From assembly GCF_057098645.1 (NCBI RefSeq), contig NZ_CM169472.1: DNA of 64,000 bases. One strand, given 5' to 3'. Positions within the stretch are counted from its first letter, which is position 1. The number at the start of each line of letters is the position of its first letter. Below the pieces are notes generated by a model. The model saw only the letters and a list, made by a program, of their open reading frames with translations. It did no database searches and was not told the DNA's origin. Shown piece by piece: positions 1 to 64,000 of this stretch. The position numbers and the translations under genes were made by a program.

Positions 1-455
1 TAAACTTTAACTCTCCGGGACAGGTGGTTATTGCCGGTCATAAAGAAGCGGTTGAGCGTGCTGGCGCTGCCTGTAAAGCTGCGGGCGCAAAACGCGCTCT
101 GCCGTTACCAGTGAGCGTACCGTCTCACTGTGCGCTGATGAAACCAGCAGCCGACAAACTGGCAGTAGAATTAGCGAAAATCACCTTTAACGCACCAACA
201 GTTCCTGTTGTGAATAACGTTGATGTGAAATGCGAAACCAATGGTGATGCCATTCGTGACGCACTGGTACGTCAGTTGTATAACCCGGTTCAGTGGACGA
301 AGTCTGTTGAGTACATGGCAGCGCAAGGCGTAGAACATCTCTATGAAGTCGGCCCGGGCAAAGTGCTTACTGGCCTGACGAAACGCATTGTCGACACCCT
401 GACCGCCTCGGCGCTGAACGAACCTTCAGCGATGGCAGCGGCGCTCGAGCTTTAA
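1..455 (+). CDS. fabD: malonyl-CoA-ACP transacylase, 3' part (gene starts upstream of window)
   Basis: Open frame running in from the window edge to a stop at 453-455; translation matches FabD C-terminus as recalled; followed by fabG-acpP-fabF in canonical order. Confidence 0.9.
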   Translation, partial: NFNSPGQVVIAGHKEAVERAGAACKAAGAKRALPLPVSVPSHCALMKPAADKLAVELAKITFNAPTVPVVNNVDVKCETNGDAIRDALVRQLYNPVQWTKSVEYMAAQGVEHLYEVGPGKVLTGLTKRIVDTLTASALNEPSAMAAALEL

Positions 456-467
456 AAGAGGAAAATC

Positions 468-1202
468 ATGAATTTTGAAGGAAAAATCGCACTGGTAACC
501 GGTGCAAGCCGCGGAATTGGCCGCGCAATTGCTGAAACGCTCGCAGCCCGTGGCGCGAAAGTTATTGGCACTGCGACCAGTGAAAATGGCGCTCAGGCGA
601 TCAGTGATTATTTAGGTGCTAACGGCAAAGGTCTGATGTTGAATGTGACCGACCCGGCATCTATCGAATCTGTTCTGGAAAAAATTCGCGCAGAATTTGG
701 TGAAGTGGATATCCTGGTCAATAATGCCGGTATCACTCGTGATAACCTGTTAATGCGAATGAAAGATGAAGAGTGGAACGATATTATCGAAACCAACCTT
801 TCATCTGTTTTCCGTCTGTCAAAAGCGGTAATGCGCGCTATGATGAAAAAGCGTCATGGTCGTATTATCACTATCGGTTCTGTGGTTGGTACCATGGGAA
901 ATGGCGGTCAGGCCAACTACGCTGCGGCGAAAGCGGGCTTGATCGGCTTCAGTAAATCACTGGCGCGCGAAGTTGCGTCACGCGGTATTACTGTAAACGT
1001 TGTTGCTCCGGGCTTTATTGAAACGGACATGACACGTGCGCTGAGCGATGACCAGCGTGCGGGTATCCTGGCGCAGGTTCCTGCGGGTCGCCTCGGCGGC
1101 GCACAGGAAATCGCCAACGCGGTTGCATTCCTGGCATCCGACGAAGCAGCTTACATCACGGGTGAAACTTTGCATGTGAACGGCGGGATGTACATGGTCT
1201 GA
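468..1202 (+). CDS. fabG: 3-oxoacyl-ACP reductase
   Basis: 244-aa ORF with short-chain dehydrogenase glycine-rich motif TGASRGIGRAIA; position between fabD and acpP. Confidence 0.95.
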   Translation: MNFEGKIALVTGASRGIGRAIAETLAARGAKVIGTATSENGAQAISDYLGANGKGLMLNVTDPASIESVLEKIRAEFGEVDILVNNAGITRDNLLMRMKDEEWNDIIETNLSSVFRLSKAVMRAMMKKRHGRIITIGSVVGTMGNGGQANYAAAKAGLIGFSKSLAREVASRGITVNVVAPGFIETDMTRALSDDQRAGILAQVPAGRLGGAQEIANAVAFLASDEAAYITGETLHVNGGMYMV

Positions 1203-1412
1203 CCGCGATTTGCACAAAATGCTCATGTTGCGCGCAGTCTGCGTGGTTATGAGTAATAATTAGTGCAAAATGATTTGCGTTATTGGGGGGTAAGGCCTCA
1301 AAATAACGTAAAATCGTGGTAAGACTTGCCGGGATTTAGTTGCAAATTTTTCAACATTTTATACACTACGAAAACCATCGCGAAAGCGAGTTTTGATAGG
1401 AAATTTAAGAGT

Positions 1413-1649
1413 ATGAGCACTATCGAAGAACGCGTTAAGAAAATTATCGGCGAACAGCTGGGCGTTAAGCAGGAAGAAGTTACTAACAATGCTTCTTTCG
1501 TTGAAGACCTGGGCGCGGATTCTCTTGACACCGTTGAGCTGGTAATGGCTCTGGAAGAAGAGTTTGATACTGAGATTCCGGACGAAGAAGCTGAGAAAAT
1601 CACCACCGTTCAGGCTGCCATTGATTACATCAACGGCCACCAGGCGTAA
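1413..1649 (+). CDS. acpP: acyl carrier protein
   Basis: 78-aa product [10 protein letters not shown]...[12 protein letters not shown] with the phosphopantetheine-attachment DSLD motif; ATG at 1413. Confidence 0.95.
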
Positions 1650-1660
1650 GTGAACATCTC

Positions 1661-1695
1661 CAGGCGGTCGTTCGACCGCCTGAGTTTTATCTTTT
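1661..1695 (+). terminator. hairpin plus T-run downstream of acpP
   Basis: Inverted repeat caggcggtcg/cgaccgcctg followed by T-rich tract. Confidence 0.45.
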
Positions 1696-1706
1696 TGTCC
1701 CACTAG

Positions 1707-2978
<1,272 letters not shown>

Positions 2979-3002
2979 GTTGTCATTTTCCACCCATATA
3001 AA

Positions 3003-3026
3003 AGGTCCGCTTGCGGGCCTTTTTTC
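3003..3026 (+). terminator. rho-independent terminator after fabF
   Basis: ggtccgcttgcgggcc hairpin followed by TTTTTT. Confidence 0.5.
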
Positions 3027-3097
3027 TTAGCTTTTATTCCGACTTGTTCCGTAGTGAACATGCTGCCACACTAACAATTCTCTGATAAGGAGCCGGT

Positions 3098-3907
3098 ATG
3101 TTCTTAATTAACGGTTATAAGCAGGAATCGCTGGCAGTAAGCGATCGGGCAACGCAGTTTGGTGATGGTTGTTTTACCACCGCCAGAGTTATCGACGGTA
3201 AAGTCAGTTTGTTATCGGCGCATATCCAGCGACTACAGGATGCTTGTCAGCGGTTGATGATTTCCTGTGACTTCTGGCCTCAACTTGAACAAGAGATGAA
3301 AACGCTGGCAGCAGAACAGCAAAATGGTGTACTGAAAGTCGTGATCAGTCGCGGTAGTGGCGGGCGAGGGTACAGCACATTGAACAGTGGACCGGCAACG
3401 CGGATTCTCTCCGTTACGGCTTATCCTGCACATTACGACCGTTTGCGTAACGAAGGGATGACGTTGGCGCTAAGCCCGGTGCGGCTGGGGCGCAATCCTC
3501 ATCTTGCAGGTATTAAACATCTTAATCGGCTTGAGCAAGTATTGATTCGCTCTCATCTTGAGCAGACAAACGCTGATGAGGCGCTGGTCCTTGACAGCGA
3601 AGGGTGGGTTACGGAATGCTGTGCGGCTAATTTGTTCTGGCGGAAGGGCAACGTAGTTTATACGCCGCGACTGGATCAGGCAGGTGTTAACGGCATTATG
3701 CGACAATTCTGTATCCGTTTGCTGGCACAATCCTCTTATCAGCTTGTCGAAGTGCAAGCCTCTCTGGAAGAGGCGTTGCAGGCAGATGAGATGGTTATTT
3801 GTAATGCGTTAATGCCAGTGATGCCCGTACGTGCCTGTGGCGATGTCTCCTTTTCGTCAGCAACGTTATATGAATATTTAGCCCCACTTTGTGAGCGCCC
3901 GAATTAG
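3098..3907 (+). CDS. pabC: aminodeoxychorismate lyase
   Basis: 269-aa ORF matching PabC as recalled; conserved position after fabF. Confidence 0.9.
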
Positions 3908-3909
3908 TC

Positions 3910-4932
3910 ATGAAAAAAGTGTTATTGATAATCTTGTTATTGCTGGTGGTACTGGGTATCGCCGCTGGTGTGGGCATCTGGAAGGTTCGCCATCTTGCCG
4001 ACAGCAAATTGCTTATCAAAGAAGAGACGATATTTACCCTGAAGCCAGGGACCGGACGTCTGGCGCTAGGTGAACAGCTTTATGCCGATAAGATCATCAA
4101 TCGCCCACGGGTTTTTCAATGGTTGCTGCGTATCGAACCGGATCTTTCTCACTTTAAAGCCGGGACTTACCGCTTTACACCGCAGATGACCGTGCGCGAG
4201 ATGCTGAAATTGTTGGAAAGCGGTAAAGAAGCACAGTTCCCGCTGCGACTGGTAGAAGGGATGCGTCTGAGCGACTACCTCAAGCAATTGCGTGAGGCTC
4301 CGTATATCAAGCACACGCTGAGCGACGATAAGTACGCCACCGTAGCGCAGGCACTTGAACTGGAAAACCCGGAGTGGATTGAAGGTTGGTTCTGGCCAGA
4401 CACCTGGATGTATACCGCCAATACCACCGATGTCGCGTTACTCAAGCGAGCGCACAAGAAAATGGTGAAAGCGGTCGATAGCGCCTGGGAAGGGCGTGCG
4501 GACGGTCTGCCTTATAAAGATAAAAATCAGCTGGTGACGATGGCATCAATTATCGAAAAAGAAACCGCCGTTGCCAGTGAACGCGATCAGGTTGCCTCGG
4601 TATTTATCAACCGTTTACGCATTGGTATGCGCCTGCAGACCGACCCAACCGTGATTTACGGGATGGGAGAGCGTTATAATGGCAAACTTTCTCGTGCAGA
4701 CCTGGAAACGCCGACAGCGTATAACACCTATACCATTACCGGTTTGCCGCCGGGTGCGATAGCGACGCCGGGGGCGGATTCGCTGAAGGCTGCTGCGCAT
4801 CCGGCAAAAACGCCGTATCTCTATTTTGTGGCCGATGGTAAAGGTGGTCACACGTTTAATACCAATCTTGCAAGTCATAACAAGTCTGTGCAGGATTATC
4901 TGAAAGTGCTTAAGGAAAAAAATGCGCAGTAA
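3910..4932 (+). CDS. mltG: endolytic murein transglycosylase (YceG family)
   Basis: 340-aa ORF with N-terminal membrane anchor; YceG-like; conserved synteny. Confidence 0.9.
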
Positions 4933-5563
4933 GTATATCGTCATTGAGGGGTTGGAAGGCGCAGGCAAAACTACCGCGCGTAACGTGGTGGTTGAGACGC
5001 TCGAGCAACTGGGTATCCGCGACATGGTTTTCACTCGGGAACCTGGCGGTACGCAACTTGCCGAAAAGTTAAGAAGCCTGGTGCTGGATATCAAATCGGT
5101 AGGCGATGAAGTCATTACCGATAAAGCCGAAGTTCTGATGTTTTATGCCGCGCGCGTTCAACTGGTAGAAACGGTCATCAAACCTGCGCTGGCTAACGGC
5201 ACCTGGGTGATTGGCGATCGCCACGATCTCTCCACTCAGGCGTATCAGGGCGGCGGACGTGGTATTGACCAACATATGCTGGCAACACTGCGTGATGCTG
5301 TTCTCGGGGATTTTCGCCCCGACTTAACGCTCTATCTCGATGTTACCCCGGAAGTTGGCTTAAAACGCGCGCGTGCGCGCGGCGAGCTGGATCGTATTGA
5401 GCAAGAGTCTTTCGATTTTTTTAATCGCACCCGCGCCCGCTATCTGGAACTGGCTGCACAAGATAAAAGTATTCATACCATTGATGCCACCCAGCCGCTG
5501 GAGGCCGTGATGGATGCAATCCGCACTACCGTGACCCACTGGGTGAAGGAGTTGGACGCATGA
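4922..5563 (+). CDS. tmk: thymidylate kinase
   Basis: 213-aa ORF with P-loop GLEGAGKTT; overlaps mltG stop. Confidence 0.95.
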
Positions 5564-6564
5564 GATGGTATCCATGGTTACGACCTGATTTCGAAAAACT
5601 GGTAGCCAGCTATCAGGCCGGAAGAGGTCACCATGCGCTACTCATTCAGGCGTTACCGGGCATGGGCGATGATGCTTTAATCTACGCCCTGAGCCGTTAT
5701 TTACTCTGCCAACAACCGCAGGGCCACAAAAGTTGCGGTCACTGTCGTGGATGTCAGTTGATGCAGGCTGGCACGCATCCCGATTACTACACCCTGGCTC
5801 CCGAAAAAGGGAAAAATACGCTGGGCATTGATGCGGTACGTGAGGTCACCGAAAAGCTGAATGAGCACGCACGCTTAGGTGGTGCGAAAGTTGTCTGGGT
5901 AACCGATGCTGCCTTACTGACCGACGCCGCGGCTAACGCATTGCTGAAAACGCTTGAAGAGCCACCAGCAGAAACCTGGTTTTTCCTGGCTACCCGCGAG
6001 CCTGAACGTTTACTGGCAACATTACGTAGTCGTTGTCGGTTACATTACCTTGCGCCGCCGCCGGAACAGTACGCCGTGACCTGGCTTTCACGCGAAGTGA
6101 CAATGTCACAGGATGCACTACTTGCCGCATTGCGCTTAAGCGCCGGCTCGCCTGGCGCGGCACTGGCGTTGTTTCAGGGAGATAACTGGCAGGCTCGTGA
6201 AACATTGTGTCAGGCGTTGGCATATAGCGTGCCATCGGGCGACTGGTATTCGCTGCTGGCGGCCCTTAATCATGAACAAGCTCCGGCGCGTTTGCACTGG
6301 CTGGCAACGTTGCTGATGGATGCGCTAAAACGCCATCATGGTGCTGCGCAGGTGACCAATGTTGATGTGCCGGGCCTGGTCGCCGAACTGGCAAACCATC
6401 TTTCTCCCTTGCGCCTGCAGGCTATACTGGGGGATGTTTGCCACATTCGTGAACAGTTAATGTCTGTCACAGGCATCAACCGCGAGCTTCTCATCACCGA
6501 TCTTTTACTGCGTATTGAGCATTACCTGCAACCGGGCGTTGTGCTACCGGTTCCTCATCTTTAA
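5560..6564 (+). CDS. holB: DNA polymerase III delta-prime subunit
   Basis: 334-aa ORF starting [14 protein letters not shown] with zinc-module cysteines CGHCRGC; overlaps tmk stop. Confidence 0.95.
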
Positions 6565-6574
6565 GAGAGACATC

Positions 6575-7372
6575 ATGTTTTTAGTCGACTCACACTGCCA
6601 TCTCGATGGTCTGGATTATGAATCTTTGCATAAGGACGTGGATGACGTTCTGGCGAAAGCCGCCGCACGCGATGTGAAATTTTGTCTGGCAGTCGCCACA
6701 ACATTACCGGGTTATTTACACATGCGGCATCTGGTAGGCGAACGTGACAACGTCGTATTTTCTTGTGGCGTGCATCCACTCAACCAGAATGATCCCTACG
6801 ATGTAGAAGATTTACGCCGTCTGGCGGCAGAAGAGGGTGTTGTAGCGCTGGGTGAAACCGGGCTGGATTATTATTACACACCGGAAACTAAAGTACGTCA
6901 GCAAGAGTCCTTCATCCATCATATCCAGATTGGTCGTGAACTGAACAAGCCGGTTATCGTCCATACCCGTGACGCCCGCGCCGATACGCTGGCAATTCTG
7001 CGCGAAGAAAAAGTGACGGATTGCGGTGGCGTACTACACTGTTTTACAGAGGACAGAGAAACGGCGGGCAAATTACTGGATCTCGGATTTTACATCTCCT
7101 TTTCCGGCATTGTGACCTTCCGTAATGCGGAGCAACTGCGCGATGCTGCGCGTTATGTCCCCCTGGATCGGTTACTGGTGGAAACTGACTCACCTTACCT
7201 TGCGCCGGTGCCGCATCGAGGAAAAGAGAATCAACCTGCGATGGTTCGTGACGTTGCAGAATACATGGCTGTGTTGAAAGGTGTTGCCGTTGAAGAACTG
7301 GCGCAGGTAACCACCGATAACTTCGCCCGTCTGTTTCACATCGACGCTTCCCGCCTTCAATCCATCCGTTGA
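6575..7372 (+). CDS. ycfH: TatD-family metal-dependent DNase
   Basis: ATG at 6575 gives MFLVDSHCHLD (TatD signature); the six-frame ORF begins 20 codons upstream with no better start. Confidence 0.9.
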   Translation: MFLVDSHCHLDGLDYESLHKDVDDVLAKAAARDVKFCLAVATTLPGYLHMRHLVGERDNVVFSCGVHPLNQNDPYDVEDLRRLAAEEGVVALGETGLDYYYTPETKVRQQESFIHHIQIGRELNKPVIVHTRDARADTLAILREEKVTDCGGVLHCFTEDRETAGKLLDLGFYISFSGIVTFRNAEQLRDAARYVPLDRLLVETDSPYLAPVPHRGKENQPAMVRDVAEYMAVLKGVAVEELAQVTTDNFARLFHIDASRLQSIR

Positions 7373-7666
7373 ATGAGTTTTTTTAAAGCTCGTAATTAAT
7401 GGCTAAAACGAGTAAAGTTCACCGCCGAAAATTGGGCGGTGAATAACCACGTTTGAAATATTGTGACATATGTTTTGTCAAAATGTGCAACTTCTCCAAT
7501 GATCTGAAGTTGAAACGTGATAGCCGTCAAACAAATTGGCACTGAATTATTTTACTCTGTGTAATAAATAAAGGGCGCTTAGATGCCCTGTACACGGCGA
7601 GGCTCTCCCCCCTTGCCACGCGTGAGAACGTAAAAAAAGCACCCATACTCAGGAGCACTCTCAATT

Positions 7667-9100
7667 ATGTTTAAGAATGCATTTGCTAACCTGCAAAAGG
7701 TCGGTAAATCGCTGATGCTGCCGGTATCCGTACTGCCTATCGCAGGTATTCTGCTGGGCGTCGGTTCCGCGAATTTCAGCTGGCTGCCCGCCGTTGTATC
7801 GCATGTTATGGCAGAAGCAGGCGGTTCCGTCTTTGCAAACATGCCACTGATTTTTGCGATCGGTGTCGCCCTCGGCTTTACCAATAACGATGGCGTATCC
7901 GCGCTGGCCGCAGTTGTTGCCTATGGCATCATGGTTAAAACCATGGCCGTGGTTGCGCCACTGGTACTGCATTTACCTGCTGAAGAAATCGCCTCTAAAC
8001 ACCTGGCGGATACTGGCGTACTCGGAGGGATTATCTCCGGTGCGATCGCAGCGTACATGTTTAACCGTTTCTACCGTATTAAGCTGCCTGAGTATCTTGG
8101 CTTCTTTGCCGGTAAACGCTTTGTGCCGATCATTTCTGGCCTGGCTGCCATCTTTACTGGCGTTGTGCTGTCCTTCATTTGGCCGCCGATTGGTTCTGCA
8201 ATCCAGACCTTCTCTCAGTGGGCTGCTTACCAGAACCCGGTAGTTGCGTTTGGCATTTACGGTTTCATCGAACGTTGCCTGGTACCGTTTGGTCTGCACC
8301 ACATCTGGAACGTACCTTTCCAGATGCAGATTGGTGAATACACCAACGCAGCAGGTCAGGTTTTCCACGGCGACATTCCGCGTTATATGGCGGGTGACCC
8401 GACTGCGGGTAAACTGTCTGGTGGCTTCCTGTTCAAAATGTACGGTCTGCCAGCTGCCGCAATTGCTATCTGGCACTCTGCTAAACCAGAAAACCGCGCG
8501 AAAGTGGGCGGTATTATGATCTCCGCGGCGCTGACCTCGTTCCTGACCGGTATCACCGAGCCGATCGAGTTCTCCTTCATGTTCGTTGCGCCGATCCTGT
8601 ACATCATCCACGCGATTCTGGCAGGCCTGGCATTCCCAATCTGTATTCTTCTGGGGATGCGTGACGGTACGTCGTTCTCGCACGGTCTGATCGACTTCAT
8701 TGTTCTGTCTGGTAACAGCAGCAAACTGTGGTTGTTCCCGATCGTCGGTATCGGTTATGCGATTGTTTACTACACCATCTTCCGCGTGCTGATTAAAGCA
8801 CTGGATCTGAAAACGCCGGGTCGTGAAGATGCGACTGAAGATGCAAAAGCAACAGGTACCAGCGAAATGGCACCGGCTCTGGTTGCTGCATTTGGTGGTA
8901 AAGAAAACATTACTAACCTCGACGCATGTATTACCCGTCTGCGCGTCAGCGTTGCTGATGTGTCTAAAGTGGATCAGGCTGGCCTGAAGAAACTGGGCGC
9001 AGCGGGCGTAGTGGTTGCTGGTTCTGGTGTTCAGGCGATTTTCGGTACTAAATCCGATAACCTGAAAACCGAGATGGATGAGTACATCCGTAACCACTAA
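7667..9100 (+). CDS. ptsG: PTS glucose-specific EIICB component
   Basis: 477-aa ORF with multi-pass membrane N-domain and C-terminal EIIB region containing [10 protein letters not shown]. Confidence 0.95.
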
Positions 9101-9124
9101 TCTGTAAGACGTTGGGGAGACTAA

Positions 9125-9148
9125 GGCAGCCAGATGGCTGCCTTTTTT
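9125..9148. terminator. bidirectional hairpin between convergent ptsG and fhuE
   Basis: ggcagccagatggctgcc perfect inverted repeat flanked by T-run. Confidence 0.5.
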
Positions 9149-9159
9149 ACAGGTGTTAT

Positions 9160-11349
9160 TCAGAATTGATACGTGCCGGTAATGCTGAAATTACGCGGTG
9201 CGCCGTAGACGATAGAACCTTCCACGTTGGTATCGTAGGTTTTGTCGAACAGATTATTGACGTTCCCCTGTAACGAGAAGTTTTTCGTCACCTGGTAGCG
9301 GGTGAAGAGATCCACCAGCGCGTAGCTACCTTGCTCGGCGCGGAAGGTGCCATACGGTGTCACGGTGTCGGTATACACGCGATTTTGCCAGTTAACACCA
9401 CCGCCGACTGTCAACTCTGGCATGACAGGCAACCGATAGCTGGTGAACATTTTAACCGTGGTGCGTGGCAGATTAGGATTAACGGCGTTTCCTTCGTTAT
9501 CCTCTGCAATATAGCGCGTTGCGCCAAATGTCAGCTGCCAGTTGTCGGTAATTGCGCCGTTGAGTTCAAATTCCACCCCTTTACTGACTGTCCCATCCAC
9601 CGCTTTATAGGCGGTTTCGCCGTTGCTGCCGGGGATAGGTGTACCGGTGGACTGAGCGACATTATCCTGCTCAATACGGAAGATGGCTAACGTGGTGGTC
9701 AGACGGCTATTCATCCAGTCCGATTTCAGACCCAGCTCGTAGTTGTTACCGGTGATTGGAGCCAGATATTTGCCTGAACTGTCACGATCATTTTGCGGCT
9801 GGAAAATAGAGGTATAGCTGGCGTAGGTCGACCAGTTGTCATTGATGTCAAACACCAGACCAGCGTAAGGCGTGGTGTGGTTTTTCTCCATGCTGTAAGT
9901 CAGCGTATCAACCCGCCAGTTGGTATAACGTGCGCCGAGGATCAGATGCAGCGGATCGGCAAGGGTGACACGAGTGGCAGCATATAACGATTTCATATGT
10001 GTGGTATCGTCCTGCGCCAGGCTCTGTGGTGACCAGTCGGTTTGTGGGAAATTGCCATTAAAGTTGTAGAAACTGCCAATTTCATCCGGGAAGATGTTGG
10101 CCCATGAACTGAAGTAACGATTGTTTTGTTTGCTGTAACTGCCACCAAACATTAGATTGTGCTGACGACCAAACAATTCATAACTACCGTCAGCGAACAA
10201 ATCCAGCGCATCAACTTTACGTTTGCCACTGTTCCAACCGGTGCCGCCGACATAATCAAAGCCAGGTCCATAATTACTGTATGGCCCAACCAGCATACCA
10301 TCCGCTTTGTTTACATAGGCATCGACATACATCATTTTGCTGTCAAATTCGACTTCAGAGTGGGTGGCATTCAGTGTCGCTTGCCAGGTATCAGCAAACC
10401 GCTGCTTCAGGGTCATAAAGACCTTGTTGATCTCTTTATCGTTGTACGCCCAGTCAGGTGCGGTACTGCGTGCGCGATCGTAACTGTTGCTGCTGCCATC
10501 AGTATTCCAGCGCGGTAAACCGCCCCAGGTTGGGCTATTAACATCAATGCGCTGATATTCGTAACCGGCTGAAAGCGTCGTAAGATCGCCTAAATCAGCA
10601 TCGACAATGCCGGAGAAGAAGGTCTTTTCACTATTGTAGCGGTCCAGCCATGAGTCGTTATTCTGGTAGCCGCCGACAATTCGCGCGCGGATTTTACCGT
10701 CTTCGGTGAGTGGGCTTTGTAAATCCGCCACATACCGTTCTTTGTTCCAGCTACCGTATTCCGCCGAGACATCGCCTTTAAATTCACGACTGGTCGCGTG
10801 TTTTCGAACCATATTAATTGCCGCAGATGGATTACCCGTCCCGGTCATGAGTCCTGTCGCGCCACGCACTACTTCTACGCGTTCAAACAGTGCCATATCA
10901 GAAAGTGCGTCGCCCAGATTCCAGCGCGATTCAAAATAGGTGGGGATACCATCAACCATATAGTTATCGATCTGGAATCCGCGGGAATAATAAAGAGCAC
11001 GATCGGAATCCGCCTGACTTTTGCTGATCCCCAGCGTGTTTTCCATCACTTCGCCCAGCGTTTGTAACTGCTGATCTTCCATCCGCTGCTGGCTAACAAT
11101 AGTGACCGACTGAGGAATATCACGTTGAGTCATCTGCATTTTGGTACCCGCAGAGGTAGACGTTACGCTGTAATCATTTTCGCCATCATCTGGAGCTGTG
11201 GCTGAACCCTCAACAATCACCGTTTCTTCAGTGGCTGGTGCAGCAAAAGCGGCAGAAGGTAATAGTGCCAATGCTATGCAACCGGCAAGTAGTGACGGTT
11301 TGGTGATGGCTTGATATTGATTATCCCTGTTAAATTGTGTTGAAAGCAT
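9160..11349 (-). CDS. fhuE: TonB-dependent ferric-siderophore outer-membrane receptor
   Basis: 729-aa ORF with signal peptide, TonB-box-like N-terminus and C-terminal aromatic residue typical of beta-barrel receptors. Confidence 0.95.
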   Translation of the reverse strand: MLSTQFNRDNQYQAITKPSLLAGCIALALLPSAAFAAPATEETVIVEGSATAPDDGENDYSVTSTSAGTKMQMTQRDIPQSVTIVSQQRMEDQQLQTLGEVMENTLGISKSQADSDRALYYSRGFQIDNYMVDGIPTYFESRWNLGDALSDMALFERVEVVRGATGLMTGTGNPSAAINMVRKHATSREFKGDVSAEYGSWNKERYVADLQSPLTEDGKIRARIVGGYQNNDSWLDRYNSEKTFFSGIVDADLGDLTTLSAGYEYQRIDVNSPTWGGLPRWNTDGSSNSYDRARSTAPDWAYNDKEINKVFMTLKQRFADTWQATLNATHSEVEFDSKMMYVDAYVNKADGMLVGPYSNYGPGFDYVGGTGWNSGKRKVDALDLFADGSYELFGRQHNLMFGGSYSKQNNRYFSSWANIFPDEIGSFYNFNGNFPQTDWSPQSLAQDDTTHMKSLYAATRVTLADPLHLILGARYTNWRVDTLTYSMEKNHTTPYAGLVFDINDNWSTYASYTSIFQPQNDRDSSGKYLAPITGNNYELGLKSDWMNSRLTTTLAIFRIEQDNVAQSTGTPIPGSNGETAYKAVDGTVSKGVEFELNGAITDNWQLTFGATRYIAEDNEGNAVNPNLPRTTVKMFTSYRLPVMPELTVGGGVNWQNRVYTDTVTPYGTFRAEQGSYALVDLFTRYQVTKNFSLQGNVNNLFDKTYDTNVEGSIVYGAPRNFSITGTYQF

Positions 11350-11682
11350 TTGAAATCTCTTGGTTTATGTTGTCGTCAGGCTCATGCCGGAGGAGGGTGA
11401 TGAGCGGTTATATTTAGTGTGCGAATAATTTTGTATGTAAATGCAAATGAGAAATATACGCATTCATATTTGATGTGTAAACCAAACAGAGAATGTCTTT
11501 TCAGCGCATTCGCAGGCAGAAATGGGAATAATGGCGATATATACGGCAGCAAAACGATTTTTTGCTTAAGAAATCGTGAGTTAAGGTTGAAAGAGCAGGT
11601 TTAACTCGACCATACTCTATACTCGCAGTGTGGCGCGGCGTAGCATGGCGCAACGCATGGCTATTTGAAAAAGGAAAATGTC

Positions 11683-12042
11683 GTGGCAGAAGAAACTATA
11701 TTCAGCAAAATTATTCGTCGTGAGATCCCCTCCGATATCGTCTACCAGGATGATCTGGTAACGGCGTTTCGCGATATTTCGCCGCAAGCGCCAACGCATA
11801 TTCTGATCATTCCGAATATCCTCATTCCGACTGTGAACGACGTCTCAGCTGAGCATGAGCAGGCGCTGGGACGCATGATCACCGTAGCGGCAAAAATTGC
11901 TGAGCAAGAAGGTATTGCCGAAGATGGCTATCGTCTGATCATGAACACCAACCGTCATGGCGGACAAGAGGTTTACCACATCCATATGCACTTGTTGGGT
12001 GGTCGTCCGCTGGGACCAATGCTGGCGCATAAAGGTCTGTAA
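11683..12042 (+). CDS. hinT: HIT-family purine nucleoside phosphoramidase
   Basis: GTG at 11683 gives [17 protein letters not shown]...HIHMHLLGG (histidine triad); the six-frame ORF starts at an upstream TTG. Confidence 0.9.
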
Positions 12043-12044
12043 CG

Positions 12045-12422
12045 ATGAGAAAAGGATGCTTTGGGCTGATGTCTCTGGCGTTGTTACTGCTGGTGGGCTG
12101 TCGTTCACATCCGGAAATTCCGGTGAATGATGAGCAATCGCTGGTGATGGAGTCATCTTTATTGGCTGCGGGCATCAGTGCAGAAAAGCCCGTCCTTTCG
12201 ACGTCTGATATTCAACCTTCAGCATCCTCAACGCTTTATAACGAAAGGCAAGAACCCGTTACCGTTCATTATCGTTTTTACTGGTATGACGCCAGAGGGC
12301 TGGAGATGCATCCTCTGGAAAGGCCACGCAGCGTTACCATTCCCGCACATTCGGCGGTAACGCTGTACGGCAGCGCCAATTTTCTGGGGGCGCACAAAGT
12401 CAGACTTTATCTATATTTGTAA
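12045..12422 (+). CDS. ycfL: lipoprotein YcfL
   Basis: 125-aa ORF with lipobox LLLLVGC; conserved position. Confidence 0.85.
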   Translation: MRKGCFGLMSLALLLLVGCRSHPEIPVNDEQSLVMESSLLAAGISAEKPVLSTSDIQPSASSTLYNERQEPVTVHYRFYWYDARGLEMHPLERPRSVTIPAHSAVTLYGSANFLGAHKVRLYLYL

Positions 12423-12435
12423 GGGGTGAATCTTG

Positions 12436-13057
12436 ATGACAAAAATGAGTCGCTACGCCTTGATTACCGCGCTGGCGATGTTTCTCGCCGGGTGTGTGGG
12501 GCAACGTGAACCTGCACCGGTAGAAGAAGTGAAACCAGCGCCGGAACAACCAGCCGAGCCACAACAGCCTGTCCCCACAGTGCCCTCGGTGCCGACGATC
12601 CCGCAGCAGCCAGGCCCAATTGAGCACGAAGATCAAACTGCACCGCCTGCGCCGCATATTCGCCATTATGACTGGAATGGCGCAATGCAGCCGATGGTCA
12701 GTAAGATGCTTGGGGCTGACGGGGTGACTGCGGGTAGCGTCCTGCTGGTTGATAGCGTTAACAACCGTACTAACGGTTCGCTGAATGCCGCAGAAGCGAC
12801 CGAAACGCTGCGAAATGCGCTGGCTAATAACGGGAAATTTACCCTGGTTTCCGCCCAGCAGCTGTCGATGGCTAAGCAACAGTTAGGTTTGTCGCCGCAG
12901 GATAGTTTAGGCACCCGTAGTAAAGCCATAGGCATTGCCCGCAATGTCGGCGCTCATTACGTGCTGTACTCCAGCGCCTCTGGCAACGTTAACGCTCCGA
13001 CCCTACAAATGCAGCTGATGCTGGTGCAGACGGGCGAAATTATCTGGTCAGGTAAAG

Positions 13058-13077
<20 letters not shown>
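12436..13077 (+). CDS. lpoB: outer-membrane lipoprotein activator of PBP1B
   Basis: ATG at 12436 gives [20 protein letters not shown] (lipobox) followed by a proline-rich linker. Confidence 0.9.
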
Positions 13078-14918
<1,841 letters not shown>

Positions 14919-14940
14919 CCCTGGCTTATGTGAGGAAGCG

Positions 14941-15483
14941 ATGATTATCTATTTACACGGTTTTGACTCTAACAGTCCGGGTAACCACGAGAAAGTCTTA
15001 CAATTGCAGTTTATTGACCCGGATGTACGCTTGATAAGCTACAGTACGCGGCATCCGAAACATGATATGCAGCATCTGCTTAAAGAAGTGGACAAAATGT
15101 TGCAACTGAACGTTGACGAGCGTCCGCTAATTTGCGGCGTTGGCCTGGGCGGATACTGGGCGGAACGGATTGGTTTTCTTTGCGACATCCGCCAGGTGAT
15201 CTTCAACCCTAATTTGTTCCCTTATGAGAACATGGAAGGCAAGATTGATCGCCCGGAAGAGTATGCCGATATTGCCACTAAGTGTGTGACCAACTTCCGT
15301 GAGAAGAATCGCGATCGTTGCCTGGTGATTTTGTCGCGTAATGATGAAGCGCTTAACAGCCAGCGGACATCTGAAGAGTTGCATCATTATTACGAGATTG
15401 TCTGGGACGAAGAGCAGACGCACAAATTCAAGAATATCTCCCCGCATTTACAGCGCATTAAAGCGTTCAAAACCCTCGGGTAA
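14941..15483 (+). CDS. ycfP: esterase-like protein YcfP
   Basis: ATG at 14941 gives [15 protein letters not shown] (alpha/beta-hydrolase-like). Confidence 0.85.
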
Positions 15484-15484
15484 A

Positions 15485-15620
15485 TGCCCTCGTCGCATCA
15501 GGTAACCTTGCCGGTACCTGATGCGCTCCGGATTCTGTGGGTCGGATAAGGCGTTTACGCCGCATCCGACTGTCGAGCATCAATGCCTGATGCGCCTCTT
15601 ATCAGGCCTACCGAACGCCC
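15485..15620. repeat. REP/BIME-type palindromic units
   Basis: Several imperfect copies of gcctgatgcg / cgcatcaggc palindromes in alternating orientation. Confidence 0.6.
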
Positions 15621-15882
15621 TACATACACCCCTCACTCTATATCACTCTCACAAATTCGCTCAAATAATAAACAATAAACTCTGTTTTTTGATCTCACCC
15701 GGTAAAGTCGCCTATCTTTTCAGCAACAAAACTTGATTAACATCAATTTTGGTATGACCAATGCACCATTCATGTTATTCTCAATAGCGAAGAACATTTT
15801 CATTGCTGTAACCTGTTGTTAATTAAGAGCTATGTTAATAACCATTAATTAACAATTGGTTAATAAATTTAAGGGGGTCACG

Positions 15883-17187
15883 TTGACTACGCCATTGAAA
15901 AAAATTGTGATTGTCGGCGGCGGTGCTGGTGGGCTGGAAATGGCAACACAGCTGGGATATAAGCTGGGACGCAAGAAAAAAGCCAAAATTACGCTGGTCG
16001 ATCGTAACCACAGCCACCTGTGGAAACCGCTGCTGCACGAAGTGGCGACTGGCTCGCTTGATGAAGGCGTCGATGCGTTGAGCTATCTGGCCCATGCGCG
16101 CAATCATGGTTTCCAGTTCCAGCTGGGTTCCGTCATTGATATTGATCGTGAAGCGAAAACAATCACTATTGCAGAACTGCGCGATGAGAAAGGTGAACTG
16201 CTGGTTCCGGAACGTAAAATCGCCTATGACACACTGGTAATGGCGCTGGGTAGCACCTCTAACGATTTCAATACGCCAGGTGTCAAAGAGAACTGCATTT
16301 TCCTCGATAACCCGCACCAGGCGTGTCGCTTTCACCAGGAGATGCTGAATCTCTTCCTGAAATACTCCGCCAACCTGGGCGCAAATGGCAAAGTGAACAT
16401 TGCGATTGTCGGCGGCGGCGCGACGGGTGTAGAACTCTCCGCTGAACTGCACAACGCGGTCAAGCAACTGCACAGCTACGGTTACAAAGGCCTGACCAAC
16501 GAAGCCCTGAACGTAACGCTGGTAGAAGCGGGTGAACGTATTTTGCCTGCATTACCGCCACGTATCTCTGCTGCGGCCCACAACGAGCTAACGAAACTTG
16601 GCGTTCGCGTGCTGACGCAAACCATGGTCACCAGTGCTGATGAAGGCGGCCTGCACACTAAAGATGGCGAATATATTGAGGCTGATCTGATGGTATGGGC
16701 AGCCGGGATCAAAGCGCCAGACTTCCTGAAAGATATCGGTGGTCTTGAAACTAACCGTATCAACCAGCTGGTGGTGGAACCGACGCTGCAAACCACCCGC
16801 GATCCAGACATTTACGCTATTGGCGACTGCGCGTCATGCCCGCGTCCGGAAGGGGGCTTTGTTCCGCCGCGTGCTCAGGCTGCACACCAGATGGCGACTT
16901 GCGCAATGAACAACATTCTGGCGCAGATGAACGGTAAGCCGCTGAAAAATTATCAGTATAAAGATCATGGTTCGCTGGTATCGCTGTCGAACTTCTCCAC
17001 CGTCGGTAGCCTGATGGGTAACCTGACGCGCGGCTCAATGATGATTGAAGGACGAATTGCGCGCTTTGTATATATCTCGCTATACCGAATGCATCAGATT
17101 GCGCTGCATGGTTACTTTAAAACCGGATTAATGATGCTGGTGGGGAGTATTAACCGCGTTATCCGTCCGCGTTTGAAGTTGCATTAA
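15883..17187 (+). CDS. ndh: NADH dehydrogenase II
   Basis: Product begins [20 protein letters not shown] (FAD Rossmann motif); no in-frame ATG, so a TTG at 15883 preceded by SD aaggggg is the likely start; upstream TTG at 15856 is the alternative. Confidence 0.9.
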
Positions 17188-17194
17188 TCGACGT

Positions 17195-17295
17195 ACACTG
17201 GCGGATGTGGCATAAACGCCTCATCCGCCCTGGACAAATGGTACGAGCGGTAGGCCTGATAAGATGCGTTAAGCGTCGCATCAGGCATTCCTTCA
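17195..17295. repeat. REP-type palindromic units
   Basis: gcctgataagatgcg...cgcatcaggc-type palindromes downstream of ndh. Confidence 0.5.
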
Positions 17296-17413
17296 GACTC
17301 CTCCGAATCCTTAAGTATTTCCAGCCATTCCCGCGCTTTTCATCTTCTGTCTGATAGCTGCTTTTCTCCTTCGCTTGCATGATTGGCATAACTGCAAAGA
17401 AGGAGGTATTCCC

Positions 17414-17953
17414 GTGAATAAATCAATGTTGGCGGGTATCGGGATTGGTGTCGCAGCTGCGCTTGGCGTAGCGGCAGTGGCCAGTCTGAACGTGTTTGAA
17501 CGTGGCCCGCAATACGCTCAGGTTGTTTCTGCAACCCCAATCAAGGAAACGGTTAAAACACCGCGTCAGGAGTGTCGCAACGTCACAGTGACCCATCGTC
17601 GACCGGTGCAGGATGAAAATCGCATTACCGGGTCGGTGCTCGGAGCTGTTGCTGGCGGCGTGATAGGGCATCAGTTTGGTGGTGGTCGTGGTAAAGATGT
17701 CGCCACTGTTGTGGGGGCGCTGGGTGGTGGATATGCCGGTAACCAGATCCAGGGCTCTCTCCAGGAAAGCGATACTTACACGACTACGCAACAGCGTTGT
17801 AAAACGGTGTATGACAAGTCAGAAAAAATGCTCGGTTATGATGTGACCTATAAGATTGGCGATCAGCAGGGCAAAATCCGCATGGACCGCGATCCGGGTA
17901 CGCAGATCCCGCTAGATAGTAACGGGCAACTGATTTTGAATAACAAAGTATAA
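17414..17953 (+). CDS. ycfJ: glycine-zipper membrane protein YcfJ
   Basis: GTG at 17414 gives VNKSMLAGIGIGVAAALG... with Gly-rich transmembrane repeats. Confidence 0.85.
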   Translation: MNKSMLAGIGIGVAAALGVAAVASLNVFERGPQYAQVVSATPIKETVKTPRQECRNVTVTHRRPVQDENRITGSVLGAVAGGVIGHQFGGGRGKDVATVVGALGGGYAGNQIQGSLQESDTYTTTQQRCKTVYDKSEKMLGYDVTYKIGDQQGKIRMDRDPGTQIPLDSNGQLILNNKV

Positions 17954-17973
17954 CAAGGCTGTACTCTGCAATT

Positions 17974-18010
17974 TGGCCCCTCATTCGCTCAGGCTGAGGG
18001 GCTTTTTTTG
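17974..18010 (+). terminator. terminator after ycfJ
   Basis: ggcccctcattcgctcaggctgaggggc hairpin followed by TTTTTTT. Confidence 0.5.
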
Positions 18011-18014
18011 CGAC

Positions 18015-18647
18015 TTATTTCACCAGTTCGGGCCATAAACGCAAAGTCGTTCCGGCAATCTGCATCAGTTTTTCCAGCGATGCACCTTCGCGTGCGCTGA
18101 TCGACATCCCCTGAATAATGCAATTAAGGAATTCTGCCAGATGTGTCACGTCACAGTGGGTCGGGATTTCCCCGCGCGCTTGTCGTTGACATAAAAACTG
18201 CTGCAAAGTGCGCTCTTGCATCGCATGGCGTGATTTCAACGTATTGGCGATATCTCCTGAATCTGGGGAGAGGGTGGTGCAGTTGTTGATCATGAAGCAG
18301 CCTGCCGGGGTGTCTTTGCTGGTAAAGCAGTTGGCGATGGCAGCAAAATAGTCAGCCAGCGCAGACTCCACGCTTTTCTCTTCACAAAACAGCTGTGCTT
18401 CATGCTTAGCGGCAAAACGATCGATATAGCGGTCGAGAACGGCACGAAATAACCCCTCTTTGTTGGTAAATTCCGCGTATAGCGTGGGCGCTTTGGCTCC
18501 GGTCGCTTCGACGAGGTCCGCAAGAGAAGTCGCTTCATAACCGTGTTGCCAGAACAATTTCATGGCCTTATCAAGCGCGGCATCCCTGTCGAACACTTTT
18601 GGGCGGCCACGGCTTTTTTTTACACATTGTGTTGAGTCAGTTGCCAT
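18015..18647 (-). CDS. comR: TetR-family transcriptional repressor
   Basis: Start at 18647 gives MATDSTQCVKKSRGRPKVFDRD... with TetR-type HTH. Confidence 0.85.
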   Translation of the reverse strand: MATDSTQCVKKSRGRPKVFDRDAALDKAMKLFWQHGYEATSLADLVEATGAKAPTLYAEFTNKEGLFRAVLDRYIDRFAAKHEAQLFCEEKSVESALADYFAAIANCFTSKDTPAGCFMINNCTTLSPDSGDIANTLKSRHAMQERTLQQFLCQRQARGEIPTHCDVTHLAEFLNCIIQGMSISAREGASLEKLMQIAGTTLRLWPELVK

Positions 18648-18887
18648 GATGCCGTTATACCTGGTGACTGTGAATGAAAGGTTATTATAAAAATAATCAC
18701 CTCCGTTCACCAGTCCAGATCCCATAAAAATAATTGCTTTCTATTTAACTGAAATTTAAAGATTTTTAAATTAATTAATGATTGTTATAAAAAATATCTT
18801 GTATGTGATCAAGATCACATCTATCATTTAGTTATCGATCGTTAAGTAATTGCTTGCGACGTCATTCATCTGCATAAGGCCACTATT

Positions 18888-19145
18888 ATGAAAAACGTAA
18901 AAACCCTCATCGCTGCGGCGATTTTAAGCTCCATGTCATTTGCCAGCTTTGCGGCTGTCGAAGTTCAGTCAACGCCAGAAGGCCAACAAAAAGTCGGTAC
19001 AATCAGTGCTAACGCGGGGACAAATCTGGGATCGCTGGAAGAGCAGCTGGCGCAAAAAGCGGATGAGATGGGCGCAAAATCTTTCCGTATTACTTCTGTA
19101 ACCGGTCCGAATACCCTCCATGGAACAGCAGTAATTTATAAATAA
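18888..19145 (+). CDS. bhsA: YhcN/BhsA-family stress-induced outer-membrane protein
   Basis: 85-aa secreted protein with signal peptide, DUF1471-like. Confidence 0.9.
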   Translation: MKNVKTLIAAAILSSMSFASFAAVEVQSTPEGQQKVGTISANAGTNLGSLEEQLAQKADEMGAKSFRITSVTGPNTLHGTAVIYK

Positions 19146-19226
19146 GCATTAACCCTCATTAATGCCTGCTACTGCTGATTTTTTCCCCGCGACATGCCGT
19201 GTCGCGGGGATTTTTTTATCCAGGAT

Positions 19227-20189
19227 TTACAGAGTTTGTGGGCTCACTTGATGACGGCGGACATCCACCGGCATCCCGGAACGGACATCCATCACATGTT
19301 GCATCACTTCAGCGTCAGTTTGTGCTGCATTTTTAAATGATTGCATTGCGCTATTCAGCGTAATTGGCAGCAGCTGCGGATCGTCATCAATCTTCTCTGA
19401 CAGCGGCTGATGTACTTCAACCAGACGCGCACCGTTTGGTTCGGCAGAGACTTTTATCGGAGTGTTGATGATATTCACTTTGGTGCCTGGGGTGACCTGG
19501 CTAAAGAGTGTTTTGATATCGTCATCCCGCAGACGAATACAGCCAGAACTTACCCGCATGCCAATGCCGAAATCGGCGTTCGTACCATGAAGCAAATAAA
19601 CGCCGCCATAGGCCGCCAGACGAATCGCATGATGGCCCATTGGGTTATCCGGTCCAGCCGGCACTACCGCAGGCAACTCAATTCCCTGTGCTTTATAACG
19701 GGCGCGGATGTTTGCCGTTGGCGTCCAGGTTGGGTTTGCACGTTTGTCTGAAACGGTGGTCACCATTGTCGGTGTCAGCGTGTCACCACCTAACTGACCA
19801 ATACCTATTGGATACACGGTTACCGAATTTTTACCCGGCGGGTAGTAATAGAGACGCAGCTCAGCAATGTTGATCACAATGCCTTCACGCGGCGCGTCTG
19901 GAAGTAGGGTTTGCAACGGGATCGTTAACACTCTGCCCGCGCGCGGTACGTAAGGATCAACGCCGGGGTTAGCCTGTAACAGAGCGAGAAAGCCGACGTT
20001 ATATTTTTTGGCGATGGCTTCCAGAGAACCACCGTCATTTTCCACCACATGAAATTTGTTTTCGCCAACCAGACGACTGCCCGCTGGCGGCAGCGGCCAG
20101 GTGTTGGCTTTTGCCGGTAGCGCCAGCGCCACGGCAGCGGCGAACGTAAAAAACGTTAGCCAGCGAGAAAAACGCGTTTTGATCATCAC
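19227..20189 (-). CDS. ldtC: L,D-transpeptidase
   Basis: 320-aa ORF with signal peptide and YkuD-type catalytic motif SSGCIRL. Confidence 0.9.
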   Translation of the reverse strand: MMIKTRFSRWLTFFTFAAAVALALPAKANTWPLPPAGSRLVGENKFHVVENDGGSLEAIAKKYNVGFLALLQANPGVDPYVPRAGRVLTIPLQTLLPDAPREGIVINIAELRLYYYPPGKNSVTVYPIGIGQLGGDTLTPTMVTTVSDKRANPTWTPTANIRARYKAQGIELPAVVPAGPDNPMGHHAIRLAAYGGVYLLHGTNADFGIGMRVSSGCIRLRDDDIKTLFSQVTPGTKVNIINTPIKVSAEPNGARLVEVHQPLSEKIDDDPQLLPITLNSAMQSFKNAAQTDAEVMQHVMDVRSGMPVDVRRHQVSPQTL

Positions 20190-20332
20190 CAAAAATCCAT
20201 AATAAATATAAGGTTATTGTAATAAACAGTTAAGCCTGAATTATGGATGGTGACAGTGTCGGATAGTGCAGGGAAGTGCAAAGAATTTGTAAATGTTGCA
20301 GATGGGGGCGCAGAAACGCCCCCGATTTACCA

Positions 20333-23300
20333 TTAAGCGATCGCGTTCTCTTCCAGTTCACGCATAAACTGGCGTACCCATTCGATACGCGTTTTCCGCT
20401 CACTCAAATCCTGAATAAATTTCAGGCGCGTCGGACCATCAAGGCGGTAATGCTGCGGCTGTTTTTGCAGCAAACCAATCAACCAGGCCGGATTAACGTG
20501 ATTCTTCTCGGCAAATTCGATCACCCCGCCTTTCTCATTACCTTCCAGCTTCCTGATCCCCAGTTTCTGCGCTTGCTGGCGCAGACGGGCAATATCCAGC
20601 AGGGTACGCGCCGGATCCGGCAGCAGGCCGAAGCGATCGATAAGCTCGACTTTGATCTCTTCCAGTTCGTTTTCCGTTTTGGCGCTGGCAATACGTTTGT
20701 AGAACGACAGACGCGTGTTCACGTCAGGGATGAAATCATCTGGCAATAGCGACGGCATCCGCAGCTCGACTTCTGTTTGCTGGCTGGTGAGATCTTCCAG
20801 CGACGGCTCGCGTCCGGCTTTCAGTGCATCGACGGCGTTTTCCAGCAACTCCATATACAGCGAGAAACCGATGGTTTCCATTGAGCCGCTTTGTTCTTCG
20901 CCAAGCAGTTCACCCGCGCCGCGAATCTCCAGATCGTGCGTTGCCAGCGCAAAACCTGCCCCGAGATCTTCCAGCGAGGCAATCGCTTCAAGACGTTTTT
21001 GTGCATCGGTAGTCATCGCTTTTGGATGCGGTGTCAGCAACCATGCATATGCCTGATGATGCGAACGTCCGACGCGACCGCGTAACTGGTGCAGCTGCGC
21101 CAGACCGAAGTGATCCGCGCGTTCAATGATAATGGTGTTGGCTGTCGGGATGTCGATCCCGGTTTCGATAATGGTTGTACAAACCAGCACGTTGAAACGT
21201 TGATGATGGAAATCATTCATCACCCGTTCCAGTTCGCGCTCGCGCATCTGCCCGTGACCGATGGCGATCCGCGCTTCTGGCACCAGTTCTGCCAGCCGTT
21301 CGGCGGCTTTCTGAATGTTTTCCACATCATTGTAGAGATAATAAACCTGCCCCCCGCGCAAAATTTCACGCAGGATCGCCTCCCGGACCACCAGGCTGTC
21401 ATACTCACGGACAAAGGTTTTAACTGCCAGACGACGGGCGGGCGGCGTGGCTATAATCGACAGGTCACGCATTCCGCTCATTGCCATATTCAGCGTACGT
21501 GGGATCGGCGTTGCAGTAAGCGTCAGAATATCCACGTTCGCGCGCATCGCTTTAATGCGCTCTTTATGACGCACCCCGAAGCGGTGTTCTTCATCGACAA
21601 TCAGCAGGCCTAAATCTTTAAACTTGACGTCACTTTGCAGCAGTTTGTGCGTACCGATCAGAATATCGATTTTCCCTTCCGCCACTTCCGCAAGGATTTG
21701 CGTCTGCTCTTTGGCGCTGCGGAAACGGGAGATCATTTCGATACGGACCGGCCAGTTGGCGAAACGGTCGCGGAAGTTGTCGTAATGCTGCTGCGCGAGA
21801 AGGGTGGTAGGCACCAGCACCGCCACCTGCTTGTGGTTATCTACTGCCAGGAAAGCGGCGCGCATTGCCACTTCTGTTTTACCAAAGCCAACATCGCCGC
21901 ACACCAGACGATCCATTGCCAGCGGCTGACACATGTCGCTAAGTACCGCATTAATGGCCTGCGCCTGATCCGGCGTGGTTTCAAACGGGAAGCTGTCGCA
22001 GAACAACTGATACTGCTCACGATCGTGTTTAAACGCGAAGCCCTCTTTGGCGGCGCGTTGCGCGTAGATATCCAGCAATTCCGCCGCCACATCACGCACT
22101 TTTTCCGCCGCTTTCTGCCGCGCGCGTGACCACGCATCGCCGCCAAGTTTATGCAGCGGGGCGTTTTCTTCCGCGCCACCTGCGTAACGGCTAATCAGAT
22201 GCAGTGACGACACCGGAACATACAGTTTGGCGTCGTTGGCATAGGTGAGCATCAGGTACTCGCCAGTAATGCCGCCAGCTTCCAGCGTGGTCATTCCGGC
22301 ATAGCGACCGACGCCGTGCTCCAGATGGACCACCGGCTGGCCAATATGCAGCTCCGCGAGGTTGCGGATCAGTGTATCGGGGTTGATGGTGCGGCGAGAA
22401 TCCTGACGACGGCGGGCAACGCGTTCACCGAGCAGATCGCTTTCGCAAATCAGCGCCAGGTTACGCACCGTATCGACAAAACCATGCTCTGCAGCGCCAA
22501 TCATCAAATAACGCCCACGGTCGCTGGCTTCATCAAGACGCATAATGCGTTGCGGAGCAATTTTAATTCGTGCGAGCAGTTCACCCAGCGCTTCACGGCG
22601 ACCTTCACTTTCTACCGAGAACACCACCGGACCGTCGAAAGTCTCGAGGAACTTACGCAGCGCATCCAGCGGCGCTTTTTGTTGTGCCTGAACGGCCAGG
22701 TCTGGCAGTTTCTGGAAACCTAAATTGGCATTCGCGGCTTTTGTCGGTAAATGTTCAGTTTTTAGCTGCACTCGGGGCCAGTTTTTCAGCTCTGAGAAGA
22801 GCTCGTCCACCCGCAGCCAGAGCGATTGTGGTGGCAACAGTGGGCGCATCGGATCGACGCCGCGATTCTCAAAACGCGCCAGCGTGTCAGCCTGGAAACG
22901 TTCGGCACTGTTTTCCAGATCGCCAGTATTCACCAGCAAGGTATTGGCAGGGAAATAACTGAACAGCGGCGGCAGTGGTTCGCTGAAGAACAATGGCTGC
23001 CAGTACTCGATCCCGGCTGGTAATGTGCCTTTACTCACTTGCTGGTAAATATGTTCCGGATCGCGCTTCACTTCGAAGGTATCGCGCCACTGGCTGCGGA
23101 ACAGTTCAATTGCCGCTTTATCGGTCGGAAATTCGTGCGCGGGCAACAGATTAATCGCTTCTACTTCCTCCAGCGTGCGCTGGCTGTCGACGTCAAACAC
23201 CCGCAGGCTGTCGATTTCATCATCAAAGAAATCAAGACGATAAGGCAGCTCACTCCCCATCGGGAAGAGATCCAGCAACGCGCCGCGCGTGGCGTATTCG

Positions 23301-23779
23301 CCGTGCTCCATCACCTGGTCAACATGGCGATAACCGGCGCTGTCCAGTTGGGTTCGTAATGCATCTCGTGACAGGCGCTGACCTTTTTTCATCACCAGCG
23401 CATGACCGTGGAGAAAACTGTGTGGGCAAACGCGCTGCATAAGCGTATTCACCGGAACAATCAGTACGCCACGCTGCATCGTCGGTAGCTGGTAAAGGGT
23501 GGAAAGGCGCGAGGAGATAATGTCCTGATGAGGCGAAAAACTGTCGTAAGGGAGGGTTTCCCAGTCCGCAAGATTCATCACCATCTGATCGGTGAACTGG
23601 CTGATTTCATCATGCAAACGCAGAGCATTTTGCATATCTGGTGCAATGAGTACCACCGGACCGGCGTGACGTTCGGCAATTTCCGCCACCAGCGTCGCGC
23701 AGGCAGCGCCGGTTAACTCGCCCAGCAGACGCTGCTCACCCGCTTTGACGGGCAGCGTATAACGATATTGTTCAGGCAT
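20333..23779 (-). CDS. mfd: transcription-repair coupling factor
   Basis: Start at 23779 gives MPEQYRYTLPVKAGEQ...; superfamily-2 helicase motifs GDVGFGKTEVA and DEEHRFG. Confidence 0.95.
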   Translation of the reverse strand: MPEQYRYTLPVKAGEQRLLGELTGAACATLVAEIAERHAGPVVLIAPDMQNALRLHDEISQFTDQMVMNLADWETLPYDSFSPHQDIISSRLSTLYQLPTMQRGVLIVPVNTLMQRVCPHSFLHGHALVMKKGQRLSRDALRTQLDSAGYRHVDQVMEHGEYATRGALLDLFPMGSELPYRLDFFDDEIDSLRVFDVDSQRTLEEVEAINLLPAHEFPTDKAAIELFRSQWRDTFEVKRDPEHIYQQVSKGTLPAGIEYWQPLFFSEPLPPLFSYFPANTLLVNTGDLENSAERFQADTLARFENRGVDPMRPLLPPQSLWLRVDELFSELKNWPRVQLKTEHLPTKAANANLGFQKLPDLAVQAQQKAPLDALRKFLETFDGPVVFSVESEGRREALGELLARIKIAPQRIMRLDEASDRGRYLMIGAAEHGFVDTVRNLALICESDLLGERVARRRQDSRRTINPDTLIRNLAELHIGQPVVHLEHGVGRYAGMTTLEAGGITGEYLMLTYANDAKLYVPVSSLHLISRYAGGAEENAPLHKLGGDAWSRARQKAAEKVRDVAAELLDIYAQRAAKEGFAFKHDREQYQLFCDSFPFETTPDQAQAINAVLSDMCQPLAMDRLVCGDVGFGKTEVAMRAAFLAVDNHKQVAVLVPTTLLAQQHYDNFRDRFANWPVRIEMISRFRSAKEQTQILAEVAEGKIDILIGTHKLLQSDVKFKDLGLLIVDEEHRFGVRHKERIKAMRANVDILTLTATPIPRTLNMAMSGMRDLSIIATPPARRLAVKTFVREYDSLVVREAILREILRGGQVYYLYNDVENIQKAAERLAELVPEARIAIGHGQMRERELERVMNDFHHQRFNVLVCTTIIETGIDIPTANTIIIERADHFGLAQLHQLRGRVGRSHHQAYAWLLTPHPKAMTTDAQKRLEAIASLEDLGAGFALATHDLEIRGAGELLGEEQSGSMETIGFSLYMELLENAVDALKAGREPSLEDLTSQQTEVELRMPSLLPDDFIPDVNTRLSFYKRIASAKTENELEEIKVELIDRFGLLPDPARTLLDIARLRQQAQKLGIRKLEGNEKGGVIEFAEKNHVNPAWLIGLLQKQPQHYRLDGPTRLKFIQDLSERKTRIEWVRQFMRELEENAIA

Positions 23780-23906
23780 AACGGTTGTCAGATTCTCGTT
23801 AGGATATGCCTCAACATATGGGGGCATATCTCTGATAAGCAATGCTGTTCATTATCCGTAATCGACATGGTTTAGCAAATTGAATCGCCCCGGCTGGGGC
23901 GATGGC

Positions 23907-24980
23907 TTAGCGGGAGTAACTGATGGCCGCGGGCAGAGAAGGCGGGGAGAACAACAGATCGCTGAATGCACGCTGTGAAAGTTTTCTCACCTGCAAGCCC
24001 GCAACAGTACAGATGAACAAACTGACAAAGGGATAAACCAGCAGGAGTGTCAGTTCGACTTGCGGCGACCAGCGTGCTGCGTTCATTTGCGCAAGCAGAG
24101 TTAAGCTGAATATTTCAACCAGAATGCGATGGGTGGTGTAGATAGCAATGGTGTTGGAGCCAATCACATTCAGCAGGCTGGTGGAGCGCATGCCGAATCG
24201 TTGCTCGTATTGATAAAACAGCTTCATGATCACCACAATCGATACCAGCGACAACAGCAGCGAGATAGTAAACAACCAGGCACCGACCGCCAGAACGGTA
24301 AGCAAAGAAGCCATCAGCAGATGGCGGCGCAACGGCACCTCTTTAACACAGGTCATTATTGTTGCGCCAAACCATGCGCCAAGGCTGTAATAAGGCAAAT
24401 TGCGGATCACACTGTTCATTCCCCACCACGGCGTGGGAACGAAATTAACCGCCACACTCAGCAGTACAAACAAGGCGAATAGTGGCAGCGCCAGACGGCT
24501 AAAAATTTTACATACCACGAAATAGACAATTAACGCATACAGATACCACAAGCTGGTGCTGGCGGTGAGCATCCCGTGCAGGAACTCACCGGTGGAATCG
24601 GCATACGCGGCATTGGAAGCGTTGCTTAAATCGCGCTCAGGTGCCAGCCACTGGTTCAGCGCACTTAACGCCAGCCACTGCACCACGCCCCAAAGCGCCA
24701 GCACCCAAAAGATGCTCCAGATGCGTTTATCGAGACAATTTCCCCACGGTACGCTGTCGATATAGCGGCGAATTAAATAGCCGGAAATAAAGAAAAAAAC
24801 CGGCATACGAAAGGGAGCAAGGTAAAGATTGAAATAGATCCAGCATTTGCTCAGGACTTCCGATAACGGATGCTGAAAAGTGGTCAGATGCGGATAAAAG
24901 GTAATGACCGAGTGATAAATTACTACCAGACAAATACATAACCCTTTGATCTGGTTAATCCATAGCTCTTTTTGTTTCAT
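23907..24980 (-). CDS. ycfT: inner-membrane acyltransferase-family protein YcfT
   Basis: 357-aa polytopic membrane protein; synteny between mfd and lolC. Confidence 0.85.
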   Translation of the reverse strand: MKQKELWINQIKGLCICLVVIYHSVITFYPHLTTFQHPLSEVLSKCWIYFNLYLAPFRMPVFFFISGYLIRRYIDSVPWGNCLDKRIWSIFWVLALWGVVQWLALSALNQWLAPERDLSNASNAAYADSTGEFLHGMLTASTSLWYLYALIVYFVVCKIFSRLALPLFALFVLLSVAVNFVPTPWWGMNSVIRNLPYYSLGAWFGATIMTCVKEVPLRRHLLMASLLTVLAVGAWLFTISLLLSLVSIVVIMKLFYQYEQRFGMRSTSLLNVIGSNTIAIYTTHRILVEIFSLTLLAQMNAARWSPQVELTLLLVYPFVSLFICTVAGLQVRKLSQRAFSDLLFSPPSLPAAISYSR

Positions 24981-25130
24981 CAGGACAACATGCTATTTTT
25001 TAATTTACATACGGTTGATCCTGCGGGTTATGGCCCTATGTGTAATGGGTATCTGTCTGTATTGGATGATTTTTCAGATTAAGATCAGGCGGCAAGATTG
25101 ATGATAAAACATGGCAATTTAGCCGATTGA

Positions 25131-28379
<3,249 letters not shown>

Positions 28380-28407
28380 AGGCAGTACATTAAAACAAGG
28401 AGCGGCA

Positions 28408-29319
28408 ATGTATTACGGGTTTGATATTGGTGGAACAAAAATTGCGCTTGGCGTGTTTGATAGCGGTCGGCAGTTGCAGTGGGAAAAGCGGGTGCCGACA
28501 CCGCGTGATAGCTATGACGCATTTTTAGATGCAGTGTGCGAGCTGGTAGCCGAAGCTGATCAACGTTTTGGCTGTAGAGGTTCTGTCGGCATCGGTATTC
28601 CGGGAATGCCGGAAACAGAAGATGGTACGCTGTATGCCGCCAATGTCCCCGCTGCCAGCGGTAAACCGCTGCGTGCCGACCTGAGCGCACGTCTTGATCG
28701 CGATGTACGCCTTGATAACGATGCCAACTGTTTTGCCCTTTCAGAAGCCTGGGATGATGAATTTACGCAATATCCACTGGTGATGGGGTTGATTCTCGGC
28801 ACCGGCGTTGGCGGCGGGCTGATTTTCAACGGCAAACCGATTACCGGTAAAAGCTACATTACCGGCGAGTTTGGCCATATGCGTCTGCCGGTTGATGCGT
28901 TAACCATGATGGGGTTGGATTTCCCGTTACGCCGCTGCGGCTGTGGTCAGCATGGCTGCATTGAAAATTATCTGTCTGGTCGCGGTTTTGCGTGGCTGTA
29001 TCAACACTATTATCATCAACCGTTGCAGGCTCCCGAAATTATTGCGCTTTATGATCAAGGCGATGAGCAGGCAAGGGCGCACGTTGAGCGTTATCTGGAT
29101 TTATTAGCGGTTTGTCTGGGAAATATCCTGACCATCGTTGACCCTGACCTGGTCGTCATTGGTGGTGGCTTATCGAATTTCCCGGCAATCACAACGCAAC
29201 TGGCGGACAGGCTGCCTCGTCATCTCTTACCTGTAGCTCGTGTTCCGCGCATTGAACGCGCGCGCCACGGTGATGCGGGAGGAATGCGTGGTGCGGCCTT
29301 CCTACATCTAACCGATTAA
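28408..29319 (+). CDS. nagK: N-acetyl-D-glucosamine kinase
   Basis: ATG at 28408 gives [15 protein letters not shown] (ROK/sugar-kinase motif). Confidence 0.9.
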
Positions 29320-29334
29320 ACAACAGAGGTTGCT

Positions 29335-30156
29335 ATGCTGTCGCGTCGGGGTCATCGGTTAAGTCGTTTTCGTAAAAATAAACGCCGCCTGCGCGAGCGT
29401 TTGCGTCAGCGTATTTTTTTCAGAGATAAAGTGGTGCCGGAAGCAATGGAAAAACCAAGAGTACTCGTACTGACAGGGGCAGGAATTTCTGCGGAATCAG
29501 GTATTCGTACCTTTCGCGCCGCAGATGGCCTGTGGGAAGAACATCGGGTTGAAGATGTGGCAACGCCGGAAGGTTTCGATCGCGATCCTGAACTGGTGCA
29601 AGCGTTTTATAACGCCCGTCGTCGACAGCTGCAGCAGCCAGAAATTCAGCCTAACGCCGCGCATCTTGCGCTGGCTAAACTGCAAGATGCTCTCGGCGAT
29701 CGCTTTTTGCTGGTGACGCAGAATATAGACAACCTGCATGAACGCGCAGGTAATACCAATGTGATTCATATGCATGGGGAACTGCTGAAAGTTCGTTGTT
29801 CACAAAGTGGTCAGGTTCTCGACTGGACCGGAGACGTTACCCCAGAAGATAAATGCCATTGCTGCCAGTTCCCGGCACCCTTGCGCCCGCACGTAGTGTG
29901 GTTTGGCGAAATGCCACTCGGCATGGATGAAATTTATATGGCGTTGTCGATGGCCGATATTTTCATTGCCATTGGTACTTCGGGGCATGTTTATCCGGCG
30001 GCTGGGTTTGTTCACGAAGCGAAACTGCATGGCGCGCACACCGTGGAGCTGAATCTTGAACCAAGTCAGGTCGGTAATGAATTTGCCGAGAAATATTACG
30101 GCCCGGCAAGCCAGGTGGTGCCAGAATTTGTTGAAAAGTTGCTGAAGGGATTATAA
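29335..30156 (+). CDS. cobB: NAD-dependent protein deacylase (sirtuin)
   Basis: 273-aa ORF with sirtuin motifs [12 protein letters not shown] and CxxC...CxxC zinc ribbon. Confidence 0.9.
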
Positions 30157-30164
30157 AGCAGGAA

Positions 30165-30205
30165 GCATTGCCTGATGCGCTACGCTTATCAGGCCTACAA
30201 GCGGA
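30165..30205. repeat. REP-type palindrome
   Basis: gcctgatgcgctacgcttatcaggc. Confidence 0.45.
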
Positions 30206-30276
30206 CCACAATACCGACGAAAGAGCGGGATAAAACTTTACTGTCCTGACTCATTAGCCACATCCTTGCTAACTAA

Positions 30277-30311
30277 AAAACGGGCGGTAATACCACCGCC
30301 CGCTTGCTGAA
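30277..30311 (-). terminator. terminator downstream of potD
   Basis: aaaaacgggcggtaataccaccgcccg hairpin; T-run on the minus strand. Confidence 0.45.
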
Positions 30312-31358
30312 TTAACGTCCTGCTTTCAGCTTCTGATAATACTCTTCATAAATGCTGCTGGCTGCGCCAACGTCATTCTGCCATTCGCCATTTTTAATGG
30401 TTTCAGCATCCGGGTAGAGCGTCTTATCGTTCGCCACTTCTGGACTTAACAGCTTACGCGCCGCAAGGTTTGGCGTTGGATAACCGATAGTTTCAGCAAC
30501 CTGTTTTGCCACATCCGGGCGCAGCAGGAAGTTGATCAATTTCAGCGCGCCTTCTTTGTTTTTGGCATTTGCCGGGATCGCCAGGCTGTCCATCCAGAAT
30601 ATGCCGCCTTCTTTCGGCCACACCACGTCAATAGGCGTACCCGCCTGGCGTGCAACGAAAGCAGAACCGTTCCAGATCATGCCGAGGTTAACTTCGCCTT
30701 CCATGTACGGGTTAGCCGGGTTATCGGAGTTAAAGGCTGCCACGTTTGGCATCAGTTTTTTCAGCTCGTTATATGCAGCTTCAATCTCTTTCGGATCGGT
30801 GGTGTTACCGGAGTAGCCCAGCTTACGCAGCGCCATCTGGAACACTTCACGGGCATCGTCGGTCAGCAGCAGGCTGCCTTTGTACTCAGGCTTCCACAGA
30901 TCGGCCCAGCTGGTAACGGATTTCGGATCTACCGCATCACCGTTAACGCCAATCGCCGTCGCCCCCCAGATATACGGAATGGAGTAGTCGTTATTCGGGT
31001 CAAACGGCTTGTTGAGCATGTCTGGATCGAGGTTGCTGAAATTGCTTAACTTCGACTTGTCGATCTTCTGGATCATCCCTTCTTTACGCATTTTATCGAC
31101 GTAATAGGTTGAAGGAACCACCAGGTCGTAGGCACCGTCTTTGTACGTTTTCAGCTTGGCGTACATGGTTTCGTTCGACTCGTAAGTCGAATAGATAACC
31201 TTAATACCGGTTTCTTTGGTGAACTGTTCAAGCAGTCCTGGCGGCACGTACTCGGTCCAGTTGTAGAAATACAGCGTGTTGTTGTCATCGGCGTGAGCGG
31301 CGCTCATGCCCAGTGCCAGAGCACCCGCCGCGAGCAGGTGGCGTGACCATTTTTTCAT
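30312..31358 (-). CDS. potD: spermidine/putrescine ABC periplasmic binding protein
   Basis: 348-aa ORF with signal peptide; matches PotD as recalled. Confidence 0.95.
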   Translation of the reverse strand: MKKWSRHLLAAGALALGMSAAHADDNNTLYFYNWTEYVPPGLLEQFTKETGIKVIYSTYESNETMYAKLKTYKDGAYDLVVPSTYYVDKMRKEGMIQKIDKSKLSNFSNLDPDMLNKPFDPNNDYSIPYIWGATAIGVNGDAVDPKSVTSWADLWKPEYKGSLLLTDDAREVFQMALRKLGYSGNTTDPKEIEAAYNELKKLMPNVAAFNSDNPANPYMEGEVNLGMIWNGSAFVARQAGTPIDVVWPKEGGIFWMDSLAIPANAKNKEGALKLINFLLRPDVAKQVAETIGYPTPNLAARKLLSPEVANDKTLYPDAETIKNGEWQNDVGAASSIYEEYYQKLKAGR

Positions 31359-32149
31359 TTAACGTCCCCTGTGTTACCTTTCGTTTTATCACGAGCAATA
31401 AGCTGGCTGGCAATAACCATCACCAGCGACAGCACCAGTAATATGGTTGCCAGCGCGTTAACTTCCGGCGATACGCCGACTTTGACCATCGAATAAATTT
31501 TTAACGGCAGAATTTCATAACTTGGTCCGGTGACGAACGAAGAAACTACCACATCGTCCATCGACAGGGTAAAGCTTAACACCCAGCCCGCCGCCACCGC
31601 TGGCATTGCCAGTGGCAGAATGATTTTTCGCAGAATGGTAAATTCGCTGGCACCGAGATCTTTCGCCGCTTCCAGCATTCGCACGTCAAAACCTTTCAGG
31701 CGCGAATACACCGTCACCACCACAAATGGCAGGCAGAAGGTGATATGCGAGAACAGCAGCGACCAGAAGCCAAGCTGAATACCCAGCAGCATAAACAGCA
31801 CCAGCAGCGAAATTGCCATCACGATATCTGGTGACATCATTACCACAAACAGCATTCCGCTAACGAACGGCTTACCACGAAAGCGATAACGGTACAGTGC
31901 AACTGCCGTCAGTGAACCGATAAGCGTAGCAAACGTCGCCGAAAACACCGCCATTGTTAGTGAATGCTGCGCTGCCTGTAACAGGCTGTCGTTGTTCATC
32001 AGCAAGCTATACCATTTAGTGGTAAAACCCTGCCAGTTGATGCCAAAGCGCGAGCTGTTAAAGGAGTTCACAATCAAAATAATGATTGGGATATACAGGT
32101 ACGCGTAGATAGCGGTCATAAAACCGCCGCGAAGCAGTCGACCGATCAT
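31355..32149 (-). CDS. potC: spermidine/putrescine ABC permease
   Basis: 264-aa ORF beginning MIGRLLRGGFMTAIYAYLYIP; intact, with ATGA overlap to potD. Confidence 0.95.
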   Translation of the reverse strand: MIGRLLRGGFMTAIYAYLYIPIIILIVNSFNSSRFGINWQGFTTKWYSLLMNNDSLLQAAQHSLTMAVFSATFATLIGSLTAVALYRYRFRGKPFVSGMLFVVMMSPDIVMAISLLVLFMLLGIQLGFWSLLFSHITFCLPFVVVTVYSRLKGFDVRMLEAAKDLGASEFTILRKIILPLAMPAVAAGWVLSFTLSMDDVVVSSFVTGPSYEILPLKIYSMVKVGVSPEVNALATILLVLSLVMVIASQLIARDKTKGNTGDVK

Positions 32150-32314
32150 TCGAGTTCCACCTTCTTATTCATAAGGCGGGACACTTTCAGGATTTTGAAT
32201 TTATTCAATTTTTTCCTTTCTCCAAAATCTCTCCAAAACGTTTCCCCAAAACTAGGCCACGCATTTTACAACACTTTTTCCTGAGATGGTGACGGATATT
32301 CCATATGGTGTTTG

Positions 32315-33433
32315 TCAAATAACCAACTTAACCCATTCCTGACCTCGAGTATCGTTATAGCGATCGGTGGTTGCCTGGACTTTATGTCCTAGTAATGTTT
32401 TTGTATCGATACCCTGTGCACGGTACAGCCGTTCTGATAGAGAGCGTTGTTCATGAAATGTTGGCGGAGTTTTTCCTGCTGGTGGAATTACCCCAGCCAG
32501 ATCCCGTGCTTTGGCAAAGTAGTCGCTCAGGTTGTCTTTACTCATCGGCTTCGGTTGTTTCTGGTGCCGACTATGGATTAGATATGGACTTAATATTCTG
32601 TCTCGGCACCCATCAATAACTTCTTTTAACGTTATCCCAATGGCATCACAGCGTAGTGTAAGCGGTAACGCCAGACGCATTCCGGTTTTTCCCTGGGTGA
32701 TATGCAAGTGTTCGTTCCACACATCTGAAAAACGCATGTGGCAAATGTCATCACGGCGCTGACCAGTAACAATCGCAAGAAGCATTGCGTTACGGATAAA
32801 GTGTTTTTCAGGCGTTGCGTTGTAAATTTTTTGCCAGTCTTCCAGGGTGAGCCTGGCTCTAGTTACTTTAGGGATCGGTTTACGGGTAGCCTCCGGAGGA
32901 TTCCATCCAGGAGGAACTTCCCCTGCATGCTGTGCTTCTTTATAAATATCAACCCATAATCCACGATTTACTCTCGCTGTGCTGACCATGTCTTTATCCA
33001 GCCACTCATCCAGTATTAATGCAAAGTCTCTTACTTCCAGTTCTTTCAATGGGTGGTTTCCCAGACGGGAAACCAGGTATGCAGCCATTCGGGCTTTTTC
33101 TTTGTGAGTTGTAGCTGCAATATCTCCATTTTTCAGTCGCGTGTCCTGTATTTTCAGATATCGATCAACCCATGCCTTTAATCTGATACCCCGACGCTTT
33201 GTTGCTGACGGACTTTCATCAATTTTGCGCATGAAATATTCAGCCTCTGCTGCAGCTATTCGCTGATTGGCTGTGGAAGCGATTTTTTCTGCCTTACCTT
33301 TGTCTGTTCCGAGCCCGTGAAATTTTCCAGTCACAGGGTTTTTATACTGGTAGTAAACTCTGCCAGTTCTGCGATCAAATTTTTCGTAAAGTCCGGCTAC
33401 GTCAGTGCTGTTTTTTCGTGGCCTCGGTGACAT
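32315..33433 (-). CDS. int: phage tyrosine integrase (lambda Int family)
   Basis: 372-aa ORF; C-terminal catalytic domain with R..H.R..Y arrangement ending ...TTDRYNDTRGQEWVKLVI, similar to lambda Int; adjacent to the prophage/chromosome junction. Confidence 0.9.
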   Translation of the reverse strand: MSPRPRKNSTDVAGLYEKFDRRTGRVYYQYKNPVTGKFHGLGTDKGKAEKIASTANQRIAAAEAEYFMRKIDESPSATKRRGIRLKAWVDRYLKIQDTRLKNGDIAATTHKEKARMAAYLVSRLGNHPLKELEVRDFALILDEWLDKDMVSTARVNRGLWVDIYKEAQHAGEVPPGWNPPEATRKPIPKVTRARLTLEDWQKIYNATPEKHFIRNAMLLAIVTGQRRDDICHMRFSDVWNEHLHITQGKTGMRLALPLTLRCDAIGITLKEVIDGCRDRILSPYLIHSRHQKQPKPMSKDNLSDYFAKARDLAGVIPPAGKTPPTFHEQRSLSERLYRAQGIDTKTLLGHKVQATTDRYNDTRGQEWVKLVI

Positions 33434-33680
33434 GAGTTAAAATCTCCTTCAGTGCATCATCATCGCCAGTATGAATTTCCGGCGCAATTCCTGTTTCACC
33501 AGGTCCAACAAATACTGCTCGGCGATCTATCAGCCAACGCCCACGAATTTTTTGTGGTCTTGGAACGATGTATCCTAGTTTTCCGTATTTCACCAGGGTA
33601 GTGTTTGTTATTGGGAGACTGAACCGTTTTGGCTTCCACTCATCGAGCGTTATCAGGTACTGTTCGCTCATGGCTATCAC
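33402..33680 (-). CDS. xis: excisionase-like protein
   Basis: 92-aa ORF immediately upstream of and overlapping int; basic and Trp-rich like Xis family; assignment by position and composition. Confidence 0.55.
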   Translation of the reverse strand: MIAMSEQYLITLDEWKPKRFSLPITNTTLVKYGKLGYIVPRPQKIRGRWLIDRRAVFVGPGETGIAPEIHTGDDDALKEILTHVTEATKKQH

Positions 33681-33732
33681 TCCGGAACGCGCCAGTTGCA
33701 GAATACCAACGACAACTGGCGACGGTTGAACA

Positions 33733-36204
33733 TTAAAAATCAGCCTGACTCGGGATCAGTTTTTGCCAGATAACTGAAACGTATTTTGCCTGATAACGGG
33801 CGTCATCAAGTGCATTATGGCGCTCACCTTCGAATGGAATAGCCGTTCTGGCATCGAAGTCTATGGCTTTCCCCAGCTCAACGATTGTGCGTACATCGCG
33901 ATCGTTGTAGTAACGCCACGGGCAGGGGATCCCCTGCCGTTCGTATGAACGGCGCAAAATCGTGTTGTCGAAGTTGGCTCCATTTCCCCAGACCTGAACA
34001 AAAAATTCACCGGAGTTTTCGTCGATAAATTCCCGCAATTGTAACAGTGCATCATCTAACGGGATTTCATCGGTCATAATGGCAGATTGCGCTTCGCGTG
34101 ATTGCTTAAGCCACCATTTAATGGTGTCCCGATCAATGACTCCGCCAGCAGTTTCCAGATCGATAGTCTTACTAAATTCCGGTCCCATATCTCCGGTTTG
34201 CGGATCGAAAAATATTGCACCTATTGAGATGATCGGGGCATCAGGATTTTTTCCCATGGTTTCAAGGTCGATCATTAGATGGTCACACGTCCTGCTGGTG
34301 GATGTGATTTCTTGATGACCGTTCACCTTAATTGAGTGATCTGCCGTCTCGCCAGTTTCATTATCGCTATCGTGATGCTGATTGCCGCCAGTGTTCTCCT
34401 TGTGTGGATGTTCAGCGCCTTCCATTTTCTCCGGATCATCTTCCTGAACTTCAACCTGATACTCTTCATCGAATGTTTCCTGGTATGTTGCGTCGCCCAT
34501 CACCGCGCCACAATCAGGGCAGTTGCCGCCGCCGGTCTGACCGCAGGCGGTGCAGGCTTTTTCCACTTCCTGTTGCGCCACTGGTTCAGGCTGTTTCGTT
34601 TCTGGCTCGTTTTGTAACGCATTTGGGCTGTTTTGTTCCGCTTTTTGGTAGTTCCGTTCCGATTCATGCTGGTTCTGGTTTACAGAATCGCGGGTCTGGA
34701 TCCCCTTAACCCATTTCGGATCATTCGGGTCGCTAATCCCTGCAACAAATTCTCCGCGAGAGGCAGCAAGCAACTTATCGGCGTCAGGCTGGCTGATATT
34801 GGCTGCCTGCATAATTTTGTTTACTTCGTCAGCGGTAACTTTTACCGGCTCTGGTTGTGCGGTCGTGTCAGATGCACCAGTATTTTGTTGTGAACCTGAG
34901 TATGTACTGTTTTTGCGGGCGAAATATTCTTCTTTCGTGATTTCAGTAGCCCCGGCAGCCAGTGCCTTATCCAGACCAGAAAGTTTGTTTGCGCGACCGT
35001 ATTTTTCGCCATCCTTGTCGGTGAAGAGGAAGTAGAACGGCCCCTCACGCTCTACAGATGGTTCGACTTCCACTTTGCATTCGGTTTTTTCGTTGTCCGG
35101 AATTGCCGTTTCCACTGCATCAGTTTCTGGTACTGGCGACGAGAGAGTATCAGTTGCGCTCTGATTTGTTCCTTCATCTTCAAACACGCCCTTTGTAGTC
35201 AGGTATTCAGTAATGTATTTGTTCAGTGCCACAGGGTCTTTGTGAATGTCGATCGGACGTTCACGGACAAGGCCAAAAATAGTCTGGCGGTCGTAGCGAA
35301 GGGCATCAGGCTGTTTGCGCATTGATGCCGAGATACGCTTCCAGTCTTCGCGGTCGTTGTCGATAACTTCATTTTTTGCCCAGCGATGGATGCTGCCGTC
35401 AATGTTTCCGGCATCCACATCACCAGGCCAGAGAGCGTAGGCCAGTTCGTCATCCAGTGTTTTCCATGTCTGCTTGTATTCGCGATGAATGGCAGCAATG
35501 ACCGGGCTGATTTTTCCTGTTGAATTTTCAGTGTGCTGTTGATTGGTTCTGGCGCGGGCGAGATCAACAACAGACGTGTATTTTCCGGTTTCTTTGCGTT
35601 CACCTTCGCGACGTTTTTTCCAGATGCGCATCTCTGCCTGAATTTCGGGCCATTTGGCACCAGGCTTACATTTATGCTTAACCCACCCGATGGCATGCAG
35701 CTTAAGCTCCGGATACATGGCGTTAACTTCTGGCATTTTCATCAACGCTTCAACGATATGTCCGTCGAATGTTGCCATGTCTTCCTGCAACAATTCCTGT
35801 GCGCTAATAACCATATCAACGGTGATGTTTTCACATGTGTCGAACTTAACCATGACAGCGTTCTGTACTTCAGGGGCCAGCTTGTCAAAAGTGACGTTCA
35901 TCGGATCTGATTCAGTCTCAACCGGAACAAAGGAAGCAGACTCCTCATCCCAGCGGTTTTCCTGCATATATTCAGCATCCCATGAATCGAGGGCAGGGCG
36001 GGGTATGCCAGGTTTATCCTCGCAGATAATAAATTTATAAGCGCAGTCCTGAGCAGCCGGATAATGTTCCAGGAATTGCCAGTGAAATTTTGCTCGAGCA
36101 CGGCGTTCGTCGCCAGCTTCAATAGCTGTGGCTACAGCCACAGCGCCTTCTTCCCTTGTTGCCAGTTCGTCAGGAATGGCGGCGCAAATAAAGACTTTAC
36201 TCAT
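33733..36204 (-). CDS. large early protein with C-terminal DEDDh (DnaQ-like) 3'-5' exonuclease domain and a RecE-like central segment
   Basis: 823-aa ORF; C-terminus carries Exo motifs I (MIDLETMG), II (GNGANFDN) and III (HNALDDARY); central acidic region with a CxxC...CxxC cluster; the segment DADKLLAASRGEFVAGISDPNDPKWVKGIQTRDSV resembles Rac RecE as recalled. Confidence 0.7.
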   Translation of the reverse strand: MSKVFICAAIPDELATREEGAVAVATAIEAGDERRARAKFHWQFLEHYPAAQDCAYKFIICEDKPGIPRPALDSWDAEYMQENRWDEESASFVPVETESDPMNVTFDKLAPEVQNAVMVKFDTCENITVDMVISAQELLQEDMATFDGHIVEALMKMPEVNAMYPELKLHAIGWVKHKCKPGAKWPEIQAEMRIWKKRREGERKETGKYTSVVDLARARTNQQHTENSTGKISPVIAAIHREYKQTWKTLDDELAYALWPGDVDAGNIDGSIHRWAKNEVIDNDREDWKRISASMRKQPDALRYDRQTIFGLVRERPIDIHKDPVALNKYITEYLTTKGVFEDEGTNQSATDTLSSPVPETDAVETAIPDNEKTECKVEVEPSVEREGPFYFLFTDKDGEKYGRANKLSGLDKALAAGATEITKEEYFARKNSTYSGSQQNTGASDTTAQPEPVKVTADEVNKIMQAANISQPDADKLLAASRGEFVAGISDPNDPKWVKGIQTRDSVNQNQHESERNYQKAEQNSPNALQNEPETKQPEPVAQQEVEKACTACGQTGGGNCPDCGAVMGDATYQETFDEEYQVEVQEDDPEKMEGAEHPHKENTGGNQHHDSDNETGETADHSIKVNGHQEITSTSRTCDHLMIDLETMGKNPDAPIISIGAIFFDPQTGDMGPEFSKTIDLETAGGVIDRDTIKWWLKQSREAQSAIMTDEIPLDDALLQLREFIDENSGEFFVQVWGNGANFDNTILRRSYERQGIPCPWRYYNDRDVRTIVELGKAIDFDARTAIPFEGERHNALDDARYQAKYVSVIWQKLIPSQADF

Positions 36205-36327
36205 TTTGTTTTAACCTCATGACAGATTTAAGGATGAACAAATCCCTGCCATTGCTGGCATATAAGAATGAAACCGGATATTTATTACGGAACTGTTTTA
36301 AAGACCTGCCGGGATTTCGATATTATC

Positions 36328-36489
36328 CTAGTGAATAACTTTATCGACCGGGTAACAGTTACCGGGAATTTTCTGTTCGGTTGCTGCAGTCATACACTCC
36401 TGCATTGTCCTGTGAACACTGACTGCAATATCAACTGGCTCTCCGGAAACAAGAAAAACTGTCAGAACAAGCGCAAATGCTGAATTCAT
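36328..36489 (-). CDS. ydfD: YdfD-like small protein
   Basis: MNSAFALVLTVFLVSGEPVDIAVSVHRTMQECM... hydrophobic N-terminus; ATG overlaps dicB stop (ATGA), as in Qin. Confidence 0.6.
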   Translation of the reverse strand: MNSAFALVLTVFLVSGEPVDIAVSVHRTMQECMTAATEQKIPGNCYPVDKVIH

Positions 36490-36674
36490 TGTGCACATCC
36501 TTTTGGCATCAGACGTAAACGAGCCAGCATTGAAACAATGCATATTTTATTTAATAGCTCCCGTTCTTGTTTTCTCTTGTTAATGGCATCTTCAGTAAAT
36601 ACAGGGTTACTGATAGTGACACCAATTTCAAAACAACCTTCAGACGTATTAACGTTTGGTAATAACGTTTCCAT
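36486..36674 (-). CDS. dicB: cell-division inhibitor DicB
   Basis: 62-aa product METLLPNVNTSEGCFEIGVTISNPVF...MPKGCAQ, near-identical to Qin DicB as recalled; SD gagga upstream. Confidence 0.8.
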   Translation of the reverse strand: METLLPNVNTSEGCFEIGVTISNPVFTEDAINKRKQERELLNKICIVSMLARLRLMPKGCAQ

Positions 36675-36684
36675 TATCTCGTCC

Positions 36685-37242
36685 TCAACAATGAATTTTT
36701 AGTAATTGCTCCACAGTCATATTTTTAATTGCGCTCCGGTTTACAAGAGTCCAGCCTTGTTTCTCCAGATAAAACTGGAAGGTATCCAGGGTGCAGACCA
36801 TTGCGCCGTCCGGAACGGTTTCAGTGAATTTGATATTGCCGTGTTCGTCGAGACGGATAACCAGGGTACGTCCGTCCCCGTGAATCATTTTGTCGGGAGA
36901 CGGGGCGTTATTCTGGCGCAGTTCTTTCTCCATGCGATCGAACTCAGCGATGTAGGCTTCTTTAAATGCAGCGGCTTTTTTGCCGGTGAAGCCCATCACC
37001 AGGAAAACGAAGCCGTTTTTGGTGATTTGGTACATTGGGAGTTTGCGACCGGTTGAGTCGGTATATTCGCTCGACACAAAATTGTGCTCAGTGAATTTTG
37101 CTGAACAGTCCAGATTGCGAATTTTATCCAACACTCGTTCGTGGCGTTTACCAAAGAACTCAGCGATCGCAATAGACGTAGTGACAGCGCGTCCATTTTC
37201 GATGGTTACGTCAGGGTGAGAAAGGGTATGGATAGTAGCCAT
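36685..37242 (-). CDS. Rha-family phage regulatory protein
   Basis: From ATG at 37242: MATIHTLSHPDVTIENGRAVTTSIAIAEFFGKRHERVLDKIRNL...TKNGFVFLVMGFTGKKAAAFKEAYIAEFDRME (Rha N-domain pattern); frame stays open upstream to 37539 with no convincing start. Confidence 0.7.
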   Translation of the reverse strand: MATIHTLSHPDVTIENGRAVTTSIAIAEFFGKRHERVLDKIRNLDCSAKFTEHNFVSSEYTDSTGRKLPMYQITKNGFVFLVMGFTGKKAAAFKEAYIAEFDRMEKELRQNNAPSPDKMIHGDGRTLVIRLDEHGNIKFTETVPDGAMVCTLDTFQFYLEKQGWTLVNRSAIKNMTVEQLLKIHC

Positions 37243-37717
37243 GATGGCAGCCTCGATAGTCAGTTTAAATAACTCACCACCAAGGCTTTCCACGACCATA
37301 AGGGTGGTGAGACGTACAGGGGTGGAAATACCGGTGACTACCGAAACCGGCCAGCCTTTCGGCTGCCCTGCACGCCCCACCATAATCTGAATGTGGCTGT
37401 GCATTACGCATAAAAAAACCGCATGAGCGCGGTTATGCGCAGTAGTCATCATCGGGTTTCCACGCCCGGCACCCGCTTTATGAGGTGCAGGTGCACTATA
37501 ATTCCACCCGTTCTGGTTTTCAATAGCTACATTCAACATTTTCTCTTACCCTTCATCACCGAAGTGAACTTTGTTGATGCAGTGCCTGGTGCCTCCAGGT
37601 GACGTTAACCAGTTAACAATTAACGCCGGATACAGAGAATCCAACCATAACACTGTTTTTGGTTTTAACTGTTCCGCGTGCGCTTAGCCGCATTCACCGC
37701 ATCACAAAATTCACTTT

Positions 37718-37775
37718 AAAAAGGGCGGCAGAGCAGTCACGGAGTAAAACTGATACCGCCAAACGTCACCAGAAA
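37718..37775 (-). ncRNA. dicF: DicF small RNA
   Basis: Minus strand reads TTTCTGGTGACGTTTGGCGGTATCAGTTTTACTCCGTGACTGCTCTGCCGCCCTTTTT, matching DicF as recalled, with its own terminator hairpin and T-run. Confidence 0.8.
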
Positions 37776-38116
37776 ATTGATAACAGAGGGCGTTGCAGCG
37801 GGGTTGTCACTTAAGCGTATGGTCAACCTGACAACCCGGTGTCCTCAACGGGGGAAGGAATAACCCCGCCATACTTACCGCCGCGCCATTTCGCGGATTG
37901 CCACAACCGGAAGCGCACGGTCGACGAAAATTTAACGACAGGCTATCTATGAACCAGCTACCTCGCCGTGCGCTTTCGCGTTATGGTCTGACTTTTCAGG
38001 GAAATATCCTTTCAGTAAACTGTCAGTGTCGGATGCTCACCCGTGTCCGGCGCACGCACTCCACCTCACCCGTGGAGAACTCCTTAATTACCAACCTTAG
38101 CTTCGTTGGTTAGCTA

Positions 38117-38335
38117 TTAACGCGGGTATGTAATCATTCTGGCAATGCTTAATGCCGCTGCTTTTTCCAGATTGGTGATATCCTGCTCCAGAGCGGACAG
38201 ATTTTCAGCCTGCTTAGCCCTGGCTTCATTAGCCCATTTCAGATCCTGCGCTGCATTAATTTTCTGGCGCATCCACTCATAAAGTTCATCATCGGTATAG
38301 TCTGGCGCGATGATGACGGGTTCTCGTTTCTGCAT
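38117..38335 (-). CDS. ydfC: YdfC-like protein
   Basis: 72-aa ORF MQKREPVIIAPDYTDDELYEW...; position between ydfB and dicF as in Qin. Confidence 0.65.
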   Translation of the reverse strand: MQKREPVIIAPDYTDDELYEWMRQKINAAQDLKWANEARAKQAENLSALEQDITNLEKAAALSIARMITYPR

Positions 38336-38364
38336 ACTGATTCCTCGCGGTGCTGTTTCGCTTA

Positions 38365-38493
38365 TCAGCCGTTAGATTTTGCCGAACTGGAAAGCGCCTG
38401 TTTAAACTCACTGAAGCTGAGAGCTTCTTCGCCTTCGGCAAGGCCTTCGAAGTATTCTTCGTAAGCCTTTTCCATGATTGTGTCGAAATCCAT
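38365..38493 (-). CDS. ydfB: YdfB-like small acidic protein
   Basis: 42-aa ORF MDFDTIMEKAYEEYFEGLAEGEEALSFSEFKQALSSSAKSNG read directly from the minus strand. Confidence 0.55.
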   Translation of the reverse strand: MDFDTIMEKAYEEYFEGLAEGEEALSFSEFKQALSSSAKSNG

Positions 38494-38494
38494 A

Positions 38495-38650
38495 TCACTC
38501 ACCTGAGTTTCTTTCCAGCCAGCGACGGGCACCATTTTCGGTTTTAAACGTTTTGCTTTTGGTATACGTCATTGCGGTGAACGTGCCGTCCTGGTTTGGA
38601 AACACGCCGTACACCAGAGATTCGTTGCTGCCAAGATCGATAGTATCCAT
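38495..38650 (-). CDS. ydfA: YdfA-like small protein
   Basis: 51-aa ORF MDTIDLGSNESLVYGVFPNQDGTFTAMTYTKSKTFKTENGARRWLERNSGE. Confidence 0.6.
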   Translation of the reverse strand: MDTIDLGSNESLVYGVFPNQDGTFTAMTYTKSKTFKTENGARRWLERNSGE

Positions 38651-38853
38651 GCTGACCTCATTTCCCCTTAACGCCGGAGTAGCGGAACTGTTTGCTGAGA
38701 ACACCGTGCGGTGTCTTGATGAGTGAAATTTAGAATAACCTAAGGCATATGGTCAAGATTTTTATGTAGAAAAACCTAAGTTTTTTTGGTGTAAAAAACA
38801 CAAGTGTTTGAAAGTTTGTGCTTTTTATTACAGGGTGTGGAGAAAAAAGGGGG

Positions 38854-39261
38854 TTATTTGTTTGCGCTTCTTTTGCGAGCTTTAAGTAGTTCTTCAAAAA
38901 GTTTGTTGAAATTTTCAACTCGAGCACGCATCTCTGACAACAGAGCCTTTTGCTCTGACTCAGGCAGTGCGTCGAACAGTTGAAGCAACTCTTTTTGATC
39001 TTCTGTCAGATTGACTGGCTGATTATCTGGGATCGGTTCGCCTGGTTGCTTATCTTCATCTCCAAAAAGAAGCCAAGTCGGCGAGCACTGAAGCGCCTGG
39101 CTCAGTGCGAATAATCTCTTCCCCGCTGGCTGTGTTTCATCTCTTTCCCATTGAGAAATTGTTACGTGAGCCACTTTGACCAGCTTACCTAATGCGGCCT
39201 GAGACAGTTTTAATTTTTTTCGCCTGTATAAGAGGCGAGCACCGAAGGTTTCGTTTTTCAT
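38854..39261 (-). CDS. dicA: DicA-like HTH (XRE/cI-type) repressor
   Basis: 135-aa ORF with HTH LSQAALGKLVKVAHVTISQWERDE and C-terminal FNKLFEELLKARKR resembling Qin DicA; divergent from dicC. Confidence 0.85.
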   Translation of the reverse strand: MKNETFGARLLYRRKKLKLSQAALGKLVKVAHVTISQWERDETQPAGKRLFALSQALQCSPTWLLFGDEDKQPGEPIPDNQPVNLTEDQKELLQLFDALPESEQKALLSEMRARVENFNKLFEELLKARKRSANK

Positions 39262-39337
39262 ATTAGGTAATTCTAATTTTTCTTGACTTAGGTTTCTCTA
39301 CGATCTAGTTTCCTTAGGAAAATCTAAGGGGTTCGAT

Positions 39338-39565
39338 ATGTTGAAAATTGATGCTATAGCGTTTTTTGGCAGCAAAACAAAGCTTGCCAATGTCGCAGGA
39401 GTTAGGCTGGCAAGCGTTGCTGCATGGGGGGAACTGGTTCCTGAAGGTCGCGCGATGCGCCTGCAAGAGGCATCCGGCGGGGAACTTCAGTACGACCCCA
39501 AAGTTTATGACGAATATCGTAAGGCAAAGCGGGCGGGGCGGTTGAACAATGAAAATCACCACTGA
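39338..39565 (+). CDS. dicC: DicC-like Cro-type regulator
   Basis: 75-aa ORF MLKIDAIAFFGSKTKLANVAGVRLASVAAWGELVPEGRAMRLQEASGGELQYDP...; divergent from dicA. Confidence 0.85.
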   Translation: MLKIDAIAFFGSKTKLANVAGVRLASVAAWGELVPEGRAMRLQEASGGELQYDPKVYDEYRKAKRAGRLNNENHH

Positions 39566-39821
39566 ACAGGTTTGTGAGGCTCTGGATACCTGGGTATGCC
39601 GACCAGGAATGACACAGGATGCAAAATGGCATCTGAATCGATCGCAGTTTGGCATTCGAATCGATCATGATTTGGCATCCATCTCCGATCACAGTTTGGC
39701 ATCACAATCGATCACGATTTGGCATGCTTCCGATCATTGATTGGCATCCTGCCAGTCACTCCGGGAATTAACTCTTTTCACCACAGTCTCCATTGCCGTG
39801 TTTAAACCAGTGGAGACGTCA

Positions 39822-64000: not shown

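Follow-up and report, generated by a model that had tools for sequence, protein, structure and literature searches.

The 3′ end of cobB in the 64-kb window (the whole stretch of DNA that was analysed) raises the question of whether this gene has been cut short. Its reading frame stops at a TAA (30154-30156) after 273 codons, and the frame that opens at 30155, sharing the last two bases of that TAA, translates as KAGSIA before reaching a TGA at 30173-30175. The preliminary description had correctly reported both the cobB frame and the hexapeptide with its second stop in a shifted frame, although the interval it gave closed at 30160 and the KAGSIA frame extends to 30175. From these observations it proposed that cobB ends six codons early. 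We consider it close to certain that the window instead carries the ancestral, majority allele of cobB, that the K-12-type allele is the one that lost a T, and that nothing has been truncated, with the enzyme expected to be fully functional. What lies at 30130-30160 is a normal allele, neither a lesion nor a sequencing error. The features of the region are collected in Table 1.

Table 1. Features at and downstream of the cobB stop, in window coordinates.
Feature	Position	Strand	Source or remark
cobB CDS, long isoform, NAD+-dependent sirtuin deacylase, 273 aa	29335..30156 (including stop)	+	ORF list, NF001755, Pfam SIR2
Internal ATG (Met38), at which the short CobB isoform begins; 236 aa for the window allele	29446..29448	+	sequence
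Native TAA stop of cobB	30154..30156	+	T at 30154 is the base absent from the K-12/BL21-type allele
Out-of-frame, non-coding KAGSIA* stretch	30155..30175	+	coding only in the K-12-type allele, where the T at 30154 is absent
REP element GCCTGATGCGCTACGCTTATCAGGCCTAC	30170..30198	+	hairpin, dispersed copies; begins 13 nt past the cobB stop
ymfA remnant, first 16 codons	30207..30254	-	alignments; junction at ~30206/30207
Intrinsic-terminator-like hairpin and T-run 3′ of potD	30278..30305	-	terminator scan
potD CDS	30312-31358	-	ORF list, annotation of the O157:H7 record

In the window cobB is preceded by nagK and followed by potD, the latter on the opposite strand. The arrangement of its 3′ end is shared with other genomes: several O157:H7 and O145 records match the window at 100% of the 126 nt that surround the stop, which gives the window the look of an O157-type genome. 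In the O157:H7 record RefSeq annotates the identical 822-bp gene as an intact cobB with no pseudogene flag.

The cobB 3′ ends of the window, O157:H7 TT12B, K-12 NCM3722, W/KO11FL, 042 and SCU-387 were compared in one alignment. Across the whole of it there was one length difference, the absence from K-12 of the T at window position 30154. O157:H7 TT12B, W/KO11FL, 042 and SCU-387 all carry this T, together with an 822-bp cobB that RefSeq treats as intact. The cobB of K-12 NCM3722 measures 840 bp and its product, at 279 aa, ends in ...KGLKAGSIA, in agreement with the K-12 C-terminus given in the preliminary description. The two protein lengths, 273 and 279 aa, thus differ because of this single base. 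Past the stop, the DNA of the window and of K-12 belongs to the same locus, with one synonymous-type SNP (GCA versus GCG) between them, and the match of KAGSIA to K-12 is one of homology rather than chance. Over the shared 273 codons the window and K-12 differ at 15 nucleotides, every one of them synonymous, and residues 1-273 are 100% identical. The single-base insertion at about 30145 that had been proposed for the window was therefore right as to a one-base difference, but the base sits 9 nt away, at 30154, and the direction of the change is reversed, being a deletion in K-12.

Seen from K-12 alone, the window carries an additional base and its CobB is shorter by six residues, as would be expected had the window genome gained a base near the 3′ end of cobB and thereby removed six residues from the wild-type protein. 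Against this stands the distribution of the T, which we surveyed in 5,426 complete E. coli genomes. An initial megablast with a 126-nt query left the alleles inseparable by identity band, and allele-specific probes of 32 or 33 nt, built from alignment columns that were invariant except for the indel, were used in its place. At most 27 consecutive nt of a probe match the other allele, and megablast needs a word of 28 nt, so each probe is specific to its own allele. The first two probes left 745 genomes unexplained; individual loci then revealed a variant with a synonymous GGA to GGC change, which a third probe then counted. The window-type allele (...GGATTATAAAGC, probe TTATAAAGC) was found in 2,974 genomes and the synonymous Gly272 (GGC) variant (...GGCTTATAAAGC), with its stop unchanged, in another 702, so that the T is present, and the 273-aa form encoded, in 3,676 of the 5,426 genomes (67.7%). 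The K-12-type allele (...GGATTAAAAGC, probe TTAAAAGC), which lacks the T and encodes 279 aa, accounted for 1,707 (31.5%), a share inflated because laboratory derivatives of K-12 and B have been sequenced so often; its members include MG1655 derivatives, BL21(DE3), MC4100 and strain C. The remaining 43 genomes (0.8%) were assigned to none of the three alleles. Five matches of the window-type probe fell on plasmid-labelled records and the GGC-variant probe had two copies in one genome; these may represent mislabelled replicons or duplications.

The polarity of the change was assessed with outgroups. Species-representative genomes were scanned with a degenerate DNA pattern for a peptide of the C-terminal region of CobB, which recovered 28 loci, 26 of them enterobacterial. 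The enterobacterial set includes E. albertii, E. whittamii, Escherichia sp. MOD1-EC7003 and E1V33, two divergent representatives labelled as E. coli, Salmonella enterica subsp. diarizonae and about 20 Citrobacter species; the scan brought up neither E. fergusonii nor Shigella. All 26 CobB proteins end in ...LLKGL*, the stop being TAA, TGA or TAG. None of the Escherichia outgroups recovered lacks the T at 30154, and E. albertii matches the window base for base across the stop, the 13-nt spacer that follows it and the adjacent REP element. In outgroups beyond Escherichia the DNA past the cobB stop is unrelated. Among outgroup CobBs lying fully inside the fetched loci, most align over residues 1-273 at 90-99.6% identity, and for two Citrobacter proteins the local alignment ends at residue 267. 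The scan also recovered CobB homologues from Telmatospirillum siberiense (locus L025) and Microbulbifer hainanensis (locus L036) that are 57-67% identical overall and contain exactly the same C-terminal-region peptide. Their ends differ (...LLNQG* and ...RELVP*), and the peptide is thus far more conserved than the residues beyond it.

The uniform ...LLKGL* ends and the Escherichia T show the 273-aa end to be the ancestral one and the K-12-type allele to be a product of T loss. Parsimony, applied to the outgroup ends together with the majority frequency of the T in E. coli, likewise makes the K-12 state the derived one. Judged from these comparisons, the window holds the ancestral state of cobB and the indel is derived in the K-12-type allele. 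A lineage-specific insertion in the window genome is refuted by the allele census and the outgroups, and we regard a gain of a base there as extremely improbable. The proposal that cobB ends six codons early fails on the same two counts. An ending at ...LKGL, which the preliminary description had named as the observation that would speak against its reading, is found in WP_000952736.1 and in the 273-aa CobB-L of Salmonella (PMC10965786), though not in K-12.

The same counts bear on whether the T at 30154 could be spurious, introduced during sequencing or assembly. As many as 2,974 independent complete assemblies each contain the exact 33-mer that spans the site, in one copy, which makes such an error implausible; in addition, the flanking 126 nt are matched without a difference in the O157:H7 and O145 records, and the local context, TTATAAAG, contains no homopolymer run of the kind that gives rise to indel errors. 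An artefact at this position is, in our estimate, even less probable than a true insertion.

A further question is whether the protein of the window lacks anything that a functional CobB requires. The Pfam SIR2 domain (PF02146) is complete, with residues 48-221 covering profile positions 1-180 of 180 (E = 4.3e-54), as it is in the K-12 form. The domain ends 52 residues short of the C-terminus, which leaves the KAGSIA tail outside it. The catalytic His147 and the Zn-binding Cys155, Cys174 and Cys177, positions as named for Salmonella CobB (PMC10965786), are all present. Against the NCBIfam equivalog NF001755 (cutoff 318), the window protein scored 597.9 bits and the K-12 protein 599.8. The profile has 278 positions; residues 1-272 of the window protein match profile positions 1-272, and the K-12 protein matches profile positions 1-275. 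The gap of 1.9 bits between the two forms most likely reflects the choice of seed sequences. NF001755 includes tail-like columns, a minor counter-argument to the reading adopted here, and so models the derived, K-12-type tail; its length is a small case of K-12 bias in annotation models. The window protein ends at the position shared by the 26 enterobacterial orthologues and no conserved residue is absent from it; with neither a derived indel nor a domain loss, the gene shows none of the marks of a truncated gene or pseudogene.

Structural and biochemical records agree with this picture. Over residues 39-273 the window protein shows no difference from the E. coli CobB chains that have been crystallised, those of PDB 6RXJ and its relatives carrying KAGSIA. 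The deposited chain of PDB 1S5P ends ...KGLK, and CobB without five of the six tail residues has therefore been crystallised. Two CobB isoforms that differ by 37 N-terminal residues are described in Salmonella and E. coli (PMC10965786; PMC12926920; PMC8603916), and E. coli MG1655 makes both (PMC12926920). In Salmonella these are CobB-L, of 273 aa, and CobB-S, of 236 aa, both active deacetylases (PMC10965786; PMC8603916), and a review quotes 273 and 236 aa for E. coli CobB as well (PMC11139211). Since residues 1-273 equal those of K-12, the catalytic domain is complete and the 273-aa Salmonella CobB is active, the exact protein of the window would be expected to have full NAD+-dependent deacylase activity. 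The preliminary description was right, too, to expect no more than a minor effect on function.

The DNA beyond the stop shows how loss of the T turns part of it into coding sequence. The stop is separated from the REP element by a spacer of 13 nt (30157-30169). Among T-bearing Escherichia lineages this spacer varies at 6 of its 13 positions, the variants in T-keeping lineages being AGCAGGAAGCATT, AGCGGGAAAAATT, AGCGGGAAGAATT, ATCAGGAGTAATT, AGCAGGAGTAATT and ATCATGAGCAATT, whereas the coding bases that precede it do not vary. The shifted frame of Escherichia sp. E1V33 would end after 2 codons. The variable spacer and this early stop show that the KAGSIA tail is not conserved as coding sequence and that the spacer behaves as non-coding DNA.

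The REP element is an imperfect palindrome, its stem (30170-30194) appearing in both the MFE and the centroid folds. The fold energy of the 66-nt region around the hairpin was not exceptional relative to shuffled sequences (z = -0.35), and our claim is accordingly limited to the palindrome itself and does not extend to its thermodynamics. The element is dispersed: the 126-nt query that contains it matched 102,740 places across 5,425 genomes (median 16 in each), the many extra matches being due to the REP inside the query, and one plasmid match spans query positions 80-110 only, which correspond to the REP. Within the 64-kb window there is a single exact copy. In the window allele the element is extragenic, lying between the cobB stop (30156) and potD (30312). 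Its position is shared by E. albertii, E. whittamii and further members of Escherichia (loci L011, L013, L023, L031, L034 and L035), and Salmonella and Citrobacter have no such element there; its retention across the genus Escherichia indicates an old, stable insertion.

These features give a simple account of the two alleles. In the window, cobB terminates at its native TAA to give the 273-aa long isoform, or 236 aa when translation starts at Met38. The minority allele, carried by K-12, BL21(DE3), strain C and, in all, ~31% of the complete E. coli genomes, has lost the T of this TAA, and its translation runs on for six codons, KAGSIA, across the otherwise non-coding 13-nt spacer, until it meets a TGA within the REP next to it. 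The bases accord with this: without the T, the spacer reads as KAGSI, the final Ala comes from a GCC and the stop is the TGA in the REP (GCCTGATG). This TGA occupies REP positions 4-6, and the first 6 nt of the REP are thus coding in the K-12 allele.

The same bases prompt the question of whether the window strain might nevertheless make some KAGSIA-tailed CobB, through programmed +1 frameshifting at UUA-UAA. The stop is preceded by a GGGA-containing, weakly Shine-Dalgarno-like stretch (CUG AAG GGA UUA UAA A), which we take to be a superficial echo of the prfB +1 site. The tRNA-Leu on UUA cannot re-pair with UAU, the codon in the +1 frame, and lineages do not conserve the shifted frame, as its end after 2 codons in E1V33 illustrates. 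We rejected +1 recoding on these grounds, the absence of UUA/UAU re-pairing and of any conservation signal, and give it next to no credence, no more than we give a sequencing error.

A further possibility is that the polymorphism is not neutral, either because the position of the stop relative to the REP has shifted or because the KAGSIA tail itself alters CobB synthesis or stability. Such an effect would add a functional layer to the history proposed above and is compatible with the window allele being ancestral. A REP located <16 nt from a stop is reported to stall ribosomes and so to reduce how strongly the gene before it is translated (Liang, Rudd & Deutscher 2015, related in a passage of PMC12306157). 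The REP begins 13 nt past the stop in the window, the K-12 TGA lies within the REP itself, in the 5′ arm of its hairpin, and the allele without the T has reached a frequency of 31.5%, all of which would fit a difference in expression. However, both alleles are under the 16-nt limit and may be affected alike, which leaves an expression difference as a possibility only; the energy of the hairpin region is unremarkable, and the frequency of the T-less allele is raised by laboratory strains. We therefore think it unlikely, if less far-fetched than an inserted base, that the polymorphism is non-neutral. If stalling does depend on the geometry of stop and REP, laboratory strains and most natural E. 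coli, the O157-type genome of the window included, might differ in CobB dosage or in ssrA tagging, a prospect to which we assign a slightly lower probability still. Were it true, the difference could carry over to global lysine acetylation.

Farther downstream, the interval between cobB and potD (30199-30311) bears a deletion that has removed ycfZ together with most of ymfA, of which the first 16 codons remain. The ycfZ-ymfA pair is present at this locus in K-12, W, 042, SCU-387 and the Escherichia outgroups. A probe for the deletion junction matched 557 of the 5,426 genomes, O157:H7 and O145 among them, and the identical junction occurs on three cobB 3′ haplotypes: the K-12-type without the T, the O157 type and the GGC variant (examples including AR_0369, L038, and WL297, L039). 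All four combinations of the T indel (30154) and the deletion (30206), which lie ~50 bp apart, exist, and this suggests either a recurrent deletion or recombination whose crossovers fell in the REP or close to it. The deletion is separate from the question of the cobB stop and is given here as context only.

The cobB stop site needs neither a correction of its annotation nor a pseudogene flag. The case also carries a caution, in that K-12 is not always ancestral and differences from it should be polarised with outgroups before a lesion is named. Here, the six C-terminal residues of the well-studied K-12 CobB are a lineage-specific read-through into the spacer and the REP. A search of the available literature found no explicit account of the difference between CobB of 279 and 273 aa, nor any paper that describes the hexapeptide at the K-12 C-terminus as a derived read-through; we regard this reading of the hexapeptide as a small, annotation-level point and not as new biology.

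Compared with known forms, the window allele is an already annotated one. WP_000952736.1 (Sir2 family NAD+-dependent deacetylase) has, like the window protein, 273 aa and an 822-bp gene, and no difference between the two was seen, their identity being judged from equal gene length and the identical 3′ end of TT12B rather than residue by residue. This protein is found at the locus in O157:H7 TT12B, W/KO11FL, 042, WP4-W18-ESBL-09, AR_0013 and WL297. K-12 CobB (279 aa; WP_000952737.1; PDB 6RXJ series and 1S5P) shares with the window form residues 1-273, the catalytic domain, the Zn-binding cysteines and the dual starts, but differs from it in the six extra residues KAGSIA that result from loss of the T and in a TGA stop located inside the REP. 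CobB of Salmonella enterica subsp. diarizonae has the same length as the window protein, the same ...LLKGL end and 90.5% identity over residues 1-273, but diverges at ~10% of its amino acids, stops at a TAG and is followed by no REP. With respect to the REP model of Liang, Rudd & Deutscher (2015), in the outline available from PMC12306157, the cobB REP, at 13 nt, falls under the <16 nt limit. The window allele is thus the known, RefSeq-annotated form of CobB with the Salmonella length.

What the first reader, a model, noticed from the sequence alone, without database searches (positions are those of the whole stretch)
36486..37775. Rha-family gene inserted between dicF and dicB
In the K-12 Qin operon, as recalled, dicB follows DicF by about 190 bp. 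Here about 1 kb separates them and holds a Rha-family regulatory gene (36685-37242). Its TGA stop lies inside the dicB ribosome-binding site (TGAGGACGAGATAATG), so dicB translation is probably coupled to or occluded by Rha translation. DicF itself appears conserved. This is a rewiring of a known cell-division-inhibitor and sRNA module.
Basis: partly seen in the sequence, partly recalled or inferred. Interest (0 to 1): 0.5.

Follow-up and report, generated by a model that had tools for sequence, protein, structure and literature searches.

The report
RNA-gated antirepressor cassette upstream of dicB
The extra kilobase between the DicF small RNA and the dicB cell-division inhibitor is a complete phage switch (two small RNAs plus an antirepressor-type Rha gene, built like the immI region of phage P1); it sits at this spot in about 7% of complete E. 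coli genomes and probably puts DicB under RNA control.

Summary
On the minus strand DicF (37774-37723) and dicB (ATG 36674) are 1048 nt apart, against 174 nt in K-12. A Pfam-confirmed Rha gene (37242-36685) lies between them, and its TGA sits in the dicB Shine-Dalgarno region.

The 873-bp difference from K-12 is a self-contained cassette: a sigma-70 promoter, an IsrK-type sRNA with its own terminator, a C4-type antisense RNA, and target copies a2/b2, with b2 abutting the rha Shine-Dalgarno. This is the architecture of P1 immI (c4-icd-ant) and Gifsy-1 isrK-orf45-anrP. The RNA partners are fully complementary and covary across eight variants.

The arrangement is common. The DicF-leader/cassette junction occurs in 399 of 5426 complete E. 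coli genomes. The cassette is followed by dicB, kilR or ydaE.

The TGAGGA sequence is also in the K-12 dicB leader. K-12 keeps what look like the last rha codons, so Qin probably lost the cassette rather than this prophage gaining it.

Likely mechanism (inferred): C4 hides the rha ribosome site, IsrK relieves it, and Rha translation opens a weak hairpin over the dicB AUG.

Verdict: a new variant of a known kind, of moderate interest.

The parts
37723..37774 (-). DicF sRNA gene
   Evidence: Rfam RF00039, 76.7 bits, full model. Identical to K-12 DicF.
37575..37722 (-). Leader downstream of DicF, shared with K-12 Qin. Homology to K-12 ends at ...GGCACTGCATCA.
   Evidence: Alignment with K-12 and four other loci. 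PGAP's 'partial DicB' here (37653-37570) is an in-frame upstream extension of some DicB annotations, not a second dicB.
37565..37574 (-). Left copy of the junction direct repeat (ACAAAGTTCA; CAAAATTCA in locus L008)
36692..37564 (-). 873-bp segment present here and absent from K-12 Qin (the cassette plus one repeat copy)
   Evidence: Coordinates computed. Alignments.
37495..37523 (-). Sigma-70-type promoter of the IsrK-like sRNA (TTGAAA-17 nt-TATAGT)
   Evidence: 10 of 12 consensus matches. A promoter of the form TTGAnn-17/18 nt-TAnAnT sits at the same position in all 10 modules compared, including the experimentally defined PisrK of Gifsy-1 (PMC4825925).
37412..37488 (-). IsrK-type sRNA gene carrying determinants a1 (37463-37457, GTGGAAA) and b1 (37448-37440, TGACTACTG), ending in an intrinsic terminator (37434-37417 plus a U run)
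   Evidence: Rfam RF01394, 63.6 bits against a gathering score of 50. Terminator of 7 bp followed by T7. a1/b1 coordinates.
37300..37387 (-). C4-type antisense RNA element with loops b' (37343-37335, CGGTAGTCA) and a' (37328-37322, TTTCCAC). It contains the conserved upstream ATG (37383-37381).
   Evidence: Rfam RF01695, 79.3 bits against a gathering score of 45. Folds at -49.4 kcal/mol, z = -5.5. Covaries with IsrK.
37251..37293 (-). Second target copy: a2 (37293-37287, GTGGAAA) and b2 (37262-37254, TGACTATCG). b2 runs into the rha Shine-Dalgarno GAGG (37254-37251).
   Evidence: b' pairs with b2 at 9 of 9 positions and a' with a2 at 7 of 7 here. The pairing is complete or within one pair in all eight distinct variants. 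Own-type pairing exceeds cross-type pairing: 8.62 against 6.70, and 7.0 against 5.2. Same layout as annotated in P1.
36685..37242 (-). rha, short form: 185 aa, Rha/Ant-core N-terminal domain plus an AnrP-like C-terminal domain
   Evidence: Pfam PF09669, E 6.5e-31. phrog_63 'anti-repressor Ant', E 1.8e-20; phrog_2379 (the AnrP family), E 7.6e-9 on residues 100-172. Third-codon-position bias 47/42/95. AF2 model with pLDDT 87.
36685..37383 (-). Possible long Rha isoform (232 aa) from the conserved upstream ATG, in frame with rha with no stop between
   Evidence: This ATG is homologous to the first AUG (A107) of Gifsy-1 orf45 (PMC4825925).
36685..37539 (-). 284-aa ORF as called by PGAP ('Rha family phage regulatory protein'). 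Its first 99 codons cover the promoter, IsrK and C4.
   Evidence: Pfam Phage_ASH matches residues 14-108. That stretch shows no codon periodicity, yet the frame is stop-free in 9 of 9 Rha-type modules.
36692..36700 (-). Right copy of the junction direct repeat (AAAAATTCA), inside the last rha codons
36670..36695 (-). dicB translation-initiation hairpin. The 5' arm is the last rha codons, GAGGA lies in the loop, and the dicB AUG lies in the 3' arm.
   Evidence: Predicted 9-bp stem here and a 10-bp stem in K-12. The stem is weak and the local fold z-score is not significant.
36486..36674 (-). dicB (62 aa)
   Evidence: NF049927, E 1.5e-39. phrog_1251. PGAP annotation in strain C325.
36328..36489 (-). 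ydfD-like DUF1482 gene, overlapping the dicB stop
   Evidence: PGAP annotation of the identical C325 locus. phrog_1092.
38854..39261 (-). DicA-like repressor of this prophage (context; the proposed target of Rha)
   Evidence: 63% identical to K-12 DicA over 131 aa, E 6e-62.

Best explanation
The spacer between DicF and dicB holds a portable immI-type regulatory cassette. It sits inside the early-left (dicBF) operon of a Qin-like lambdoid prophage.

Shown:
- The parts follow this order: sigma-70 promoter, IsrK-type sRNA (determinants a1 and b1, own terminator), C4-type RNA (loops b' and a'), second target copy a2/b2 abutting the rha Shine-Dalgarno, Rha-domain gene, and dicB 10 nt after the rha stop.
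- The RNA partners are mutually complementary and covary between variants.

Inferred mechanism:
1. Most transcripts from the cassette promoter stop at the IsrK terminator and give the free sRNA.
2. Read-through transcripts, and transcripts entering from the DicA-repressed operon promoter through DicF, carry C4-rha-dicB.
3. The C4 element pairs with a2/b2 and masks the rha ribosome-binding site, as C4 does for icd-ant in P1.
4. Free IsrK (a1/b1) competes for the C4 loops and switches rha translation on, as IsrK does for orf45-anrP in Gifsy-1.
5. Ribosomes finishing rha melt the weak hairpin that holds the dicB AUG, so DicB is made together with Rha.
6. Rha is expected to act as an antirepressor of the DicA-like repressor. 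That would derepress the whole ydfABC-dicF-rha-dicB operon in a positive-feedback loop.

K-12 Qin is most likely a deletion derivative that lost the cassette between two 8-10 nt repeats.
For: Parts:
- Rfam matches above the gathering score for DicF, isrK and C4.
- Promoter with 10 of 12 consensus matches, and an intrinsic terminator.
- The promoter is conserved in position in all 10 modules compared, including the experimentally defined Gifsy-1 PisrK (PMC4825925).

RNA pairing:
- IsrK loop with C4 loop: 99% of cells paired, 6 of 10 pairs with double changes, 0 of 500 shuffles as good, and pairing collapses when the partner is slid.
- RNAalifold independently finds this helix and a second one with many compensatory changes.
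- b' pairs with b2 and a' with a2 completely or within one pair in all eight variants, and b2 ends at the SD, 11 nt before the rha ATG.
- The positions reported to pair in Gifsy-1 (G28-C162, G31-C159) map onto the same columns.

Comparison with P1:
- The P1 record annotates the same order: promoters, a1, b1, c4, a2, b2, icd, ant1/ant2.
- C4 represses icd/ant translation, and Icd is a division inhibitor (PMC8198154).

Protein:
- The Rha domain matches phrog_63, which holds P1 Ant1 full length.
- The C-terminal domain matches the AnrP family phrog_2379.
- AnrP induces Gifsy-1.
- DicA is a Gifsy-type repressor controlled by an antirepressor, Rem (PMC10448788).
- The Rem-like gene in this window is cut by an IS element.

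dicB and distribution:
- The same dicB hairpin is predicted here and in K-12.
- The DicF-leader/cassette junction occurs in 399 genomes and the rha/dicB junction in 268, out of 5426.
- The cassette lies upstream of dicB, kilR or ydaE in prophages with different immunity regions.
Against: - No expression data were available for any E. coli copy. Every functional step is by analogy with P1 and Gifsy-1.
- The P1 model (C4 represses) and the Gifsy-1 model (IsrK activates through orf45) have not been reconciled experimentally. My merged model is an inference.
- Here the orf45-equivalent ATG is fused in frame to rha, so the Gifsy-1 coupling step cannot work in the same way.
- dicB has its own good SD (GAGGA, 7 nt spacing), identical to that of K-12. 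The hairpin is weak (9 bp with 3 G-U pairs, z about 0), so DicB translation may not depend on Rha.
- In kilR-linked cassettes the rha stop is 45 nt from the next start, so coupling is not a general feature.
- The target of Rha is unknown. BLASTP finds no direct similarity to P1 Ant1, and only E 0.005 to AnrP.
- No operator-like sequence is shared between the cassette promoter and the immunity region.
Confidence: 0.6

Rival explanations
1. A lone Rha-family regulatory gene was inserted between dicF and dicB. The main consequence is that dicB translation is coupled to, or occluded by, rha translation because the rha stop lies in the dicB RBS.
For: - The Rha domain is confirmed.
- The stop codon lies in the dicB initiation region, and the last rha codons form the 5' arm of the dicB AUG hairpin.
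Against: - The TGAGGACG context is native to the K-12 dicB leader, which has no rha.
- The segment also carries a promoter, a terminator and two Rfam-supported RNA genes with covarying complementarity.
- The direction is more likely a loss in K-12.
- The arrangement is widespread.
Confidence: 0.15
2. The true product is the 284-aa 'Ash-Rha' fusion protein as annotated by PGAP. The isrK and C4 matches would then be incidental features of a coding region.
For: - The rha frame has no stop over the 82 codons from IsrK +1 to the rha ATG in 9 of 9 Rha-type modules, while the other frames have 0-10 stops.
- In PhiR63_1 and Stx1_699 the frame stays open a further 100-120 codons upstream.
- Pfam Phage_ASH matches residues 14-108, E 5e-19.
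- ATG 37539 has a plausible SD (GAAGGG).
Against: - The leader shows no codon periodicity (14/12/9, 7/8/7, 14/15/15 and 10/12/12 variable columns by codon position), against 47/42/95 in rha.
- The amino-acid sequence of the extension is unrecognisably different between RNA types, for example P0010.
- Compensatory changes preserve RNA pairings.
- A promoter and a U7 intrinsic terminator lie inside the 'ORF'.
- In Gifsy-1 the equivalent region is experimentally an sRNA plus a 45-codon uORF.
Confidence: 0.1
3. The cassette is inert cargo in a decaying prophage. dicB is expressed as in K-12, from the DicA-repressed promoter with its own SD, and neither Rha nor the RNAs affect it.
For: - The dicB SD and spacing are the same as in K-12, and the hairpin is weak.
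- The prophage carries IS insertions.
- The cassette also occurs where no dicB follows.
Against: - All RNA determinants are intact and mutually matched (9/9 and 7/7 pairs), and the ORF is intact with purifying selection on rha.
- The cassette terminator now lies between DicF and dicB, and a new promoter lies upstream of dicB, so at least the transcriptional input to dicB must differ.
- The rha-dicB junction is conserved across lineages whose dicB genes have diverged.
Confidence: 0.15

Closest known systems
Phage P1/P7 immI operon (c4-icd-ant1/ant2)
   Same: - Same order of elements: sigma-70 promoter, a1, b1 with a terminator-like hairpin, C4 RNA (the same conserved 5' AATTATGGTGGGGCG), a2, then b2 running into the SD of the first gene about 10 nt before its ATG.
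- The operon encodes an Ant-type protein. The Rha domain here matches phrog_63, the family of P1 Ant1.
- The operon also encodes a small cell-division inhibitor.
- Two in-frame starts are possible for the antirepressor: 232 and 185 aa here, Ant1 and Ant2 in P1.
   Different: - The gene behind b2 is the antirepressor itself, not icd.
- The division inhibitor is DicB, which lies downstream of the antirepressor instead of upstream. No Icd-family model matched the 47-aa leader peptide; DicB was not compared directly with Icd.
- There is no direct BLASTP similarity between Rha and Ant1.
- No repressor operator was detected at the promoter, whereas P1 has Op51.
- The host element is a lambdoid prophage, not a P1 plasmid prophage.
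Salmonella Gifsy-1 isrK-orf45-anrP locus (Hershko-Shalev et al. 2016, PMC4825925)
   Same: - The leader is homologous nucleotide for nucleotide: promoter position, IsrK, terminator, the conserved uORF ATG, the C4-like STnc1160 region, GGTGGTGA, and the SD plus ATG of the effector gene.
- The base pairs shown experimentally (G28-C162, G31-C159) fall in the covarying helix.
- The effector has an AnrP-like C-terminal domain.
   Different: - Gifsy-1 has a separate 45-codon uORF ending on the anrP start. Here the same ATG is in frame with rha, with no stop.
- The N-terminal domain is Rha-type rather than AnrP-type. Both match phrog_373 and phrog_63.
- The Gifsy-1 locus lies after the late antiterminator Q and before isrJ. 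This one lies in the early-left operon between DicF and dicB.
E. coli K-12 Qin dicBF operon (ydfABC-dicF-dicB-ydfD under DicA/DicC)
   Same: - Same gene order and flanks.
- DicF is identical, and so is the leader up to GCATCA.
- The dicB SD and hairpin are the same.
- The repressor is DicA-like, 63% identical.
   Different: - An extra 873 bp carries a promoter, a terminator, two RNA genes and rha between DicF and dicB.
- Qin's antirepressor Rem (PMC10448788) is represented here only by a 28-aa fragment cut by an IS element.
Satellite phage P4 immunity (CI RNA with seqA/seqB/seqC)
   Same: - A processed antisense RNA with complementary copies upstream and downstream. The IsrK paper calls IsrK a structural homologue of seqA.
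- The Pfam 'Ash' family, which I recall is named after P4 ash, matches the translation of this RNA region.
   Different: - P4 CI acts by transcription termination, with no antirepressor gene.
- This comparison was not examined here beyond the literature statement.

Membership tests
Rha family (Pfam PF09669 / TIGR02681) | Phage_pRha domain scoring above the family threshold | tested here: met
   PF09669, E 6.5e-31, model positions 1-91 of 91. TIGR02681, 108 bits against a cutoff of 45.95.
Gifsy-1 isrK-orf45-anrP module | IsrK sRNA gene with its own sigma-70 promoter and intrinsic terminator | tested here: met
   RF01394, 63.6 bits against 50. TTGAAA-17 nt-TATAGT promoter and a 7-bp stem followed by T7. 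Promoter position conserved across 10 modules.
Gifsy-1 isrK-orf45-anrP module | Downstream structured region (STnc1160/C4-like) complementary to IsrK | tested here: met
   RF01695, 79.3 bits. Covariation: 99% of cells paired, 0 of 500 shuffles as good. RNAalifold agrees.
Gifsy-1 isrK-orf45-anrP module | Separate upstream ORF (orf45) whose stop overlaps the antirepressor start, giving translational coupling | tested here: not met
   The homologous ATG (37383) is in frame with rha and no stop intervenes. The same holds in 9 of 9 Rha-type modules.
Gifsy-1 isrK-orf45-anrP module | Effector protein homologous to AnrP | tested here: inconclusive
   Only the C-terminal domain is similar: BLASTP E 0.005 and phrog_2379 E 7.6e-9. 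The N-terminal domains differ, but both match phrog_373 and phrog_63.
Gifsy-1 isrK-orf45-anrP module | Location downstream of the late antiterminator Q gene | tested here: not met
   Here the cassette lies in the early-left operon between DicF and dicB. In Gifsy-1 it lies between STM2617 (Q) and STM2616.
Gifsy-1 isrK-orf45-anrP module | IsrK activates effector translation in trans, and the effector induces the prophage | not testable with these tools
   Needs reporter fusions and induction assays.
P1/P7 immI (c4-icd-ant) | Order promoter, a1, b1, C4 (a', b'), a2, b2, with b2 at the RBS of the first gene | tested here: met
   Coordinates. Pairing matrices. P1 annotation and sequence.
P1/P7 immI (c4-icd-ant) | The first gene is icd, a division inhibitor whose translation is required for ant | tested here: not met
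   The first gene is rha. The 47-aa in-frame leader matches no NCBIfam family. The division inhibitor here, DicB, lies downstream.
P1/P7 immI (c4-icd-ant) | Ant-family antirepressor | tested here: inconclusive
   The Rha domain matches phrog_63 (E 1.8e-20), which P1 Ant1 matches full length (E 2.8e-103). Pairwise BLASTP is not significant.
P1/P7 immI (c4-icd-ant) | Operon promoter controlled by the primary repressor (Op51 in P1) | tested here: inconclusive
   No word of 9 nt or longer, and no palindrome, is shared between the promoter region and the dicA/cro-like intergenic region. The operators of this repressor are not known.
Qin-type dicBF operon | ydfA-ydfB-ydfC-dicF-dicB-ydfD transcribed away from a DicA-like repressor gene | tested here: met
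   PGAP annotation of the identical C325 locus, compared with K-12. DicA-like protein 63% identical.
Qin-type dicBF operon | dicB follows DicF after a ~170-nt untranslated leader | tested here: not met
   1048 nt here against 174 nt in K-12. The 873-bp cassette intervenes.

The most novel reading that the evidence does not exclude
The cassette may act as a specificity-coded RNA lock on a cell-division inhibitor.

- The a and b determinants come in at least five and seven versions, respectively, and they reassort. An IsrK made by one prophage could therefore unlock Rha plus DicB (or KilR) in another prophage of matching type. That would couple antirepression and division arrest across the several such modules that many E. 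coli strains carry.
- The rha reading frame is kept free of stops through both RNA genes, although it is not conserved as protein. Ribosomes starting upstream (ATG 37539, present only on transcripts read in from the DicA-repressed promoter) could then translate straight through and override the lock once the operon is derepressed.
Probability: 0.2. Interest if true: 0.6.

Novelty: new variant of a known kind. Interest (0 to 1): 0.4.

Why it matters
DicF and DicB are textbook prophage-encoded division inhibitors. The natural signal that induces their operon is still unknown (PMC5069750, PMC10448788), and all of that work uses K-12, which lacks this cassette.

In about 7% of complete E. coli genomes, including STEC strains, dicB (or kilR) sits directly behind an IsrK/C4-controlled antirepressor-type gene. 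If the model holds, three things follow in those strains:
- DicB and KilR production responds to an sRNA switch. In Salmonella that switch answers to stationary phase, low Mg2+ and oxidative stress.
- The antirepressor could feed back on the DicA-like repressor.
- The P1 immI design (RNA-gated antirepressor plus division inhibitor) would be shown to recur in lambdoid prophages with unrelated inhibitor proteins.

There are also two annotation points. The 284-aa 'Rha' call and the Pfam 'Ash' family largely translate RNA genes. The K-12 dicB leader probably carries a scar of a lost rha gene.

Tried and rejected
1. The 45-aa ORF at 37411-37274 looked like 'orf45'. It starts in the terminator tail and is in a different frame from the conserved orf45 ATG, so the matching length is a coincidence.
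2. PGAP's 'partial DicB' upstream of the cassette (37653-37570) suggested a duplicated dicB 5' end. It is only the in-frame upstream extension that some DicB annotations include.
3. I searched for a repressor operator shared between the cassette promoter and the immunity intergenic region. Nothing of 9 nt or longer was found.
4. A PDB sequence search with Rha found no match.
5. BLASTP of Rha against P1 Ant1 was not significant.
7. The direction of the indel cannot be settled from junctions alone. I lean towards deletion in Qin but could not build a phylogeny.
8. The Melson & Kendall 2019 paper on the EHEC dicF copies is not held.
9. Full-text searches for dicF+dicB+Rha, isrK+dicF and 'dicBF' found no description of this arrangement.
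Full report
**Observation**

All features lie on the minus strand. Rfam places DicF at 37774-37723 (76.7 bits), and its sequence is identical to K-12 DicF. dicB starts at 36674 (62 aa; NCBIfam CellDivInhibDicB, E 1.5e-39).

The gap between DicF and dicB is 1048 nt, against 174 nt in MG1655. The ORF 37242-36685 carries a full Phage_pRha domain (E 6.5e-31) and passes TIGR02681. Its TGA is followed by GGACGAGATA and then the dicB ATG.

The same Rfam scan finds two more RNA genes in the spacer: an IsrK-type sRNA (37488-37412, 63.6 bits) and a C4-type antisense RNA (37387-37300, 79.3 bits).

A TTGAAA-17 nt-TATAGT promoter ends 7 nt upstream of the IsrK start. A 7-bp stem followed by a U7 run, forming an intrinsic terminator, closes IsrK. 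The C4 element folds far better than shuffled controls (z = -5.5).

PGAP merges all of this into a 284-aa 'Rha family' ORF. Its first 99 codons cover the promoter and both RNAs.

**Homology of the leader**

The stretch from the promoter to the rha start aligns base for base with the Gifsy-1 isrK-orf45-anrP leader and with modules in Stx phages and PhiR63_1. Using the numbering of Hershko-Shalev et al., A107, C18, G28, G31, C159, C162 and G173 all fall where the paper puts them.

The P1 record annotates the same order of parts: promoters, a1, b1, c4, a2, b2, icd, ant1/ant2. The P1 sequence shows the same AATTATGGTGGGGCG start of C4 and a terminator-like hairpin after b1.

**RNA complementarity**

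In the window, the matching determinants are:
- IsrK a1 (GTGGAAA) and a2 (GTGGAAA), both complementary to the C4 loop a' (TTTCCAC).
- IsrK b1 (TGACTACTG) and b2 (TGACTATCG), both complementary to the C4 loop b' (CGGTAGTCA).

b2 runs into the rha SD (GAGG), 11 nt before the ATG.

Across ten modules (eight distinct), the IsrK-loop/C4-loop helix is 99% paired. Six of its ten pairs show double changes, no shuffle out of 500 does as well, and pairing collapses when the partner is slid. RNAalifold finds this helix and the b helix on its own.

Own-type pairing exceeds cross-type pairing for all four interactions. The a and b determinants also reassort between variants. The RNA machinery is therefore intact and co-adapted here.

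**The protein**

- The Rha N-terminal domain matches phrog_63 (E 1.8e-20), the family that P1 Ant1 matches full length.
- The C-terminal 70 residues match the AnrP family phrog_2379 (E 7.6e-9) and align weakly with AnrP itself.
- The Rha domain is very widespread, with 10,228 cluster representatives at E ≤ 0.001.
- Third-position bias (47/42/95 variable columns by codon position) shows that rha is under coding selection.

**Where translation starts**

The ATG homologous to the first AUG of Gifsy-1 orf45 (37383) is in frame with rha, with no stop between them. This holds in 9 of 9 Rha-type modules, whereas in Gifsy-1 it heads a separate 45-codon ORF. A 232-aa isoform and a 185-aa isoform are therefore both possible, which recalls Ant1 and Ant2 of P1.

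The leader shows no codon periodicity, so it evolves as RNA. Even so, the rha frame has no stop through the whole leader in every Rha-type module. I cannot explain this. It may let ribosomes that start upstream run through the RNA lock.

Pfam Phage_ASH matches exactly this RNA region.

**Relation to K-12**

The window and K-12 are collinear up to GCATCA and again from AAAATTCATTGTTGAGGACG. The 873 bp between those points are flanked by an 8-10 nt direct repeat, (C/A)AAA(A/G)TTCA. The TGA-in-RBS context is therefore also present in K-12.

Rha C-termini in diverged cassettes read KIHC, NIH, SIK, SLK and NIK. Their DNA is homologous to the K-12 leader word. The DicF-leader/cassette junction is the same whether dicB, kilR or ydaE follows. 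The rha-dicB junction has itself diverged together with a diverged dicB.

I read this as an old arrangement that Qin lost by deletion between the repeats. I put this at about two to one, not proven.

**Distribution**

Out of 5426 complete E. coli genomes:

| Feature matched | Genomes |
|---|---|
| At least 80% of the dicF-to-dicB span | 270 |
| At least 80% of the cassette | 397 |
| DicF-leader/cassette junction | 399 |
| rha/dicB junction | 268 |

One Rha variant is on record on more than 1000 contigs. IsrK/C4 leaders in some context occur in about half of the genomes.

[quoted passage not shown] Weinberg et al. listed both the c4 and c4-a1b1 motifs. No held paper describes the cassette inside the dicBF operon.

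**Effect on dicB**

Three consequences follow directly from the sequence:
- A second intrinsic terminator now lies between DicF and dicB.
- A promoter not obviously tied to DicA lies upstream of dicB.
- rha ends 10 nt before dicB.

Both here and in K-12, the dicB AUG is predicted to sit in a short hairpin. Its 5' arm is the AUUCAUUGUU word, which here encodes the last rha residues. The hairpin is weak, and dicB keeps its own SD. Coupling is therefore plausible but not required.

**Model and context**

DicA is a Gifsy-type repressor that is relieved by an antirepressor, Rem, in K-12. The repressor in this window is 63% identical to DicA, and the Rem-like gene in the window is cut by an IS3-family element. 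AnrP induces Gifsy-1.

I therefore propose the following sequence of events:
1. C4 masks the rha RBS.
2. IsrK relieves the block.
3. Rha antagonises the DicA-like repressor.
4. DicB is co-produced with Rha.

All four steps are inferred. The result would be a lambdoid counterpart of P1 c4-icd-ant, with the order of antirepressor and division inhibitor swapped.

**Verdict**

The finding is real but common. The 'rewiring' is a known kind of RNA-gated antirepressor cassette in a position and wiring that have not been described. It is a new variant of a known kind, of moderate interest.

Noticed in passing
window 37216-37500 (-): Pfam Phage_ASH (PF10554, 'Ash protein family') matches residues 14-108 of the 284-aa ORF, which is exactly the IsrK and C4 RNA genes. 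The stretch shows no codon periodicity. PGAP also labels such stretches 'ash family protein' in other genomes. The family looks like a translation of conserved RNA genes.
   Followed up: partly
window 37242-37488 (-) and loci L003-L005, L007, L008, L010, L014, L018: The rha reading frame has no stop codon through the whole IsrK/C4 leader in 9 of 9 Rha-type modules, while the other frames have 0-10 stops. In PhiR63_1 and Stx1_699 it stays open for 100-120 further codons upstream. It is open but not conserved as protein.
   Followed up: partly
window 47068-47151 (+) and 47167-48380 (-): A 28-aa N-terminal fragment of a Rem-like antirepressor (57% identical to K-12 Rem, E 3.7e-5) is cut off by an IS3-family element: orfA, orfB and an ALIL frameshift pseudoknot at 47983-48099.
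   Followed up: partly
window 39741-41387 (+): An IS21-family istA-like transposase (548 aa) lies directly after the cro-like gene (39338-39565). The otherwise identical C325 locus has ydaT, dnaT-like and P genes there instead.
   Followed up: no
window 49365-49616: STnc100 (49365-49554, +) lies immediately next to AgvB, the anti-GcvB sponge sRNA (49555-49616, -). A hok/sok locus lies at 46497-46820.
   Followed up: no
loci L014-L017 (about 3001-4119) and L008 (2722-3868): In other lambdoid prophages the same DicF-linked cassette is followed by kilR, the Rac-type division inhibitor, 45 nt after the rha stop. In L008 it is followed by a ydaE-family gene instead of dicB.
   Followed up: partly
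NZ_CP007133.1 (O145:H28 RM12761) 1393629-1395922: Both cassette junctions are 100% identical to the window, but they lie about 1.3 kb further apart than here. 'ash family protein' and 'Rha' are annotated separately. This suggests an insertion inside the cassette in that strain.
   Followed up: no
window 37546-37653 (-): A 35-codon GTG ORF (MLWLDSLYPALIVNWL...) downstream of DicF ends at a TAA 6 nt before ATG 37539. In K-12 the same frame runs into dicB, and in L010-type loci it runs into the long Rha ORF (320-aa P0053).
   Followed up: no
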